Assembly: GCA_963555825.3 (NCBI GenBank)
Contig: CAUVXB020000001.1
Location: forward strand, 896,001-960,000
DNA: 64,000 bases
Direction: 5' to 3'
Origin: Alphaproteobacteria bacterium
GTDB taxonomy: Bacteria > Pseudomonadota > Alphaproteobacteria > JAAXGF01
Part shown: in pieces, positions 1-64,000 of the stretch
Layout of the letters: every line of letters begins with the position of its first letter
Numbering within the stretch: position 1 is the first letter of the stretch
Program-made: the position numbers and the translations under genes
The notes under the pieces: model-generated
The model's input: only the letters and a program-made list of their open reading frames with translations
Databases searched by the model: none
What the model was told of the DNA's origin: nothing

Positions 1-1281
1 GAATTCCACGGTTCCAAGATCACCTCTGATGCCGGGTTGCTCGCCTACCGGGAGCTTGACGATGCCCTCGGCCTGACTGAGATGGCCGAGGGTGTTTTCC
101 AGGATAGCCGTACCGGCAAGAACGGATGGCACGGCATGACGGGTCAGTTTCGCCAGTCCGTTTTCGGGCGCCTTGGCGGCTATGACGATGTGAACGACGC
201 CGACCGTCTGGGACGCGATCCCGCCATGCGCTGGATTGTTGGCGGCAAGGCCATCGAAAGACAGGCCGCTTCCACCAGCCAGATGGGACGCTTCGAGACG
301 GAGCTATTGGCCACCGACGAGAACGTTGAAGCCTTGGTCGACATGAACGGGGTGTGGATCGACAAGGTTCATGACCGCCATCCGCCGAAGATGATCATTC
401 TCGACATGGACAGCAGCGTCAGCCCGACCCATGGCGAACAAGAGGGAACAGCGTACAATGGTCACTTCGGCTGTACCTGCTAGCATCCGCTATTCCTGTT
501 CAACCAGTTCGGCGACTTGGAGAGATGTTCCCTGCGCCCCGGTAATGTTCACAGTGCCGACGGATGGCGGAATGTTCTGGAGCCGGTGGTGATGCGCTAT
601 AAGGAAAGGAAGGTGCGGCTGTATTTTCGTGGCGATGCCGCCTTCGCCTCACCGGAGATATACGAATATCTCGAAGCCGAGGGATTACTCTACGTCATCC
701 GCCTCAAAGCGAACGCGATTCTCCAGCGGAACATTGCCCATCTGCTTACGCGACCTGTCGGTCGCCCGCCCGACCATGTTCGCCGTTTCCACGCCAGCTT
801 CAGCTATCAGGCCGGATCGTGGAACAAGAAGCGCCGTGTCGTGGCCAAAGTGGAGTGGCACCCCGGCGAGCTGGTTCCTCGCGTCGGTTTCATCGTCACT
901 AATCTGTCGCGCCCTACCAAGCGGGTGGTGGCGTTCTATAATCACCGTGGCACGGCGGAGCAGCACATCAAGGAAGGCAAGAACGCCATCAACTGGACCC
1001 GTCTGTCATGTCGCAAGTTCCGCAACAATGCCGTTCGGCTCCAGCTTCACGCCCTGGCCTACAATCTGGGCAACTTCATGAGGACACTGGCTTTGCCGAA
1101 GGAGGTGGAGCACTGGTCGATGACGACGTTGCGCGACAAGCTGGTGAAGATCGGGGCCAAGGTTGTCCGACATGGCCGCTACGTTACGTTCCAATTGGCT
1201 GAGGTGGCGGTGCCGAGGGACCTGTTCCGGAAAATCCTGAGCTTGATTGATGATCTGCGACGAAGACCCGCTCCGGCGTAG
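1..1281 (+). pseudogene. IS1380 DDE transposase with in-frame amber stop at 481-483
   Basis: ORFs 37-483 and 517-1281 share frame +1; GCTC*HPLFLF where C-Y-HP is expected. Confidence 0.85.
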
Positions 1282-1479
1282 GCCGAGGGAATCGACGGCG
1301 AGGAGAAAGCGACAGGAGAGGTGTGTCTGGATGGCGAGAAAAATGACCGAGTGGCCTTCCAAGCGCGGGCCGATTACCAAAATCATGCCATCGGATGGCT
1401 GCATAGGGGATACAGTTCCCTTGGCGGTGGGAAAGTGGTACGATTTCCACGAATTTGGATGGTATATGGGGAATGTCGG
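1..1479 (+). mobile_element. IS1380-family insertion sequence (left end outside window)
   Basis: Transposase motifs ITSDAGLL, ILDMDSS, FRGDAAF, YNHRGTAEQHIKEGK; right end ...TATGGGGAATGTCGG at about 1479, followed by host gene sequence. Confidence 0.88.
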
Positions 1480-1480
1480 C

Positions 1481-1570
1481 CTAATCAAATTTGACAATGA
1501 AGTTGGCTCGGATGGACGGGCGCTCATCAGCAGCCTAATTGCCGTGCGCAATACCGACGAGGCTGAATGA
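1481..1570 (+). pseudogene. C-terminal remnant of a probable AAA/ABC-type ATPase (PtuA-like) cut off by IS1380
   Basis: LIKFDNEVGSDGRALISSLIAVRN resembles my recollection of the tail of ATPases paired with this HNH family; stop overlaps the HNH start (ATGATG). Confidence 0.5.
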
Positions 1571-1869
1571 TGTGGCCGGTGGAACGACCGGACATCGACG
1601 CTGGCTACACCTTCAAAATCTGCATCAGTCTCGTGCGAAGCCATGAGTTAAAACGGCGGCTCACAAGTGTGCGTCCGGACATTCAAGCGGCCGCAGCCGA
1701 ATATGAGGTGAAGGCCGAGGCTGGCCATCTGCATCTGATTCCGGTTGCCAACATGGTTGGCGGCTGCGTGACGAAAGACGAGATGGTCAAAGTGTATTAT
1801 GCTGCGCCCCGTTTTTCGGACCACGGTTTAAGATAAGTCTGTCTCCTTCTTTCGGGGAAGGATTGAAGG

Positions 1870-2154
1870 ATGACGAGGGTTCGCAAGACGCATGGCGAAG
1901 GTTTCAAATTCAAGGTGGCGCTGGCGGCGTTGAAGGGAGACCGGACGCTTGGGGAGCTGAGCCGGGAGTATGCGGTTTCGGTTGGCGCGATCCAGAAGTG
2001 GCGTGACCAGTTGGAATGTGGGGGCAAGAGCCTTTTCGCCGACAAGCGCCGCCGGTCGGGGACGGCGGATGAGCGGACCATCGCCAAGTTGCATGAGAAG
2101 ATCGGCGAGTTGACGATGGAGCGCGACTTCTTAAAAAAAGCATTGGAGAGCTGA
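1870..2154 (+). CDS. IS3 OrfA (HTH)
   Basis: FKFKVALAAL..IGELTMERDFLKKA; A7G slippery site at about 2133-2140 for a -1 frameshift into OrfB. Confidence 0.92.
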   Translation: MTRVRKTHGEGFKFKVALAALKGDRTLGELSREYAVSVGAIQKWRDQLECGGKSLFADKRRRSGTADERTIAKLHEKIGELTMERDFLKKALES

Positions 2155-2198
2155 GCCGTGACAAAAGAAAAGCACTTCTCCGGCGCGAAGGTGGCGAC

Positions 2199-3086
2199 TT
2201 GAGCCTGCGCCGCCAATGCGCCCTTTTGGATATCAACCGCAGCACGGTGTACTACCGGCGGCGTTCCGGGACGGATGACGAGGTCGACATGATGAACCGC
2301 ATCCGGGACATCTGGGAGGCCCGTCCGTTCTACGGCTACCGCAAGATCGCCGAGGTCTTGCGCCGCGCCGGCCATGTCGTCAACCACAAGCGGGTGCGCC
2401 GCCTGATGAAGGCGATGGGGATCGCGGCGTTGTACGCCACGCCCAAGACCAGCCGCCCGGGGCGGGACCACGTTGTCCATCCTTATCTTCTGCAGGATCT
2501 GGACATTGTCCGCCCCGGTCAGGTCTGGCAGGTGGACATCACTTACATCAAGTTGCCGGTGGGCTTCGCTTATTTGGTGGCGCTGATCGATGTTTACAGC
2601 CGCCGGATCATGGGCTGGCGCCTGTCCAACTCGATGAGCCGGACGTTCTGTCTCGAGGCGCTGGAGGATGCGCTTGCCCAAGGGGTTGCGGACATCGTCA
2701 ACTCGGACCAGGGGGCGCAGTTCACGGCCAAGGACTGGGTATCGGCGCTGGAGGACTGCGGCATTCGGGTTTCCATGGACGGCAAAGGGCGTTGCCTGGA
2801 CAACATCTTCATTGAGCGCTTCTGGCGCTCGATCAAATACGAGGAAGTCTATCTCCGGGTCTATGAGAGCCTGCCCGAGGCGCGGCGCTGCATCGGCGCC
2901 TACATCGACTTCTACAACAGCCAGAGACCGCACCAGTCGCTGGATTACAATACGCCCGACGAGGTTTATTTCGAAGGCGGCCACCGGCCCGTGGATATGA
3001 TGGATAAGCCTGACGGCTTACCCACATCCCCACAGGCGCAACAACAGCAATCAGGAGACAAAAATTATCTTAAACAGGCCGCATAA
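2199..3086 (+). CDS. IS3 OrfB (rve integrase core)
   Basis: YGYRKI, WQVDITYI, NSDQGAQF, DNIFIERFWRSIKYE. Confidence 0.95.
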   Translation: MSLRRQCALLDINRSTVYYRRRSGTDDEVDMMNRIRDIWEARPFYGYRKIAEVLRRAGHVVNHKRVRRLMKAMGIAALYATPKTSRPGRDHVVHPYLLQDLDIVRPGQVWQVDITYIKLPVGFAYLVALIDVYSRRIMGWRLSNSMSRTFCLEALEDALAQGVADIVNSDQGAQFTAKDWVSALEDCGIRVSMDGKGRCLDNIFIERFWRSIKYEEVYLRVYESLPEARRCIGAYIDFYNSQRPHQSLDYNTPDEVYFEGGHRPVDMMDKPDGLPTSPQAQQQQSGDKNYLKQAA

Positions 3087-3657
3087 TGGTCTGGACAACG
3101 GGGCGCACTTTATATGACCAGCGGATGGTGGGGAAGAAAGGGCCAGGTCGTACGATATATGACCAGATCAAGTTACTGCCGGAGGGTGATCGATGTCCCT
3201 TGTGCGACCAACGCAATGTATCGACGCTGGATCATATCCTGCCAAAGATCCTCTATCCCGCCCTTGCTGTAGCACCGGATAATCTCGTTGGTGCGTGCTT
3301 CGAATGCAACAAGGCCAAGCTGGCCACAGCTCCAGTTACGCCGCAAGACACTCTCCTTCACCCGTACTTCGACGATGTCAGCCACGAGCAGTGGTTGAAG
3401 GCGGGGATCGTGCCACAAGCCCGCCCGCTGTGATCTTTAGGGTTGAAGCGCCGCACAGCTGGCCCGCCGATTTGACGATTCGCGTACGACACCAGTTCGA
3501 CATTTTCGGATTACCGTCGCTCTATTCCAGTGAAGCGGCCCGTGAGATCAGCAACATTCGCCATAACCTCCAGACCCATTTCGATGCGGGTGGAACTGGG
3601 GCGGTACAGAACGAACTAATGCTGTATCGCACCCGGTTCCTTGGACACAAGTTTGTC

Positions 3658-4569
3658 TCATGCGGCGGGCCTGAGTGACATCGCGGTGTGCCACGCCTGA
3701 CGAGCTTGAGCGGGGCTCAGGTAGCCGTTCTTCTCCACGATCCACTGGGCATTGTACTGTTCGACGAACCCGCGGACGGCGTTCCGCAGCTCCGCGATGT
3801 TGCGGTAGATGCGGCCATGGATGATCTGTTCCTTGAGCGTGCGATTGAACCTCTCGGCGACGCCGTTGGTCTGGGGCTGTTCGACGAAGGCGTAGGACGG
3901 CTGGATGCCCCAGAACTTGATCTGGTTGGTGAAGTGGTCCGACAGATACTGGGAGCCGTGATCCATCCGCAAGGCCAGCCCCCGCGCCGCACCGGCGGAG
4001 GTCGAGGCATACAGCCTCGCAAGCCCCATGGAGATCGGCTGAAGGGCGGCGAAGCGGTCGCCTCGCTTGCACACATGCCAGCCGACGCACTCGGCGTTCC
4101 AATGCTCGATGGCGGTGAATATCCAGCCCCAGCCGTCGTCCACCGTGAACACCCGAACGCCGTCCGTGCCCCACATGAGGTTGGGGGCATGGGTGATGAT
4201 CTCACCGACATGGGGATTTCCGCCACGGCGGCGGCAGCGATGGGGCGAGAGCAGGTTGTTCTCGCGCATCACCCGGAGCCCCCGCTTGCGGGAAACACGG
4301 ATGCCACGACAGACCCGAAGCCGAGCCCAGACCTTGCGGTGTCCCTCGCCCTCCCAGGGGGATGCCTCCAGGTCGGCCTCGATGGCCACCAGCAGAGCCT
4401 CGTCCGAGATCGAGGGCTTCGGTCCCCGGCGCTTTGCTGGTGGGCGCTCAGCGGTGGCCTGCTGCCGGGATTTCATGGCGTAGAACGAGGAACGGGCAAA
4501 ACCCCAGGCCGCACAGACCCGCTGGAGGCCGTAGGCCAAACCCGTGCCGGGAGAGGTGGCGGCACTCAT
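3658..4569 (-). CDS. rve/DDE transposase OrfB, copy 1
   Basis: WGTDG, RMDHGSQY, TNGVAERFNRTLKEQ. Confidence 0.92.
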   Translation of the reverse strand: MSAATSPGTGLAYGLQRVCAAWGFARSSFYAMKSRQQATAERPPAKRRGPKPSISDEALLVAIEADLEASPWEGEGHRKVWARLRVCRGIRVSRKRGLRVMRENNLLSPHRCRRRGGNPHVGEIITHAPNLMWGTDGVRVFTVDDGWGWIFTAIEHWNAECVGWHVCKRGDRFAALQPISMGLARLYASTSAGAARGLALRMDHGSQYLSDHFTNQIKFWGIQPSYAFVEQPQTNGVAERFNRTLKEQIIHGRIYRNIAELRNAVRGFVEQYNAQWIVEKNGYLSPAQARQAWHTAMSLRPAA

Positions 4570-4976
4570 CGCCGCGACCTCCGCCGCCCCAAAGGGCCGG
4601 ACGTCTCCGTCTTGGCCTCCAGCAGTTCCACCTGCATGATCAACTCCCCGATCCGCTTCATGGCGATGTCCAGTTCCGCCTTCACCGGATCGCCCTTGCG
4701 TTCCTTGAGCGAGGCATCGATCCCGGCGATCGCCTTCTCACGCCACTGCTCGAGCCGGAAAATCTCCACGCCCAACTGCCGCGACAAAAGTTCCACCGGC
4801 TCGCCACGCAAAAGCCGCAGGGCAACCTCACGCTTGCGCGTCACCGTCCACCGCTGGCCAAGTCCCAGCGGGCCTGCCGGCGAAACCTGGCCCGGGGAAA
4901 ACGTGGACGAGCCAAGCTCGCCCTCGTTTACCACAGGCCCATCAACAGCAACTTTGTTCTCAAAATTGTCGGTCAT
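4566..4976 (-). CDS. IS OrfA (HTH), copy 1
   Basis: RKREVALRLLRGE HTH; AGGAGG RBS before MTDNF; ATGA overlap with OrfB. Confidence 0.85.
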   Translation of the reverse strand: MTDNFENKVAVDGPVVNEGELGSSTFSPGQVSPAGPLGLGQRWTVTRKREVALRLLRGEPVELLSRQLGVEIFRLEQWREKAIAGIDASLKERKGDPVKAELDIAMKRIGELIMQVELLEAKTETSGPLGRRRSRR

Positions 4977-5226
4977 GTTCCGGTCCTCCTTGGACACTTC
5001 GATTAAGCCAATTCTGTGTCCAAGGAAATCGGGTCCGACTCAGAACGAACTAATGCGTCAATGGTACTCTCGCCGTGCAAATCGGCTTAACTCGTGGCAA
5101 ACGGCAACCTATGAAGCACTCGCTCACGACGCTTGGTTTTGTGATGGCGGATTCGCTTGAGACTCCACGTCGCAACCGAATGGCCCACGGAGCTTGAAGC
5201 ATCGATGTCTCCCAAACACAAACAGG

Positions 5227-6646
5227 TGTATCGCACCCGGTTCCTTGGACACAAGTTTGTCTCATGCGGCGGGCCTGAGTGACATCGCGGTGTGCCACGC
5301 CTGACGAGCTTGAGCGGGGCTCAGGTAGCCGTTCTTCTCCACGATCCACTGGGCATTGTACTGTTCGACGAACCCGCGGACGGCGTTCCGCAGCTCCGCG
5401 ATGTTGCGGTAGATGCGGCCATGGATGATCTGTTCCTTGAGCGTGCGATTGAACCTCTCGGCGACGCCGTTGGTCTGGGGCTGTTCGACGAAGGCGTAGG
5501 ACGGCTGGATGCCCCAGAACTTGATCTGGTTGGTGAAGTGGTCCGACAGATACTGGGAGCCGTGATCCATCCGCAAGGCCAGCCCCCGCGCCGCACCGGC
5601 GGAGGTCGAGGCATACAGCCTCGCAAGCCCCATGGAGATCGGCTGAAGGGCGGCGAAGCGGTCGCCTCGCTTGCACACATGCCAGCCGACGCACTCGGCG
5701 TTCCAATGCTCGATGGCGGTGAATATCCAGCCCCAGCCGTCGTCCACCGTGAACACCCGAACGCCGTCCGTGCCCCACATGAGGTTGGGGGCATGGGTGA
5801 TGATCTCACCGACATGGGGATTTCCGCCACGGCGGCGGCAGCGATGGGGCGAGAGCAGGTTGTTCTCGCGCATCACCCGGAGCCCCCGCTTGCGGGAAAC
5901 ACGGATGCCACGACAGACCCGAAGCCGAGCCCAGACCTTGCGGTGTCCCTCGCCCTCCCAGGGGGATGCCTCCAGGTCGGCCTCGATGGCCACCAGCAGA
6001 GCCTCGTCCGAGATCGAGGGCTTCGGTCCCCGGCGCTTTGCTGGTGGGCGCTCAGCGGTGGCCTGCTGCCGGGATTTCATGGCGTAGAACGAGGAACGGG
6101 CAAAACCCCAGGCCGCACAGACCCGCTGGAGGCCGTAGGCCAAACCCGTGCCGGGAGAGGTGGCGGCACTCATCGCCGCGACCTCCGCCGCCCCAAAGGG
6201 CCGGACGTCTCCGTCTTGGCCTCCAGCAGTTCCACCTGCATGATCAACTCCCCGATCCGCTTCATGGCGATGTCCAGTTCCGCCTTCACCGGATCGCCCT
6301 TGCGTTCCTTGAGCGAGGCATCGATCCCGGCGATCGCCTTCTCACGCCACTGCTCGAGCCGGAAAATCTCCACGCCCAACTGCCGCGACAAAAGTTCCAC
6401 CGGCTCGCCACGCAAAAGCCGCAGGGCAACCTCACGCTTGCGCGTCACCGTCCACCGCTGGCCAAGTCCCAGCGGGCCTGCCGGCGAAACCTGGCCCGGG
6501 GAAAACGTGGACGAGCCAAGCTCGCCCTCGTTTACCACAGGCCCATCAACAGCAACTTTGTTCTCAAAATTGTCGGTCATGTTCCGGTCCTCCTTGGACA
6601 CTTCGATTAAGCCAATTCTGTGTCCAAGGAAATCGGGTCCGACTCA
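5227..6646 (-). mobile_element. 1420-bp IS, copy 2 (OrfB 5262-6173, OrfA 6170-6580), 14-bp target duplication
   Basis: Same ends, length and translations as copy 1; CAAACACAAACAGG at 5213-5226 and 6647-6660. Confidence 0.93.
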
Positions 6647-6773
6647 CAAACACAAACAGGAAAGAACAACGCAAATGTTTGTAAGGAGTCACTCTCGGCC
6701 GTTCGGCGGAGGGTCTGCGCTGTCCCGACCGCATCGATCAGCGAGCATCTACCGGACAAGCGTATCAAAGCTA

Positions 6774-8454
<1,681 letters not shown>

Positions 8455-8464
8455 GAAATTTCCG

Positions 8465-8902
8465 TCAGCCGTCGCGGCCCGCCTGGCCGTGATACTCGAC
8501 GAAGCGATCGGGCCGGACGCGGATTGCCACGCTCTCGCTGTCGCTTTCGCTGTCGCCGCCGTTGCTGTCGGCCAGATAGCGTTGCGCCCGCTCTTCGCCG
8601 ATATAGCGCGACACCATGGCGTACATCTTCTCCCTCGAGAGCGCCGGCTCGATCGCCGCCGAGCCCTTGATCATCACCGCGTAATAGGGCGGGTCGCGGC
8701 GGTCGACGACCACGGTCGCCTTGCCCGTGCGCTCGACGTTTCTGACCTTCTGGGATTTCCGGTAACAGGCGAAGAGAATGTCGCCTTCGTCGTAGAGATA
8801 CCACATCGGCATGGCGTGTGGCGCGTCGCCCGGGCCCGTCGTCGCGAGGACGCAGATGTTGGGCTCCGCGAGGAAGTCGATGGCTTGTTTGGGTGCTTTC
8901 AT
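8465..8902 (-). CDS. Pyridoxamine 5'-phosphate oxidase-like (PPOX) protein
   Basis: VLATTGPGDAPHAMPMWY..SQKVRNV. Confidence 0.82.
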   Translation of the reverse strand: MKAPKQAIDFLAEPNICVLATTGPGDAPHAMPMWYLYDEGDILFACYRKSQKVRNVERTGKATVVVDRRDPPYYAVMIKGSAAIEPALSREKMYAMVSRYIGEERAQRYLADSNGGDSESDSESVAIRVRPDRFVEYHGQAGRDG

Positions 8903-8914
8903 TTCGCTCTATCC

Positions 8915-9673
8915 TCAATGCAGGAACGAAGCGCCGCCGAAGTCGATCGTCGCGCCCGACGCGTAGCTTGCCTTGCCGGATGCCAGGAAGGTGACGATAT
9001 TGGCGATGTCCTGCGGCTGGCCGAGTCGGCCGAGCGGGATTTCGCGCACCGCCTCTTCCATGCCGTAGTGCTCGACGAAGTCGCGCGACTGGTCGGTCTC
9101 GATGATGCCGGCGCAAATCAGGTAAGTGCGCACGCCGTCGTCGGCGCAGAACCGCGCGATGCCGCGCAACAGCGAGTTCATGCCGCCCTTGGCGGCGCCG
9201 TCGTGGAAGTATTCGGGCCGGTCGCCGCGCACCGCGATGCGCGCCGTGATGCCGATGATGATGCCGCCGCCGCGGGCGCGGTAATGCTGGATCGCGAAGC
9301 GCGACATATGCGCGGTCGCCAAGAGGTTGATGCGAAAGGCCTCGACCCAGTGAGCGTCCCATTCCTCGGTCGGTGCGTCGAGGGCGACCGCCTGGCGCTT
9401 GGCGGCGTTGTTGACCAGCACGTCGATGTGGCCCTTCCAGTCGGCCGCCTGACGCCACAGGCTTTCGAGCTGGCGCCAGTCGCTCATCTCGGCGCCGACG
9501 GGCAGGCAGTGGTCGCGGCCCAACTCGTCGGCGATCGCCTCGGCGCGCTCGCGGCTCCGCGTATAGTTGAGCACCACGTCGGCGCCCGCGGCGCAGAGGT
9601 CGCGCACGATGCCCTCGCCGATGCCGCGCGAGCCGCCGGTGACCAGCGCGACTTTGCCCGTCAAATCGGTCAT
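8915..9673 (-). CDS. SDR family oxidoreductase
   Basis: TGGSRGIG, LVNNAA; the usual YxxxK appears as DGAAK. Confidence 0.9.
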   Translation of the reverse strand: MTDLTGKVALVTGGSRGIGEGIVRDLCAAGADVVLNYTRSRERAEAIADELGRDHCLPVGAEMSDWRQLESLWRQAADWKGHIDVLVNNAAKRQAVALDAPTEEWDAHWVEAFRINLLATAHMSRFAIQHYRARGGGIIIGITARIAVRGDRPEYFHDGAAKGGMNSLLRGIARFCADDGVRTYLICAGIIETDQSRDFVEHYGMEEAVREIPLGRLGQPQDIANIVTFLASGKASYASGATIDFGGASFLH

Positions 9674-9692
9674 TTCTGGCTCCCCTGCCCGT

Positions 9693-10115
9693 CTAGACTG
9701 CTTTCAGGATGTGTTCGGCGACGGCGACGGTCTCGCCGTGCTGGTTGGTCACCGTGATCGCCGCGGTGGCGCGGTCGCGCGCCGGATCGGTCGCCACAAT
9801 CTCATAGACCACCGTCACGGTGTCGCCGATGAAGACCGGCGCGACGTGGCGGATGCGGTCGAAGCCGAGCGAGGCCACGGCCCGCTCCATGCCCCGGGTC
9901 GCCAGCGAAGAGGCGGTCGACATGTAGCCGATGATCAGCGCGCCGTGGGCGATGCGCCGGCCGTAGGGCGTCGCCTTGCAGAACTCCTCGTCGATGTGCA
10001 GCGGATCGAAATCGCCGGTCACGCCGGCGAACAGATAGATGTCGGATTCGGAAACCGTCTTGCGGAACTCGACGCGTTTGCCGATGTCGATCCCGTCCAG
10101 CGCGTCGTCCGTCAT
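9693..10115 (-). CDS. MaoC-family (hot-dog) dehydratase
   Basis: FAGVTGDFDPLHID, IAHG, PVFIGDT. Confidence 0.92.
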   Translation of the reverse strand: MTDDALDGIDIGKRVEFRKTVSESDIYLFAGVTGDFDPLHIDEEFCKATPYGRRIAHGALIIGYMSTASSLATRGMERAVASLGFDRIRHVAPVFIGDTVTVVYEIVATDPARDRATAAITVTNQHGETVAVAEHILKAV

Positions 10116-10214
10116 GACCCGTTCCCCCGCAGCGTTTGGTGGCCGCCCCGAAAGCTACCACAATCGCGGCGCTTGGCGCTTGTCGCGGGTAACCCGCCAT
10201 GACAGACTTCCGCG

Positions 10215-11339
10215 CTAGTGTCCCGATTCCGAAGTTCGCATGATTTTCGCCTGCTGTTCAGCGATTTCGATTGTTCGGAGGCAGAAGCGCTGGATGGCGC
10301 CGAGGATGTCATCGGCGGATTTGGTCCATTTGAAGGGTTTGGGGTTCTGGTTTGTCGTGTCGATGTAGTCGAGGATGGTGCGCTCCAACTCCTTGGTGGA
10401 GCGATGGACGCCGCGCCTGATCTGCTTGTCGGTCAGCAGCCCGAACCAGCGCTCGACCTGGTTCAGCCAGGAGGCGCTGGTGGGTGTGAAATGGGCCTGC
10501 CAGCGCGGCCGTTTGGCGAACCAGTCGCGGATCGCCTTGGTCTTGTGGGTCCCGTAGTTGTCCATGACGATGTGGATGTCGAGATCAGCAGGGACGTTCG
10601 CCTCGACGAGGTCGAGGAATTTGCGGAACTCTCGGGCCCGATGGCGCGGGAAACATTTGCCGATGATCTCTCCCGTGGCGATGTCGAGGGCCGCGAAGAG
10701 AGAGGTCGTGCCGTGGCGCTTGTAGTCGTGGCTGCGCCGCTCCGCCTGCCCGGGGCGCATCGGCAAGAGGGGCTGGGAACGGTCCAGGGCCTGGATCTGG
10801 CTCTTTTCGTCGACACAGAGAACCAGGGCACGATCCGGCGGCGCCAAATACAGACCGACGATGTCGCGGACCTTCTCCACGAAGAAGGGATCGCTCGACA
10901 GCTTGAAGGTCTCCGAGCGATGCGGCTGCAAGCCGAAGGCCCGCCAGATGCGATGAATGGTCGAGGGCGCGTGGCCGCTCGCCCGCGCCATCGAGCGAAG
11001 GCTCCAATGGGTCGCGTCCGGCGGCGTCTCTTCCAGCGTCAGCCGGACCGCTTCCGCGATGGCGTCATCGCCGATTTGACGCGGCGCGCCGGGGCGGGGT
11101 TCGTCGTACAGACCGTCGAGGCCCTCCGCCGCATAGCGGCGACGCCACTTGCCCACGGTGTCCGCGCTCGCCTCGAGACGAACGGCGATCTCCTTGTTCT
11201 CCAACCCTTCCGCCGCCGCCAAGACGATCCGAGCCCGCCGCGCAAGCCCCTGCGACGTCTTGCGACGACGAGACAGCGCCTCCAATTCGGCGCGCTCGTC
11301 ATCGCTCAAAGAGATCGTCACCGCCACTCTCGCCATCAA
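10215..11339 (-). CDS. IS630 transposase
   Basis: [35 protein letters not shown]. Confidence 0.95.
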
Positions 11340-11398
11340 TCGCGCCTCCTAAAAACAAATAGAGACATAATCATATCAATTTATCGATCAGGACACTA
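10216..11398 (-). mobile_element. IS630-family element, copy 1, inserted at CTAG
   Basis: Ends TAGTGTCCCGAT and ATCAGGACACTA; TA duplication. Confidence 0.93.
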
Positions 11399-11554
11399 GA
11401 GCATAATCCGATCGATGGGAATCGGTCGGATTATGCCAGCCCGCGACTGCGGGCCGCCGACCGTTCGGCCACCCTTGATTCCACAAGATTGGCATGCGCG
11501 GCGATTGAGCGCAGGTTATCTTTGCGCAGCAATGATGACCGGACAATGTTCTGG
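11396..11554 (+). repeat. TAGAG-ended MITE family A, copy 1 (1 internal hairpin unit)
   Basis: Imperfect TIR CTAGAGCATAATCCGATC and GACCGGACAATGTTCTGG; shared core GGGCCGCCGACCGTTCGGC...TGCGCGGCGATTGAGCGCAGG. Confidence 0.75.
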
Positions 11555-11575
11555 CGCGCCCTTCGGAGGAGAATC

Positions 11576-12370
11576 ATGGCCGAATACGAGGACATCATCT
11601 ACGGCGTGAAGGACCACGTCGCGACGATCACCATCAACCGCCCGAAACGGCTCAACGCCTTCACCCAGAAGACGATCTACGAGTGGGAGGACGCGCTGCG
11701 CAAGGCCGAGGCCGACGCGAATGTCGGCGTCATCGTCTTCACCGGCGTCGGCGAGCGCGCCTTCTCGTCGGGCGGCGACGTCAACTGGGAGGCCGAGGGC
11801 GGCACGCAGGAAGAGGACTACCATACCGCCGAGATGATCATCGACTGCCCCAAGCCGGTGGTCGCCCGGGTCAACGGCTGGTGCATCGGCGGCGGCAACC
11901 ACCTGGCCTATTTCTGCGACATCACGATCGCCGCCGAGCACGCCAAATTCGGCCAGAACGGCCCGCGCGTCGGCTCGCCCGCCGGCGGCTACATGGTGGC
12001 GCAGCTGGCCAACATCGTCGGCCACAAGCGGGCGCGCGAAATGTGGCTGTTGTGCCGGCACTACACCGCCCATGAGATGCTCGAATGGGGCCTGGTCAAC
12101 GCCGTCGTGCCGATGGCCGAGCTCGACGACGAGGTCGACAAGTGGTGCCGCGAGATGCTCGCGTTGAGCCCGACCTGCCTGGCCTCGGTCAAGGCCTCGT
12201 TCCGCCATATCATGAAGGGCACCATGGACCGCGACATGTTCGAGAACCTCGCCGCGGTGAAGCCCGATTATTTCGAGACCGGCGAGCAGGCCGAGGGCGC
12301 CTCGGCCTTCCTCGAGAAGCGCACGCCCGACTTCAGCCCGTGGCGCTGGGGCGCCGAGGGCGGCGATTGA
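11576..12370 (+). CDS. Crotonase family, 2-ketocyclohexanecarboxyl-CoA hydrolase (BadI/MenB-like)
   Basis: ITINRPKRLNAF, AFSSGGD, IGGGNHL, FGQNGPRVGS, VGHKRAREMW; GGAGGA RBS. Confidence 0.8.
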   Translation: MAEYEDIIYGVKDHVATITINRPKRLNAFTQKTIYEWEDALRKAEADANVGVIVFTGVGERAFSSGGDVNWEAEGGTQEEDYHTAEMIIDCPKPVVARVNGWCIGGGNHLAYFCDITIAAEHAKFGQNGPRVGSPAGGYMVAQLANIVGHKRAREMWLLCRHYTAHEMLEWGLVNAVVPMAELDDEVDKWCREMLALSPTCLASVKASFRHIMKGTMDRDMFENLAAVKPDYFETGEQAEGASAFLEKRTPDFSPWRWGAEGGD

Positions 12371-12451
12371 GGGCAGTGATTGACAGCGACGCCATGACCT
12401 TCGACGCCGGCCTGCCTTCGGCCACCTCGACCCGGCCGGCCCATGATGTTT

Positions 12452-12580
12452 GACAACACGCAACCGGCCGATCGGACTCGGTCGGAATCCGCCAGCCCGC
12501 GACCGCGGGCCGCCGACCGTTCGGCGGAAGCATGCGCGGCGATTGAGCGCAGGTCACCTCGCAGAGGTGACCGGAACAAA
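12452..12580 (+). repeat. MITE family A, copy 2 (degenerate, 0 internal units)
   Basis: Shares GCCAGCCCGCGAC.GCGGGCCGCCGACCGTTCGGC and GCATGCGCGGCGATTGAGCGCAGGT with copy 1. Confidence 0.7.
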
Positions 12581-12590
12581 AAGAGAGAGA

Positions 12591-13337
12591 ATGACGATGG
12601 CTGAACAGAAACTGGCGCTGATCACCGGCGCGGGCGGCGGCATGGGACAGGCGACGGTCGAGCGGCTGTCGCGCGACGGCCTTCGCGTCGCCGGCACCGA
12701 CATCAACGCGGACGGCCTCGACACGGCGATCGCCACGGCGGTAACCGAGGCCAAGGGGTTCGTCTGCGATTTGACCGACGAGGCCGCCGCGCATGCCATG
12801 GTGGCCGCGGTCGTCGACGAGATGGGGCCGGTCGACGTGCTGGTCAACCTGATCGGCTGGTCGGGCACGACCCGCTTCCACGAGGAGAATTCGGCGTATT
12901 GGCGCAAGATCATGTCGATCAACTTCGAAGCCATCCTCTACGTCACCCATCCGGTGCTCAACGGCATGATCGCGGGCAACGGCGGCAAGATCGTCAACGT
13001 CTCGTCGGATGCCGGGCGCGTCGGCACCTCGACCGAGGCGGTCTATTCGGCGATGAAGGGCGGGCTGGTCTCGTTCTCCAAGAGCCTGGCGCGCGAGAAC
13101 GCGCGCTACAACGTCAACGTCAACGCGGTCTGTCCGGGACCGACCGACACGCCGCTGTTGCAGGAAGAGATCGAGGCCAACCCCGACATCATCACCCGCA
13201 TGACGCGCCTCATTCCGTTCCGCCGCTTGGGCCAGCCGGCGGACATGGCGGCCGCGATCAGCTTCCTGGCCGGCCCCGATTCCGACTACATCACCGGCCA
13301 GGCACTCAGCGTCAGCGGCGGTTTGACGATGGTCTAG
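12591..13337 (+). CDS. SDR, 2-hydroxycyclohexanecarboxyl-CoA dehydrogenase (BadH-like)
   Basis: TGAGGGMG, SSDAGRVG, YSAMKGG, CPGPTDTPL; follows the BadI-like gene. Confidence 0.8.
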   Translation: MTMAEQKLALITGAGGGMGQATVERLSRDGLRVAGTDINADGLDTAIATAVTEAKGFVCDLTDEAAAHAMVAAVVDEMGPVDVLVNLIGWSGTTRFHEENSAYWRKIMSINFEAILYVTHPVLNGMIAGNGGKIVNVSSDAGRVGTSTEAVYSAMKGGLVSFSKSLARENARYNVNVNAVCPGPTDTPLLQEEIEANPDIITRMTRLIPFRRLGQPADMAAAISFLAGPDSDYITGQALSVSGGLTMV

Positions 13338-13352
13338 GAGGCACGCGGCGCG

Positions 13353-14698
13353 GTGGAACTGCGATACGTCGACGAACGCTACGAACGCGCCGAGAGGAGC
13401 GCGATTCGCGCGCTGCAGTTCGAGAAGCTGACGGCGCTGCTGGAGAAGGCCTGGGCGACGAACGCGTTCTATCGCGACCACTGGGCGCAGGCGGGTGTCG
13501 ACCTCGCGCGGATCACCTCGCTCGAGGCGTTCGCCGGCGAGGTGCCGGTGATCCGCAAGCGCGACCTGATCGCCGACCAGGACGCCGAGCCGCCGTTCGG
13601 CCGGCGTATGGCCTATGCGCGCGCCGCGGGCGGACCGCTGATGGTGTTCACGACCAGCGGCACCACGGGCCAGGGCATCGAGGTCCACGCTCAGACCATG
13701 GCCGAATGCGCGCGCACCCGCCAGGTCTCGGACCATCTGCTGCGCTGGGGCGGGCTCGATCCTGGGGATAGCATCTTCCTGTGCTTCCCGATCACCATGC
13801 TGGGCGGCGGGCGCATCGAATTGGTCGGCTAGAGCATTACGGCCTGACGGTCTATCCGGTCGGCAACTACGACGTCGAGCGCAAGCTCGAGCTGATGCGG
13901 CGCTTCAAGCCCCACGCCATCCAGGCGACGACGTCCTATCTCGCCCATCTCGCCGCGGTAAGCGAGGCGATGCCCCCCTCACCGGGCCTCAAGGCCCTGT
14001 TCGGCGGCGGCGAGGGCGGCGGCTTCGCCTATCTCGAGCGCCTGCAGGAGCAGTGGGGCGTGCCGCTCTTCAACCAGTTCGGCGCGACCCAGACGCGGGT
14101 CGACCACATGTTTCCCTGCGAGCGCGGCATCGGCACGCGCGACCACCCGGGCATGCTGCACAACATCGACCCCTGCTTCCTGGTCGAGGTGATCGATCCC
14201 GAGACCGGGCGACAGGTTAAGGACGGTGAGGCCGGCGAGATTGTCGTCACCAGCCTGATCCACGACGACATTCCGCTGATCCGCTGTGCCATGAGCGACC
14301 GCGCGGTCTACCGCGATCCCGGCTATTGCCCCTGCGGACGGCCGTTCTGCGGCGTCGAGGTCGGCACCATCAGCCGCATGGACGACATGAAGAAAATCAA
14401 GGGCGTCAACGTCTGGCCGCAGGCGGTCGACGATGCGTTGTTCGCGCATCCGGAAGTCGACGAATACGAGATATGGCTCTCGGACGACGCCGGCGAGGCC
14501 GACGTCGCGACCGCCCGGGTCATGCCCAAGGCCGACATCCCGGCCGACCGGCAAGCGGCGTTCATCGAGCGCATCGCTGACGGCCTGCGCGCGCGCATCG
14601 GCATACGCTTCGCCGTCGAGATCGTGCCGCCGGGGACCCTACGGCACAGCGAGTACAAGGCGCGCCGCTGGCACGACCAACGCGACCGCGTGCGCTAG
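13353..14698 (+). CDS. Phenylacetate-CoA ligase family protein, frameshift near 13829
   Basis: TTSGTTG P-loop in 13353-13832; GEIVVTSL, PLIR, CPCGR, KIKGVNVWP in 13781-14698. Confidence 0.85.
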
Positions 14699-14736
14699 CT
14701 ACGATCGACACCCTACTAGACGCGACACTCTACAAA

Positions 14737-14914
14737 ATGGTATCAGATACCATTATTCGGAGGTTTTATAACGCTAAATCAATAACATAAAAGGCGTCTG
14801 ACACCATTGTGTACATTGTTCCGAGTTAAAATGCTGTGCTAGAACGGTGTCAGACACCATTTCTTGATAATATTATTGTTCTGTATCAATAAACTAAATG
14901 GTGTCTGACACCGT
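14737..14914. repeat. Four 17-bp REP-like palindromes (consensus ATGGTGTCwGACACCAT) with AT-rich spacers
   Basis: Copies start at 14737, 14791, 14844 and 14898; located between convergent genes. Confidence 0.85.
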
Positions 14915-14949
14915 TGTAAACACCAATCCGGCGGCCCCGGGCGCCGCTT

Positions 14950-15714
14950 TCAGTCGCGGTAGGAGGGGTCCTCGCGGTCGAGCCGGCGGATCAGCGCCTG
15001 CCAGGCCAGCCGCTTGCCCGGCGCCTCGTCGCCGTCCGGGTCCCAGTTCAACGCGCCGACGAATTCGCGGATTTCCTCGGACGGCTCGATCAGCGGCGTG
15101 CCGGTCGCCATGGCGTCGAGCTGCGTCTTGCACGCGATATCGAGGTTGTACATGGCCAGGAACGCCTGGCCGATGGTCGCGCCGGCCGTCAGCAGGCCGT
15201 GGTTGCGCATGATCATGGCGTTGTGCGCGCCGAGGTTGGCGGCCAGCCTGGGGCATTCGTCGCGGCCCTCGGCGAAGCCCTCGTAATCGTGATAGGCGAT
15301 CCGGTTGTGGAACTCCATGGCGTGCTGGCTGACCGTCTTGAGGCCACATGCGAGCATCGAGATGGCGACGCCGGCGCGGGTGTGGCAGTGGATCACGCAG
15401 TTGACGTCGGGCCGCGCCGCGAGCACCGCGCCATGGATGATATGGCCCGCCCAGTTGACGTCCCACGGGCTGTCGCCGACGACGTTGCCGTGCGCGTCGA
15501 CCTCGATCAGGTTCGACGCCGTGATCTCGTCGAACAGCAGGCCGTAGGGGTTGATGAGGAAGTGGCCGTCGGTGCCCGGCAGCCGGGCCGAGACATGGGT
15601 GAAGATCAGGTCGGTCATGCCGTAGCGGTGCAGCAAGCGGTAGCACGCCGCGAGCTCCTGCCTGATCTCGCGCTCGTCGGTATCTTGCGGCACGATGCGG
15701 GCGGTGACTGTCAT
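14950..15714 (-). CDS. Class II aldolase/adducin family protein
   Basis: TDLIFTHVSAR, FLINPYGLLFDEITASNL, IHCHT, MRNHGLL. Confidence 0.92.
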   Translation of the reverse strand: MTVTARIVPQDTDEREIRQELAACYRLLHRYGMTDLIFTHVSARLPGTDGHFLINPYGLLFDEITASNLIEVDAHGNVVGDSPWDVNWAGHIIHGAVLAARPDVNCVIHCHTRAGVAISMLACGLKTVSQHAMEFHNRIAYHDYEGFAEGRDECPRLAANLGAHNAMIMRNHGLLTAGATIGQAFLAMYNLDIACKTQLDAMATGTPLIEPSEEIREFVGALNWDPDGDEAPGKRLAWQALIRRLDREDPSYRD

Positions 15715-15743
15715 CTCACGTCTCCTTGGTCGTTCGATCGCGC

Positions 15744-16886
15744 TCAGCCGAGGCCGTAGAGCCGCGCCGAATTGTCCCACAGGATCTTGCGCTTGCTCGC
15801 CTCCGAGAAGGGCAGCTCGAGAAAGGTCTCGACGGCGTGGGGATAGCGGCTGTCCTCGTGCGGGAAATCGGTCGAGAACACGATGTTGTCGTCGCCGATC
15901 TGCTCGACCACCCAGCCGCCCATGTGCTCGTCGGCCTCGACCGCGACGTAGCAGTGGTCCTTGAAATATTCGCTGGGCTTGCGGGGCAGCTTGTGCTTCA
16001 CGCGCTTCTCGCGGTGCTCGTAGTGTTCGTCGAGGCGCCACAGCCAATAGGGCACCCAGCTGCAGTTGGCCTCGAGGAAGGCGACGCGGAGGGTGGGGAA
16101 GCGTTCGAGCACGCCGCCCATGATCATGCACACGCTGGCGTACATCATCTCTACCGGGTGGCACATCGCGTGCTCGGTCAGCCACAGGTCCTCGTGGCGG
16201 CCGTCGAAGCGGTCGCCGCCGGCGACCGGCAGCTCGCAAGGCCAGCCCTCGTGGAACGCGACCACCAGGTCGTGCTTGACGCATTCGGCCCACAGCGGAT
16301 CGTAGGCCGGGTTGTGCCAGTTGCGGCCGCGCACCGGGTTGGGCCGCAAGTAGACCGCCTTGAAGCCGAGGTCCTCCTTCATGCGCCGGACCTCGTTGAT
16401 GGCGTATTCGATGTTCTGCGGCGCGACGATGCCGACGCCGATCATGCGCTCGGGATCGATCGACCGGAAGTCGGCCAGCCAGTCGTTGTAGGCGCGCGCG
16501 ATCGCGGCGGCCAGACGGTCGTCGTCGTACTCCTTGCCGATCGCGTAGAAACCACGCGTCGGAAACAGCACCGCGATATCGATGCCTTCGTCATCCATCG
16601 CCTCGATCTGGACGTCGGGCCCGAAGCCGCGTGCGTAGAACTCGGCGATGCGCTCGACCCGCTCGTTCTGTTCGGTCAGGTCCTCGGCCAACTCCGCCAT
16701 CATCGGGATGCTCCCACCGCGCGAGATCACCCTGCCCTCGTGCATCAGGTACATGTCTGAGACGAAGGCATCGCTGCCGATCGGCGCCTGATCGCGGAAC
16801 GCGGGATCGATATAGCGCGTCCACAGATCGCTCGGCTCGAAGACGTGAAGATCGGGATCGATGAACTTGTAGCCGTGGTTCGCCAT
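15744..16886 (-). CDS. Amidohydrolase family 2 protein
   Basis: IDPDLHVFEP, RAYNDWLADF, AFHEG, FSTDFPHED. Confidence 0.9.
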   Translation of the reverse strand: MANHGYKFIDPDLHVFEPSDLWTRYIDPAFRDQAPIGSDAFVSDMYLMHEGRVISRGGSIPMMAELAEDLTEQNERVERIAEFYARGFGPDVQIEAMDDEGIDIAVLFPTRGFYAIGKEYDDDRLAAAIARAYNDWLADFRSIDPERMIGVGIVAPQNIEYAINEVRRMKEDLGFKAVYLRPNPVRGRNWHNPAYDPLWAECVKHDLVVAFHEGWPCELPVAGGDRFDGRHEDLWLTEHAMCHPVEMMYASVCMIMGGVLERFPTLRVAFLEANCSWVPYWLWRLDEHYEHREKRVKHKLPRKPSEYFKDHCYVAVEADEHMGGWVVEQIGDDNIVFSTDFPHEDSRYPHAVETFLELPFSEASKRKILWDNSARLYGLG

Positions 16887-16914
16887 CTCCTGCTTCCCCC
16901 GGTGACCGCGGCGG

Positions 16915-17289
16915 TCAGCCGCGCGGCATGGCATGGTAGGTCTTGGCGATGATGCGCCAACGGCCATCGACCTTCATCAGCGAAAGGAAGTCGACGAAGT
17001 CGATGCCCGGTATGCTCAACTCGACCTTGGCCATCGCCTCGTTCGGGCCCGAGAAATCGACCGAAACGATGCGGTCGGTGCGCGTCGCGTTCTGGCTCGC
17101 CGCCGATGCGCGGCCGGTGACGCGGTCGACGAAGTGGTCGAGGTCCGAATCGCCGATCGCGCCCTCGACCACCGAATATACGTGGGCGTTGGGATGAAAG
17201 GCGCGACGCATCTTTTCCTCGCTCGATTCGTAGATGCCGTCGAAATAATCCTGCAGCGTTTCGGTGATTTCATCGAATGGCTGGTTCAT
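16915..17289 (-). CDS. NTF2-like (putative lumazine-binding) protein
   Basis: YFDGIY..AFHPNA..FVDFLSLMKVDGRWRIIAKTY. Confidence 0.85.
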   Translation of the reverse strand: MNQPFDEITETLQDYFDGIYESSEEKMRRAFHPNAHVYSVVEGAIGDSDLDHFVDRVTGRASAASQNATRTDRIVSVDFSGPNEAMAKVELSIPGIDFVDFLSLMKVDGRWRIIAKTYHAMPRG

Positions 17290-17496
17290 CGTTCCCTCCC
17301 GGTCTCGAAGTCGGCTCAGCCTAGGTGAAATAGCCGCGTCCGGCAAACCGACTTCACCACGGCGCGCCAATACCAAGGAGTCTGTCCGAGGAATCTGGCC
17401 GTGACGGATGTACTGGAATTGGCGCGCGCCCTGCGCTATCAAAGGCACCTGTACCGGCTGCCCATGGTTCGGCGGCCACGTTGTAGAGCCGGGGTT

Positions 17497-17664
17497 ATGG
17501 TAACTGGTAAACACATCGCAGGCGCCACATATGGCGTCATGGCGTTTGTCACGATGTTTCACTCGTTCGACAATGCCTATGGCAACGCCTTCGCCAAAGG
17601 CGTCGAAGCAACCTTTTTCGCGCTGATCTGGCCGTTCTACTGGGCGAAGGTCTATTTCTTCTAG
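17497..17664 (+). CDS. Small membrane protein (55 aa)
   Basis: Two hydrophobic segments ending FFALIWPFYW; start chosen at an internal ATG. Confidence 0.45.
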   Translation: MVTGKHIAGATYGVMAFVTMFHSFDNAYGNAFAKGVEATFFALIWPFYWAKVYFF

Positions 17665-17676
17665 GCGCGTGGCTGA

Positions 17677-17946
17677 CTAGTGGATAGAACCCAACATAGG
17701 GCGCCCATACGACGGCGTCCCAAGGTCGTCCGGAAAGGCGCCCGATGTGCGGTGATGCTGGAGCATCACAAGCATCGGGCAACGCGTCCGGCGGCCTTGG
17801 GACGCCGCCCTTCGGGTGCCATATCCCGGCTTCTCGGGGCGTCGAACACCCTTGCCGATGCAGAAGCATCGCCTGCGGGCACTCTCCTGCCGAGAAACCG
17901 GGATATGGGATCGTATGGGTACCCTATGTTGGATTCTGTCCACTAG
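17677..17946. mobile_element. 270-bp MITE (family B) with about 36-bp TIRs and CTAG ends
   Basis: CTAGTGGATAGAACCCAACATAGGGCGCCCATACGA and TCGTATGGGTACCCTATGTTGGATTCTGTCCACTAG. Confidence 0.82.
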
Positions 17947-18241
17947 CACCGATCGAACGCGCCTCCGAGGTCGCGGGCGCGGGTGATCATGGCGGCGCGG
18001 GTCGCGCGTCGTCGCTCGTCGTATCGTAGAACATCTCGAGCCGGGCATCGGCGATACCGCAGTAGTCGAGCACGCCGACGCAGAGCCGCGTCACGATCGC
18101 GCCGGTCGGCGAGGCGCAGCGTGGATGGCAGAAGACGACGAGAAATTTCATTGGGCACAATCTCAAAAGGTCACGTGACGGCGTCGACCTTGCCGTGCCG
18201 GCGCTCGAAATTCAAACGCCGAATTGACGCCGGTCGCCCGC

Positions 18242-18703
18242 TCAGCGGCCGTGCCGGGCTGCCTGGACGGCGGCATCGAGCGCGCCGAGGAAACGCGAGC
18301 GGTCCTTTTTGCCGAACGACGGGTTGCCGCCAACGACATCGCCGGTCTCGCGCAACTGCGCCATCAGTTCACGCGTCGCGAGCGCCGCGCCGATGCCATC
18401 ATCGGTGAACGGCCGGCCGGTCGGACCGATGGCGCGCGCGCCGGCGGCCAGGCAGCGCGCGGCGAGCGGAATGTCGGCGGTTATCGCGATGTCGCCCGGG
18501 CCGATGTGCGCGGCGATCCAGTCGTCGGCGGCGTCGGCGCCCTCGGCCACCACGACGCGGCGCACCAGCGGGTCGTCGGCCATGCGCAGCCATTCGTTGC
18601 TGACCATGTGAACAGTCAGGTTATAGCGCCGCGCGACGCGCACCACCTCGTCCTTTACCGGGCAGGCATCGCCGTCGACGTAGATCTCCGGGTCGCGCGT
18701 CAT
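18242..18703 (-). CDS. YaiI/YqxD (UPF0178) family protein
   Basis: IYVDGDACPVKDE, DAADDWI, ITADIPLA. Confidence 0.93.
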   Translation of the reverse strand: MTRDPEIYVDGDACPVKDEVVRVARRYNLTVHMVSNEWLRMADDPLVRRVVVAEGADAADDWIAAHIGPGDIAITADIPLAARCLAAGARAIGPTGRPFTDDGIGAALATRELMAQLRETGDVVGGNPSFGKKDRSRFLGALDAAVQAARHGR

Positions 18704-18875
18704 GCGCCCCTTTTCGCACGCCGCGGCACGAACGATCCAGCGTCAAAGTCGGGTGACGGTGAGCCATTCGCGGGACGCATGGCGCCATCGCGCGCGACCA
18801 CTGGACATTGGCGGCGGTTTGCGAAACTATCCGGCCCACTCGACCATCGACCGCCATCATGGAGAGCCTAGCGAT

Positions 18876-20063
18876 ATGTCCGTTCGAAACGGCCGCGAAT
18901 TTTTGAGCATTCCGGGCCCGACCACGGTGCCCGACGAAGTCCTCAACGCCATGCACCGCCCGGCGATCGAGATCTATTCCGGGCCGCTCGTCGACGTCAC
19001 CGAGCGCTGCCTCGATGGCCTGCGCCGCGTGCTGGGCACCGAGGGACGGACCTACATATACGCCGCCAACGGGCACGGCGCCTGGGAAGCGGCGCTGGCC
19101 AACGTGCTGAACCGCGGCGACAAGGTGCTGTTGCTCGAGAGCGGCACCTTCGCCAAGGGCTGGGGCGAGACCGCGGCGATGCTCGGTCTCAGCCAATGTT
19201 CGATCGCCGGCGACTGGCGCCGCGCCGTCGACCCGGCCGAGGTCGAGGAACGCCTGCGCGCGGATGCAGCGGGCGAGATCAAGGCGGTGCTGGTCGTGCA
19301 GGTCGACACCGCGTCGAGCGTCGTCAACGACATTCCCGCCGTCCGCAAGGCGATTGACGCGGCGGGCCACGGCGCGCTCCTGATGGTCGACACCATCGCC
19401 TCGCTCGGCACCATGCCGTTCGAGATGGACGCCTGGGGCGTCGACGTCGCCGTCGCCGGCTCGCAGAAGGGGTTGATGACACCGCCCGGCTTGAGTTTCG
19501 TCGGCGCCGGCAAGCGAGCCGTCGCCGCGCATCAGACCGCCGATCTGCGCACGCGCTACTGGGATTGGACCACCCGCGAGGGCGAGGAGCACTACCACAA
19601 ATATTGCGGCACGCCGCCCGAACATATGCTGTTCGCCTTCGACAAGGCCTTGGAGATGTTGTTCGACGAAGGCCTCGACGCGGTGTTCGAGCGTCACCGC
19701 CTGCTGGCCGGCGCGGTGCAGCGCGCCGCGGCCATCTGGAGCGAAGGCGGCGCGATGGAGATGAACATCGTCGATCCCGCGCAGCGCTCGAACTCGGTGA
19801 CCACGGTGCTGCTCAACGGCGAGCGAGCGCCGAAATCGGTCGTCGAGTACTGCGACCGGAAATGCGGCGTCGTCGTCGGCATGGGCATCGGCGCGCTGAC
19901 CGGCAAGGCGCTGCGCATCGCCCATATGGGCCATGTCAACGCGCCGATGACGCTCGGCACGCTGGGCGTGATGGAGATCGCCTTCCAGGCGCTCGACGTG
20001 CCGCACGGCAAGGGCGGCGTCCAGGCCGCCATCGACTGGCTCGCCGCCGAGGTCCCCGCCTGA
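18876..20063 (+). CDS. Class V aminotransferase (serine/alanine-glyoxylate type)
   Basis: IPGPT, NGHGAWEAAL, VDTIASL, GSQKGLMTPPGL, LRIAHMG. Confidence 0.92.
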   Translation: MSVRNGREFLSIPGPTTVPDEVLNAMHRPAIEIYSGPLVDVTERCLDGLRRVLGTEGRTYIYAANGHGAWEAALANVLNRGDKVLLLESGTFAKGWGETAAMLGLSQCSIAGDWRRAVDPAEVEERLRADAAGEIKAVLVVQVDTASSVVNDIPAVRKAIDAAGHGALLMVDTIASLGTMPFEMDAWGVDVAVAGSQKGLMTPPGLSFVGAGKRAVAAHQTADLRTRYWDWTTREGEEHYHKYCGTPPEHMLFAFDKALEMLFDEGLDAVFERHRLLAGAVQRAAAIWSEGGAMEMNIVDPAQRSNSVTTVLLNGERAPKSVVEYCDRKCGVVVGMGIGALTGKALRIAHMGHVNAPMTLGTLGVMEIAFQALDVPHGKGGVQAAIDWLAAEVPA

Positions 20064-20252
20064 TTGGTGTCCGGTCATTTTTGCGCCGCAAAGATGACCT
20101 GCGCTCAATCGCCGCGCAGGCCAATCTAATGGGATTAAGCCGTTCTCATGGGATCAAGGGTGGCCGAACGGTTGGCGGCCCGCCCTCTTGTTGGGATCAA
20201 GACTGGCGCGGGCTGATATGATCCGGCCGACTCTAATCGGCCGGTTCATTCT

Positions 20253-20256
<4 letters not shown>
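20060..20256 (-). repeat. MITE family A, copy 3 (2 internal units)
   Basis: Reverse complement starts CTAGAG at the rocD stop and carries the same core motifs. Confidence 0.75.
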
Positions 20257-21470
<1,214 letters not shown>

Positions 21471-21597
21471 CAGCGTCTCCCAGTGAAACGATTATGGTAT
21501 CAGTTTCAGCCGTGCCGACATGGTTTGTCGGTTCGGCGCGCGCCGCCCCCTATGGAAAGATACGGCGCCGCAGGCGGGCGCTTGATATGATGCGCGA

Positions 21598-21942
21598 ATG
21601 GCGGACGACATCGACATCGGGGCGGTCAAGGCGCGTCTGATCGCGCTGCGCGCCGATCTGCTCGACACTGGCGAGACGAGCGCCGAGAGCCGCCAGCCGG
21701 TCGAGCTCGACCAGTCGCGAGTCGGCCGCCTGTCGCGCATGGATGCGCTGCAGGGCCAGGCCATGGCGCTCGAAATCGCGCGCCGCCGCGCGAACGAGGT
21801 GCGGCGCATCGACGCCGCGCTGACGCGCATCGACGACGGCGAGTACGGCTCTTGCGTCACCTGCGGCGAGGACGTCGCCGCCAAACGCCTCGACCTCGAC
21901 CCGACCGCCGCCGTCTGCATCGACTGCGCCCGGGGCGACTAG
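21598..21942 (+). CDS. TraR/DksA C4 zinc-finger protein
   Basis: VELDQSRVGRLSRMDA, YGSCVTCGE..CIDC. Confidence 0.92.
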   Translation: MADDIDIGAVKARLIALRADLLDTGETSAESRQPVELDQSRVGRLSRMDALQGQAMALEIARRRANEVRRIDAALTRIDDGEYGSCVTCGEDVAAKRLDLDPTAAVCIDCARGD

Positions 21943-22223
21943 AGCACTATCCGATCGACTCAGTCGGAATCTACCGGCCCGCGCCAATCTATTTGGGACA
22001 AGAGGGGGGGCCACCGACCGTTCGGCCAGTCCTTGTGGGATAAAGAATGGCCTTGTGGGATAAAGAATGGCCTTGTGGGATAAAGAATGGCCTTGTGGGA
22101 TAAAGAATGGCCTTGTGGGATAAAGAATGGCCTTGTGGGATAAAGAATGGCCTTGTGGGATAAAGATTGGCATGCGCGGCGATTGAGCGCAGGGCACCGA
22201 AGGTGACCGTTCAAAGACTCTAA
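21939..22223 (+). repeat. MITE family A, copy 4, containing a 7x20-bp tandem array
   Basis: TAGAG...CTCTA ends; (CCTTGTGGGATAAAGAATGG)x7 at 22031-22170, last unit with one substitution. Confidence 0.88.
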
Positions 22224-22229
22224 CCCCCC

Positions 22230-23177
22230 TCACCCACCGCGCGTCGCGCGCCAGGCTTCGGCGCGACGCCGGCCTTCGGCGAGCTGCGCGGGCGTCATCA
22301 GGCCGGCCAAATGGTTCAGGCTGCGCGTGATCTCGGCCCGCACACCGTCCGCCGGCGCGGCCAAGGCGAGGCTCAACCACATATGCGCCTGGGCATAATC
22401 GCGAGCAACGCCGTCACCGCGCGCATACATCAGGCCGAGGTTGAACTGCGCGGCCGGGTAGCCCTGCTCGCTGGCGAACCACAGCCAGGTTTCGGCCTCG
22501 GCAAAATCGCGCGGCACACCGAGGCCCTGGAGGCGCATCATGCCGAGCTGGAATTGCGCCTGGGCGAGATTCTGCTCGGCGGCGCGCCGGTACCAACGCG
22601 CGGCTTCCGCAAGGCTCTGACCGACGAATTTACCGACCGCGTACATCGAGCCCAGATTGAACTGCGCGCCGGCATGGCCCTGCTTGGCCGCGCGGCGCAG
22701 CCATCGCTCGGCCTCGGCGCCGTCGCGCGGGGCGCCTTCGCCCTTCAAGTGCAGCACGCCGAGCCGATACTGCGCTTCGGCCAGGCCGTTTCCGGCGGCG
22801 CGCCGATACCAGGTCACGGCCTGGCTGTCGCTTTGCGGAACGCTCCGCCCCAGATGATGCATCACGCCGATCTGAAACTGGGCCTCGGGATGGCCGCCCT
22901 CGGCCGCGCGTTCGAACCAGCGAAGCGCCGCCGCGTCGTCCTGCGCAACACCCTGGCCGTGCAGGTAGAGGGCGCCCAGGTTGTACCGCGACTTGGCATC
23001 ACCGGACTCGGCCGCCGGCCGCCATTCAGCGAGCGCCGTCGCGTAATCGCCGTGTCGGAACGCCGCGAAGCCCTCCTCGAAGCCCGCCACCGCGGCTGGC
23101 GCGAGGAAGGCCGACACGATCAATACCAGCGCGGTCGTCGGCGCGGCACACATACCCTTGATCATCGCGTTCCCCAT
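22230..23177 (-). CDS. Secreted Sel1-repeat protein
   Basis: Signal peptide; about 6 repeats of AQFNLG.MY..G.GV..D..EA..WY..AA.QG. Confidence 0.9.
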   Translation of the reverse strand: MGNAMIKGMCAAPTTALVLIVSAFLAPAAVAGFEEGFAAFRHGDYATALAEWRPAAESGDAKSRYNLGALYLHGQGVAQDDAAALRWFERAAEGGHPEAQFQIGVMHHLGRSVPQSDSQAVTWYRRAAGNGLAEAQYRLGVLHLKGEGAPRDGAEAERWLRRAAKQGHAGAQFNLGSMYAVGKFVGQSLAEAARWYRRAAEQNLAQAQFQLGMMRLQGLGVPRDFAEAETWLWFASEQGYPAAQFNLGLMYARGDGVARDYAQAHMWLSLALAAPADGVRAEITRSLNHLAGLMTPAQLAEGRRRAEAWRATRGG

Positions 23178-23299
23178 CGTTTCCCCGCGCCGCACTCTAG
23201 CCCGGCCCCGCCATCGCGCAAGGCCCGTTGTTGGCCTTTCGATCTGACGGGTGCTAGCATCGCGCGACGCTGGATGGGTCAGAAAAAGATGGATAGCTG

Positions 23300-24132
23300 A
23301 TGGCCATGATCGAGAGGCTGGCGCGCGAAGTGACCGGCGTACAAATCGCCGATGCGTTGACGCGCGACGGCTGCGCGATCGTCGAGGGCATGGTCGACGC
23401 CACGGCCATGGACGCCTTGATGCGCGACACCCAGATGGACTTCGACACGCGCAACCTGGGGATCGACGATTTCTCCGGCTACAAGATGGGTCCAAGCGGG
23501 TGTCGGGCCTGATGGCCAAGTCGGCGGCCGCGCGCGAGTTCGCACTCCTGCCGGCCATCCTCGAGGCCGCCGATATCGTGCTGCTGCCCAAATGCCACGA
23601 CTACCGGATGCACGTCACGCATATGGTGCAGATCGGCCCCGGCGAGATCGCCCAGGTGCTGCATCGCGACGACGAGATCTACCCGATGCCGCTGCCCAAA
23701 CCCGAGTGCGAGCTGCACTGCATGTGGGCGGCGAGCGATTTCACGGTCGAAAACGGCGCGACCCAAATCGTGCCCGGCAGCCACAGTTGGCCGCGCGATC
23801 GCGAACCGGAGCCGGACGAGATCGCCCAGGCGGTGATGGCCGAGGGCTCGGTCGCCTTCTACCTGGGCAGCACGCTCCACGGCGGCGGCGCCAACCGCAG
23901 CGACGCGCCGCGCACCGGCGCGCTGATCGGCTACAATCTCGGCTGGCTGCGCCAGGAGGAGAACCAGTACCTGACGGCGCCGCCCGCCATCGCACGCGAC
24001 TTCCCCGACCGCCTACAGGAACTGATCGGCTACCGCGCGACCAACCGCGGCCATCTCGGCTGGATCGACGCCGGTGACCCGCAATTGCTGCTGAAGGACG
24101 AGTCCGAGCGCGGCAGATACATCGTCTGGTAG
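23300..24132 (+). CDS. Phytanoyl-CoA dioxygenase (PhyH) family protein, frameshift near 23489
   Basis: QVLHRDD, DFTVENGATQIVPGSH, HGGGAN, GWLRQEENQYL; N-terminus in another frame. Confidence 0.85.
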
Positions 24133-24141
24133 GCCGGCTGT

Positions 24142-25146
24142 TCACGCCGTGCAGCGTGTGCCCACAGTCAGAACCGCCGCCCCGGTAATGCGACCGTCGC
24201 GCAGCCGATCGAGCGCGTCATTGGCCTGATCGAGCGGGAACAGCTCGACCTCGGTCCTGATCGGCACCTTCGGCGCCAACGCCAGAAATTCCTCACCGTC
24301 GCGGCGCGTCAGATTGGCGACCGAGCAAATCCGCCTCTCTTGCCACAATATTCGATAGGGGAAGGACGGGATATCGCTCATGTGGATGCCGGCGCAGACC
24401 ACCGTGCCGCCCTTGGCGACCGCCTCGAGCGCCGCCGGCACCAGGGCGCCGACCGGCGCGAAGATGATCGCCGCGTCGAGCGGCTCCGGCGGCCGATCGC
24501 CGGAAGCGCCGGCCCAGACCGCGCCGAGCTGGCGCGCGAAGGCCTGCGCCCGATCGTCGCCGGCGCGGGTGAAGGCGTAGACCTCGCGGCCCTGATGGCG
24601 CGCCACCTGGGCGACGATATGCGCCGCCGCGCCGAAGCCATAGATGCCGAGCCGCCGCGCGTCGCCCGCCATGCGCAGCGCGCGATAGCCGATCAGCCCG
24701 GCACACAACAGCGGCGCGGCCTCGGCGTCGGTATAGTGGTCGCCTTCGATCGGAAACACATAGCGCGCGTCCGCCAGGGCATATTCGGCGTAGCCGCCGT
24801 CGATCTGATAGCCGGTGAATGCCGCCTCGTCGCACAGGTTCTCGCGATCGCTGCGGCAAAAGGCACAGGCACCGCAGGTGTAGCCCAACCACGGCACGCC
24901 GACCCGCTGGCCGGGGGCGAGACGCGTGACGCCGGTGCCGACTTCGGCGATGCGGCCGACGATCTCGTGGCCGGGCACGATCGGCGAGCGGATCGTCGGC
25001 AGGTCGCCGTCGACGATATGCAGATCGGTGCGGCAGACGCCGCAGGCGCCGACTTCGATGACGACCTGGCCGGGCCCGGCGGTGGGCCTGGGAAGGTCGA
25101 TCGGCTGCAGGCCGTCGCCCACGCGGTGCAACGCCATCGCGCGCAT
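24142..25146 (-). CDS. Zinc-dependent alcohol dehydrogenase
   Basis: CGVCRTDLH, PGHE, CGACAFC..C, GFGAAA. Confidence 0.94.
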   Translation of the reverse strand: MRAMALHRVGDGLQPIDLPRPTAGPGQVVIEVGACGVCRTDLHIVDGDLPTIRSPIVPGHEIVGRIAEVGTGVTRLAPGQRVGVPWLGYTCGACAFCRSDRENLCDEAAFTGYQIDGGYAEYALADARYVFPIEGDHYTDAEAAPLLCAGLIGYRALRMAGDARRLGIYGFGAAAHIVAQVARHQGREVYAFTRAGDDRAQAFARQLGAVWAGASGDRPPEPLDAAIIFAPVGALVPAALEAVAKGGTVVCAGIHMSDIPSFPYRILWQERRICSVANLTRRDGEEFLALAPKVPIRTEVELFPLDQANDALDRLRDGRITGAAVLTVGTRCTA

Positions 25147-25445
25147 GGCGTTCTCCTCGATATACGGTTCCGCCTAGCTATAGCTCGATTGCGCCGCCCG
25201 GGCCATGACCTAGCCCAAACCCGCGACCGCCTCGGCGAGACGGTCACACGCCGTAGCCTCGTTGGATACCCGCGCCGAGATGCGCAGCCCGTAATGGCCG
25301 TCGGCGGCGTAGGCGGACAGCTCGCTGGCGTGCGCGTCGACGGGTCGGTCGTGCAATTGCGGAAGACCGCGACTTCGCGGCGACGCCGGTTGACACGCCC
25401 GCCGGCCTCGCCGAAAGTCGCGGCGTGGGCACTCTATCGAAACGA

Positions 25446-25905
25446 ATGACGATTGCCATGGCGCTCATGGTCGCGCTCGCCATGCCGGCGTGCGGGCATC
25501 GGAGAAGGCTATGACGCGTATGAGCGCGGCGACTATGTCGCGGCGTTTCGCGAATGGCTGCCGGTCGCCGAGGCAGGCAGCGCCGAGGCACAGTTCAACA
25601 TCGCCGTGATGTTCCAGAAGGGCCGCGGCGTGCCGGCAGACAGCGCGGAAGCACTACGCTGGTACCGCCGCGCCGCCTGGCAAGGCCACGCCGACGCGCA
25701 GAACAACCTGGGCGGCATGCTGAGCCGCGGCGAGGGCATCCCCGAGGACTATGTTCAGGCGCATATGTGGTTCAGCCTGGCCGCCGCCCGGGCCAAGCAA
25801 TCCGCGCAACGCAACCTCGACACGCTGGCGCCCAAGATGCGCGCCCGCGATATCGCCAAGGCCGAGCGTCTGGCCGAAAACTGGCGCGCCACCGCCGGTC
25901 AGTGA
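25446..25905 (+). CDS. Small secreted Sel1-repeat protein, frameshift near 25492
   Basis: Signal MTIAMALMVALAMPA in one frame; GYDAYERGDY..AQFNIA..AQNNLG in another. Confidence 0.78.
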
Positions 25906-25912
25906 CGCGCAG

Positions 25913-26272
25913 TCACTCCAGGCCGTGGCGCTGTTTCCAGTCGACCGGATAGACCGTATAGAAGCAGACGGCGCGGGCCTCGGCCTCATAGACGATCGGC
26001 GTGTCCGCGGGAATCCACAACACGTCGCCCGGGTCGCATTCATAGACCTCGTCGCCGGCGCGCATTGTGAAATGCCCCTCGAGCACGACGACGAATTCGT
26101 CGTAGAGCACGGTCCAGGGGATCGAGACGCCCTTCTCGAACACCGCGACGCCGCCGCCCATCGTCTGGCTCCGTTCGGGCCCGACGAGGCGTGCGATCTC
26201 GGCGTTGCCGGGCGGGCCGCCGTAGTGCTCGAAAGTGATCTCGTCCTTCTTGAAAAGACTGATGCCAGACAT
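25913..26272 (-). CDS. Cupin, EutQ-like
   Basis: WTVLYDEFVVVLEG, PGDVLWIP, YTVYPVDW. Confidence 0.85.
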   Translation of the reverse strand: MSGISLFKKDEITFEHYGGPPGNAEIARLVGPERSQTMGGGVAVFEKGVSIPWTVLYDEFVVVLEGHFTMRAGDEVYECDPGDVLWIPADTPIVYEAEARAVCFYTVYPVDWKQRHGLE

Positions 26273-26491
26273 CCGATCCTCCCATCTCGCCATCTGCCAT
26301 TGTCAGCATAGTACGATCAACGTCCGCGCCGGGCGAATTTTAGCGCGCGTTTCAAGTTTACTAGTCCGGCGTCGTGTGCGGCGTTATAGTGCATCCACCC
26401 GCTCGCATTGTCTGTGGGGATGGCGGTCGGGACGGTGCCTCGACGGTTGGGGCCCGATACAGCAAACGCATAGTCCAAGTGGGGAAATACG

Positions 26492-26641
26492 ATGGCCGAT
26501 CAACAGATGAGCGACAAGAACATTCAGATTGCTCTGTTCGTCATGGTCGTGATTCTCATCGGAGTGGTGATCTGGGAAGAGGCGCGGCTCAGTAAGGCGG
26601 TTGAACTCTGCCAGGCATTCATCGAATCGGTTCCTGATTAG
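26492..26641 (+). CDS. 49-aa single-pass membrane peptide (below the ORF-track cutoff)
   Basis: GGGGA RBS; MADQQMSDKNIQIALFVMVVILIGVVIWEEARLSKAVELCQAFIESVPD*. Confidence 0.5.
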   Translation: MADQQMSDKNIQIALFVMVVILIGVVIWEEARLSKAVELCQAFIESVPD

Positions 26642-26707
26642 CCGAAGACGCAGGGTTCCGGACCCGGCGAGGCGGCATTCGGTCGCTTGCCGATCCGCTG
26701 GCAGCGC

Positions 26708-27541
26708 CTAGTCGCCCGCCAGCAGACGACGCAGACGCGCCTCGAGCGCGACGGTCACCTTGACCGTGCGACGTTTCACCGACAATGCTTCAATCGCGGC
26801 AAGCGCGTCGGCGTAGGCCGTCGATGCCTCGTGAACGCGCCCCGCCGCGTGCAGGACATCGCCGCGCCGCGCCAACCAATCGGGGCGCTCGGCGAGTACG
26901 TCGGGCAGGCTTACAAAGCGCGCCAACGCGACATCGTACCGACCGCGGCCGGTCTCTACGTCGATCGCGAATTCGATCAGCGTAACGAGTGGACCCAGGC
27001 GGGCGATCGCCTCGTCGATACCGCGTAGGCCAGCGTCGACATGCGCGCCGCCCTCGGCGACCAACCATCGCGCACGTTGGAGATAATGTTCGGGCTCGGG
27101 CGGGTCCAAGCGGGCGATGACCCGGTCGTAGTCGGCCGCCGCAGCCAAGCGATCGCCCAACGCGCCGAGCACGCGGCCACGAATGACGAGACCCGGGACG
27201 TGACCGGGCCGCGCCGCGATGAACCGGTCGAGTGCCGACCGCGCAGGTGCCGGCCGGCCGGCCTCGAACCACAGGCGTCCCAGGTAGAACTGAAGATCGG
27301 GATCATCGGGGGTAAGCCCGACGGCCGTTTCGAGATCGGCCTCGGCGAGCGCCCATTCGCGGTTCAGCCGGTAGAGGTCGCTGCGTTGGACGTAGAGTTC
27401 GGCGTCGTTCGGGTGCTCGGTGATTTCAGCGTTGAGCTGATCGAGTTTGAGACCGATCTGCTGATGCGCCGAGCATGGCGACGCGATCGCCAGCGTGGCG
27501 CCGATACCCAGCATCGCCAACCATGAACCGCGCAACCGCAT
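26708..27541 (-). CDS. Exported TPR protein
   Basis: Signal peptide followed by tandem TPR-like helices. Confidence 0.82.
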   Translation of the reverse strand: MRLRGSWLAMLGIGATLAIASPCSAHQQIGLKLDQLNAEITEHPNDAELYVQRSDLYRLNREWALAEADLETAVGLTPDDPDLQFYLGRLWFEAGRPAPARSALDRFIAARPGHVPGLVIRGRVLGALGDRLAAAADYDRVIARLDPPEPEHYLQRARWLVAEGGAHVDAGLRGIDEAIARLGPLVTLIEFAIDVETGRGRYDVALARFVSLPDVLAERPDWLARRGDVLHAAGRVHEASTAYADALAAIEALSVKRRTVKVTVALEARLRRLLAGD

Positions 27542-27551
27542 CGGCCGCGAC

Positions 27552-30500
27552 TCAGGGTACCAGTGCAATGTCTGTAAGGGTCGAGCTTGCCAGGTCGAGC
27601 GTATCGTTACCCCGGCTGACGGTGCTCACGGTGAAGCGGAACCCGTCGCCTGACGATGCGCGCAGTTTCGACGACTTCGTGGTGAACTGGCCGTTGCCGT
27701 CGGTGGTCGCGACGACCTGATTCAGATCGTTCGAGCCGCCGTCGAAGGGCTCGTGCGCCCAAAGGCCCGTGACCGTCGCGCCGGCGGCGGGCGCGTTGCC
27801 TGCGTCGAGCACCGTGACGGTCGTCGCGCCCGACCAGTTCTTCCCCCTCGAGCTGACCGTTACGTCGAAGGCTGGCACATGCAGCACCATCGGCGTGCCA
27901 TCGCTCACCGTCGCCGAGGCGACGTCCGAGAAGCCGGATTCGAACCCGGCGCCGCCGTCGAGCGTCGTGACCACGTAGTCGTGGGTGCCGGCCGCCAAGC
28001 CGGCGTCGACATAACTCGTCGCCGTCGTCGTGCCCCGCGACAGGAAATTCGGGTCGCCGGGCGCCTTGCGATAGACGCCATAGCCCGTCGCGCCGCTGAC
28101 CTGGGACCAACTCACCGTGATCGTGTCGCCGATGGCGCTGGCGCCGACGCCCGACGGCGCCGGCAGGTCGCCCGGTCCGGTGGTGCACTGCACGCCGTCG
28201 GTGTCGATGCAGTCGGACGTCTCGACGTTGGCGCCCGGATCATAGCTGCTTCCCGTGATGACGATGTCGGTGACCGCGAAGATGAACTCGCCGGCGTTCG
28301 ACTTCGAGGTCTTCGGCGAGGTGAAGTTCGCCTCGCCGGTCGCGCCGGTGGCGTCCGTCTGGTCGGCGCTGACCAAGCCCGACCAGCGGCCGTGGACGGT
28401 CGCGCCCTCGACCCCGACGACGCCGGTCTCGTCGACCACGGCGACGAGCGCCGTCGCCGCGACGTTCTTCTTGCCGACGTTCTTGAGTTGGACTTCGACG
28501 TCGAGCACGCTGGTCGCGGCGCCCGGTGGGCCGAACGTCGCAGCCGAATCGGACGCGCTGAGTCCTGAAGTGTTGCCGGCGGCATCGAACGCCCCGACCG
28601 CGTAGTGATAGGTCGTCGACGGATCGAGGCTGGCATCAGTGTAACTCGTCGTCACCGTCGTCGTCACCATCGCGCCGTCGCGATAGACGTCGTAGCCCGT
28701 AACGCCGACGTTATCGCTCGATGCCTGCCAGCTCAGCGCGACTTCGCTTTCCGATTGCGCCGTCGCCGTCAGGCCGGTCGGCACGCTGGGCGCATCGAGG
28801 TCGCCGCCCGACGGCGGCAGTGTGTAGGTCACGTGCAATGCCGGGCGCTGCAAGGGCGACGCCTCGCGCGACCGGACGTCGGCGCCGTCGTTGGTGCCAC
28901 TACTGACAATGATAAAACCGAAGTTCGGAGATGCGCCCTGGACCCAGCTTTCGATCAGGTCGAGGCCGTCGGCGTTGAGCTGGATGGTCGCGATACCGCT
29001 GGTCGCCGGGCTGAGCGTGCCGACCACCAGTGTCCCGCGGTCAGCCGCCCCGCTCGCGCCCGGTGCACCCCACGGCAAACTCGACGTGCGTGAATTCCAA
29101 GTCGCCTCCGCCTCGAACCAATCCTGCAGGATGGCATAGAGGTTGTAGCTGCCCGCGCTGACGTTGAAGACGTCGAGCTCGATCGAGGCGGCGTCGACGG
29201 TCGCGTTAAAGGGAATTTCCGAGACGTCCCAGCCGACCAGCGCGACGAGCTCGCTGCCACCGTCGTCGCCGTCCATCAGGAGCTGAGCTTCGTTGTTGAA
29301 GTTGGTGTCGGGCTGCAGTGTGCGGAGATAGACGTCCTGTGTGCCGTCATAGAGCGAGGTCGGCGCCACGCCGTCCTGGAAACTACGCGACTGCACCGTC
29401 TCAAGGACGAAAGGGGCGGTGCTGTCCGTCACGATCACGTTGCCCTCGAGATCGGTGACATCGTTGACCGTGACCGTGTAGCTCAGTCCATCGGTCAGTT
29501 CCGACGTCGTCAGCGTCGTCCTGTTCAGGCCGCTGTCGTGACTCGCATCGACAACCACGATGCCCTGGTCGATGGCGTAGTTCGCCGGGTCTTCGGCGGT
29601 GGCTGCGTCGACACGCTCGGAGTAGGTGACGAAGACCGTCGTCGCGTCACCGGCGTCGGCCGCGAGGATCGTCGGCGGCGTGACGTCGGCGCCGTTGATC
29701 ATGGTGAAGCTGTCGAGTACTTGGCCCGTCTCGCTGATGAACACCGCGTCGAGCCGGTTGCCGTCGACATCGAGCACGACCGAGCCGAGGTTCTTGATCG
29801 AATAGAACATCGCCGGGTGGTTCAGCGAACCGCTGCCGGTCGCCTTGCCCGAACTGCCGGCCACGGTATAGACCGCGCCGTCGTTCGCAATTGGCGTCGA
29901 TTCGTCCTTGAAATAGGCGCCGTCGCCGCCTTCGCGGCCATCGCCGTTGTCAAGGATCATGTTTGGCGCGAGCGTGCCCGAGACGTCGTAGTGGCCGGTC
30001 AACAGGAATGAGCGCTCGTAGGAGTGGCTGTGACCGCCGAGCACCAAGTCGACGCCGTATTCCTCGAGGATCGGCAGGGCGTTCTCGCGCATCTCGATCA
30101 GCCGGCTCTCGGTGTCGGAATTGTGCGAACCCTTGGTGTAGGGCGGATGGTGCCAATAGGCGATGACCCAGTCCTGGTCAGTCGACGACAGGTCGTTTTC
30201 GAGCCAGGTCAGCATGGCGCCGCCCGGCGCGTTGCTCGACCCGAACGAGTCGAGCACGATGAAGTGGATGTTGGCGTGGTCGAACGAATAGTAGGCCTCG
30301 GTGCCCGACAACAAACCGCCCGCCTCGCCGGCCGTCGGCAGCGTGAAGATGTCGTAATAGGCGGCGTTGGCGCCGCTGCCGAGGGTCACCGACTTGTCGT
30401 GGTTGCCGCGCGTCGGCCAGACCGGCGCCTGACGCAACAACTCGGGGTACATGTCGAAGACGGCGACCTCGTATTGATAGTCCTTGCCGTCGTTGTAAGC

Positions 30501-31052
30501 GTTGTCGCCGAGCATCAGCCACAAATCGGTCGGCCGGCTCTCGGCCGCCACCTTGGCCTTGTAGGCGTCGCGCACGGCCGCCGCGTCGCTGTTGGCGGTG
30601 CCCGAATCACCGATCGCCCAGATGCGTGTCGCCTGGGCGGTACCGACGATCGGCGGCGTGACGAAGCTGTAGGTCGCGTCGCCGCCGGCGTTGACGCCCG
30701 ATTCGTCGCCGATGTCGTAGTAGTAGCGCGTATCGGGCGTGAGCCCGGTCAGCGCGACCTCATGCTCGGTGACCGTGCGATCGACATCGCCCGTGCCGAG
30801 AACAACCGCCTGCTGCGACGCTGCGTTGGCCGACGAATCGAGCGCGCCCAACGTCGTGCCATAGTTGACGACCGACGTCGTCGCAGGGTCGGTGCCTTCG
30901 GTGCGCCAGCGCAGGACGATGCCGGTCGGCGTCGCGATCTGAAGATAGGGCCCGCGCTCGACCGTTGCCGCGGCGATCGTCTGACCAACACTGAATGTTC
31001 CAATGAACAGGGCGGCGAAAGCCGCGATGACCCATGCCGTCCGTATACGCAC
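27552..31052 (-). CDS. Secreted purple acid phosphatase/metallophosphoesterase with DNRLRE-like and FN3 domains
   Basis: GGAGG RBS and GTG start; RGPYLQ, GDSG, LGDNAY, GNHD, HHPPY, GHSHSYERS; FN3 APSVPTGL..LSW..Y. Confidence 0.9.
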   Translation of the reverse strand: MRIRTAWVIAAFAALFIGTFSVGQTIAAATVERGPYLQIATPTGIVLRWRTEGTDPATTSVVNYGTTLGALDSSANAASQQAVVLGTGDVDRTVTEHEVALTGLTPDTRYYYDIGDESGVNAGGDATYSFVTPPIVGTAQATRIWAIGDSGTANSDAAAVRDAYKAKVAAESRPTDLWLMLGDNAYNDGKDYQYEVAVFDMYPELLRQAPVWPTRGNHDKSVTLGSGANAAYYDIFTLPTAGEAGGLLSGTEAYYSFDHANIHFIVLDSFGSSNAPGGAMLTWLENDLSSTDQDWVIAYWHHPPYTKGSHNSDTESRLIEMRENALPILEEYGVDLVLGGHSHSYERSFLLTGHYDVSGTLAPNMILDNGDGREGGDGAYFKDESTPIANDGAVYTVAGSSGKATGSGSLNHPAMFYSIKNLGSVVLDVDGNRLDAVFISETGQVLDSFTMINGADVTPPTILAADAGDATTVFVTYSERVDAATAEDPANYAIDQGIVVVDASHDSGLNRTTLTTSELTDGLSYTVTVNDVTDLEGNVIVTDSTAPFVLETVQSRSFQDGVAPTSLYDGTQDVYLRTLQPDTNFNNEAQLLMDGDDGGSELVALVGWDVSEIPFNATVDAASIELDVFNVSAGSYNLYAILQDWFEAEATWNSRTSSLPWGAPGASGAADRGTLVVGTLSPATSGIATIQLNADGLDLIESWVQGASPNFGFIIVSSGTNDGADVRSREASPLQRPALHVTYTLPPSGGDLDAPSVPTGLTATAQSESEVALSWQASSDNVGVTGYDVYRDGAMVTTTVTTSYTDASLDPSTTYHYAVGAFDAAGNTSGLSASDSAATFGPPGAATSVLDVEVQLKNVGKKNVAATALVAVVDETGVVGVEGATVHGRWSGLVSADQTDATGATGEANFTSPKTSKSNAGEFIFAVTDIVITGSSYDPGANVETSDCIDTDGVQCTTGPGDLPAPSGVGASAIGDTITVSWSQVSGATGYGVYRKAPGDPNFLSRGTTTATSYVDAGLAAGTHDYVVTTLDGGAGFESGFSDVASATVSDGTPMVLHVPAFDVTVSSRGKNWSGATTVTVLDAGNAPAAGATVTGLWAHEPFDGGSNDLNQVVATTDGNGQFTTKSSKLRASSGDGFRFTVSTVSRGNDTLDLASSTLTDIALVP

Positions 31053-31329
31053 CAGCCCGTCACCTCCAATTATCACAGCGAAGACCGCCGTGACACGACG
31101 GACTCCTCGACACCAGTGTACAGCCGACAGCGGCCGGGTCATCATCCTAACGGGTGACATCGCGCCAATATGGTTTGCCGGCGGGCCGCTGTCACCCGCG
31201 GAGAAGAAGGCGCCGATCGGCCACGATTGGCGATAGACAGGCCGACACGCGCCTTGCCTTTCACCGATCGATCGCCAACCATGCGCCGCGAAGGCCGCCG
31301 ACGCGGCCAGCGACATGGGAACCGCCGCC

Positions 31330-33234
31330 ATGGCCAGGTTGACGATCGGCAACCCGACGGGGATCGCAGCGAAGCTGCGGCAGGGCCTGGCGCACCAGCG
31401 CGCCGGCCATCTGCCCGAGGCCGAAGCGGCATACCGGCGCATCCTGACGGTCGAACCGGACCACGCCGACGCCTGGCACCACCTCGGCCTCATCGCGCAC
31501 CGGCTCGGCAATTTGGACGCCGCCGAGACGATGATCGCCAGATCGATCGCGCTGAACCCCGGCTCGGCCACCTATCGCGCCAATCAAGGGCTGGTGCTGC
31601 GGCGGCACGGGCGGCTGGAAGCGGCGCTCGACGCCTATCTGAAGGCGCGCGAGATCAACGGCGACCTGGTCGAGGTCCACGTCAACCTGGGCAACCTGTA
31701 CAAGGATCTGGGCCGGACCGACGAGACGATCGCCGCCTATCGCGCGGCGCTGGCCGCCAAGCCCGGTCACGCCGCGGCCGCGTACAATCTGGGCAACACC
31801 TACAAGGACATGGGCCGGATCGACGAGGCCGCCGCGGCCTATCGCACGGCGATCGAGGCCAAACCCGAATTCGCCCGCGCCCACAACAATCTCGGCATCG
31901 TGCTCGCCGAACGCGGCCACGCGGAAGAGGCGCTCGCCGCATACCGCGCGGCGGTCGAACACAAACCGGACTTTGCCGAGCCCCACAGCAACATCGGCAA
32001 CCTGCTGCGCGAGGCGGGACGCATCGACGAGGCGCTCGACGCGTTCCGCGCGGCGCTCGGCGCCGATCCCGGTTTCGCCGAGGCGCACAACAACCTGGGC
32101 AACACGCTGCTCGATCGGGGCGACATCGACGGCGCGCGTGCCGCCTATCGCGGGGCGATCGAGGTTAGGCCCGACTTCGCAGAGGCCTACCGCAATCTCA
32201 GCACGCTCGAGGGCTTCGCGCCCGACGGCGGCGACATTGAGGCGATGAGCCGGCTGATCGAGGATGCGGCGACGCCGCGTGGTGATCTCATCTATCTGCG
32301 CTACGCGCGCGCCAGGGCGTTTCACGACCGGGCCGCCTTCGACGAAGCCTTCGCCGACTACCTGGCGGGCAGCGCGCTGAAACGGACCGAGATCGACTTC
32401 AATCTGAACGCCCAGGCCGGCCTCTACCGGCGCATCGCCGCGACCTTCGACGACGCGTTCCTGGCGCGCTTCGCCGACGCGGGCGATCCCTCCGAGCTGC
32501 CCGTGTTCATCGTCGGCATGCCGCGTTCGGGAACCTCGCTGGTCGAGCAGATCCTGGCCAGCCATCCGGCGGTTCACGGTGGCGGCGAACTCGACGACCT
32601 CGGCGCCATCATCGATGGTTTGCCCGCAAGCCTCGCATCGTCGAAGCCCTATCCGGCCTGCATCGCCGACGCCGACGCCGAGATGCTGCGCGGGCTCGGC
32701 GCGCGTTATGTCGCGGGGCTGCGCGCGCTTGCGCCGGCGGCGGCGCGCATCACCGACAAGATGCCGGCCAACACCCGCCACATCGGGCTGATCCGCTGCC
32801 TGCTGCCGGGCGCGCGCATCGTCCACTGCCGACGCGATCCGCTCGACACCTGCCTGTCCTGCTTCACCACGCTGTTCACGATCGGTCAGGACTTCTCCTA
32901 CGACCTCGCCGAGCTGGGCGGCTACTACCGGGCCTACGATGGGCTGATGGCGCATTGGCGAACGCTCGTGCCCGACATGCTCAACATCGACTACGAGGAC
33001 GTCGTCGCCGATCTCGAAGGGCAAGCGCGCCGGTTGGTCGACTTCTGCGGGCTCGAATGGGACGACGCGTGTCTCAATTTCGACAAGACCGAGCGGATCG
33101 TGCGCACGGCCAGTTCGGCGCAGGTCCGCCGCCCGATCTATGACGCTTCGGTCGCGCGCTGGAAACGCTACGAAGCCCACCTCGGCCCGTTGATCGAGGC
33201 GCTCGGGCCCGATCTCGTCAAAGCGCCCGGTTGA
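31330..33234 (+). CDS. TPR-containing sulfotransferase family protein
   Basis: About 8 TPRs; PVFIVGMPRSGTSLVEQIL, TDKMP, RDPLDTCLS, TASSAQVR. Confidence 0.93.
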   Translation: MARLTIGNPTGIAAKLRQGLAHQRAGHLPEAEAAYRRILTVEPDHADAWHHLGLIAHRLGNLDAAETMIARSIALNPGSATYRANQGLVLRRHGRLEAALDAYLKAREINGDLVEVHVNLGNLYKDLGRTDETIAAYRAALAAKPGHAAAAYNLGNTYKDMGRIDEAAAAYRTAIEAKPEFARAHNNLGIVLAERGHAEEALAAYRAAVEHKPDFAEPHSNIGNLLREAGRIDEALDAFRAALGADPGFAEAHNNLGNTLLDRGDIDGARAAYRGAIEVRPDFAEAYRNLSTLEGFAPDGGDIEAMSRLIEDAATPRGDLIYLRYARARAFHDRAAFDEAFADYLAGSALKRTEIDFNLNAQAGLYRRIAATFDDAFLARFADAGDPSELPVFIVGMPRSGTSLVEQILASHPAVHGGGELDDLGAIIDGLPASLASSKPYPACIADADAEMLRGLGARYVAGLRALAPAAARITDKMPANTRHIGLIRCLLPGARIVHCRRDPLDTCLSCFTTLFTIGQDFSYDLAELGGYYRAYDGLMAHWRTLVPDMLNIDYEDVVADLEGQARRLVDFCGLEWDDACLNFDKTERIVRTASSAQVRRPIYDASVARWKRYEAHLGPLIEALGPDLVKAPG

Positions 33235-33964
33235 GCCCGCCGTCGGCGACGATCACCTGGCCGGTGATGTAGCCCGCCTCGGCCGAGGCGAGGAACGCCG
33301 CCGTGGCGCCGATCTCGTCGACCGCGCCGGCGCGCGCCATCGGGATGCTGTGAATCAAGTCGTCCGACCAGCTGTGGTTGTCGAGATAGCCGGGCGCCAG
33401 GTCGTTCATGCGGATGCCGTCGCGCGCGTAGCGGTCGGCATAGAGCTTGGTGAAGCCCCGGGTGGCGATCCGGATGGTCGACGACATCGGGAAGAACTGG
33501 CTGGCGTCGCGCACCGAAAAAGCCGAGATGTTGACGATCGCACCGCCGCCCTGGGTCTGCATGATCGGCGTCACCAGCCGCGCCATGCGCACGACGTTGA
33601 GCAGGTAGACGTCGAGCGCCGTGTGCCAGTCGTCGTCGCCGATGTCGAGCAGATGGCCCTCGGCGTCGGCGTCGAAGGACCGCCCGGTCGGGCGGCTCGA
33701 GCCGGTCGCGTGGCCGGTGTTGTTGACCACCGCGTCGATCCGCCCATGCGTCTCCATGGCCGTCGCGACGAGCCGCTCGAGATCGGGGTTCTCGGTGACC
33801 GAGCCCTGGACGGCCGTGGCGCCGAGCGCCTCGGCGACGGTGGCCGCCGAGGCGCCGCGCGACATCAGCACCAGGGCGTGGCCGCGCGCCGCTAGTGCGC
33901 GCGCGCAGGCCGCGCCGATGCCGCCGCCCGCGGCGGTGACGATGGCGACAGGTTGTGTGCTCAT
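33218..33964 (-). CDS. SDR family oxidoreductase (complete copy)
   Basis: TAAGGGIG, VNNTGH, YITGQ..DGG. Confidence 0.9.
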   Translation of the reverse strand: MSTQPVAIVTAAGGGIGAACARALAARGHALVLMSRGASAATVAEALGATAVQGSVTENPDLERLVATAMETHGRIDAVVNNTGHATGSSRPTGRSFDADAEGHLLDIGDDDWHTALDVYLLNVVRMARLVTPIMQTQGGGAIVNISAFSVRDASQFFPMSSTIRIATRGFTKLYADRYARDGIRMNDLAPGYLDNHSWSDDLIHSIPMARAGAVDEIGATAAFLASAEAGYITGQVIVADGGLNRAL

Positions 33965-34247
33965 GAGTACCTCCTCAGACGTAAGCCGACCGTGGCGGAG
34001 TACAGCAATTCGACAGGCGAGGCAAACGTCGGCTGCGCGACCTCGGCGATCGCGGCGAGGCAGGGGTGGCGGTCACGATAATTCGGCAGATTGATTTGCA
34101 TGTCTGCCCTCGGTCATGCCGGATCAATCTGGTGGGCCCCGGGCCGAATCAAGGTCGGGCACTCCGATAATACGCTGGAGACAACTGGGAATTGAACATG
34201 TAGACTTTCCACTCAAGGAACGGAGCAGATAACTCAGGAGGTAACCC

Positions 34248-36114
34248 ATGGTTTGGGATGAGCTGCTGCAACTTGTCATCGCGGCGGGCGCACTCGGCAC
34301 CGCTGCATTCGGTATCGTCGAAGGGTCGAAATGGACCTCCGTCGGCGTATGGGGTTCGGTAAAATCGGAAAGACGCTAGTGTCCCGATTCCGAAGTTCGC
34401 ATGATTTTCGCCTGCTGTTCAGCGATTTCGATTGTTCGGAGGCAGAAGCGCTGGATGGCGCCGAGGATGTCATCGGCGGATTTGGTCCATTCGGCGGATT
34501 TGGTCCATCCACGAAGAAGGGATCGCTGGAAGGGTTTGGGGTTCTGGTTTGTCGTGTCGATGTAGTCGAGGATGGTGCGCTCCAACTCCTTGGTGGAGCG
34601 ATGGACGCCGCGCCTGATCTGCTTGTCGGTCAGCAGCCCGAACCAGCGCTCGACCTGGTTCAGCCAGGAGGCGCTGGTGGGTGTGAAATGGGCCTGCCAG
34701 CGCGGCCGTTTGGCGAACCAGTCGCGGATCGCCTTGGTCTTGTGGGTCCCGTAGTTGTCCATGACGATGTGGATGTCGAGATCAGCAGGGACGTTCGCCT
34801 CGACGAGGTCGAGGAATTTGCGGAACTCTCGGGCCCGATGGCGCGGGAAACATTTGCCGATGATCTCTCCCGTGGCGATGTCGAGGGCCGCGAAGAGAGA
34901 GGTCGTGCCGTGGCGCTTGTAGTCGTGGCTGCGCCGCTCCGCCTGCCCGGGGCGCATCGGCAAGAGGGGCTGGGAACGGTCCAGGGCCTGGATCTGGCTC
35001 TTTTCGTCGACACAGAGAACCAGGGCACGATCCGGCGGCGCCAAATACAGACCGACGATGTCGCGGACCTTCTCCACGAAGAAGGGATCGCTCGACAGCT
35101 TGAAGGTCTCCGAGCGATGCGGCTGCAAGCCGAAGGCCCGCCAGATGCGATGAATGGTCGAGGGCGCGTGGCCGCTCGCCCGCGCCATCGAGCGAAGGCT
35201 CCAATGGGTCGCGTCCGGCGGCGTCTCTTCCAGCGTCAGCCGGACCGCTTCCGCGATGGCGTCATCGCCGATTTGACGCGGCGCGCCGGGGCGGGGTTCG
35301 TCGTACAGACCGTCGAGGCCCTCCGCCGCATAGCGGCGACGCCACTTGCCCACGGTGTCCGCGCTCGCCTCGAGACGAACGGCGATCTCCTTGTTCTCCA
35401 ACCCTTCCGCCGCCGCCAAGACGATCCGAGCCCGCCGCGCAAGCCCCTGCGACGTCTTGCGACGACGAGACAGCGCCTCCAATTCGGCGCGCTCGTCATC
35501 GCTCAAAGAGATCGTCACCGCCACTCTCGCCATCAATCGCGCCTCCTAAAAACAAATAGAGACATAATCATATCAATTTATCGATCAGGACACTAGGCCC
35601 GCTCATGGACGCGCTCAAGGTCGCCTATGGTCCCGATTATTTGGACCTACTCAAAGGGCAGTATAGGAAGGGACGGCCGAAAGGTGGTCTGGGAAAGACG
35701 ATTCGCCAAGGCGTGAGAATCGGACTCACGCAAGAGAACGCGGCGGCGATGGCGAAGCATGTCGGCGTCGTGGCGGAAGCAGACCTGGAGGCGGCGGCGA
35801 AACAGCTTCAAGAACAGGGGAAACTCGAGGAAAATCTGCGCAACATTCTGGGTAGATTCGAACTGGCAGTGGACGCGAGAATCGACGCGGCGTTGGCGTT
35901 GGCGAAAAGCCAATATGTGGGCTATGTCCGGATGCTTGCCTCTGCGGTGGCTGTAGGATTGGCGTTGATCGCGGCGCTATTTCTTCAGCCTGATAAAGCT
36001 GGATTTATCACAGCGATCATCGTCGGCATTGCCGCGATACCGCTGGCACCTATCGCAAAGGATGTCGCGAAAGGCCTCCGGGTGGCCGGCGAAGCGATCC
36101 GAACGAAGAAATGA
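34248..36114 (+). pseudogene. Membrane protein gene split by IS630
   Basis: AGGAGG RBS; MVWDELLQLVIAAGALGTAAFGIVEG..KTL|GPLMDALK.. rejoins at CTAG (also needs one G near 34352); C-terminal TM pair. Confidence 0.72.
34377..35595 (-). mobile_element. IS630-family element, copy 2 (transposase 34376-35536), 36 bp longer than copy 1
   Basis: Same ends and translation as copy 1 except for an insertion near 34490-34530. Confidence 0.92.
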
Positions 36115-36947
36115 GGTACGTGCTGGACTTCCGCGGAAATGCGGTCGGTGGTCCGGTCGTTCCGGGAAAGCTTGTCCAGGTTTCCGATCAGGTTACCGGA
36201 CCGGAGGCCGATGCCAACCTGCGGGCGGAACCGAAGGTCACATTCCTGCTGCATGGCTTCAACGTGAACCGCGAGGAGGGCCGAACAGGCCTTCTCAACC
36301 TCGCGGATCGTCTTCCGTTCGCCGGTAATGGTGCTGTCGTCGCGACGCTCTGGCCAGGCGACCACTGGGTGGGTTTTGCGAGTTTTCCGTTTGAGGGGAA
36401 CGATGCCGACGATACCGCCGTCGAGCTGGCCCAATTCATCACCGACGTCATCGATCCCGAAACACCGATTTCCTTCGTGACCCATAGCCTGGGCGCGAGA
36501 GTTGCGATGGAAACGGTCGAAATCCTGTTGGTCGAGGAGTTTCCAGTCGCTCAAGTCTGCTTGATGGCGGCGGCGATCGACGACTACAGCGTAAGCTCTG
36601 AACAGGATTACCGTGCGGCAGCCGAACATTCGGCGCGTGTAGCGGTGCTTTCGTCGCGGGAGGACGAGGTGCTCAAATACGCCTATCCGGCCCGCGATTT
36701 GCTTGAATCATTCGTCTTTTTCTGGCGCGACTCATTTGGCTTGGCGCTTGGCTACCATGGTCCCAAACCATCTGACGAAACGGATGGCGCGGTGCCTGAC
36801 AACGTCATGCACGAAGCCATTCCCAATGCCAAGAATTCGAATCATGGCGACTACATTCCCGATCCGCTGCCGAACGCAAACCAGCGATCGGCGGCCGGTT
36901 TCGCCAACGACGTGATCGCCGGCGACCCGATGCCCAGATACCGCTGA
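36111..36947 (+). CDS. Alpha/beta hydrolase (DUF900-like)
   Basis: LLHGFNV, THSLGAR nucleophile elbow, LMAAA, D.VL, HGDY; ATGA overlap with the upstream gene. Confidence 0.85.
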   Translation: MRYVLDFRGNAVGGPVVPGKLVQVSDQVTGPEADANLRAEPKVTFLLHGFNVNREEGRTGLLNLADRLPFAGNGAVVATLWPGDHWVGFASFPFEGNDADDTAVELAQFITDVIDPETPISFVTHSLGARVAMETVEILLVEEFPVAQVCLMAAAIDDYSVSSEQDYRAAAEHSARVAVLSSREDEVLKYAYPARDLLESFVFFWRDSFGLALGYHGPKPSDETDGAVPDNVMHEAIPNAKNSNHGDYIPDPLPNANQRSAAGFANDVIAGDPMPRYR

Positions 36948-37007
36948 AGGGGATGTCGCACCCAGACGGCGGGGCTCGACCGCGTAGCGTCAACGCCGCG
37001 ACCCTCG

Positions 37008-37333
37008 TTAGATGTCGAGCAGATGGCTCTCGGCGTCGGCGTCGAAGGACCGCCCGGCGGGCTGCTCGAGCCGGTCGCGTGGCCGGTATTGTTGACCACC
37101 GCGTCGATCCGCCCATGCGTCTCCATGGCCGTCGCGACGAGCCGCTCGAGATCGGGGTTCTCGGTGACCGAGCCCTGGACGGCCGTGGCGCCGAGCGCCT
37201 CGGCGACGGCGGCGGCCGAGGCGCCGCGCGACATCAGCACCAGGGCGTGGCCGCGCGCCGCTAGTGCGCGCGCGCAGGCCGCGCCGATGCCGCCGCCCGC
37301 GGCGGTCACGATGGCGACGGGTTGTGAACTCAT
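37008..37333 (-). pseudogene. Truncated 5' duplicate of the SDR gene at 33218-33964
   Basis: 37011-37336 is nearly identical to 33641-33967 and stops after HLLDI. Confidence 0.88.
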
Positions 37334-37342
37334 GAGCGCCTC

Positions 37343-38326
37343 CTAGAGGTCGAAGATCGCCCGCGCGTTGGTTTCGCGGACGGCGGCGCGCGTCGCGGCC
37401 GGCAGGGCGTCGACGCGCGCCAGGCAGCCGGCCATGTCGCCGATGTCGTGCGGGTAGTCCGAGCCGTAGAGCACCTTGTCGGCGCCGCCGACCTCGATGC
37501 ACAGCTCGAGCGAGCCCTGGTTGTAGGTCACCGCGTCGTACCAGATGCGCCGCAGATAGTCCGATGGCGGGATCGAGATCGCCTCGCGGCCGGGGATCGT
37601 CATCTGCCACGAGCGGTCGAGCCGGCCGGCCAGATAGGGCAGCGTCGCGCCGGCGTGCGAGGCGATAATCTTGAGCTTCGGGTAGCGGTCGAGGAAGCCC
37701 GAGAAGATCATCCTCGTGATCGCCAGCGTGGTGTCGAACATGAAGCCGACGGTCGAGGCCAGGCTGTACTTGGTCATGTCCATGTCGGGCGTGCCGGGCG
37801 GCTCGGACGGGTGCACCAGCACGGGCAACGCGCGGTCGTCGATGGCCTGCCAGATCGGTCCGAAGGCGTCCTCGGTCAAATGCCGGCCGGCGACGTTGGC
37901 CATCACCATGACGCCGACCGCGCCGGCGTCGCAGGCGCGCGCCAGCTCGTCGACCGCTTGCGCCGGATACTCCCACGGCAGCGAGGCGAGAAAGCGGATG
38001 CGCTCGGGATAGGCGGTCTGGGCGGCGGCCATCGAATCATTGACCACCCGCGCGGCCCGCAGGCTGACGTCGGCGCCGCCCCAATAGACGTTGGGGCAGG
38101 TCAGCGAGACGATCGCGAGATCGACGCCCGCCGCGTCCATGTCGGCGAGCCTGAGGTCGTAGTCGAAGTGGCCCGGCATCGGCGTCATGAACAGCGCGCC
38201 GTCGCGGTAGATGCCCTCGAGGCCCTCGGCGATCGGCCCGACGCCATAGCGCGGCGCGCCGTGATCGCGCAGCAGGCGCAGCCATTCCCGGTCCAGCATA
38301 TGCGTGTGAACGTCGATCACCGTCAT
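37343..38326 (-). CDS. Amidohydrolase family 2 (ACMSD-like decarboxylase)
   Basis: IDVHTH, LVHP, SHAGATLPYL, YGSDYPH. Confidence 0.9.
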   Translation of the reverse strand: MTVIDVHTHMLDREWLRLLRDHGAPRYGVGPIAEGLEGIYRDGALFMTPMPGHFDYDLRLADMDAAGVDLAIVSLTCPNVYWGGADVSLRAARVVNDSMAAAQTAYPERIRFLASLPWEYPAQAVDELARACDAGAVGVMVMANVAGRHLTEDAFGPIWQAIDDRALPVLVHPSEPPGTPDMDMTKYSLASTVGFMFDTTLAITRMIFSGFLDRYPKLKIIASHAGATLPYLAGRLDRSWQMTIPGREAISIPPSDYLRRIWYDAVTYNQGSLELCIEVGGADKVLYGSDYPHDIGDMAGCLARVDALPAATRAAVRETNARAIFDL

Positions 38327-38681
38327 CTCTCAACTCCCCTTGGTTGCCACGGCCCGCTGCCACAATCCCCGAGAAAAGAGGCCCCGCGTCGAGCGGGACC
38401 CCAATAAACGAGCAAAATTATGCGAGACAATTCGGCGCGGTCAGGAGCCGGCCTTGATCTCGTCGAACAGACGGATGTGCTGTTCCTTGAGCTCGGGCGG
38501 CACGTAATCGTACGCGTGCGATCCATCGTTCGACACTCTGCCTCGCCACGGGTGTCCCCCAGGTACGGATAGCTTATCGGTATCAGTCTAGGAGAGGAGG
38601 ATGGCGGAGTCTAACGGTGCCGTGTCGATGACGGCCTTGGCCAAAAGCAGGCAGTGCGGGGTCTGCTTCAAGCGGGCCAAA

Positions 38682-38904
38682 GAAGAAGTCGAAGGCGCTC
38701 TCGGCATCCTTCCTGGTTTCGGCCATCCAGATGTCTTGCAGGCGCCCCTTGGCTTTCTTTTGCGGGGATCTGCTTCCCCAGGAGCGCCGCCAAGGCTTCC
38801 CCGCAAAAGGCTAGCGCGGCAGGATCGCCGACGTGAAGCGGATGGCGCCGTCCCCCCGGTCCCGCACACGGGGTTGGCGCACGCTCACCGGGCCGATCCC
38901 GGTC
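38682..38904 (-). other. Patchwork of IS256 fragments identical to parts of 48209-48911
   Basis: 82-, 28- and 93-bp exact colinear matches. Confidence 0.85.
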
Positions 38905-38950
38905 GGAAGCGGACGCTGTGCGCCGACCTCGCCGACGTCTGCTGCTGACC

Positions 38951-39107
38951 CAGCCTGTGTGAAAACGCCGGCAAATCCCACTAACAGGAGAGTGTTCGGT
39001 CAATTCTTCGAAGGTGTCCTCTGATAAGATATTGATTTTGTTGAGTTTAGAAATTCGAGAATTCAGAGAAAATCGTGCCGATAGCGCTCGGGGGCGGTTT
39101 TTACACA
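38951..39107. mobile_element. IS1182-type MITE whose right TIR is split by the IS110 element (remainder GCCTG at 40627-40631)
   Basis: Left CAGCCTGTGTGAAAAC; reconstructed right GTTTTTACACA|GCCTG; GACC repeated outside both ends. Confidence 0.7.
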
Positions 39108-39199
39108 TGGCGTAACTCGGGGATCGGGCACTGCTCTCCTTAATGTAGCAACGACCGGCATGGGCCGGGCGAGCACACTGAAAGAGCAGGAGAGCAGCT

Positions 39200-40265
39200 A
39201 TGGAACTGTATGTTGGAATGGATGTATCGCTCAAGGAGACCTCGATACGCCGCCTTCATTTCAACGCCGTACACAAGATTCTGCGTGGTCGATGACAACG
39301 GCGAGATCGTGTCCGAGGGCGTGGTGATCTCGGAGCCGGCGGCAATCGCGGCGTATATCAGGACAACGGCGCCGCACGCAAAGCGCATCGGTCTGGAGAC
39401 CGGTCCGACGACGACCTGGCTGTGGCATGAGCTCAGGGCGCTCGGCTTGCCGGTGATCTGCATCGATGCGCGTCATGCCAAGGCGGCGCTGTCGATGCAG
39501 ATCAACAAGAGCGACCGGAACGATGCCGCCGGGATCGCGCGGATCATGCAGTGCGGTTGGTACAAGGAGGTCCAAGTCAAGAGCGTGGCGTGCCACGAGA
39601 TACGGGCCGTCCTGAACAGCCGGGCCCAGTTGGTCAAGATCAAGCGTGATCTCGAGAACCAGATCCGTGGCTTGCTCAAGAACCTCGGCCTCGTCATCGG
39701 CAAGGCGGGCGGCAATGTCTTCCGTCGCCGGGTCGAAGAGCTGCTTGGCGGGCAGGGTCTTTTGTCGGAGGCCGTTCGGCCCCTTCTGGAAGTCCGCGAG
39801 AAGGTCGGCCGAGAGATCGCCGCGCTCTATCGCAAGCTGCTGGGCCTGGCGCGGAACGACGAGGACAGCAGACGTTCCATGACGGTTCCAGGCATCGGGC
39901 CGATCACCGCCTTGGCCTTCCACTCGGCGATCGACGAGCCGAGCCGCTTCCGACGTTCCCGGAGTGTCGGCGCGTACATCGGGCTGACGCCGCGCCGCCA
40001 TGCTTCCGGCGAGGTCGATTGGACGGGGCGGATCTCCAAATGCGGCGATCGAATGCTCAGGACCTACCTCTTCGAGGCGGCCGGCGTGCTGCTCACCCGG
40101 GTGCCGCGATGGTGCGCGCTCAAGGCCTGGGGTCACAGGTTGTGGAAACGCATCGGCTTCAAGAAGGCCAAGATCGCCGTGGCACGGAAGCTGGCGGTCA
40201 TCCTCCATCGCATGTGGCGTGATGGAACGGACTTCATCTGGTCAACCAAGGAGGCGGCCGCATAG
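39200..40265 (+). CDS. IS110 DEDD transposase/bridge recombinase, frameshifted by a 34-bp insert at 39247-39280
   Basis: MELYVGMDVSLKETSI|CVVD, IGLETG, KSDRNDA, PGIGPITA, HASGE, AVARKLA. Confidence 0.9.
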
Positions 40266-40500
40266 GGAAACAACGTCCAAGCATTCCGCGAGAGCGGAAC
40301 CGATGTCCCTGTCGGGACGGCGGCGTCGGCGAGATCGATCCAGGCTTTGCGATGCCTCACCGAGGCAAGCGCGCTTCACACATTGATCCGCCAACGTCCT
40401 CCAACGCCATCATGCGGAGGGCCGAGCCCCTACCGCGGAGAGAACAGTGAACCCGGCAGGTACGTCACGGAGAGCTTGACAACCAACCCCCGAGTTAGAG
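40266..40500 (+). ncRNA. Putative bridge/seek RNA of IS1111 #1 (boundaries approximate)
   Basis: Four 7-8-nt segments match the target flanks and the element ends (see findings). Confidence 0.72.
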
Positions 40501-40624
40501 AACATTGATCCGCCAACGTCCTCCAACGCCATCATGCGGAGGGCCGAGCCCCTACCGCGGAGAGAACAGTGAACCCGGCAGGTACGTCACGGAGAGCTTG
40601 ACAACCAACCCCCGAGTTAGAGAA
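40381..40624 (+). repeat. Exact 122-bp tandem duplication of the IS1111 donor-loop region and right end
   Basis: 40381-40502 = 40503-40624. Confidence 0.95.
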
Positions 40625-40748
40625 CAGCCTGGACCCTATGCGGACATAAGACGTTCTGGGACCGCGTGCCTAATGTCGCCGCCATGACGGCGATTGATCC
40701 CGTAGCATCCCTGTCGCCCGACAGGACGGGCGTGTGCTGCGCGGGTCG

Positions 40749-40855
40749 AAGTGCGGACCACAGTCTTTCGTGACAGCTCGGGACCGAATACGCGGTCGGA
40801 TGCCCATTCCGCTGTCATTGTTGGCGGTTGTGAGAAGCCATCTGGGGAATTCCGG
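40749..40855 (+). repeat. 107-bp segment homologous to 49786-49892 (inverted); probable IS1380-type 3' end remnant
   Basis: Shared TCGGATGCCCATTC..GAGAAGCCATCTGG.GAAT.CCGG; terminus resembles TATGGGGAATGTCGG at 1465-1479. Confidence 0.6.
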
Positions 40856-40928
40856 TTAAGACAGTGGCCTTCTCAACGACCGGCGTTCAAGATAGTACAA
40901 ACCCAATCGAATTGTGGCCACCCGTGTC

Positions 40929-42461
40929 ATGGCTGAAGCTACCGTGAACGCCGAACCGCAACATCCCGACCGGTTGACCCTGCGCGGTATGATGATTGCG
41001 CTGTGCGCGACCGTCAGCACTGGGGCCTACGCCTTCACATGGAATTCGGTGGGCGTCGCCCTGCCACGGATGCAGGGCAGCTTCTCGGCGACCACCGATC
41101 AGATCACCTGGGTCGCCATATCGTTCGTCATCGGCAGCGCCATGATGACCGGCTGCATCGGCTGGTTCAGCTCCCGGTTCGGGCGCAAGCAGTTGTTTAT
41201 GTTCTCCATCGCCGGTTATGTGGTGAGCCTGCTGGGCTGCGCCTCGGCCACGACGTTGGGCGAGGAGGTGGTGTGGCGGTTTCTCCAGGGCCTCCTCGGG
41301 GCGCCGATGATGCCGTTGGGTCAGGCCATCGCGGTCAACGCCTTTCCCGCCGACCGACACGCTCAGGCGACGTCGCTATGGGCGCTGGGCTTCGTTTCGG
41401 CCAACGTCTTCTCGCCGGTCATCGCCGGCGGACTGGTCGAGAATTACGGCTGGCCGTGGATCTATTATGTGACGGTGCCCGTCGGCATCGCTGTCTTCAT
41501 CGCCTCGTGGTTCCTGGTGCCGAACGAAGCCAAGGACCCGCGCCCGCTCGACTGGACCGGATTTCTCGCCCTGATCATCGGCGTCGCCACGTTGCAATTG
41601 ATGCTTGCCCGGGGCCAGCGCCTCGACTGGTTCGAGTCCAACGAGATCATCATCGAGGCGGTGGTCGCTGTCATCGCGATTCACGTCTTCATCGTTCATA
41701 CCATTACCGGCAAAAGCCCCTTCGTCGACCGCGCTCTGTTTCGCGACCGCAATTACGCCCTTGGCCAGGTGTTCATCTTCACCGTCGGCGCGGTAATGTT
41801 CCTGCCGCTCCTGTTGCTGCCGCTGCTGATGCAGCAGATCGCCGGCTATCCGCCCATCGAAACCGGCTATCTGCTGTTGCCCCGAGGCATCGGCTCGGTC
41901 CTCGGGCTGCTGGTCATGAGTCAGATGCGCGACCGCGTCGACCCGCGTCCGCTGATCTTCATGGGCCTCGCCACCATGGCCTGGTCGGCCTGGGACATGT
42001 CCCAGTGGACCGTCGAAGTTGGTAGGTGGGACATCGCCTTTCCCAATTTCATGCAGGGTTGCGCCGCCAGTTTTATATGGGCGCCGCTCAACAAGCTGGT
42101 GCTGTCGAACCTGGGCCGGCGATTTCAGGATCAGGGTTACGCGTTGTTCTATCTAAACTTCGATATAGGCAGCGCGCTCGGCACCGCCTCGATCATCGCG
42201 CTTCACGCCCGCCACAGCCAGATCAACCACGCCATCCTCAGCGAGTACGTCAATCCCTTCAACGATTGGTTCCGCATGGGCACCGGGTCGGGCGCCTGGT
42301 CACTGTCCGATAGCAGCAGTCTGGCCGCGATCGAGGTCGAGATCACCCGCCAGGCGACGATGATCTCCTACAACAACAGCTTCATGGTGATCGCCATTTC
42401 ACTGGCCGCGCTGATCCCCCTGATCCTGCTATTCCGCCACCGCCGGCCCAAGGGGCCTTGA
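40929..42461 (+). CDS. DHA2 (EmrB/QacA) MFS efflux permease
   Basis: VALPRMQGSFSATTDQITWV, RFGRK, RFLQG, LDWFES; about 14 TM segments. Confidence 0.93.
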   Translation: MAEATVNAEPQHPDRLTLRGMMIALCATVSTGAYAFTWNSVGVALPRMQGSFSATTDQITWVAISFVIGSAMMTGCIGWFSSRFGRKQLFMFSIAGYVVSLLGCASATTLGEEVVWRFLQGLLGAPMMPLGQAIAVNAFPADRHAQATSLWALGFVSANVFSPVIAGGLVENYGWPWIYYVTVPVGIAVFIASWFLVPNEAKDPRPLDWTGFLALIIGVATLQLMLARGQRLDWFESNEIIIEAVVAVIAIHVFIVHTITGKSPFVDRALFRDRNYALGQVFIFTVGAVMFLPLLLLPLLMQQIAGYPPIETGYLLLPRGIGSVLGLLVMSQMRDRVDPRPLIFMGLATMAWSAWDMSQWTVEVGRWDIAFPNFMQGCAASFIWAPLNKLVLSNLGRRFQDQGYALFYLNFDIGSALGTASIIALHARHSQINHAILSEYVNPFNDWFRMGTGSGAWSLSDSSSLAAIEVEITRQATMISYNNSFMVIAISLAALIPLILLFRHRRPKGP

Positions 42462-42544
42462 CACCATAGGCTAAGAAAAATGACCGTTAAGAGATGGGGT
42501 CACACGCAGCTCTCTCCCTCTCCCCGCTGCGTCTTTTCGTCTAC

Positions 42545-43822
42545 TCAGAAGAAGACATAAGATCGGACCACGATGTTCTTGCGGCAGGGAGCGTCGTCGG
42601 GCGCGGTTGGGTCGATGCAGGCAGTGTGGAAAGACCAGCGCGAGACGGAGCCGTCGGTGACAGAGTCATAGCACTTGAGCATCGAGACCTCGGTGGGCTT
42701 CTGCTCGGGAAACCAGTACCACTCGTGGTCGGGGCGGTGGGTGAAGCGGGTGGTCTCGCCGACGCGGTCGTCGTAGACCCGGTAGTTGGTGATGTACGGC
42801 TGGTCGGCGAAAGAGGGCCACGCGCAGAGCACGAAGGGGTTCTGGCGCACGGTCTCCATCGGCTTGGCGAGGTTGATCGACATGAACCGCCGCGACATCT
42901 TCGCGTCGGCCTGCTCCTCCGTGTAGTGCTGCTCGCGCCCGAAGTTTCGCAGGTTCTTCGTGAGCAGCTCGCGGCAGCGCACGCGGCCACTGTTGTCGTT
43001 CAGGTCGTTGTGCACGATGTTGGCGTATTCGACGTTTACACCCGGGTTCTTGTTGTCCTGGTCCTCCGTGCGGTCGCCTTTGTAGTCTTTGTTAAAGACG
43101 TCGTGGTTGTACACGAGCGCGTCTGTCGCGTCCGGGAAGGACGCCAAGAGGAGCTTCTCCATCTCCGGGTAGAAGACGCGCTCCACCTCCGCCGCGTCGT
43201 AGAAGTCCTCGCACTTGGACTCGCAGTGAGCCAACGCGACACCGAGCCTGTCCATGCACGCCGGGCTGTAGGGCGAGAGTCCTGGGTAGTATTCCTCCAT
43301 CCGTCGCGCGTCGCGCAACACCTGCGGAAAGTAGAGGCATCGCCGCCCGGTGTCCTCCTCGGCCTTGCGCAACGCCTTTGTCTCGGCCTCGCGCGCCGGG
43401 TCCCGCCAAAGTGCGTTGGACGACACGACGGAGTAGGACGGCTGCTCGTTGATGGTGTAGCGCAGCGGCAGCGCGACACCGCCTTCAGGGACTTCGATGT
43501 TGTTCGCCCGAATGTACTCCAAGCACTCATCGTAGCCACGAAACCCGACGCCCCACCTGGTTTCGATCGGGCCGGGGGGAGCGTTCTCGAGCATGTCGAT
43601 AACCGCCTGGCCCTTGCCCTCGGCAATCTGGATGAGCGCCGCCTCCGTCGCCGCGGCGGTTCCCGCATCCCCGCCCCGATCGAACGACATGTAGGATAAA
43701 CCTCCGTTCGCAGCGATGGGTGGTGGCTGCCCTTCTGTGAGTTGGAGGGGAGGCACATAGGCCGACGAAACTGTCGCCGCAACCGACGCAACGTGGTTCT
43801 CGATGACCTTGAGCCGGTCCAT
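42545..43822 (-). CDS. CmcJ/NvfI/AsaB-like oxidoreductase with N-terminal extension
   Basis: FYPEMEKLL, VHND, RFMSINL.KP, HEWYWFPEQ, LKCYDS, FHTA..DP..P.DAPCRKNIVVR. Confidence 0.72.
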   Translation of the reverse strand: MDRLKVIENHVASVAATVSSAYVPPLQLTEGQPPPIAANGGLSYMSFDRGGDAGTAAATEAALIQIAEGKGQAVIDMLENAPPGPIETRWGVGFRGYDECLEYIRANNIEVPEGGVALPLRYTINEQPSYSVVSSNALWRDPAREAETKALRKAEEDTGRRCLYFPQVLRDARRMEEYYPGLSPYSPACMDRLGVALAHCESKCEDFYDAAEVERVFYPEMEKLLLASFPDATDALVYNHDVFNKDYKGDRTEDQDNKNPGVNVEYANIVHNDLNDNSGRVRCRELLTKNLRNFGREQHYTEEQADAKMSRRFMSINLAKPMETVRQNPFVLCAWPSFADQPYITNYRVYDDRVGETTRFTHRPDHEWYWFPEQKPTEVSMLKCYDSVTDGSVSRWSFHTACIDPTAPDDAPCRKNIVVRSYVFF

Positions 43823-43944
43823 AGCATGCTCCCGGTTAAAAACACCCCATCGTGGCACACAGGGCTTGTATTTGTTAGGGCTTGTATTTCTTGGTCACAC
43901 GAACGTACGCCCGCCTGCCGCGCAGCCAATGTCCGAAAATGGGG

Positions 43945-45171
43945 GCGGTCTCAATGGGTCGACGCAACACTTTATCTTGAACGAAGAGATGGAGTGTATG
44001 CAGATGACGCGAAGAAATGGTCGAGGGTTCAGTTCGGCAGAGAAGACGGAGCTTTGGGACCGCTGGCAACGCGGGGAGTCGTTGAAGGCGATTGGTCGGG
44101 TGTTTGGTAAGCCGTCGTCGTCGATTTATTTCCAACTATCGCCGCACGGCGGGATCCGGCCTTCGCCACGACGGCGCTCGCGGCTGGCGTTGAGCCTATG
44201 GGAACGCGAGGAGATCTCACGGGGGATCGTGGCCCGGCACTCGATCCGATCGATGGCGTTGTTGCTGAGCCGGTCGCCCTCGACGGTGAGCCGGGAAGTT
44301 CGCCGCAATGGCGGTTATGATCAGTATCGTGCCGCGCTTGCCGATGACATGGCCTGGGCTCGAGCGCGACGCCCGAAGCGATGTAAGCTGGCACTGAGTT
44401 CGGGGATGCGGCGGGTGGTGGCGATGAAGCTCGGGTTGAACTGGTCACCGGAGCAGATCGCCGGATGGCTCAAGCGAGCGCATCCAGGAGCTGGGTCTTA
44501 TCAGGTGTCTCACGAGACGATCTATCGCAGTTTGTTTGTTCAAGCCCGCGGTGTGCTTAAGAAGGAGCTGCTTCAGCATCTTCGATCGAAGCGCACGATC
44601 CGACGCTCGAAAGAGGCGCGCCGGAAAGGCGTTGGCCGGGGTCAAATCACGGACATGGTGTCGATCCGTGAGCGCCCGGCCTCGGTCGAAGATCGGGCGG
44701 TGCCGGGTCACTGGGAAGGTGATCTGTTGTCGGGATCGAAGAACAGCTACATCGCGACCCTGGTCGAACGTCAAACGCGTTACGTGATGTTGGTAAAGGT
44801 TGCCAACAAGGAAACCCTGACAGTGGTATCCGCGCTCATCAGGCAGGCGAGGAAGCTGCCGACCGAGCTCTACAAGTCCCTGACCTGGGACCGGGGCAAG
44901 GAACTCGCGGACCATCGCCGGTTCAGCTTGGCGACCGACATCGATGTCTACTTCTGTGATCCGCAAAGCCCGTGGCAACGGGGTTCCAATGAGAACACTA
45001 ATGGCCTGCTCAGACAGTACTTCCCCAAAGGCACCGACGTGTCGGTATACTCGCAGGCTCATCTGAACAAAGTGGCGCGTCAGCTCAACGAACGGCCACG
45101 CAAAACCTTGGGGTTTGAAACACCGGCAGAGAGATTCAACGCTTGTGTTGCATCGACCGGTTGAGGCGGCA
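43945..45171 (+). mobile_element. IS30-family element
   Basis: IRs GCGGTCTCAATGGGTCGACGCAACAC and GTGTTGCATCGACCGGTTGAGGCGGC. Confidence 0.9.
43998..45164 (+). CDS. IS30 transposase
   Basis: WSPEQIAG, SHETIY, GHWEGDL, TWDRGKE, WQRGSNENTNGLLRQYFPKG. Confidence 0.95.
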   Translation: MQMTRRNGRGFSSAEKTELWDRWQRGESLKAIGRVFGKPSSSIYFQLSPHGGIRPSPRRRSRLALSLWEREEISRGIVARHSIRSMALLLSRSPSTVSREVRRNGGYDQYRAALADDMAWARARRPKRCKLALSSGMRRVVAMKLGLNWSPEQIAGWLKRAHPGAGSYQVSHETIYRSLFVQARGVLKKELLQHLRSKRTIRRSKEARRKGVGRGQITDMVSIRERPASVEDRAVPGHWEGDLLSGSKNSYIATLVERQTRYVMLVKVANKETLTVVSALIRQARKLPTELYKSLTWDRGKELADHRRFSLATDIDVYFCDPQSPWQRGSNENTNGLLRQYFPKGTDVSVYSQAHLNKVARQLNERPRKTLGFETPAERFNACVASTG

Positions 45172-45312
45172 GGTAGTAGCTGACATTGCGACGGATTAGC
45201 CAGCATGTCCGGTTCCCGCTCGTAAGCAGATGGGGTGGATGGCTCCCGCTCCCGGCACCGAGATGCCAAAGTGGTGGTTGTTATCAACCACGAGCAAGAG
45301 GAGCTATCCGCC

Positions 45313-45668
45313 ATGAAAGTTACCACTGTCGGCCTCGATCTGGCCAAGAACGTTTTCCAAGTCCACGGCATTGACAGCACCGGCAAGGTCATCGTCCGCC
45401 GATCGTTGCGCCGGCGCCAGATGATGCCGTTCTTCGGCAAGCTGGAACCGTGTCTGATCGGTATCGAGGCGTGCGGCACGAGCCACTTCTGGTCCCGCGA
45501 GCTCCAGGCATTGGGGCACGAGGTGAAATTGATGCCACCGATCTACGTCAAACCATACGTCAAGCGCGGCAAGACCGACGCCGCCGATGCGGAGGCGATC
45601 TGCGAGGCGGTGACTGACGCGCCCCACGATGCGGTTCGTCGCGATCAAGTCGGCCGAGCAGCAATCGG
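45313..45668 (+). pseudogene. IS110 transposase N-terminal fragment
   Basis: VGLDLAKNVFQVHG, IGIEAC, KTDAADAEAICEA; 4-bp TGAC duplication near 45613; cut by the 1420-bp IS. Confidence 0.9.
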
Positions 45669-47088
45669 TGTATCGCACCCGGTTCCTTGGACACAAGTTT
45701 GTCTCATGCGGCGGGCCTGAGTGACATCGCGGTGTGCCACGCCTGACGAGCTTGAGCGGGGCTCAGGTAGCCGTTCTTCTCCACGATCCACTGGGCATTG
45801 TACTGTTCGACGAACCCGCGGACGGCGTTCCGCAGCTCCGCGATGTTGCGGTAGATGCGGCCATGGATGATCTGTTCCTTGAGCGTGCGATTGAACCTCT
45901 CGGCGACGCCGTTGGTCTGGGGCTGTTCGACGAAGGCGTAGGACGGCTGGATGCCCCAGAACTTGATCTGGTTGGTGAAGTGGTCCGACAGATACTGGGA
46001 GCCGTGATCCATCCGCAAGGCCAGCCCCCGCGCCGCACCGGCGGAGGTCGAGGCATACAGCCTCGCAAGCCCCATGGAGATCGGCTGAAGGGCGGCGAAG
46101 CGGTCGCCTCGCTTGCACACATGCCAGCCGACGCACTCGGCGTTCCAATGCTCGATGGCGGTGAATATCCAGCCCCAGCCGTCGTCCACCGTGAACACCC
46201 GAACGCCGTCCGTGCCCCACATGAGGTTGGGGGCATGGGTGATGATCTCACCGACATGGGGATTTCCGCCACGGCGGCGGCAGCGATGGGGCGAGAGCAG
46301 GTTGTTCTCGCGCATCACCCGGAGCCCCCGCTTGCGGGAAACACGGATGCCACGACAGACCCGAAGCCGAGCCCAGACCTTGCGGTGTCCCTCGCCCTCC
46401 CAGGGGGATGCCTCCAGGTCGGCCTCGATGGCCACCAGCAGAGCCTCGTCCGAGATCGAGGGCTTCGGTCCCCGGCGCTTTGCTGGTGGGCGCTCAGCGG
46501 TGGCCTGCTGCCGGGATTTCATGGCGTAGAACGAGGAACGGGCAAAACCCCAGGCCGCACAGACCCGCTGGAGGCCGTAGGCCAAACCCGTGCCGGGAGA
46601 GGTGGCGGCACTCATCGCCGCGACCTCCGCCGCCCCAAAGGGCCGGACGTCTCCGTCTTGGCCTCCAGCAGTTCCACCTGCATGATCAACTCCCCGATCC
46701 GCTTCATGGCGATGTCCAGTTCCGCCTTCACCGGATCGCCCTTGCGTTCCTTGAGCGAGGCATCGATCCCGGCGATCGCCTTCTCACGCCACTGCTCGAG
46801 CCGGAAAATCTCCACGCCCAACTGCCGCGACAAAAGTTCCACCGGCTCGCCACGCAAAAGCCGCAGGGCAACCTCACGCTTGCGCGTCACCGTCCACCGC
46901 TGGCCAAGTCCCAGCGGGCCTGCCGGCGAAACCTGGCCCGGGGAAAACGTGGACGAGCCAAGCTCGCCCTCGTTTACCACAGGCCCATCAACAGCAACTT
47001 TGTTCTCAAAATTGTCGGTCATGTTCCGGTCCTCCTTGGACACTTCGATTAAGCCAATTCTGTGTCCAAGGAAATCGGGTCCGACTCA
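45669..47088 (-). mobile_element. 1420-bp IS, copy 3 (OrfB 45704-46615, OrfA 46612-47022), no target duplication
   Basis: Same ends, length and translations as copies 1 and 2; the two flanks are unrelated. Confidence 0.93.
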
Positions 47089-47847
47089 CAAAGGGCTACT
47101 CGCCGCGGCGGCTGACGGCAGACGAGGAAGCGGCGCTGGCGGCGGTCATCATCGCCGGGCCGGAGCCTGAGCGCGACGGGGTTTGCGCCTGGACCCGGGC
47201 CGATCTGTGCCGCTGGCTGGAGGAGCGCTTCGCCAAGACCTACCACCCCTCGAGCATGACCCGGGTTCTACGGCGGATGGGATTTTCCCGCCAGAAGGCG
47301 CGCCCGAGCCACCCGCGAAGGGACGCCGAAGCGCAGGAGCGCTTCAAAAAAGGGGGCTTCGCGACATCCTGAAGGCGACCGCCGCGGCGCATCCCGACAA
47401 GCGCCTACAGCTGTGGTTTCAGGATGAAGCGCGCGTCGGCAACAAGGGCCGGGTGTGTCACCGGTGGTGGCGCAGGGGCGAGCGTGCCCCCGGGACGCGT
47501 CAAATCGGCTACCAGTGGGCCTACATCTTCTCCGCCGTGCGCCCGGACACCGGCGACGACGTCACCCTGGTGATGCCGAGCGTCAACGCCAAGGTCATGG
47601 ACCTGTTTCTCGCACACTTCGCCGATACCCTGGACCAGGATGCGCACGCCGTCATGATGTGCGACGGCGCCGGTTGGCACGACGAGCGCGCCCTCACCGT
47701 CCCCGACAACGTCACCTTGGCGCTGTTGCCGCCTTACAGTCCCGAACTCAACCCCGTCGAGCGGGTTTGGCTCTACCTACGCGAACGCTTCCTATCGCTC
47801 CGCGTCCTCGACGACACCGAGGCCATCATCGACGCCTGTTGCCAAGC

Positions 47848-49222
47848 GAGCTATTGTCAAAAGTTGTGTATGGGCTGATCATGCGGCGGCGCGATCCTGG
47901 CGTTCTCCATCTACGAATTTGACGCCGCGAATGATCTCGGCGAGATGGTTCGATCCATCGAGTTTTCTCCATTTTCTCTGAGCGCACTGGCATAGTTTGA
48001 AGACCATGGCCATCGCCGTCTTGCGCGACAGGCAGCCCTTGGTCCGGTAGGTGCGCAGACGAACCGTGGCGAACGTGCTCTCGATGGGGTTGGTCGTGCG
48101 TACATGCTTCCAGTGCTCGGCGGGGAAGTCGTAGAACGTCAGCAGGACGTCGCGGTCCTTGGCCAGGCAGGCCGCGGCCTTGTCGTACTTCGGCCCGTAG
48201 GCTTCCAGGAAGAAGTCGAAGGCGCTCTCGGCATCCTTCCTGGTTTCGGCCATCCAGATGTCTTGCAGGCGCCCCTTGGCTTTCTTTTGCAGACCCTTGG
48301 GCAGCTTGTTCAAGACGTTGCCCGTCTTGTGAACCCAGCAGCGTTGCTCGCGGGCGCCTGGGTAGACTTGGCGGAGCGCCTTCCAGAAGCCGAGCGCGCC
48401 GTCGCCGAGCGCCAGTTGCGGACCCATTTCAAGGCCGCGCCGCTTGAGATCGAGCAGAACTTCGAGCCAGGACTGCTCACTTTCGCGATAGCCGTCGGCG
48501 ATGGCGATCAGTTCCTTCTGTCCCTTGTCCGTGGCCCCGACGATCACCAGGATGCACTGCTTCTCTTCCTCCATGCGGGCGCTGAAATAGATGCCGTCCA
48601 CCCAGAAATAGACGTAGCGCTTGGCCGTGAGGTCGCGCCGTTGCCAGCGCTCCGCCTCAACCCCCCAGACCTCTTTCAGCCGGGTGATCGTGGAGGCCGA
48701 AAGCCCCGGCGCGGAGCTCCCCAGGAGCGCCGCCAAGGCTTCCCCGAAGTCGCCGGTGGAAATGCCCTTCAGATACAGCCATGGCAAAAGGTCTTCCAGG
48801 CTCTTGGCGCGGCGCAGATAGCGCGGCAGGATCGCCGACGTGAAGCGGATGGCGCCGTCCCCCCGGTCCCGCACACGGGGTTGGCGCACGCTCACCGGGC
48901 CGATCCCGGTCTGGATGAAGCGTTCCGGCAGATATCCATTGCGGACAACCCGGCGGCGGCCGGCGGCGTCAACAAGCGCCGCATGGCTACCCAAAAACAC
49001 GGAGACCTCGGCCTCAACGGCTTGGGCCAACAACTCGCGAGCTCCAGCTTGTAGGACTTCCGTCAACGGATCTTTCTGAAAATCAGATGGGTTTTGAAAA
49101 GCAACAACGGTATTCTCTTTCATGGCGTATCCTTCCTTGGCTTAGCTCAAGTGGTGACATCAACAATCACCAGGATACGCCGCCTTCATTTCAACGCCGT
49201 ACACAAGATTCGGTTATAGCTC
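47848..49222 (-). mobile_element. IS256-family element with 9-bp target duplication
   Basis: GAGCTAT and ATAGCTC ends; TTGCCAAGC at 47839-47847 and 49223-49231. Confidence 0.95.
47879..49123 (-). CDS. IS256 (mutator-type) transposase
   Basis: VRNGYLPER, LYLKGISTGD, WVDG, GDGALGFW, QRCWVHK, RTTNPIES. Confidence 0.95.
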   Translation of the reverse strand: MKENTVVAFQNPSDFQKDPLTEVLQAGARELLAQAVEAEVSVFLGSHAALVDAAGRRRVVRNGYLPERFIQTGIGPVSVRQPRVRDRGDGAIRFTSAILPRYLRRAKSLEDLLPWLYLKGISTGDFGEALAALLGSSAPGLSASTITRLKEVWGVEAERWQRRDLTAKRYVYFWVDGIYFSARMEEEKQCILVIVGATDKGQKELIAIADGYRESEQSWLEVLLDLKRRGLEMGPQLALGDGALGFWKALRQVYPGAREQRCWVHKTGNVLNKLPKGLQKKAKGRLQDIWMAETRKDAESAFDFFLEAYGPKYDKAAACLAKDRDVLLTFYDFPAEHWKHVRTTNPIESTFATVRLRTYRTKGCLSRKTAMAMVFKLCQCAQRKWRKLDGSNHLAEIIRGVKFVDGERQDRAAA

Positions 49223-49312
49223 TTGCCAAGCATGGATCGACCTCATCGCAGAACCGGATCGTATGCGAACCCTCTGCGCCTATCCATGGATCATGAAGGT
49301 GATTTCATAGGC

Positions 49313-49720
49313 TCACTGGTATAACATGGCTAGAGGTACCAAGATAACCAATCTCTGTAAGATAATAATACCCCACGCTTTCCACAAACCGCCACTCAAT
49401 ATCCAAGTATCAAAAAAGAAAAAAGCAGGCCACGAAAACCCTACTTTTATGACTTCAGCCTCGTCATCCTCCGATATTTGGTAGATATCATAGGATCGTC
49501 CTGTTGTTTGATTTTCGGAAGATGAAGAGTTTGGCCCGATTATATGTGTAGCTTTCTGTGGCCTGATTTCTTCACCGCGTCGGAGCAAGATTTCTCTTGC
49601 CACATCCATCGCCTCACTCGTCCAATTTTCCCTGTTATTTTCAATCCAAAGGGAATGTAGCTCTTCGGTCGATTTTGGTTCTAACGACTGACGAATGCTC
49701 TTGTGTTGTTCGCTATCCAT
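49313..49720 (-). pseudogene. AT-rich membrane protein (DUF2628-like) truncated at its 3' end by IS630
   Basis: KVGFSWPAFFF..W motif; last codons and stop lie inside the IS630 end; GGAAGG RBS. Confidence 0.6.
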
Positions 49721-49785
49721 TTGTTCTCGCCTTCCTCGGAGAGCCGGAGCACCGTCGCGCCGCCATTTCCCAGATAACCTTTAAA

Positions 49786-49892
49786 CCGGGATTCTCCAGA
49801 TGGCTTCTCCCAGCCACCTACAATGATAGTAGAATGGGCATCCGAGCGTGTATCCGGCTCTGCACTGGCACAATCGGCTGTCGTACGCACTT
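49786..49892 (-). repeat. Second probable IS1380-type end remnant
   Basis: Ungapped homology to 40749-40855. Confidence 0.6.
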
Positions 49893-49994
49893 GATCGGGC
49901 TGATGTGTGACCTTATCGCTTTGTGTGTCATCCCGGTACGCTTGGGACAGTCGGTACGCTTTTAAGAGACAGACTTCTGACGCTGGCTCGCCGC

Positions 49995-50210
49995 CTTCGC
50001 CGTCTGCTGGTGATCGGCATGACATCACAGCTTCAATCGGCACGGCGCAAGCCCGAGGTTCACCCCTGGATCACCAACTTGCTGGTAAGCAAGCCCAACA
50101 AGCTGGTCGCCGTGGCCATGGCCAACAAGGCCGCGCGGATCGCCTGGGTCATCATGACCCGTGGCGAGGCCTACCGCGCTCACCGACCCGCAACTGAGGA
50201 GACCGCATGA
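49995..50210 (+). pseudogene. IS110 transposase C-terminal fragment
   Basis: LRRLLVIG..KLVAVAMANKAARIAWVIMTRGEAY. Confidence 0.85.
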
Positions 50211-50470
50211 CCAATTGATCGCTCGAAGGCACAACGCTTTCGACGATTGCAAGGACGACGAGACGTGATGGCGAACCGGTCAGACCGGGGATCGGGACAA
50301 CCCGACCAATGTCCTGGGTGTTCGAGCCCGCTAAGCGGACAACCCGACGAATGTCCTGGGTGTTCGAGCCCGCTAAGCAGATAGGGACCCGATCCACGGA
50401 TACCATCAGGGCCAGCGGTTCAACAAAACCGCATCAACAGGCCGGACACAAGACTGTACCTGACTAGGTC
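50211..50470 (+). ncRNA. Putative bridge/seek RNA of IS1111 #2 with a 42-bp tandem duplication (50295-50378)
   Basis: AATGTCCTG and TAAGCAG segments match the right and left flanks. Confidence 0.68.
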
Positions 50471-50757
50471 GCTACGCCGAAAAAAGTCCTTGCAACGCGG
50501 GAGCCATCCACACAGGACGTTACTGCACTGAATTTCCAAGCCTCGGCCTCGATGGTCCGCTATCCGCTCCAAAGCGGTCGCCCAGCGTGTGAGCCGCCGA
50601 AGTCGGTTGCTGACCCGAAGACGACCTTGGGGGTCCCGTGGACATCGGCGACAACCCGAAAAACAGTTCACTAAAGCAGGCAAAAATTTATGTTTGCCTT
50701 TCAGTCAAGCAGTGTCGGAACGTGGGACACTGGGTTGTCGTCGAAAATGAGGCGCAC

Positions 50758-52065
50758 ATGCAGGATCGAGAGACGTCCGATACCGAGAGCGATCTGATTT
50801 CGCGGGCAGCGAGGGTCCTGCCCGCCGGCGGTTTCGGCAATCTCGACCCTGGCATCGTCATTCGCGAGGGTCGCGGCGGCCGCGTCTGGGACGAGAGCGG
50901 CAACGAATATGTCGACTTTCTCATCGGCTCGGGCCCGATGCTGCTGGGCCACGGAAATCCCGAGGTCATCGAGGTGGTCGAGGCGCAACTGCGCAAGGGC
51001 GTGACATTCTTCACCTCGAACGCCGCCGGAATCGAGCTCGCCGAAGCGATCTGCGATGCGGTCGCCTGCGCCGAGCAACTGCGCTATGTCAGCACCGGCT
51101 CCGAGGCCGACATGTACGCCATGCGTCTCGCCCGCGCCCATACCGGCCGCGAGAAGATCCTGAAGTTCGAGGGCGGCTACCACGGCATGTCGGGCGAAGC
51201 GCTGATGAGCCTTGTCCCACGGCGGCTCGAAAATTTCCCACGTGCGATTTCCGATTCGGCGGGCATCCCGGAAGCCGTGCGCGACAGCGTGCTGGTGGCG
51301 CCCTTCAACGACGCCGCGTTCGCAAGGCAGCTCATCGCGGAATATGCCGACGAGATCGCCGGCGTGATCGTCGAGCCCTTTCAGCGGCTGATTCCGCCCG
51401 AGACGGGTTTTCTCGAGGCGCTGCGAGAGGCGACGACCGAGCACGGCATCGTGCTGATCTTCGACGAAGTCGTCACCGGCTTCCGACTGGCTTATGGCGG
51501 CGCGCAAGAACGCTACGGCGTGACGCCCGATCTCTGTACGCTCGGCAAGGTGATCGGCGGCGGCTTCCCGTTGGCCGCGATCGCCGGGCGCGCAGAGTTG
51601 ATGGCGCATTTCGACAAATCGAAAGTCGGCGCCGACGGCTTCACCTTTCAGGTCGGCACGCTGAGCGGCAATCCGGTCGCGGCCGTCGCCGGCCTGAAGA
51701 CATTGGAAATCCTGCGCCGCCCGGGCAGCTATGAGGGCATGCGCAAGACCGGGCGCGCGATCATGGCGGCGCTCGAGGCGAACCTGGCCCGCGTTGGCGT
51801 GCCGGCCCGCGTGGTCGGCGATCCAATGGTCTTCGACGCGGTCTTCACGGACCAGCCGGTCGTCGACTATCGCGGCACTCTGTGCGGCGACGTCGACCGC
51901 CTCCAGCGATTCAACATGGCCTTGCGGGCGCGGGGCGTCTTGAAAAACGGGAACAAGTTCTATATCGCGCTGGCCCATGACGCGACCGATATCGCCGACA
52001 CCAGGGAAGCGATCGAATTCGCGGCGGATTTCCTCGCCGATGTTCCCGATCGTGGTGGCGGCTGA
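50758..52065 (+). CDS. Class III aminotransferase (glutamate-1-semialdehyde aminomutase-like)
   Basis: GPMLLGH, STGSEA, FEGGYHG, FDEVVTGFR, LGKVIGGG, GTLSGNP. Confidence 0.92.
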   Translation: MQDRETSDTESDLISRAARVLPAGGFGNLDPGIVIREGRGGRVWDESGNEYVDFLIGSGPMLLGHGNPEVIEVVEAQLRKGVTFFTSNAAGIELAEAICDAVACAEQLRYVSTGSEADMYAMRLARAHTGREKILKFEGGYHGMSGEALMSLVPRRLENFPRAISDSAGIPEAVRDSVLVAPFNDAAFARQLIAEYADEIAGVIVEPFQRLIPPETGFLEALREATTEHGIVLIFDEVVTGFRLAYGGAQERYGVTPDLCTLGKVIGGGFPLAAIAGRAELMAHFDKSKVGADGFTFQVGTLSGNPVAAVAGLKTLEILRRPGSYEGMRKTGRAIMAALEANLARVGVPARVVGDPMVFDAVFTDQPVVDYRGTLCGDVDRLQRFNMALRARGVLKNGNKFYIALAHDATDIADTREAIEFAADFLADVPDRGGG

Positions 52066-52179
52066 GCGGGCATCGACGCAGGGGAACTCGGACGACCGAA
52101 GAGGCGGATCGGCAATCGATGCGTCGCTCTCATCGCCCAATTTACCGGGTCTTCAGGTTGCCGCTGCGTCGGGTCCGTC

Positions 52180-52812
52180 TTACGCGGCTTTCTCGGGCGG
52201 TCGTGTCGCGGTCATGCTGGGGCGCGCGCTCATGCGGCGCCACCACGCCTGCCAGCGCGGATGGCCGGCGAGCAGCGCCGCGCCTTCCGGCGCGCGGCGC
52301 AAGATGGCGATCATCGGCGCGGCGCGGAGATCGGCGAGGCATGGCGCGGCACCGAGGAAATAACCGTCGGGCTCGATCAGCGCCTCGATCGCCGTGAGGC
52401 AGGTCTCCGCGCGCGGCAGGGCCTTGGCGACCTTGGCCTCGTCCGCCGACCGCTCGACGCTCTCGACGTAGATGTCCCAAACCCAGCAGCGGTAGGCATA
52501 GCTGTCGAGGATGCTGGCGATTTGGCTGGCCCGCGCGCGCGCCCGCGGCGTCGCCGGCATCAGCGGCGGCCCGTCGAACGCATCGTCGACATAGCGCATG
52601 ATCGCGCCGGCCTCGTAGAGCCTGAAGCCGCCGTGCTCGAACGCTGGGATGCGCAGGAACGGGTGACGTTGGGCGTAGCCCGGCGGCGGCCCGCCGTCGG
52701 CGAAGATGTCGACCTCTTCGAGCCGGTACGGAACGCCCTTCTCCTCGAGCGCGAGGCGCGCGGCGCGGACATAGACGCTGTATGTGGCGCCGAACAGGAC
52801 GGGCGTGCTCAT
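52180..52812 (-). CDS. Glutathione S-transferase family protein
   Basis: SVYVRAARLALEEKG, HPFLRIP, LYEAGAI, LADL. Confidence 0.92.
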   Translation of the reverse strand: MSTPVLFGATYSVYVRAARLALEEKGVPYRLEEVDIFADGGPPPGYAQRHPFLRIPAFEHGGFRLYEAGAIMRYVDDAFDGPPLMPATPRARARASQIASILDSYAYRCWVWDIYVESVERSADEAKVAKALPRAETCLTAIEALIEPDGYFLGAAPCLADLRAAPMIAILRRAPEGAALLAGHPRWQAWWRRMSARPSMTATRPPEKAA

Positions 52813-52831
52813 CGCGCCACCGGACCGGCCG

Positions 52832-53065
52832 TTACGGTCGCCATTCGCCGGCGTCGAGCACCACGGTCAGCATGCGCCAGTCCTCGACGACATGGGCCCG
52901 CTTCGCGGGCCCCGGCGCGGCGCCCATCCGGTCATACAGCGGGCCCTGCATGCCGGCGTACTCGTCGGTGATCGGCCCGACCTCGTAGCGCGCCGCGCCG
53001 CGCTCGCGCAACAGCCTCAGCCATTCTTCATCCAGCACCTGCGTGTGGACGTCGATCACCGTCAT
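52832..53065 (-). pseudogene. In-frame chimera: amidohydrolase N-terminus fused to methyltransferase C-terminus
   Basis: First about 32 aa match the 38326 gene; last about 42 aa match the end of the 53893-54672 gene. Confidence 0.8.
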
Positions 53066-53240
53066 CTCGCGGTCCTCATTCGAGCGGTCGGCCGAGGCAC
53101 ACTAGACCGCCCGAAGCAGCAAGTACATCGTCGGCCGGCGCGGCCGGCAACAAGCTGCATTTTCAATACCAATTTGTCGCCGGTCGGCGGGCCGATTCCC
53201 GTATCATCGGAGATCTAGCGACAGCCGAGGGAGATGAACC

Positions 53241-53669
53241 ATGAGCGATCAATGGCAATACCAGGTACGGGTTTATCTCAGTGACGAATTCGCCGAGGTG
53301 GCGCGGCGCGATCCGGACGATCCCGCGATCAAGCCGCTCGCCGACGTCCTCGGCAGGCATCGCGCGGCGATGAAATGCCAGTTCGATGCCTTCGCCGGCT
53401 ACGTCGCCGAGGCCGAAGAGCGCGGCACCGAGAACTATCCGCTCTACGCCTGGACCAAGGCGACGATCGAGGATCCCGCCAAGAAGGAAAAATACCTGAA
53501 GTCCTTCACGCTCTATGTCGACGGCAACGAGGTCTACGCCAAGCAGCAAGCGGACGCGCTCGAGGCGGACCTGCAGCCATTGGTCGGCGGCGGGTTGATC
53601 ACACGAATGTCCAAGCACGATACCAACCCCGCAAACAACCCCCAGCCGCCGGCGCGCTACCGCAAGTGA
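53241..53669 (+). CDS. Hypothetical protein
   Basis: GGGAG RBS; host-like codon usage; no motif recognised. Confidence 0.8.
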   Translation: MSDQWQYQVRVYLSDEFAEVARRDPDDPAIKPLADVLGRHRAAMKCQFDAFAGYVAEAEERGTENYPLYAWTKATIEDPAKKEKYLKSFTLYVDGNEVYAKQQADALEADLQPLVGGGLITRMSKHDTNPANNPQPPARYRK

Positions 53670-53892
53670 GGCGCGGCGCGGTTGGCCGCTCCTCGACCTT
53701 ATCTCCCCGAATTCAACCCGACCATTGCCGGCCAGAGGTCATCTTGGCGGGTGGTCCAATCTCCTTTGCGCGTACCCCTTGGGTCTGTGCCTTCATGACC
53801 AGGATCACCGGAGACGTCTATGGTCTGGAGGGGAGCGGAGAGATCGAGTTGGGTCCGGTCCCGGGCCGCTGGATACTTCGGAACGATGCGCG

Positions 53893-54672
53893 CTATTCCG
53901 GCTTGTGCGCGCGCATCCGGCCGGTGCGCAGCTCGCCGGCGTCGAGCACCACGGTCAGCATGCGCCAGTCCTCGACGAAATGGGCCTGCTTCTCCGGTCC
54001 CAGCGCGGCGCCCATCTGGTCATACAGCGGGCCCTGCATGCGGGCGTATTCGTCGGCCGCTTGGGTGCGGAGTTTGGCCGAGGTGTCGGCGAGCACCACG
54101 TCGACGAAGCCGCAATCACGCAAGATGCCGCCGTAGGCCTCGAGCGTGTCCATGTGGTAGGTCAGCTCCTCGAGCTCGAAGAAGTAGCGCATGTCGTCGG
54201 AATAGGGCGCCGCCGTGCGCAGCCAGTCGCTCGCCGCGAGCACACCGCCGGGCTTGAGCACCCGGAACACCTCGGCGAAGAAGCCGCGCTTGTCGGCGAT
54301 GTGGATCCAGCTGTCCTTGCCGAAGACGACGTCGACCGCGGCGTCGTCGATCGGCAGCGGCCCGGGTTCGACGAGACGCAGCTCGATGCGGTCGGCGAGG
54401 CCCGCGGCCGCGACCCGCGCACGGCCGCGCTCGACCAGCGAGCGCTCGACGTCGAGGCCGACGATACGGCAGTCGTGCTCGCGCGCCAGCAGGACATCGA
54501 TACCGCCCAACGCGCAGCCGATGTCGAGCACCGTCTTGCCGGCGAGGTCGAGCCCGTCGACGATCTGGCGCGCCGCCGCCGGACCGCCGGGCGAGAGGAA
54601 GCCCTCGCCCCAGATCAGCTCGAGCATGGTGACCAGCGCGTCGTCGTATTCGTCTTCGTGGCTATCGGCCAT
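53893..54672 (-). CDS. SAM-dependent methyltransferase (phosphoethanolamine/sarcosine N-methyltransferase-like)
   Basis: WGEGFLSPGG, VLDIGCALGG, RVLKPGG. Confidence 0.9.
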   Translation of the reverse strand: MADSHEDEYDDALVTMLELIWGEGFLSPGGPAAARQIVDGLDLAGKTVLDIGCALGGIDVLLAREHDCRIVGLDVERSLVERGRARVAAAGLADRIELRLVEPGPLPIDDAAVDVVFGKDSWIHIADKRGFFAEVFRVLKPGGVLAASDWLRTAAPYSDDMRYFFELEELTYHMDTLEAYGGILRDCGFVDVVLADTSAKLRTQAADEYARMQGPLYDQMGAALGPEKQAHFVEDWRMLTVVLDAGELRTGRMRAHKPE

Positions 54673-54682
54673 AGTAGTCCTT

Positions 54683-56782
54683 TCACCCAGCGACGATCAG
54701 CGCGTCGGCCGCGAGCGGTCCGGCGGGACCGGCGATGAAGGGATTGACGTCGATCTCGGCGATCGCGTCGCCGAGCGTCACCGCCAACACAGAGAAGCGC
54801 GCCAGCGCCTCGGCCAGCGCATCGACATCGGCGGCCGGTGCGCCGCGCAGGCCGTCGAGCAGCGGGCGCGCCATGAGGCCGTCGATCAGCCGGCGCGCAT
54901 AATCGGCGCCGAACGGCGGCAGGGCAAATCGGGTGTCCTTGAGCGACTCGACCAGGATGCCGCCGGCGCCAACCATGACCAGCGGGCCGAACTGCGCGTC
55001 GCGCACCATGCCGAGCACCATTTCGACGCCCTTCGTCGCCATCGGTTGGATCACGACGCGGGACCCCAGCCGCGCCGCCATGTCGGCGTGGGCCGCGCGG
55101 ACGGCGTCCGAATCGGCGAGACCCAGCGCGACGCCGCCGGCGTCCGACTTGTGCGCGAGACCCGGCATCGCCGTCTTGAGCGCGACCGGATAGCCCAACG
55201 TCTCGGCCGCGGCGACCGCCGCCCCGGCGTCCTCGGCCACGGTCGCCGGCACGGTGGGCACGCCGAAGTCGCCGATCAGCGCCAGCGCCGTAGCCTCGTC
55301 GAGTGGTTCGCCATCACCCAGTCGGACGCGCCAACGATCGACCAGGTCGGCCTCGGGCGGCACCGGCGGTGCGTCGTCGGTCCGCTCGCGCCCGTCCCGA
55401 TAAGCGAAGGCGTGGCGGATGGCGCGGAGCGCCGGGGCGACGCCGTCGAGCACCGGGATGCCACGGCGCACCAGTGTCACCTCGCTGGGGTCGACGGCAC
55501 TGCCCTTGTGATTGGTGACCAAGATCACGGGCTTGGTCGAGTGGGCGGCGGCGCGTTCGCAAATGTCGGTGTAACTGCCCCACACCGAACCGTCGCGGCT
55601 GCGGTCGGTGACCAGCGCGGCGAGCGCCGTATCGTCGTCGTCGACCAGCGCTTGGAAACAGCCGCCAAAAATGTCCTCGGATCCTTGGGAGGTGCCCCAG
55701 GCGTCGAGCGGGTTGATCGGCTCGAGGCCGTAATGCAGCTTCGAGGCCAGCGTGTCGCGCGTTCCGGCAGCGATGTCGGCGATCGGCACGCCCTCGAGGT
55801 CGGCAAGATCGATGAGCATCTCGCGGATTCCGCCCGAATCGAGCATCGCGGCGATGCCGCCCTTGGCCGGGCGGCGTTCGTGCGACATCAGCATCATGGT
55901 CGCCGCCATCTCCTGGACGTCGTCGACGCGGGCGACACCATAGCGGTCGAATACAGCCTGATAGGCCGCGTCGTCGCCCGCGATGGCGCCCGAATGGCTG
56001 ACCGCCAGCGCGGCGCTCTCGGCGGTGCGCCCGACCTTGAGGACGACGACCGGCACATCGCGCGCGCGCGCCTTCTCGAGCCCGGCGATGAAGCCCTCGG
56101 GGTCGCGCACGGTCTCTAGGAACATGGCGACCAGCCGCGTCGAGGGCCGCTCGAGCGCATAATCGAGGTAGTCGGCCGCGGTCGTCACCAGCTCCTGACC
56201 CGACGAGACGGCGAGGTTGTAGCTCAGCCGCTGCTCGGCCTCGACCAGCGGCCACAGGAGCGTGCCCGAATGGGTCACCAGCGTGATGGGACCGGGCTCG
56301 CCGTGGCCACCCACCGAATAGCTCGACGCGCAGGCGCCGGCCTCGAAATTGTAGAAGCCGATGCAATTGCCGCCGCACATCTGCAAACCAGCGTCCTTGG
56401 CGATGCCGCGGATCCGCTCGGTCAGCGGCGGATCGGTGTCGCCCTCGTAGTAGCCCGAGGCGAACACCGTGGCGGCGCGCGCGCCGATCTCGGCGGCGGC
56501 GCTGAGCTGCGCCTCGACGCGCGGATTGGCGACCGCGATCACGACATGATCGACCGGCCCGGGCAGGTCGGCAAGCGAGGGATAACAGGTCAGTCCTTCG
56601 ACCACCTGGTACTTCGGATTGACCGGGTAGATGGGCCCCTCGAAGCCGCACAGGAGCGCTTCCTTTACCATCTGGTTGCCGACGCTGTGGGGCCGCGTCG
56701 AGGCGCCGACGAAGGCCATCGAACGGGGCGCCAGGAGCGGTGTCAGGCGGTGCTCGACCGCAACGGACGTGGTGTCGTTCAT
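54683..56782 (-). CDS. Acetate--CoA ligase (ADP-forming) family, CoA-binding plus ATP-grasp
   Basis: VGAS, YPVNPKY, GGNCIG, SHSGAIAG, NPLD, HKSDAGGV, FGPLVMVG, IDVNP. Confidence 0.92.
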   Translation of the reverse strand: MNDTTSVAVEHRLTPLLAPRSMAFVGASTRPHSVGNQMVKEALLCGFEGPIYPVNPKYQVVEGLTCYPSLADLPGPVDHVVIAVANPRVEAQLSAAAEIGARAATVFASGYYEGDTDPPLTERIRGIAKDAGLQMCGGNCIGFYNFEAGACASSYSVGGHGEPGPITLVTHSGTLLWPLVEAEQRLSYNLAVSSGQELVTTAADYLDYALERPSTRLVAMFLETVRDPEGFIAGLEKARARDVPVVVLKVGRTAESAALAVSHSGAIAGDDAAYQAVFDRYGVARVDDVQEMAATMMLMSHERRPAKGGIAAMLDSGGIREMLIDLADLEGVPIADIAAGTRDTLASKLHYGLEPINPLDAWGTSQGSEDIFGGCFQALVDDDDTALAALVTDRSRDGSVWGSYTDICERAAAHSTKPVILVTNHKGSAVDPSEVTLVRRGIPVLDGVAPALRAIRHAFAYRDGRERTDDAPPVPPEADLVDRWRVRLGDGEPLDEATALALIGDFGVPTVPATVAEDAGAAVAAAETLGYPVALKTAMPGLAHKSDAGGVALGLADSDAVRAAHADMAARLGSRVVIQPMATKGVEMVLGMVRDAQFGPLVMVGAGGILVESLKDTRFALPPFGADYARRLIDGLMARPLLDGLRGAPAADVDALAEALARFSVLAVTLGDAIAEIDVNPFIAGPAGPLAADALIVAG

Positions 56783-56791
56783 GACCGACTA

Positions 56792-57073
56792 ATACCAAGG
56801 ATCAATGATAAAGGCCCCTAGAGATCGCGTCCGCTTTTCGCCGGGTAGGCAAGGGAGCCGCGGGCGATGCAGCGCATCGTCAAGGCTGCCTGACGCCCGC
56901 CGGCGATAAGCGGACGCGACCCGAAGGGCGGCTTGCCGTGGCTCTCGCCCGCTATCAGACTGGCGGACGTCGTTGCGCCCGCCTTGCGATGCCTAGCATC
57001 GCCGCGACGGGCGCGCCTAGCCGAGAACCACGGCAAGCCGTCTCTGGGGGTCTTTATCATTGATCGTTAGTAT
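56792..57073. mobile_element. 282-bp MITE (family C) with 33-bp TIRs
   Basis: ATACCAAGGATCAATGATAAAGGCCCCTAGAGA and TCTCTGGGGGTCTTTATCATTGATCGTTAGTAT. Confidence 0.85.
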
Positions 57074-58229
57074 ACCTACACCGTCGCGGCGCATCATAGA
57101 AGCGCCGTGACACGACGCGGCACGGCGCCATGATGCGCTCGATCTTGAGCTCCTTGGTGTGCCAGATGTCGGCCTTAAGTTCGATGCCCTCGGCCGCATA
57201 CGCGCTCGCGACACTGGCCAGCGCTATATTGCGCTTGAGCACCGGCGACCAGATCGCCGAGGTGGTGCGCCCGACCTCTGTTTTGGCGGCATAGAGGAAG
57301 GATTCGACGGCTGGTTTCTTGCCCGCGATGTCGAGCCCGACCAGGCGCCGGCGCGGGCCGCCGCGCGCCTTCTCGGCAACGAGCGCGCGCTTGCCGATGA
57401 AGTGGTCCTTCCCGAGGTTGACCGTCCAGTCGAGGCCAAGTTCGTAGGGCGAGCGCGTCTGGCTGGCGCGCAGTGTACGCGTCGCCGAGATGAACTCGGC
57501 ATTGACCTGGATGAAGCCAGCCTCGATGCGCGCCAGATCGAGCGCCGCGGAGCCGATGACGATCGGCGGCCTGGACCCGCCCGCCGCCATCAGCCGGTCC
57601 CACAACATGCCGGCGTGCGCCGGCGCGATCCACAGCTCGTAGCCGAGGTCGCCGGTGAAACCGGTGCGGCTGACCATCAGCCGCGCGCCGTCGAGCTCGA
57701 AGAGCGCGATACGGAACGGCGCGAGCGCGTCGATGCCCGCGAGCCCGAGATCCTGCAGTAGGGTCATCGAGAGCGGACCCTGGAGCGCCAGCGAGGCGAC
57801 GTCTTCGGTGATCTCCTCGATGGTCACGTCGAGACCGTAGGCGGTGTCCTCGAACCAACGCAGGTTGGCTTCCTGCGCGTTGATCTGGAACTCGTCGGCG
57901 CCGAGACGCATGATGGTGCCGTCTTCGATCAACTTGCCGGCGTCGTCGCACCAACCCGAATAGTAGACTTGGACGACGGCGCATCGGGTGATGTCACGGG
58001 TGATCAGCCGGTCGACGAATCGCTCGGCATGTGCGCCGGCGACCCGATAGTTGCGCAGCGGCGAGGTATCGAACAGCGTCGCCGCGTTGCGGATGGCGAA
58101 ATATTCCTCGTCTAGAGCGGTCACCGTCGCGACGGTGGTGTAGCCCTCCCAGCGCTGCCACGAGTCGGTCTCGCACAGCGGCGCGATGCGGTCGTGGAAG
58201 GGCGTCGTGAGATAGGGCGACATGGCCAT
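57057..58229 (-). CDS. Aminomethyltransferase (GcvT-like) family protein
   Basis: EYFAIRN, DDAGKLIEDG, LQGP, SRTGFTGDLGYELW, ARIEAG. Confidence 0.92.
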   Translation of the reverse strand: MAMSPYLTTPFHDRIAPLCETDSWQRWEGYTTVATVTALDEEYFAIRNAATLFDTSPLRNYRVAGAHAERFVDRLITRDITRCAVVQVYYSGWCDDAGKLIEDGTIMRLGADEFQINAQEANLRWFEDTAYGLDVTIEEITEDVASLALQGPLSMTLLQDLGLAGIDALAPFRIALFELDGARLMVSRTGFTGDLGYELWIAPAHAGMLWDRLMAAGGSRPPIVIGSAALDLARIEAGFIQVNAEFISATRTLRASQTRSPYELGLDWTVNLGKDHFIGKRALVAEKARGGPRRRLVGLDIAGKKPAVESFLYAAKTEVGRTTSAIWSPVLKRNIALASVASAYAAEGIELKADIWHTKELKIERIMAPCRVVSRRFYDAPRRCRYTNDQ

Positions 58230-59812
58230 CAGGCGGCGCTCCTCTCACCGAGATCGGCGATCACCTCGCGTGCCGCGTTGGCGCCCGCGGCGCCAATCAC
58301 GCCGCCACCGGGATGCGCGCCGGCGCCGCACAGGTAGAGCCCCGGCACCGGCAGTCGGTACCGCCCGGCGCCCGGAAACGGCCTCAGCATGAAGACCGTG
58401 TCGAGGCCCATCTCGCCGTGGTGCCAATGGCCGCCGGTCATGCCGTAGTCGCGCTCGAGATCGAGCGGCGTGACCACCTGGCGCGCGACGATGCGCTCGG
58501 CAAGATCCGGCGCGTGCGTGGCCAGCATGCCGACGACCCGGTCGCCCAGTTCGTCGCGCCGGGCGTCCCAGTCGCCCTCGGCCAGGCGGTAGGGCGCCGA
58601 TTGCACCAGAACCGAGACGACGTGACCGCCTTGCGGCGCGAGCGTCGGGTCGGCAAGCGAGGGCACGGTCACCTCGAGCGGCGGCACGGCGGCGATGTCG
58701 CCGTATTTCGCGTCGTCGAAGGCGCGCTCGACATGGTCGATGGTCGGCGCGATGACCAGCCGCGCACCACCCACCGCGTCGCCCAGTCCGGCGAAGTCGG
58801 GCAGGCCATCGAGCGCCAGATTGACCTTGGCGGTCACGCCGTTGGTGCGCAAGTTGCGCACCCGGCGAATGACGCCGGTGTCCAGGTGATCGGGGCCGAC
58901 GAGATCGAGCAGCGTGCGCTTGGGATCGGCATTCGAGATCACCGCGTCGGCGCGCATTTCCTCGCCGCCGACAAGCACGACGCCGACCGCGCGATCGGCC
59001 TCGACCAGTACGCGGTCGACCAGCGCGTCGGTGCGCACTTCGCCGCCGGCCGCCACAACCGCCGCCGCCAACGCGTCGCCGACGGCGCCCATGCCGCCTC
59101 TGGGCAAGGCGAGCGCGCCGCGCTGGCCGCCGGCATCGCCGCCGGCGCGGAACAGGAGATTGAACACCGTGTTTGGCGAGCGCGGCCCGAGCGCATGGCC
59201 GAGCACGCTGTCGAAGGCGAGCGCACCCTTGAGCGCGGCGCTCTCGAAGCTGTCGTCGAGCAGATCGGCGGCGTTCATACCGACGATACGCAACAATTCG
59301 CGCATGTCGTCGCGGCCCAGGCGTCGGATGCCGAGGCCGAGCTTGAGATAGCCGAAGCGCTCGCCCCAGCTGGTCGGCTTGACCGACGGCGGCGTCGTCA
59401 GCAGCATCGGCCGCAGCGCGCCCGCGAGGCGCATCATGCGCGCGCGGAACGCCGGGTAGCGCTCGGCGTCGCGCGCCGAGAATTGCGCCAGCGAGTCGCG
59501 CGTCGCCGTCGCGTCCGGCGAGAGCGTCAGATGCCTGCCGTCGGGCAGCAGCGAGATTGTCGCCAGGTCGCGCCGGCTGTAGTCGAGGCCGTGGCGCGCC
59601 AGGCCAAGATCGGCGATCACCTTGGGATGCATGAGGTGCAGGATGTGAGCGCAGGCCGGCACGTGGTAGCCGGGGTGGATCTCCTCGGTCGTCGCCGCGC
59701 CGCCGGGCCGCGAGCGCGCCTCGCAGACCACCACCTTGCGGCCGGCCTTGGCGAGATAGGCCGCGCAGACCAAGCCGTTGTGGCCGCCGCCGATAATCAC
59801 CGCGTCCGTCAC
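58229..59812 (-). CDS. Phytoene desaturase-like FAD oxidoreductase
   Basis: IGGGHNGLV, GGMG, AFDDAKYG, GHWHHGE, GAGAHPGGGV. Confidence 0.92.
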   Translation of the reverse strand: MTDAVIIGGGHNGLVCAAYLAKAGRKVVVCEARSRPGGAATTEEIHPGYHVPACAHILHLMHPKVIADLGLARHGLDYSRRDLATISLLPDGRHLTLSPDATATRDSLAQFSARDAERYPAFRARMMRLAGALRPMLLTTPPSVKPTSWGERFGYLKLGLGIRRLGRDDMRELLRIVGMNAADLLDDSFESAALKGALAFDSVLGHALGPRSPNTVFNLLFRAGGDAGGQRGALALPRGGMGAVGDALAAAVVAAGGEVRTDALVDRVLVEADRAVGVVLVGGEEMRADAVISNADPKRTLLDLVGPDHLDTGVIRRVRNLRTNGVTAKVNLALDGLPDFAGLGDAVGGARLVIAPTIDHVERAFDDAKYGDIAAVPPLEVTVPSLADPTLAPQGGHVVSVLVQSAPYRLAEGDWDARRDELGDRVVGMLATHAPDLAERIVARQVVTPLDLERDYGMTGGHWHHGEMGLDTVFMLRPFPGAGRYRLPVPGLYLCGAGAHPGGGVIGAAGANAAREVIADLGERSAA

Positions 59813-61404
59813 GTCAGCTCCCCCTTGGCGAAATCATCGAGGATCTCGCGCGCCGCGTTGGCGCCGGGCGCCGCCATGACGCCGCCGCCCGGATGGGTCG
59901 ACGAGCCGCACATGTAGCTGTGCGCCACCGGCCCGCGGTACTTGGCATAGCCCGGGAAGGGCCGGTTGAACAGCAGCTGGTCCATGGTCAGTTCGCCATG
60001 GAAGATGTTGCCGTCGGTGATACCGACCTCGCGCTCGATATCGGCCGGTGAGCGCACCTGGGCGTGCAGGATGAGGTCCTTGAAGTCGGGTGCGACCTCG
60101 GTAATGCGGTCGATGATGTGTTGGCCGAAGGCGTCGCGCTTGGCGTCGTCCCACGGCCCGTCGGCGAGCTGGCTCGGCACGTACTGGACGAACACGCTCA
60201 TCATATGCTTGCCGGGCGGCGCCAGCGTCGGGTCGATGGTCGAGGGAATCTCCATCTCGATCCACGGCCGGTCGGACCAGCGGCCGTATTTGGCGTCGTC
60301 GTAGGCGCGCTCGAGATAATCCATCGAATGGCCGATGAACACCGAGCCCTTGAGCGCCTGCCGTTCGTCGGCGATATGCGGGAAGTTCGGCAGGCCATCG
60401 AGCGCGATGTTGAGCTTGCCCGACGAGCCGCGGTTCTTGAATCGCCGCGTCATGTCGAGGAAATCGTCGTCGAGCGCGCCGCCCCAGTCGATCCTCAGGA
60501 AGGTCGCCTTGGGATCGAGGTTCGAGACGATGGCGGTTGCATAGATCTCCTCGCCGTCGGCAAGCACGACACCGACCGCCTTGCCGTCTTTGACGATGAC
60601 GGTGCTGACCTCGGCCGAGACGCGGATTTCGCAGCCCGCCGCCTCGGCCGCGCCGCCGATCGCCCGGCTCACGCCACCCATGGCGCCACGCACGAAGCCC
60701 CAGGCGCCGACGTCGCCGTCGAGCTCGCCCATGAAGTGGTGCAGCAGCACATAGGCCGAGCCGGGCGAGCGCACGCCGAGCATCGTGCCGACCGTGGCGC
60801 TGCCGGCGAGGTAGGCCTTGATGACCTCGGTCTCGAAATACTCGTCGAGGAGATCGGCGCAGCTCATCGTCCAGAAGCGCAGGATCTCGTACATCGTCTC
60901 CTCGCCCATCTCCGAGAAGGCGCCCCAGATGCGCTTGAAGGTCTTGAGGTCGCCGAGCGTCAGCGCCGCCGGGTCGGGCGGCGTGACCATCAGGAGCGGC
61001 CGGATGAAGCGGCATTGGCGCATCATCGCCAGGCCGTATGCATCGTAACCCTCGGCGTCGCGCTTCGAATGCAGCTCGATCGAACGCCGCGTGCGGTCGT
61101 GGTCGGGATAGCTGATGAACGCCCGGCCGCCCGGCACCGGCACGCTGGCCCAGCCGTAGGGCAGGATCTGCAGGCCGTGGCTCGGCAGATCGAGATCGCG
61201 GATGATCTCGGGCCGCAGCAGACTGCAGACATAGGAGCAGGTCGAATAGGTGAAGCCGGGATAGAGCTCCTCGCTGACCGCCGCGCCACCGATCAGGTGG
61301 CGGCGTTCGAGCACCAGCACCGACTTGCCGGCGCGCGCCAGATAGGCGGCCGTGGTCAGCCCGTTGTGGCCGGCACCGATGACGATGGCGTCGTAGCGTT
61401 TCAT
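59809..61404 (-). CDS. Phytoene desaturase-like FAD oxidoreductase (PYROXD2-like)
   Basis: IGAGHNGL, SAYVLLHH, AYDDAKYG, GNIFHGE, GSSTHPGGGV. Confidence 0.92.
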   Translation of the reverse strand: MKRYDAIVIGAGHNGLTTAAYLARAGKSVLVLERRHLIGGAAVSEELYPGFTYSTCSYVCSLLRPEIIRDLDLPSHGLQILPYGWASVPVPGGRAFISYPDHDRTRRSIELHSKRDAEGYDAYGLAMMRQCRFIRPLLMVTPPDPAALTLGDLKTFKRIWGAFSEMGEETMYEILRFWTMSCADLLDEYFETEVIKAYLAGSATVGTMLGVRSPGSAYVLLHHFMGELDGDVGAWGFVRGAMGGVSRAIGGAAEAAGCEIRVSAEVSTVIVKDGKAVGVVLADGEEIYATAIVSNLDPKATFLRIDWGGALDDDFLDMTRRFKNRGSSGKLNIALDGLPNFPHIADERQALKGSVFIGHSMDYLERAYDDAKYGRWSDRPWIEMEIPSTIDPTLAPPGKHMMSVFVQYVPSQLADGPWDDAKRDAFGQHIIDRITEVAPDFKDLILHAQVRSPADIEREVGITDGNIFHGELTMDQLLFNRPFPGYAKYRGPVAHSYMCGSSTHPGGGVMAAPGANAAREILDDFAKGELT

Positions 61405-61540
61405 CGCGGTCGCGTCGCTCCCCCTCCTACTCGCCGGCACATCTTGCCCTGTGATCTCGACTTGTGCGAGCATCTCGTTAGGTCTTCAATTTCGATACAA
61501 AATCCAGCTATCATCGGGGAGCCAACCGGGAGAGGAGCCG

Positions 61541-61877
61541 ATGACCGAATATAATGCTGCGGAGCATCGCCGCCACGTTCGGTGCACGGTGTACGAGCCA
61601 TGTGTTGTGCTGGTCGGCGACGAGGAATTTTCGGGGGCCGTTGTCGACATGTCGGTGGGCGGCGCGGCGGTGCGCCTCGAGGTTCAGCTCGAGGTCCACC
61701 CCCGCGCCCGACACGCCAATACAGTTGCAGATCAGCGGCATCGGGCGGCTGCGTACCCGGGTCGTCCGCTCGATGATCGATGGCGTGGCGGTCGAGTTCA
61801 ACATCGACCCGTACAAGGAGGCCCACCTGCTGGCCGCGCTGCAGCAGGTGCTGAGCGACTACCCATTCGACGAATAG
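61541..61877 (+). CDS. PilZ-domain protein, frameshift in a C-run near 61700
   Basis: RRHVR and DMSVGG c-di-GMP-binding motifs; C-terminal half RVVR..GVAVEF in another frame. Confidence 0.8.
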
Positions 61878-61955
61878 CGGTCTGGTCGTTCGACGAATAG
61901 CGGTCTTAGCTGGACAATCTGTCGGTCGCTCGTGCGCAGCTGTGCGCCGGGTCTG

Positions 61956-62156
61956 TCAGGCGTCGGTGCCGCTCTCGCTGTCGCTCTCGACATGGCTGCC
62001 GCCGGTCTTGACCTCCTGCCAGAGGAACTTGACGGCGATGGCGAGCCCGAGCAACGTGACGATCCAGAGGTCGGGCTCCATCACAAAAATCGTCACCACG
62101 GCCATGAACGCGATGACGGCGCCCATGCCGATAGCCGCGAAGAGTTTGTCGAGCAT
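61956..62156 (-). CDS. Small two-TM membrane protein
   Basis: Two hydrophobic helices flanking EPDL; lies downstream of the amidase. Confidence 0.65.
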   Translation of the reverse strand: MLDKLFAAIGMGAVIAFMAVVTIFVMEPDLWIVTLLGLAIAVKFLWQEVKTGGSHVESDSESGTDA

Positions 62157-62218
62157 CCGAACCTATCCCTCGAACCCTTGGCCGGTTGTACAGCAGCGGC
62201 CGCGTCGGTTCAAATCGT

Positions 62219-63562
62219 TCATCGAGCGGCGCCCTCGTTGGCAACGCGGTGGACCAGCCACTCGGCGGTTCTGAGCAGCCGCGCATCGTCACCGCGGCGG
62301 CCGACCAGCTGGACGCCGAGCGGCAGACCGTTCCCGCCCTCCATCAGGGGCAATGTCAGCGCCGGCGCGCCGCAAAACGTCCAGAGCGTGCAGAAGATGG
62401 GGTCGCCTGTCGAGCCGAGCCCAACCGGCGCCTCGCCGAGCGCCGCCGGGGTAATGATCGCGTCGCAGTGCTCGAACAATCGATCGAGGCCGGCATTCAG
62501 AACCTCGATCCAATCGTCGGCCCGGAGGTAATCGACGGCGCGCACTTCTTGGCCGCGTTCGAGCGTATCGCGCATGCCGTCGCTCAACGCGTCCTTGCCG
62601 CGCGCGTAATACGGCGCGAGACACTTCGCCATATCCGCCTGGACGATCGTTTCATACAGCTCGATCGCGGAATCGAAGGGCTCTGGCAGCGCGACCTCTT
62701 CGCAGTCATCGCCCAGCGCCTCGGCGAGCTCGGCGAAGGCCGCCTTTGTCGTATCCTCGGCCTGATCCCAGACCGGCGATTTGACGAATCCCAGCGCCGG
62801 CTGCACGGGCGGGCCGGCGGCGACGGTCTCGACCAGCCGCGGCCGGCCGGTCGGCCGCATGCCCGGGTCCCTTGCGTCATAGGCCATCAGGGTTTCGGCG
62901 ATCAACGCAACATCGGGGACCGACCGCGCGAAGACGCCGACATGATCCATCACCGGCGACGTCGAGAGGACGCCGTGGCGCGAGATCCCGCCGCGGCTCG
63001 GCTTGAAGCCGAAGATGCCGCAGAACGAGGCCGGCCGGATGACCGATCCGTTGGTCTGGCTACCCAATGCGAGCGGCACCATGCCCGTGGCGACGGCGGC
63101 GGCCGAACCGCTGGACGAGCCGCCCGGCGTGCGCGATGGGTCATGCGGGTTGGTCGTCACCGTCGGCTCGAAGCCGGCAAGCTCGGTGGTCGCCGTCTTG
63201 CCCATGATGACCGCGCCGGCCTCTTTGAGCAGCGTCACCACCGTGCAATCTTCGGTCGGTCGCCGGCCGGCATCGAGCACCGTGCCGTTCTCGGTCGGCC
63301 AGTCGCGCGTGTCGAAGATGTCCTTGATGCCGACCGGAACGCCGTGCAGCGGACCGATGTCCCTGCCCGCGGCCCGCGCCTCGTCGCAGGTGCGCGCCTG
63401 ATCGCGCGCAAGAGCGGCATCGAGATGCGCCCAGGCCTTGATTTCGCCGTCGCGTTCGGCGATGCGGGCAAGACAGCCGTCGACCAGGTCGATCGACTTG
63501 ATCGTGCCGCGCCCCAGGTCGGCGGCCGCGTCGGCCGCGCTGAGATCGGCTAGGTCCATCAT
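62219..63562 (-). CDS. Amidase (amidase-signature family)
   Basis: GVPVGIKD, TPGGSSSGS, GSQTNGSVIRPASFCG. Confidence 0.94.
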   Translation of the reverse strand: MMDLADLSAADAAADLGRGTIKSIDLVDGCLARIAERDGEIKAWAHLDAALARDQARTCDEARAAGRDIGPLHGVPVGIKDIFDTRDWPTENGTVLDAGRRPTEDCTVVTLLKEAGAVIMGKTATTELAGFEPTVTTNPHDPSRTPGGSSSGSAAAVATGMVPLALGSQTNGSVIRPASFCGIFGFKPSRGGISRHGVLSTSPVMDHVGVFARSVPDVALIAETLMAYDARDPGMRPTGRPRLVETVAAGPPVQPALGFVKSPVWDQAEDTTKAAFAELAEALGDDCEEVALPEPFDSAIELYETIVQADMAKCLAPYYARGKDALSDGMRDTLERGQEVRAVDYLRADDWIEVLNAGLDRLFEHCDAIITPAALGEAPVGLGSTGDPIFCTLWTFCGAPALTLPLMEGGNGLPLGVQLVGRRGDDARLLRTAEWLVHRVANEGAAR

Positions 63563-63582
63563 GTTCTACCGGATTCGGCCGG

Positions 63583-64000
63583 TCATCGGCCGTAGACGAC
63601 CTTGGGCAGCCACAAGGCGATCGCCGGGAACATGTATAGGAGGAACATCGCCAGGAAGACCATCGAGAGGAACGGCAAGCATCCCTTGAAGATCTGGATG
63701 AGATGGATGTGTGGCGGCGCCACGCCCTTGAGATAATAGGCCGCCATCGCCATCGGCGGCGTCAGGAACGAGGTCTGCAGGTTGAGCGCCACGAGGATGC
63801 CAAAGAACAACGGATCGATGCCGAAATGCGGCAGCATGGGCAGGAAGATGGGGACGAAGATGATGATGATCTCCGACCATTCCAACGGCCAGCCCAGGAA
63901 GAAGATGATGAGCTGGGCGAGGATCAGGAACATGACCGGAGAGAGATCCAGGGCGAGCACGAATTCCTCGATCAGGCCCTGGCCACCGAGATAGGAGAAC
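63583..64000 (-). CDS. TRAP transporter large permease (DctM-like), 3' part
   Basis: LGWPLEWSEI, NLQTSFLTPP, FPAIALWLP; runs off the window. Confidence 0.9.
   Translation of the reverse strand, partial: FSYLGGQGLIEEFVLALDLSPVMFLILAQLIIFFLGWPLEWSEIIIIFVPIFLPMLPHFGIDPLFFGILVALNLQTSFLTPPMAMAAYYLKGVAPPHIHLIQIFKGCLPFLSMVFLAMFLLYMFPAIALWLPKVVYGR

What the first reader, a model, noticed from the sequence alone, without database searches (positions are those of the whole stretch)
39100..40633. Readable bridge RNA: IS1111 #1 appears programmed to hit IS1182-type terminal repeats
Seen: the 3' non-coding region has, in order, TCCAGGCT (40339-40346; reverse complement of the right flank AGCCTGGA, 8/8), TTCACACA (40375-40382; left flank TTTACACA, 7/8), ACGCCAT (40404-40410; reverse complement of the left end ATGGCGT) and AGAGAACA (40439-40446; equal to the right end). 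The rebuilt target GTTTTTACACAGCCTGG is the right TIR of the adjacent MITE. Known: IS110/IS1111 bridge RNAs carry target and donor guide pairs, and IS4321/IS5075 target Tn21 TIRs. Inference: an RNA-guided recombinase with a CA core that parasitises IS1182-family ends; a candidate programmable tool.
Basis: partly seen in the sequence, partly recalled or inferred. Interest (0 to 1): 0.72.

Follow-up and report, generated by a model that had tools for sequence, protein, structure and literature searches.

The report
Insertion sequence guided to another transposon's ends
This is a broken copy of a known kind of RNA-guided jumping gene whose guide RNA is readable and aims it at the end repeats of another family of jumping genes; it is a clear example, not a new kind of system.

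Summary
All four motifs are at the stated coordinates. No dinucleotide shuffle of the non-coding region held all four (0 of 20,000).

- **The element.** It is an IS1111-group, IS110-family insertion sequence at window 39107-40625. It sits 10 bp inside the right terminal repeat of a 170-bp MITE that has IS1182-type ends.
- **Copies in the genome.** There are six full-length copies, and all lie at this position in such repeats.
- **Relatives.** In 64 usable related loci, the two proposed target-guide blocks are the only variable parts of a conserved 3' region. They change together with the flanks (0 of 10,000 permutations reach the observed match).
- **Structure.** A consensus fold puts the target guides in an internal loop. 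The donor guides flank a second hairpin.
It holds, with four corrections:
  - The crossover core is more likely AC than CA.
  - The window copy is defective, because a 34-bp IS256-end fragment breaks the transposase gene.
  - The window copy also carries a 122-bp tandem duplicate of its right end.
  - Three intact copies exist elsewhere in the genome, so no repair is needed.
- **Novelty.** 3' bridge/seekRNAs in IS1111 elements, and IS110-family elements that target another element's repeats, are already published. This is a new member of a known kind.

The parts
38947..39106 (.). MITE with IS1182-type terminal repeats, left and main part. Left repeat is 38947-38966. The inner part of the right repeat, GTTTTTACAC, is 39097-39106.
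   Evidence: Uninterrupted ~170-bp copies with the same paired ends exist elsewhere in the genome.
40626..40635 (.). Outer 10 bp (AGCCTGGACC) of the MITE's right terminal repeat, separated from the rest by the insertion.
39107..40625 (+). IS1111-group (IS110-family) insertion sequence, 1519 bp here. The canonical copy is 1363 bp. Boundaries are given for an AC core and are ambiguous by up to 2 nt.
   Evidence: six copies, identical ends. (PF01548 + PF02371; NF033542 238.2 bits, cut-off 140).
39113..39122 (+). Left subterminal inverted repeat, TAACTCGGGG.
   Evidence: Relatives carry TAATTCCGGG paired with CCCGGAATTA, a compensated change.
39200..40265 (+). Transposase gene, broken. The first 16 codons are in frame from 39200. 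A 34-bp insert at about 39247-39280 shifts the frame. The rest reads to the stop at 40263-40265. The intact form is 343 aa.
39244..39281 (+). 38 nt identical to the terminal 38 bp of an IS256-family element. 34 nt of these are extra relative to the other copies.
   Evidence: 34 exact 38-nt matches elsewhere in the genome, listed in the table. (end of the copy at 47879-49211). (NF033543 320 bits).
40304..40464 (+). Predicted bridge/seekRNA core, closed by stem P1 (40304-40316 with 40452-40464).
   Evidence: Identical in all six genome copies except one P1 base in the first unit of copy A.
40337..40347 (+). 5' strand of the target internal loop. It holds the right-target guide TCCAGGCT (40339-40346), the complement of the right flank AGCCTGGA.
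   Evidence: (covaries with right flanks).
40374..40384 (+). 3' strand of the target internal loop. It holds the left-target guide TTCACAC(A) (40375-40382), the same sense as the left flank plus core.
40404..40410 (+). Candidate right-donor guide ACGCCAT, the complement of the element's first bases ATGGCGT.
   Evidence: The block is nearly invariant in relatives while the left end varies at one position, giving 6 of 7 matches in most.
40439..40446 (+). Candidate left-donor guide AGAGAAC(A), the same sense as the right end.
   Evidence: Guide block and right end are nearly invariant in relatives.
40413..40437 (+). Donor-arm hairpin P4 (40413-40421 with 40428-40437).
   Evidence: 2 pairs with compensatory change.
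40504..40625 (+). Second, tandem copy of the last 122 bp: the 3' strand of P2, both donor guides, P4, the 3' strand of P1, the right subterminal repeat (40610-40619) and the right end. The junction joins the first right end (...GAGAAC, ending 40503) to the base after the left-target guide.

Best explanation
Window 39107-40625 is a defective copy of an IS1111-group (IS110-family) insertion sequence. Intact copies encode a 343-aa DEDD recombinase and, in the 239-nt region after the gene, a bridge RNA (seekRNA) of about 160 nt.

- **Target arm.** An internal loop carries two guides. UCCAGGCU pairs with the top strand of the right half-site AGCCTGGA. UUCACAC pairs with the bottom strand of the left half-site plus core, TT(T/C)AC-AC.
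- **Donor arm.** A second hairpin is flanked by ACGCCAU and AGAGAAC. These match the joined ends of the excised circle.
- **Insertion site.** The RNA-protein complex inserts the circle 10 bp inside the terminal inverted repeat of MITEs and elements of the IS1182 family. This splits that repeat. No target duplication is made beyond the shared core.

Shown here: the element's anatomy, the common insertion site of the six copies, guide-flank covariation in relatives, and the conserved fold.

Inferred from published IS1111 and IS621 work: that the guides act as RNA, that a circle is the intermediate, and the chemistry.

The window copy cannot supply its own recombinase. Its RNA gene and ends are intact, so it might be moved by the three intact copies.
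For: **Family**
- PF01548 + PF02371.
- NF033542 'IS110 family RNA-guided transposase', 238.2 bits against a cut-off of 140.
- The C-terminal domain aligns to IS621 transposase 8wt6 at E 3.1e-09, with GLTPRRHASG opposite GLTPRRYESG.

**Copies in this genome**
- There are 6 full-length copies with identical ends.
- The left flank is TTTACAC in 5 of 6 and TTCACAC in 1.
- The right flank is AGCCTGGA in 4 of 6, AGTCTGGA in 1 and AGCCTAGT in 1.

**Discrimination among sites**
- Of 77 uninterrupted repeat-like sites, only 3 carry AGCCTGGA.
- 54 carry AG(T/G)CTGG(A/G).

**Relatives**
- 79 loci were fetched, at 67-90% amino-acid identity. 64 were usable.
- The right-guide complement matches the first 8 flank bases 8/8 in 19, 7/8 in 26, 6/8 in 13, 5/8 in 1, and 3/8 or fewer in 5.
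- The left guide matches 7-8 of 8 in 59.
- Cognate pairs beat non-cognate pairs: 7.17 against 5.26 of 10 on the right, and 6.92 against 5.35 of 8 on the left. 0 of 10,000 permutations reach the observed value on either side.
- Example: L027 and L028 differ in the guide complement (AGCCAAGACC and AGCCAGGGTC), and each flank follows 10/10.

**Structure**
- 41 pairs, with 98.6% of cells paired.
- 8 pairs show compensatory change, against 3.1 +/- 1.1 in shuffles (0 of 500 reach 8).
- Slid controls give 37-46% paired.

**Literature**
- The guide order is that reported for IS1111 seekRNAs (PMC11187229 section 9).
- The 3' location is that reported for IS1111 bridge RNAs (PMC11208160, passages).
Against: - **No direct RNA evidence.** Rfam has no match (0 hits at E <= 1). 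No sigma-70-like promoter was found in 39000-40700 (0 sites).
- **Transcriptome data are weak.** Contigs from RNA libraries of two studies cover the region. The tool warns that such libraries can hold DNA, and contigs show neither ends nor strand.
- **Donor guides are untested by covariation.** They and the ends barely vary. Where the left end does vary (ATGGGGT in most relatives), the guide does not follow (its complement stays ATGGCGT, 6 of 7).
- **Exceptions among relatives.** 5 of 64 relatives have right flanks unrelated to their guide (L022, L026, L049, L075, L087). L083 was dropped for a truncated left flank and also has a non-matching right flank.
- **Exceptions in this genome.** The left guide has one mismatch to 5 of the 6 occupied sites. 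Copies B and C sit in imperfect right half-sites.
- **Structure bias.** The structure was derived from the same alignment on which its pairs were counted.
Confidence: 0.9

Rival explanations
1. The four motifs work as DNA, not RNA. They would be internal copies of end and target sequences that serve as extra recombinase-binding or synapsis sites, as in transposons with multiple end-binding sites.
For: No transcript was shown here. The donor-type motifs are invariant, as protein-binding sites often are.
Against: The motifs sit in a fold with compensatory base changes, which points to selection on RNA pairing. One target motif is the complement of its flank and the other is the same sense, in the strand pattern published for seekRNAs. 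The recombinase family is experimentally RNA-guided (PMC11208160, PMC11187229; abstracts and passages).
Confidence: 0.04
2. Guide-flank agreement records history rather than function. Stretches of target would be copied into the 3' region by aberrant recombination or gene conversion, while target choice is made by the protein.
For: Aberrant joints between the right end and internal sites do occur in this element. One lies exactly at the left-guide block.
Against: Such capture would not place a complement of the right half-site and a sense copy of the left half-site on opposite strands of one conserved internal loop in about 20 independent guide classes. Recombinases at 82-86% identity to the query use different targets that follow the guides (L027 and L028).
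Confidence: 0.03
3. The matches in the window are chance resemblances in a GC-rich non-coding region.
For: Each motif alone occurs in 0.3-2.3% of shuffles.
Against: All four occurred together in 0 of 20,000 shuffles. Family-wide covariation gives 0 of 10,000 permutations.
Confidence: 0.005

Closest known systems
IS1111-family elements with a 3' seekRNA (ISEc11, ISKpn4, ISPa11, ISPst6; Siddiquee et al. 2024, PMC11187229; abstract and sections 6, 9 and 13 read)
   Same: - DEDD transposase of 330-350 aa with a GL-P----SG motif.
- Subterminal inverted repeats.
- The long non-coding region lies downstream of the gene.
- Two short target matches are present, with the top-strand complement 5' of the bottom-strand complement.
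   Different: - The target is a different sequence class (ends of IS1182-family elements and MITEs).
- The terminal extensions beyond the subterminal repeats are about 6 bp on each side here, or 4 on the right without the core. The paper states 7 (or 6) on the left and 3 on the right.
- The RNA was not shown here.
IS621 bridge RNA system (Durrant et al. 2024, PMC11208160, passages read; structures 8wt6-8wt9)
   Same: - Target and donor are each read by a pair of guides on one RNA.
- There is a dinucleotide core.
- The recombinase C-terminal domains are homologous (E 3.1e-09).
   Different: - IS621 carries the RNA in its left end and has only very short subterminal repeats.
- Only the C-terminal part aligns by sequence.
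- Here the donor guides flank a hairpin in a junction closed by an outer stem, rather than lying in a clearly separate second internal loop.
IS4321 / IS5075 (Partridge & Hall 2003; title seen in reference lists only; the paper is not held)
   Same: IS1111-family elements that insert at one position inside the terminal inverted repeats of another transposon family.
   Different: Their hosts are 38-bp repeats of Tn21-family transposons. Here the hosts are ends of IS1182-family elements and MITEs.
IS1383 targeting the inverted repeats of IS1384 (Muller, Lauf & Herrmann 2001; title seen in a reference list only)
   Same: An IS110-family element whose specific target is the inverted repeat of another insertion sequence.
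   Different: It is a different host element and organism (Pseudomonas putida). I could not read the paper, so the position and the family of IS1384 are not compared.
ISPpu9 and its ssr9 module (Pares-Guillen et al. 2025, PMC12288879; abstract read)
   Same: An IS110-family element whose 3' small-RNA module forms circles of its own and occurs in extra copies. This may parallel the extra 3' modules seen here.
   Different: The extra ssr9 copies lie elsewhere in that genome, and Ssr9 was not needed for transposition. Here the extra copies are tandem and joined exactly at the right end.

Membership tests
IS110 family, IS1111 group | DEDD (RuvC-like) N-terminal domain plus PF02371 C-terminal domain | tested here: met
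   PF01548 at 2.8e-13 and PF02371 at 1.9e-22 on the window ORF. NF033542 scores 238.2 bits against a cut-off of 140.
IS110 family, IS1111 group | Transposase of 330-350 aa with a GL-P----S(T)G motif (PMC11187229 section 6) | tested here: met
   The intact copies A, B and C give 343 aa containing GLTPRRHASG. This aligns with the corresponding IS621 segment.
IS110 family, IS1111 group | Subterminal inverted repeats of about 7-17 bp | tested here: met
   TAACTCGGGG at 39113-39122 pairs with CCCCGAGTTA at 40488-40497 and 40610-40619. Relatives carry the compensated pair TAATTCCGGG / CCCGGAATTA.
IS110 family, IS1111 group | The longer non-coding region lies downstream of the transposase gene | tested here: met
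   About 93 nt upstream against 239 nt downstream in the canonical copy.
IS110 family, IS1111 group | Terminal extensions of 7 (or 6) bp on the left and 3 bp on the right beyond the subterminal repeats (PMC11187229 introduction) | tested here: not met
   The left extension is ATGGCG (6). The right extension is GAGAAC (6, or 4 without the AC core). This is a lineage difference. Boundaries were fixed by comparison with empty sites.
IS110 family, IS1111 group | Sequence-specific insertion without a target duplication beyond the core | tested here: met
   All six copies are at the same position. Empty sites equal left flank plus right flank with one shared AC(A).
Bridge RNA / seekRNA | A pair of target guides, one complementary to each strand of the target and meeting at the core, that changes with the target | tested here: met
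   covariation in 64 loci, with 0 of 10,000 permutations reaching the observed match.
Bridge RNA / seekRNA | A pair of donor guides matching the element's two ends | tested here: inconclusive
   Matches of 7/7 and 7-8/8 are present in the window. Ends and guides hardly vary. Where the left end varies, the guide does not follow (6/7 in most relatives).
Bridge RNA / seekRNA | Guides presented in loops of a conserved stem-loop structure | tested here: met
   The target guides lie in an internal loop between P2 and P3. The donor guides flank P4 inside the junction closed by P1.
Bridge RNA / seekRNA | The RNA is made, binds the recombinase and is required for transposition | not testable with these tools
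   The only data are contigs from RNA libraries that cover the region. These cannot show ends, strand or transcription.
IS1182 family (the host element) | Transposase matching the IS1182 equivalog model | tested here: met
   The 1.69-kb element at C1:337994-339685 scores 451.6 bits on NF033551 against a cut-off of 270. The MITE shares only the ~20-bp terminal repeats with it.

The most novel reading that the evidence does not exclude
A whole lineage of IS1111 elements may live as specialised parasites on the ends of IS1182-family elements, with their RNA guides re-tuned to each variant of the host repeat.

- 27 of 79 relatives have an IS1182-type transposase gene in the 1.5-kb flanks. This includes the guide classes with ...CAAC left guides, whose hosts are only 24-30% identical to this genome's IS1182.
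- Separately, the recombinase appears to make off-target joints between its right end and internal AC sites. One such site is the DNA that encodes its own left-target guide.
- These joints have amplified the RNA module in tandem. Copy C carries three complete RNA genes and copy A carries two.
Probability: 0.35. Interest if true: 0.55.

Novelty: new member of a known kind. Interest (0 to 1): 0.35.

Why it matters
The system itself is known: bridge/seekRNA-guided IS110 and IS1111 recombinases were published in 2024. The value here is as a clean natural data set, for three reasons.

- One closely related lineage (67-90% recombinase identity) shows about 20 guide classes whose targets can be read from the flanks. 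That is a natural reprogramming series, useful for learning which guide positions matter and how many mismatches are tolerated.
- It adds the IS1182 family to the short list of mobile elements whose terminal repeats are hunted by IS110-family elements. This is a form of transposon-on-transposon parasitism that inactivates the host's end.
- The exact right-end-to-internal joints give sequence-level hints about the crossover point (AC) and about off-target activity. Both are relevant to anyone engineering these enzymes.

Tried and rejected
- **Rfam.** An E-value scan of 38500-41200 gave no family. This is uninformative, since no IS1111 bridge RNA model matched anything.
- **Promoter and terminator scan.** No promoter-like site in 39000-40700, and one terminator-like site inside the ORF, which is below the shuffle expectation.
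- **Single-sequence folds.** The 240-nt region gave z = -2.83 and the 161-nt core gave z = -1.11. These are not convincing alone, and the minimum-energy fold pairs part of the guide loop. I relied on the alignment fold instead.
- **RNA libraries.**
  - 21 runs were listed, 7 on record as RNA. Four runs from 2 studies were laid.
  - Contigs cover the 3' region up to the right end and continue into GCCTCGACC or GCCTGGGTC flanks.
  - They cannot show transcription, ends or strand, so they are not used as evidence.
- **Plasmid collection.** Only one distant hit: a Bradyrhizobium plasmid at 74% over 42% of the query.
- **Partridge & Hall 2003 (PMC219399).** Not held.
- **Literature search for this target class.** A search for IS1111 + IS1182 + 'inverted repeat' gave 3 papers, none about this by title. 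I did not find this target class in print, but that rests on this one search plus the two 2024 papers. ISfinder could not be consulted.
- **A second IS110-type copy in the window.** I looked and rejected it. tblastn with this transposase finds only 39200-40262. The 62-aa ORF at 50019-50204 has no Pfam hit.
- **Collinearity of IS256 fragments.** The fragments at 38682-38904 and the 38-nt piece in the ORF are in the same order as in the full IS256 copy. I found no single-event model that fits and leave this open.
Full report
**1. What is in the window**

- The element begins (A)TGGCGTAACTCGGGG after ...GGTTTTTACAC(A). It ends ...CCCCGAGTTAGAGAAC(A) before GCCTGGACC.
- In 20,000 dinucleotide-preserving shuffles of the 3' non-coding region, the motifs occurred singly in 55, 394, 467 and 132 shuffles. 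All four never occurred together.
- The ORF 39210-40265 carries PF01548 and PF02371. It scores 238.2 bits on NF033542, 'IS110 family RNA-guided transposase', whose cut-off is 140.

**2. The window copy is damaged and rearranged**

- BLAST against the laid genome finds six full-length copies. The canonical length is 1363 bp.
- Relative to the others, the window copy has a 34-bp insert at about 39247-39280 that shifts the frame after codon 16.
- The surrounding 38 nt (39244-39281) are identical to the terminal 38 bp of an IS256-family element.
  - That element has 34 exact 38-nt matches elsewhere in the genome.
  - A copy lies in the window at 47879-49211. Its protein scores 320 bits on NF033543.
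- The last 122 bp of the window copy are tandemly duplicated at 100% identity (40380-40501 and 40502-40623).
- The transposase is intact (343 aa) in 3 of 6 copies: A, B and C. Copies D and E share a frameshift.
- The 161-nt RNA region is identical in all six copies, except for one base in a stem in the first unit of copy A.

**3. The target**

- All six copies lie at the same position of the same kind of sequence.
  - The left flank ends TTTACAC in 5 of 6 and TTCACAC in copy C.
  - The right flank starts AGCCTGGA in 4 of 6 (window, A, D, E), AGTCTGGA in C and AGCCTAGT in B.
- In the window, the flanks are the right terminal repeat of a 170-bp MITE (38947-39106 plus 40626-40635).
- Copies A and C sit in the other end of such MITEs.
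- A search for the uninterrupted 20-mer, allowing up to 4 mismatches, finds 77 sites.
  - Many occur as inverted pairs 1.69 kb apart. Several occur as pairs about 170 bp apart.
  - The 1.69-kb element at C1:337994-339685 encodes a 480-aa protein scoring 451.6 bits on the IS1182 equivalog NF033551, whose cut-off is 270.
  - 'IS1182-type' is therefore correct for the repeats. The MITE shares only those ~20 bp with the full element.
- Of the 77 empty sites, only 3 have the exact right half-site AGCCTGGA, 8 have AGCCTGGG, and 54 have AG(T/G)CTGG(A/G).
- The insertions are therefore concentrated on the rare variant that matches the guide. Exact-match sites number 7 in all (4 occupied, 3 empty), and 4 of them are occupied.

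**4. Test by relatives**

- The transposase has thousands of close relatives (7962 of 8000 scored candidates at E <= 0.001).
- From species-representative genomes I fetched 79 loci at 67-90% identity. These are mostly Alphaproteobacteria, including Bradyrhizobium.
- Aligning the regions upstream and downstream of the gene shows a highly conserved 3' region.
- Loci dropped before counting:
  - 2 of 79 had too little downstream sequence.
  - 13 more were dropped for non-canonical or unalignable ends, gaps or N: L038, L045, L050, L055, L067, L069, L070, L077, L078, L080, L083, L088 and L090.
- In the remaining 64:
  - The complement of the first block matches the first 8 bases of the right flank 8/8 in 19, 7/8 in 26, 6/8 in 13, 5/8 in 1, and 3/8 or fewer in 5 (L022, L026, L049, L075, L087).
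  - The second block matches the left flank 8/8 in 3, 7/8 in 56, 6/8 in 4 and 5/8 in 1. The usual single mismatch is at the outermost position, so the real left guide is about 7 nt including the core.
- Over 52 distinct guide-flank combinations, cognate pairs score 7.17 of 10 (right) and 6.92 of 8 (left). Non-cognate pairs score 5.26 and 5.35. No permutation of 10,000 reached the observed sums.
- About 20 guide classes are seen. Examples of right-guide complement with its flank are AGCCAAGA, AACCAAGA, AGCCAGGG, AGCCTCGG and AAAATC(G/T)G. Examples of left guides are TCACAC, TTACAC, TTCAAC, TGCAAC and ATCAAC.
- Against it stand the five unrelated right flanks, L083 (guide complement AGCCAGGG, flank AAAATCGG), and the imperfect sites of copies B and C.

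**5. Structure**

RNAalifold was run on 37 sequences: the window plus 36 of the 62 distinct 3' regions listed. In window coordinates it gives:

| Feature | Coordinates |
|---|---|
| Closing stem P1 | 40304-40316 with 40452-40464 |
| Target arm, basal stem P2 | 40323-40336 with 40385-40397 |
| Target arm, inner stem P3 | 40348-40351 with 40370-40373 |
| Variable apical hairpin | above P3 |
| Donor hairpin P4 | 40413-40421 with 40428-40437 |

- The two target guides lie on opposite strands of the internal loop between P2 and P3 (40337-40347 and 40374-40384).
- ACGCCAT and AGAGAAC(A) flank P4 inside the junction closed by P1.
- Pair counts: 98.6% of cells are paired. Eight pairs show compensatory change, against 3.1 +/- 1.1 in shuffles (0 of 500 reach 8). 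Slid controls give 37-46% paired.
- The structure was derived from these same sequences, which favours it.
- 'Two internal loops' is exact for the target pair and approximate for the donor pair.

**6. Donor guides**

- ACGCCAT complements ATGGCGT, the first bases of the element. AGAGAAC(A) equals the right end.
- Ends and guides are almost invariant in the family.
- Where the left end differs (ATGGGGT in most relatives), the guide complement stays ATGGCGT, which is 6 of 7.
- Their role therefore rests on the match and on analogy with IS621 and seekRNA systems.

**7. The core**

- Flank and right end share ACA, so the boundary is ambiguous in this genome.
- Two relatives have G instead of A after ...GAGAAC, and their guide complement begins with G (L089, L093).
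- Three aberrant joints run ...GAGAAC directly into G or C (copies A and C; L067).
- These five observations fit a crossover at AC, with the next base belonging to the right half-site or to the left end of the element. They do not fit CA.

**8. Right-end-to-internal joints (side finding)**

- Four of the six genome copies carry tandem repeats of their 3' part.

  | Copy | Repeated 3' part |
  |---|---|
  | Window | 122 bp |
  | B | 23 bp |
  | A | 633 bp |
  | C | 207 bp, twice |

- In every case the joint is the exact right end, fused to an internal site that ends in AC. L067 shows the same (1 of 73 right-end motifs in the 79 related loci).
- In the window copy, the internal site is the left-target guide's own coding DNA (CTTCACAC|A). 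That DNA is by construction a perfect left half-site.
- Because one partner is always the exact end, recombinase action is more likely than replication slippage.
- Possible routes are self-insertion followed by homologous deletion, unequal sister exchange, or re-integration of a 3' mini-circle. I could not distinguish among them.
- As a result, copy C holds three complete RNA genes and copy A holds two.
- ISPpu9 forms circles of its 3' small-RNA module alone (PMC12288879, abstract). This is the nearest published parallel.

**9. Lineage-wide association**

- tblastn with this genome's IS1182 transposase finds a homologue in the 1.5-kb flanks of 27 of 79 relatives.
- Nearly all are on the left side and end about 100-250 bp from the IS1111 left end. 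That is the expected picture if the IS1111 sits in a terminal repeat facing inward.
- 8 of these loci have ...ACAC left guides and 18 have other left guides; one more (L024) has a hit but no guide call. The ...CAAC classes include hosts that are only 24-30% identical.
- The other 52 loci were not classified. They may be MITEs, solo ends, short contigs or unrelated sites.

**10. Comparison with the literature**

- IS1111-group elements were predicted to carry a bridge RNA in the right end in 93.0% of ISfinder entries (PMC11208160, passages).
- seekRNAs with this guide order were shown experimentally for four IS1111 members (PMC11187229, abstract and section 9).
- Targeting of another element's repeats is known for two cases, both seen as titles in reference lists only:
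  - IS4321/IS5075 on Tn21-family repeats.
  - IS1383 on the inverted repeats of IS1384.
- The C-terminal domain aligns to IS621 transposase structures at E 3.1e-09.
- One family feature is not met. The terminal extensions beyond the subterminal repeats are about 6 and 6 bp, not 7 (or 6) and 3.
- I found no paper on IS1182 ends as an IS1111 target, on the basis of one search. ISfinder and supplementary tables were not consulted.

**11. Verdict**

- The element is a new, well-documented member of a known kind.
- The particular copy in the window is a non-autonomous relic in a nest of insertion sequences.

Noticed in passing
window 40380-40623; genome copies A (C1:344233-346227), B (C1:1664826-1666211), C (C2:1372474-1374243); L067:2631-2790: Tandem partial duplications of the element's 3' part occur in 4 of 6 genome copies and 1 relative. 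They are always joined at the exact right end (...GAGAAC) to an internal site ending in AC. Copy C thereby carries three complete bridge-RNA genes and copy A carries two.
   Followed up: partly
window 39244-39281: A 38-nt stretch identical to the terminal 38 bp of an abundant IS256-family element sits inside the transposase gene. Nothing else of that element is present, so only a solo end fragment remains.
   Followed up: partly
window 38682-38763 and 38812-38904, compared with 48209-48290 and 48819-48911: Two 100%-identical fragments of the IS256-family transposase gene lie just upstream of the MITE. They are in the same order and orientation as in the full copy, and collinear with the 38-nt fragment inside the IS1111 ORF. 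No single-event history fits.
   Followed up: no
window 40476-40481 (and 40598-40603): A perfect TTGACA, nearly invariant in relatives, lies 18 nt before the terminal GAAC. After circularisation the next bases would be AT, giving GAACAT as a weak -10. This may be a junction promoter of the kind described for other IS110-family elements. The tandem joint in the window copy recreates the same GAACAT.
   Followed up: no
window 3603-3922, 5207-5526, 45649-45968: Three copies of another insertion sequence with rve integrase-core domains (IS3-like by Pfam). Two of them start 1604 bp apart.
   Followed up: partly
window 22011-22190: About eight head-to-tail copies of the 20-bp unit CCTTGTGGGATAAAGAATGG.
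   Followed up: no
window 50019-50204 and 50295-50378: A 62-aa ORF fragment that by eye resembles the C-terminus of an IS110-type transposase, followed by a 42-bp unit repeated twice. It has no Pfam hit and is not found by tblastn with this element's transposase.
   Followed up: partly
genome C2:2842352-2842537 and C2:840560-840645: Orphan 3' fragments (88-91% identical) of a related element with different guide blocks (left guide TCTTCAAT). Their right flank is AGCCTCGGC or GGCCTCGGC. They are relics of a second subfamily in the same genome.
   Followed up: partly
L083:1148-1400: A relative whose right flank (AAAATCGGCACG) fits the guide of a different class, not its own (guide complement AGCCAGGG). 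It may be a chimera, an off-target event or an assembly join.
   Followed up: no
window 47183-47878: A DDE_3 (IS630-like) transposase fragment abuts the 3' end of the IS256-family gene. The surrounding ~12 kb is a nest of insertion-sequence remains.
   Followed up: no

Follow-up and report, generated by a model that had tools for sequence, protein, structure and literature searches.

The closest described systems are IS621 and the other bridge-RNA elements of the IS110 family, in which a recombinase with DEDD and Tnp domains is accompanied by a non-coding RNA bearing a target and a donor loop; the same holds for the element described below (PMC11208160, PMC13626964). The left target guide (LTG) of IS621 repeats the top strand of the left target and the right target guide (RTG) is complementary to the right target, all sites share a core dinucleotide, and off-target sites mostly keep this core (102/117; PMC11208160). 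The excision complex is described as binding its substrates across both loops (PMC13626964), and the hallmarks of the IS1111 group are given as subterminal inverted repeats and a right non-coding end longer than the left (PMC11208160). A further report describes exchange of the top strand only, as well as a top-strand reaction in which the right-end junction (LD-RT) is passed directly to a new right target (10.1101/2025.10.25.684509). In ISPpu9 a 3' module beside the recombinase gene (MITEPpu9/ssr9) can be duplicated and is found in tandem, alternative circles are formed, and other AG dinucleotides serve as the core once the ends are mutated (PMC12288879). A recent preprint describes tandem non-coding units beside IS110 recombinase genes (n = 468) that keep LD-only matches, and its authors propose LD-initiated, half-matched reactions that are resolved in place; in its text, term searches found neither IS1111, nor a core dinucleotide at the inner boundary, nor a guide-coding partner (10.64898/2026.08.14.744561). 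A search of the full-text literature, within the text that it returned, found this general phenomenon and found neither guide-coding DNA as the partner site nor a core rule at the inner boundary.

The window (the whole 64,000-nucleotide stretch of DNA analysed here) contains an element, IS-1, at 39107..40625 on the + strand, which is the strand of every feature below unless stated otherwise. The right non-coding end of IS-1 holds a 122-bp duplication. The single intact form of the element is 1363 bp, to which the window copy (W) adds this duplication and a 34-bp insertion. The recombinase gene (39201..40265) encodes an N-terminal, RuvC-like DEDD domain (DEDD_Tnp_IS110; PF01548 at 2.8e-13) and a C-terminal Transposase_20 domain (PF02371 at 1.9e-22). 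In W the gene is broken by the insertion, and the 343-amino acid intact recombinase of three other copies (A, B and E) matches NF033542, "IS110 family RNA-guided transposase", with 252 bits against a cut-off of 140. The non-coding ends are 238 nt on the right and about 94 nt on the left (39107-39200), and the subterminal inverted repeats are of 10 bp (TAACTCGGGG, at 39113..39122 on the left, and CCCCGAGTTA), within the 7-17 bp used here to define the IS1111 group. IS-1 is a bridge-RNA insertion sequence of the IS110 family, IS1111 group.

The left flank of W (39000..39106) is a MITE-like sequence that recurs elsewhere in the genome, and its terminal inverted repeat is the insertion target. The left target ...GGTTTTTAC extends up to 39104 and is followed by the core AC (39105-39106); the right target AGCCTGGACCC... 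(40626..40640) is the remainder of the MITE terminal repeat. All six copies of IS-1 in the genome sit in ...TTTT(T/C)AC-AC | AG(C/T)CT... sites, with the same core on both sides and no target duplication. About 68 target-like sites are present with up to 4 mismatches to the query GTTTTTACACAGNCTGGRYCM / GTTTTTACACAGCCTGGACCC, and similar sites are unoccupied. IS-1 differs from IS621 in several respects: its bridge RNA is encoded in the right end, its subterminal inverted repeat is of 10 bp, its core is AC and its target is the terminal repeat of other mobile elements; the event recorded in W is also a duplication in place, and neither an insertion nor an excision (PMC11208160). Other IS1111-group elements insert into the terminal repeats of mobile elements and share the subterminal inverted repeats of IS-1, the family of the target and the host being different. 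The genome as a whole is rich in insertion sequences, with at least five IS110-family lineages whose target repeats are the ends of other mobile elements. To our knowledge no duplications have been described in such terminal-repeat-targeting elements of the IS1111 group.

The 34-bp insertion (39248..39281) shifts the frame of the gene, and its sequence recurs exactly near one end of an IS256-like element. Together with the 4 bases that precede it (GATA) it forms a 38-bp stretch found 11 nt from one end of the IS256-like element (Pfam Transposase_mut), which is present in the genome in 39 other exact copies. The appearance of the insertion suggests a templated repair patch, not a product of transposition, and one IS256-like copy in the window (47879-49222, minus strand, with a 414-amino acid Mutator-family transposase) is the likely template.

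The right non-coding ends of 78 related loci, fetched through their recombinases (67-90% protein identity), were aligned and consist of a conserved scaffold with two variable segments. In a consensus structure made with RNAalifold from 30 distinct relatives the variable segments are the two sides of a stem-closed internal loop, and 6 pairs are changed on both sides. This target-binding loop lies at 40328..40392, its closing stem (40328-40338 / 40383-40392) surrounding the internal loop. The 5' side of the loop is the reverse complement of the right flank and the 3' side resembles the left flank plus core: the RTG-coding segment TCCAGGCTT (40339..40347) is the reverse complement of the right flank AGCCTGGA, and the LTG-coding segment (40373..40381), GCTTCAC followed by the core AC at 40380-40381, is the site of the inner breakpoint of the duplication. 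Among 26 distinct guide pairs the LTG matched its flank at 4.88 of 7 positions, compared to 3.22 after shuffling, and the RTG matched at 5.85 of 8, compared to 3.79; in both cases 0/2000 shuffles reached the observed value. On the strength of the structure and of this guide-flank covariation, 40373-40381 encodes the LTG, and the breakpoint does lie in guide-coding DNA, as a preliminary description of the locus had held.

The donor guides of IS-1 were read directly from the sequence. The right-donor-guide coding segment ACGCCAT (40404..40410, second copy 40526-40532) is the reverse complement of the left end ATGGCGT and is conserved in the relatives, while the left-donor-guide coding segment GGAGAGA-AC (40437..40445, second copy 40559-40567) mimics the right end TTAGAGA-AC and is near-invariant, with three rows of the alignment varying at one position or carrying a gap. 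An Rfam scan of 38800-40900 gave no match with E up to 1.

The duplication consists of two tandem copies of 122 nt that are 100% identical (40380-40501 / 40502-40623), and the ACA after them (40624-40626) is the same as the beginning of the unit; a perfect tandem repeat of this length cannot be due to chance. When set in the register of the AC core, a rotation of 40380-40501, unit 1 is 40382..40503 and comprises the 3' strand of the closing stem, the donor-binding loop, the right end and the core; unit 2 is 40504..40625 and ends in the outer right end, with the subterminal repeat at 40610-40619, TTAGAGA at 40617-40623 and the core AC at 40624-40625. The unit therefore spans the whole donor loop and right end, and the preliminary description was correct in its 122-bp repeat and in its two donor loops and two right ends. 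Its account of the new junction also agrees with the sequence: at 40495..40511 the right end TTAGAGA and the core AC are followed by ATTGATCC, the bases after the LTG-coding segment, so that the junction reads GAGTTAGAGAAC|ATTGATCC, the inner site being GCGCTTCAC-AC|ATTGATCC and the outer end GAGTTAGAGA-AC|AGCCTGGACC. The 17-mer across the junction occurs once in the genome, and among 401 genomes of the class it was found in this one alone.

For comparison with the IS110 preprint, tandem units were taken to be adjacent copies on the same strand, at least 95% identical, at least 50 bp long and at least two in number; in W there are two copies of 122 bp at 100% identity. Each ends with the right end and keeps the left-donor match, but not a right-donor match. 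In this, and in lying beside the recombinase gene, they resemble the units of the IS110 preprint, as given in its text; they differ in having the donor loop inside the unit, in the core rule at the inner sites and in the nested arrays described below (10.64898/2026.08.14.744561). W is a clear IS1111-group example of this recently described kind of event. The likeness to the ssr9 module is more limited: that module is flanked by boxes like both ends of its element, whereas the left boundary of the IS-1 unit is unlike the left end (4/10 positions match; PMC12288879). The unit does not qualify as a hitch-hiking MITE of the ssr9 type, and this genome contains no solo module; the unit start occurs 11 times, always inside elements or their duplications, one occurrence being the decayed 3' remnant of a related element (locus F). 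This remnant and a second one, G (L007), are decayed 3' ends of related elements and offered no usable junction.

Comparison with other genomes and with public contigs touches on a further explanation, that the repeat is an artefact of assembly. The region is repeated six times in the genome, and the public contigs on it do not bridge the junction; none of the listed Logan contigs from 4 public runs crosses 40501/40502, by which the duplication is neither confirmed nor denied. However, four copies of IS-1 have four different unit lengths, each unit being 100% identical to its partner, and comparable structures were found in L054, an unrelated long-read genome bin, and in the metagenome contig L118, so that an artefact is hardly credible. 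In 60 related genomes no highly identical IS-1 was present, which left no orthologous site for comparison, and a plasmid collection gave one distant match of 74%.

The genome (two contigs) holds six full copies of IS-1, and in 4/6 the 3' end is tandemly duplicated, with a unit of 122 bp in W, of 23 bp in A, of 630 bp in B, where it extends into the gene, and of 203 bp in E, where it is present three times. Every one of these units ends at ...GAGTTAGAGAAC. The inner sites are CTTCAC-AC|ATTG in W, GCTTG-AC|AACC in A, GCAG-AC|GTTC in B and GCGGA-AC|CGAT in E, and the AC is the sole feature common to them. A, B and E have an intact recombinase gene; copies C and D (L003, C2:3486800-3488800; L004, C2:2016500-2018500) share a 2-bp frameshift and are the only copies without a 3' duplication. 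Duplications are thus present in 3/3 intact copies and in W, compared to 0/2 of the frameshifted copies (4/4 and 0/2 among the six copies). Of the 64 inner AC sites of IS-1, 15 lie no more than 210 nt from the right end, and 3/4 of the duplication events fall within this distance.

When each of the 78 related loci was aligned to itself, one (L054) proved to be duplicated, with a 142-bp unit at 100% identity that again ends at the right end. Its inner site, CTCCA-AC|GGGC, is located in the inner hairpin of the target loop and precedes the guide core by 21 nt. All five duplications of the family (W, A, B, E and L054) are therefore joined at AC, and W alone at a guide core; 3/5 of the inner sites have just the 2-nt core in common with the right end. 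The base after the AC is not A in B, E and L054, and the crossover dinucleotide is consequently AC, and not CA as had been proposed.

A scan of metagenome contigs, which could detect only a right end joined to an LTG core and for which there is no denominator, gave at least 116 stretches (80 tabulated), with two related elements, L118 and L165. L118 (521-731) contains 1.7 tandem "donor loop plus right end" modules that are joined exactly as in W, in a lineage 80% identical; upstream there is neither a recombinase gene nor a target loop, the right flank is target-like, and L118 is possibly an orphan module. In L165 the right end is followed by 14 nt of the W-type continuation and then by unrelated DNA. 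The identical junction in these two unrelated contigs hints at recurrence. The first unit of L118 and remnant G are truncated within a few bases of each other, near the right-donor-guide DNA, and this was taken as a coincidence.

Some further joints were observed. In three related elements (L013, L036 and L062) the right end and AC are joined to DNA that mismatches the element's own right target guide, the left flank being a match; either captured DNA or a rearrangement next to the element may account for this. In L009 an additional AC separates the right end from its target. One contig of the public run X15 joins MITE-like left-target DNA into the guide-coding CACACA (window 40377), which would fit excision of the element from a duplicated copy leaving a solo module, and contigs of X15 and X16 have foreign DNA joined before ACGTCACGG (window 40462 or 40584). 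The X15 and X16 joints are absent from this genome, each comes from a single contig, and they are leads only.

A second lineage in the same genome, IS-2, is 1362 bp long, with the core TG, subterminal repeats GTGGACGGC / GCCGTCCAC and a recombinase about 31% identical to that of IS-1. There are five copies (L233-L237; C2:523460-527314, C2:2096029-2099883, C2:1401951-1405805, C1:2232619-2236473 and C1:168130-171984), all with an intact gene, and 4/5 have arrays anchored at the right end. In array b the units measure 296, 138 and about 24 bp. Array c combines a single 872-bp unit with three of 66 bp, and array e consists of two 134-bp and two 94-bp units. Array d is an older, scrambled one. Tandem Repeats Finder was run on L234. 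In b, c and e the units are nested and their length drops along the array. One IS-2 array has more than 10 extra right ends, with decayed tiny units at its far end; the imperfect tiny units that end array b look like the result of polymerase slippage. All seven mapped inner sites of IS-2 are preceded by TG, and in 4/7 the TG is all that they share with the right end. Of the TG sites up to 150 nt from the right end, 5/7 are used. Three other IS110-family lineages in the genome, with about 12, 7 and 6 copies, have no repeats within 900 bp of the gene, and duplication of the right end is therefore not general behaviour.

The rule common to both elements combines the right end, the element's own core dinucleotide and closeness to that end. 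Among 12 distinct inner sites found without bias (5 from the IS-1 family, 7 from IS-2), 12/12 carry the core dinucleotide of their own element. A fixed right boundary together with an element-specific core in two lineages points to the element's own recombinase, and argues against plain slippage and against an assembly artefact. We consider it probable, with modest confidence, that the repeat in W is a right-end-anchored (LD-anchored) tandem duplication of the 3' module, initiated by the recombinase of the element via a nearby core site. The recombinase would act at the right-end junction (LD-AC-RT), which the bridge RNA would recognise on both sides, and the right end would be joined at the core dinucleotide to an AC a short distance upstream, most simply on the sister copy; resolution in place would then leave the stretch between the two ACs doubled. 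A right end and a core dinucleotide would be the only requirements, with nearby sites favoured, and in W the upstream partner would be the AC that closes the LTG-coding DNA. We infer the catalysis of the joint by the recombinase, the sister duplex as its partner and any help from the guides. Support comes from the presence of duplications in the copies with an intact gene, and from published work: the alternative AG dinucleotides of ISPpu9 (PMC12288879), the core kept at IS621 off-target sites (PMC11208160), the transfer of LD-RT (10.1101/2025.10.25.684509) and the LD-only units at IS110 loci (10.64898/2026.08.14.744561). Units of 23-26 bp (copy A and the distal part of IS-2 array b) speak against this explanation, being impossible by looping or by a double-stranded circle, and the 3'-truncated copies of IS-1 that are expected from sister exchange were not found in the genome. 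Re-insertion of a mini-circle was considered as the sole route and was ruled out, since units of 23-26 bp cannot be double-stranded circles.

Replication slippage on the ACA microhomology, independent of the machinery of the element, had been raised in the preliminary description as a caveat. A microhomology of 3 nt is indeed present, and the 23-bp duplication of copy A lies between two similar stretches, ACAACC and ACAGCC. However, slippage should place the right boundaries at random, and every duplication in the two lineages ends exactly at the right end and uses the element's own core, AC or TG. Slippage is thus disfavoured to the point of being very improbable, and for W an origin linked to the recombinase is far more likely.

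The main rival of the LD-initiated joint retains the recombinase but not the recombination. Here the enzyme would nick the top strand at the core of the right end, and the free 3' end ...GAGAAC would re-prime at an AC a little way upstream, in the course of repair or of a fork restart, so that the stretch would be copied a second time. Such re-priming accounts for the fixed right boundary, the preference for nearby sites and the very short units, as well as for the untidy, imperfect micro-units that close IS-2 array b, and one report describes chemistry on the top strand only (10.1101/2025.10.25.684509). Yet a perfect template is present on the sister, so that priming from 2 nt should be rare, and microhomology should favour longer matches, whereas 4/7 of the IS-2 sites and 3/5 of the IS-1-family sites match the 2-nt core alone. 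On this evidence nicking and re-priming is unlikely, and the LD-initiated joint remains the preferred reading.

The preliminary description had proposed instead that the whole element was excised as a circle and inserted into its own LTG-coding DNA, and that homologous recombination between the resulting repeats of 1.27 kb collapsed the tandem to the 122-bp duplication. The geometry of this route fits exactly. Furthermore, the LTG-coding DNA is the first of the 63 AC sites in its likeness to the left target (9/9, by construction), the junction of the W type is also seen in the metagenome elements L118 and L165, and in IS-2 the tentative LTG core also serves as an inner site, four times in array b. 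On the other side, neither an LTG-AC-left-end junction nor an uncollapsed tandem of the whole element, as this route would produce, was found in the assembly, where 6/6 left ends follow normal target DNA. The route needs two steps where one suffices, it leaves the 23-bp and 24-bp units unexplained, and the inner sites of A, B and E are unlike the target. The poor match of the other half-site, which had been conceded at the outset, also holds, at 2/10 against the right target. Circle insertion and collapse is therefore distinctly unlikely.

The question of whether the guide-coding DNA had any influence on the choice of site can be separated from that of the circle. A link between the duplication and the recombinase, which was one part of the original proposal, stands; mimicry of the target by the guide as a requirement does not, only 3/12 inner sites being at guide-coding cores (W, and IS-2 sites 1794 and 1866 on tentative guide assignments). 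By flank matching, IS-2 site 1794 is tentatively the LTG core and site 1866 the left-donor-guide core, the best LTG-like window from 5 flanks scoring 5.6/9 in a tie with another window. Since nearly all nearby TG sites are used in IS-2, its hits on guide cores say little. In IS-1 the chance of at least one hit on the LTG core is about 0.19, for the three short-range events of this genome and the 15 AC sites that lie within 210 nt of the right end. Among the 63 AC sites, the inner sites of A, B and E rank 24, 6 and 24 in left-target likeness and 8, 40 and 51 in right-target likeness; they show no enriched likeness to target or donor half-sites, and a direction by the guides is therefore rejected as a general rule.

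In W itself, the pairing of the right-end junction with the LTG-coding site would match 3/4 of the half-sites of an excision synapse (LD, RT and, via guide identity, LT). It is possible that the LTG-core match raised the odds of this site being used without being required, although we lean against it. As for self-targeting by the guide, it is plausible in W as at most a contributing factor, neither required nor demonstrated. A wider proposal, that the LTG-coding DNA is a built-in half-site standing in for the left junction in an excision-like synapse with the right end, so that a "donor loop plus right end" module would be doubled, shed and amplified time and again in IS1111-type elements, is put forward tentatively and we hold it to be doubtful.

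Bridge recombinases are under development as programmable genome editors, and natural records of their side reactions are therefore relevant to specificity. Across two elements, the genome described here provides 12 distinct right-end-anchored joints, all of which obey the core of their own element. They suggest an ability of the right (left-donor) end to recombine with sites sharing little beyond the core, mostly close by. If guide-coding DNA were a preferred partner, every bridge-RNA expression cassette would carry an off-target half-site for its own guide. Duplications of this kind would be a route for varying the RNA genes, leaving orphan modules behind; if the reading of the LTG-coding DNA as a half-site is true, it would represent a natural liability to self-targeting and would give rise to orphan right-end modules and to variant bridge RNAs.
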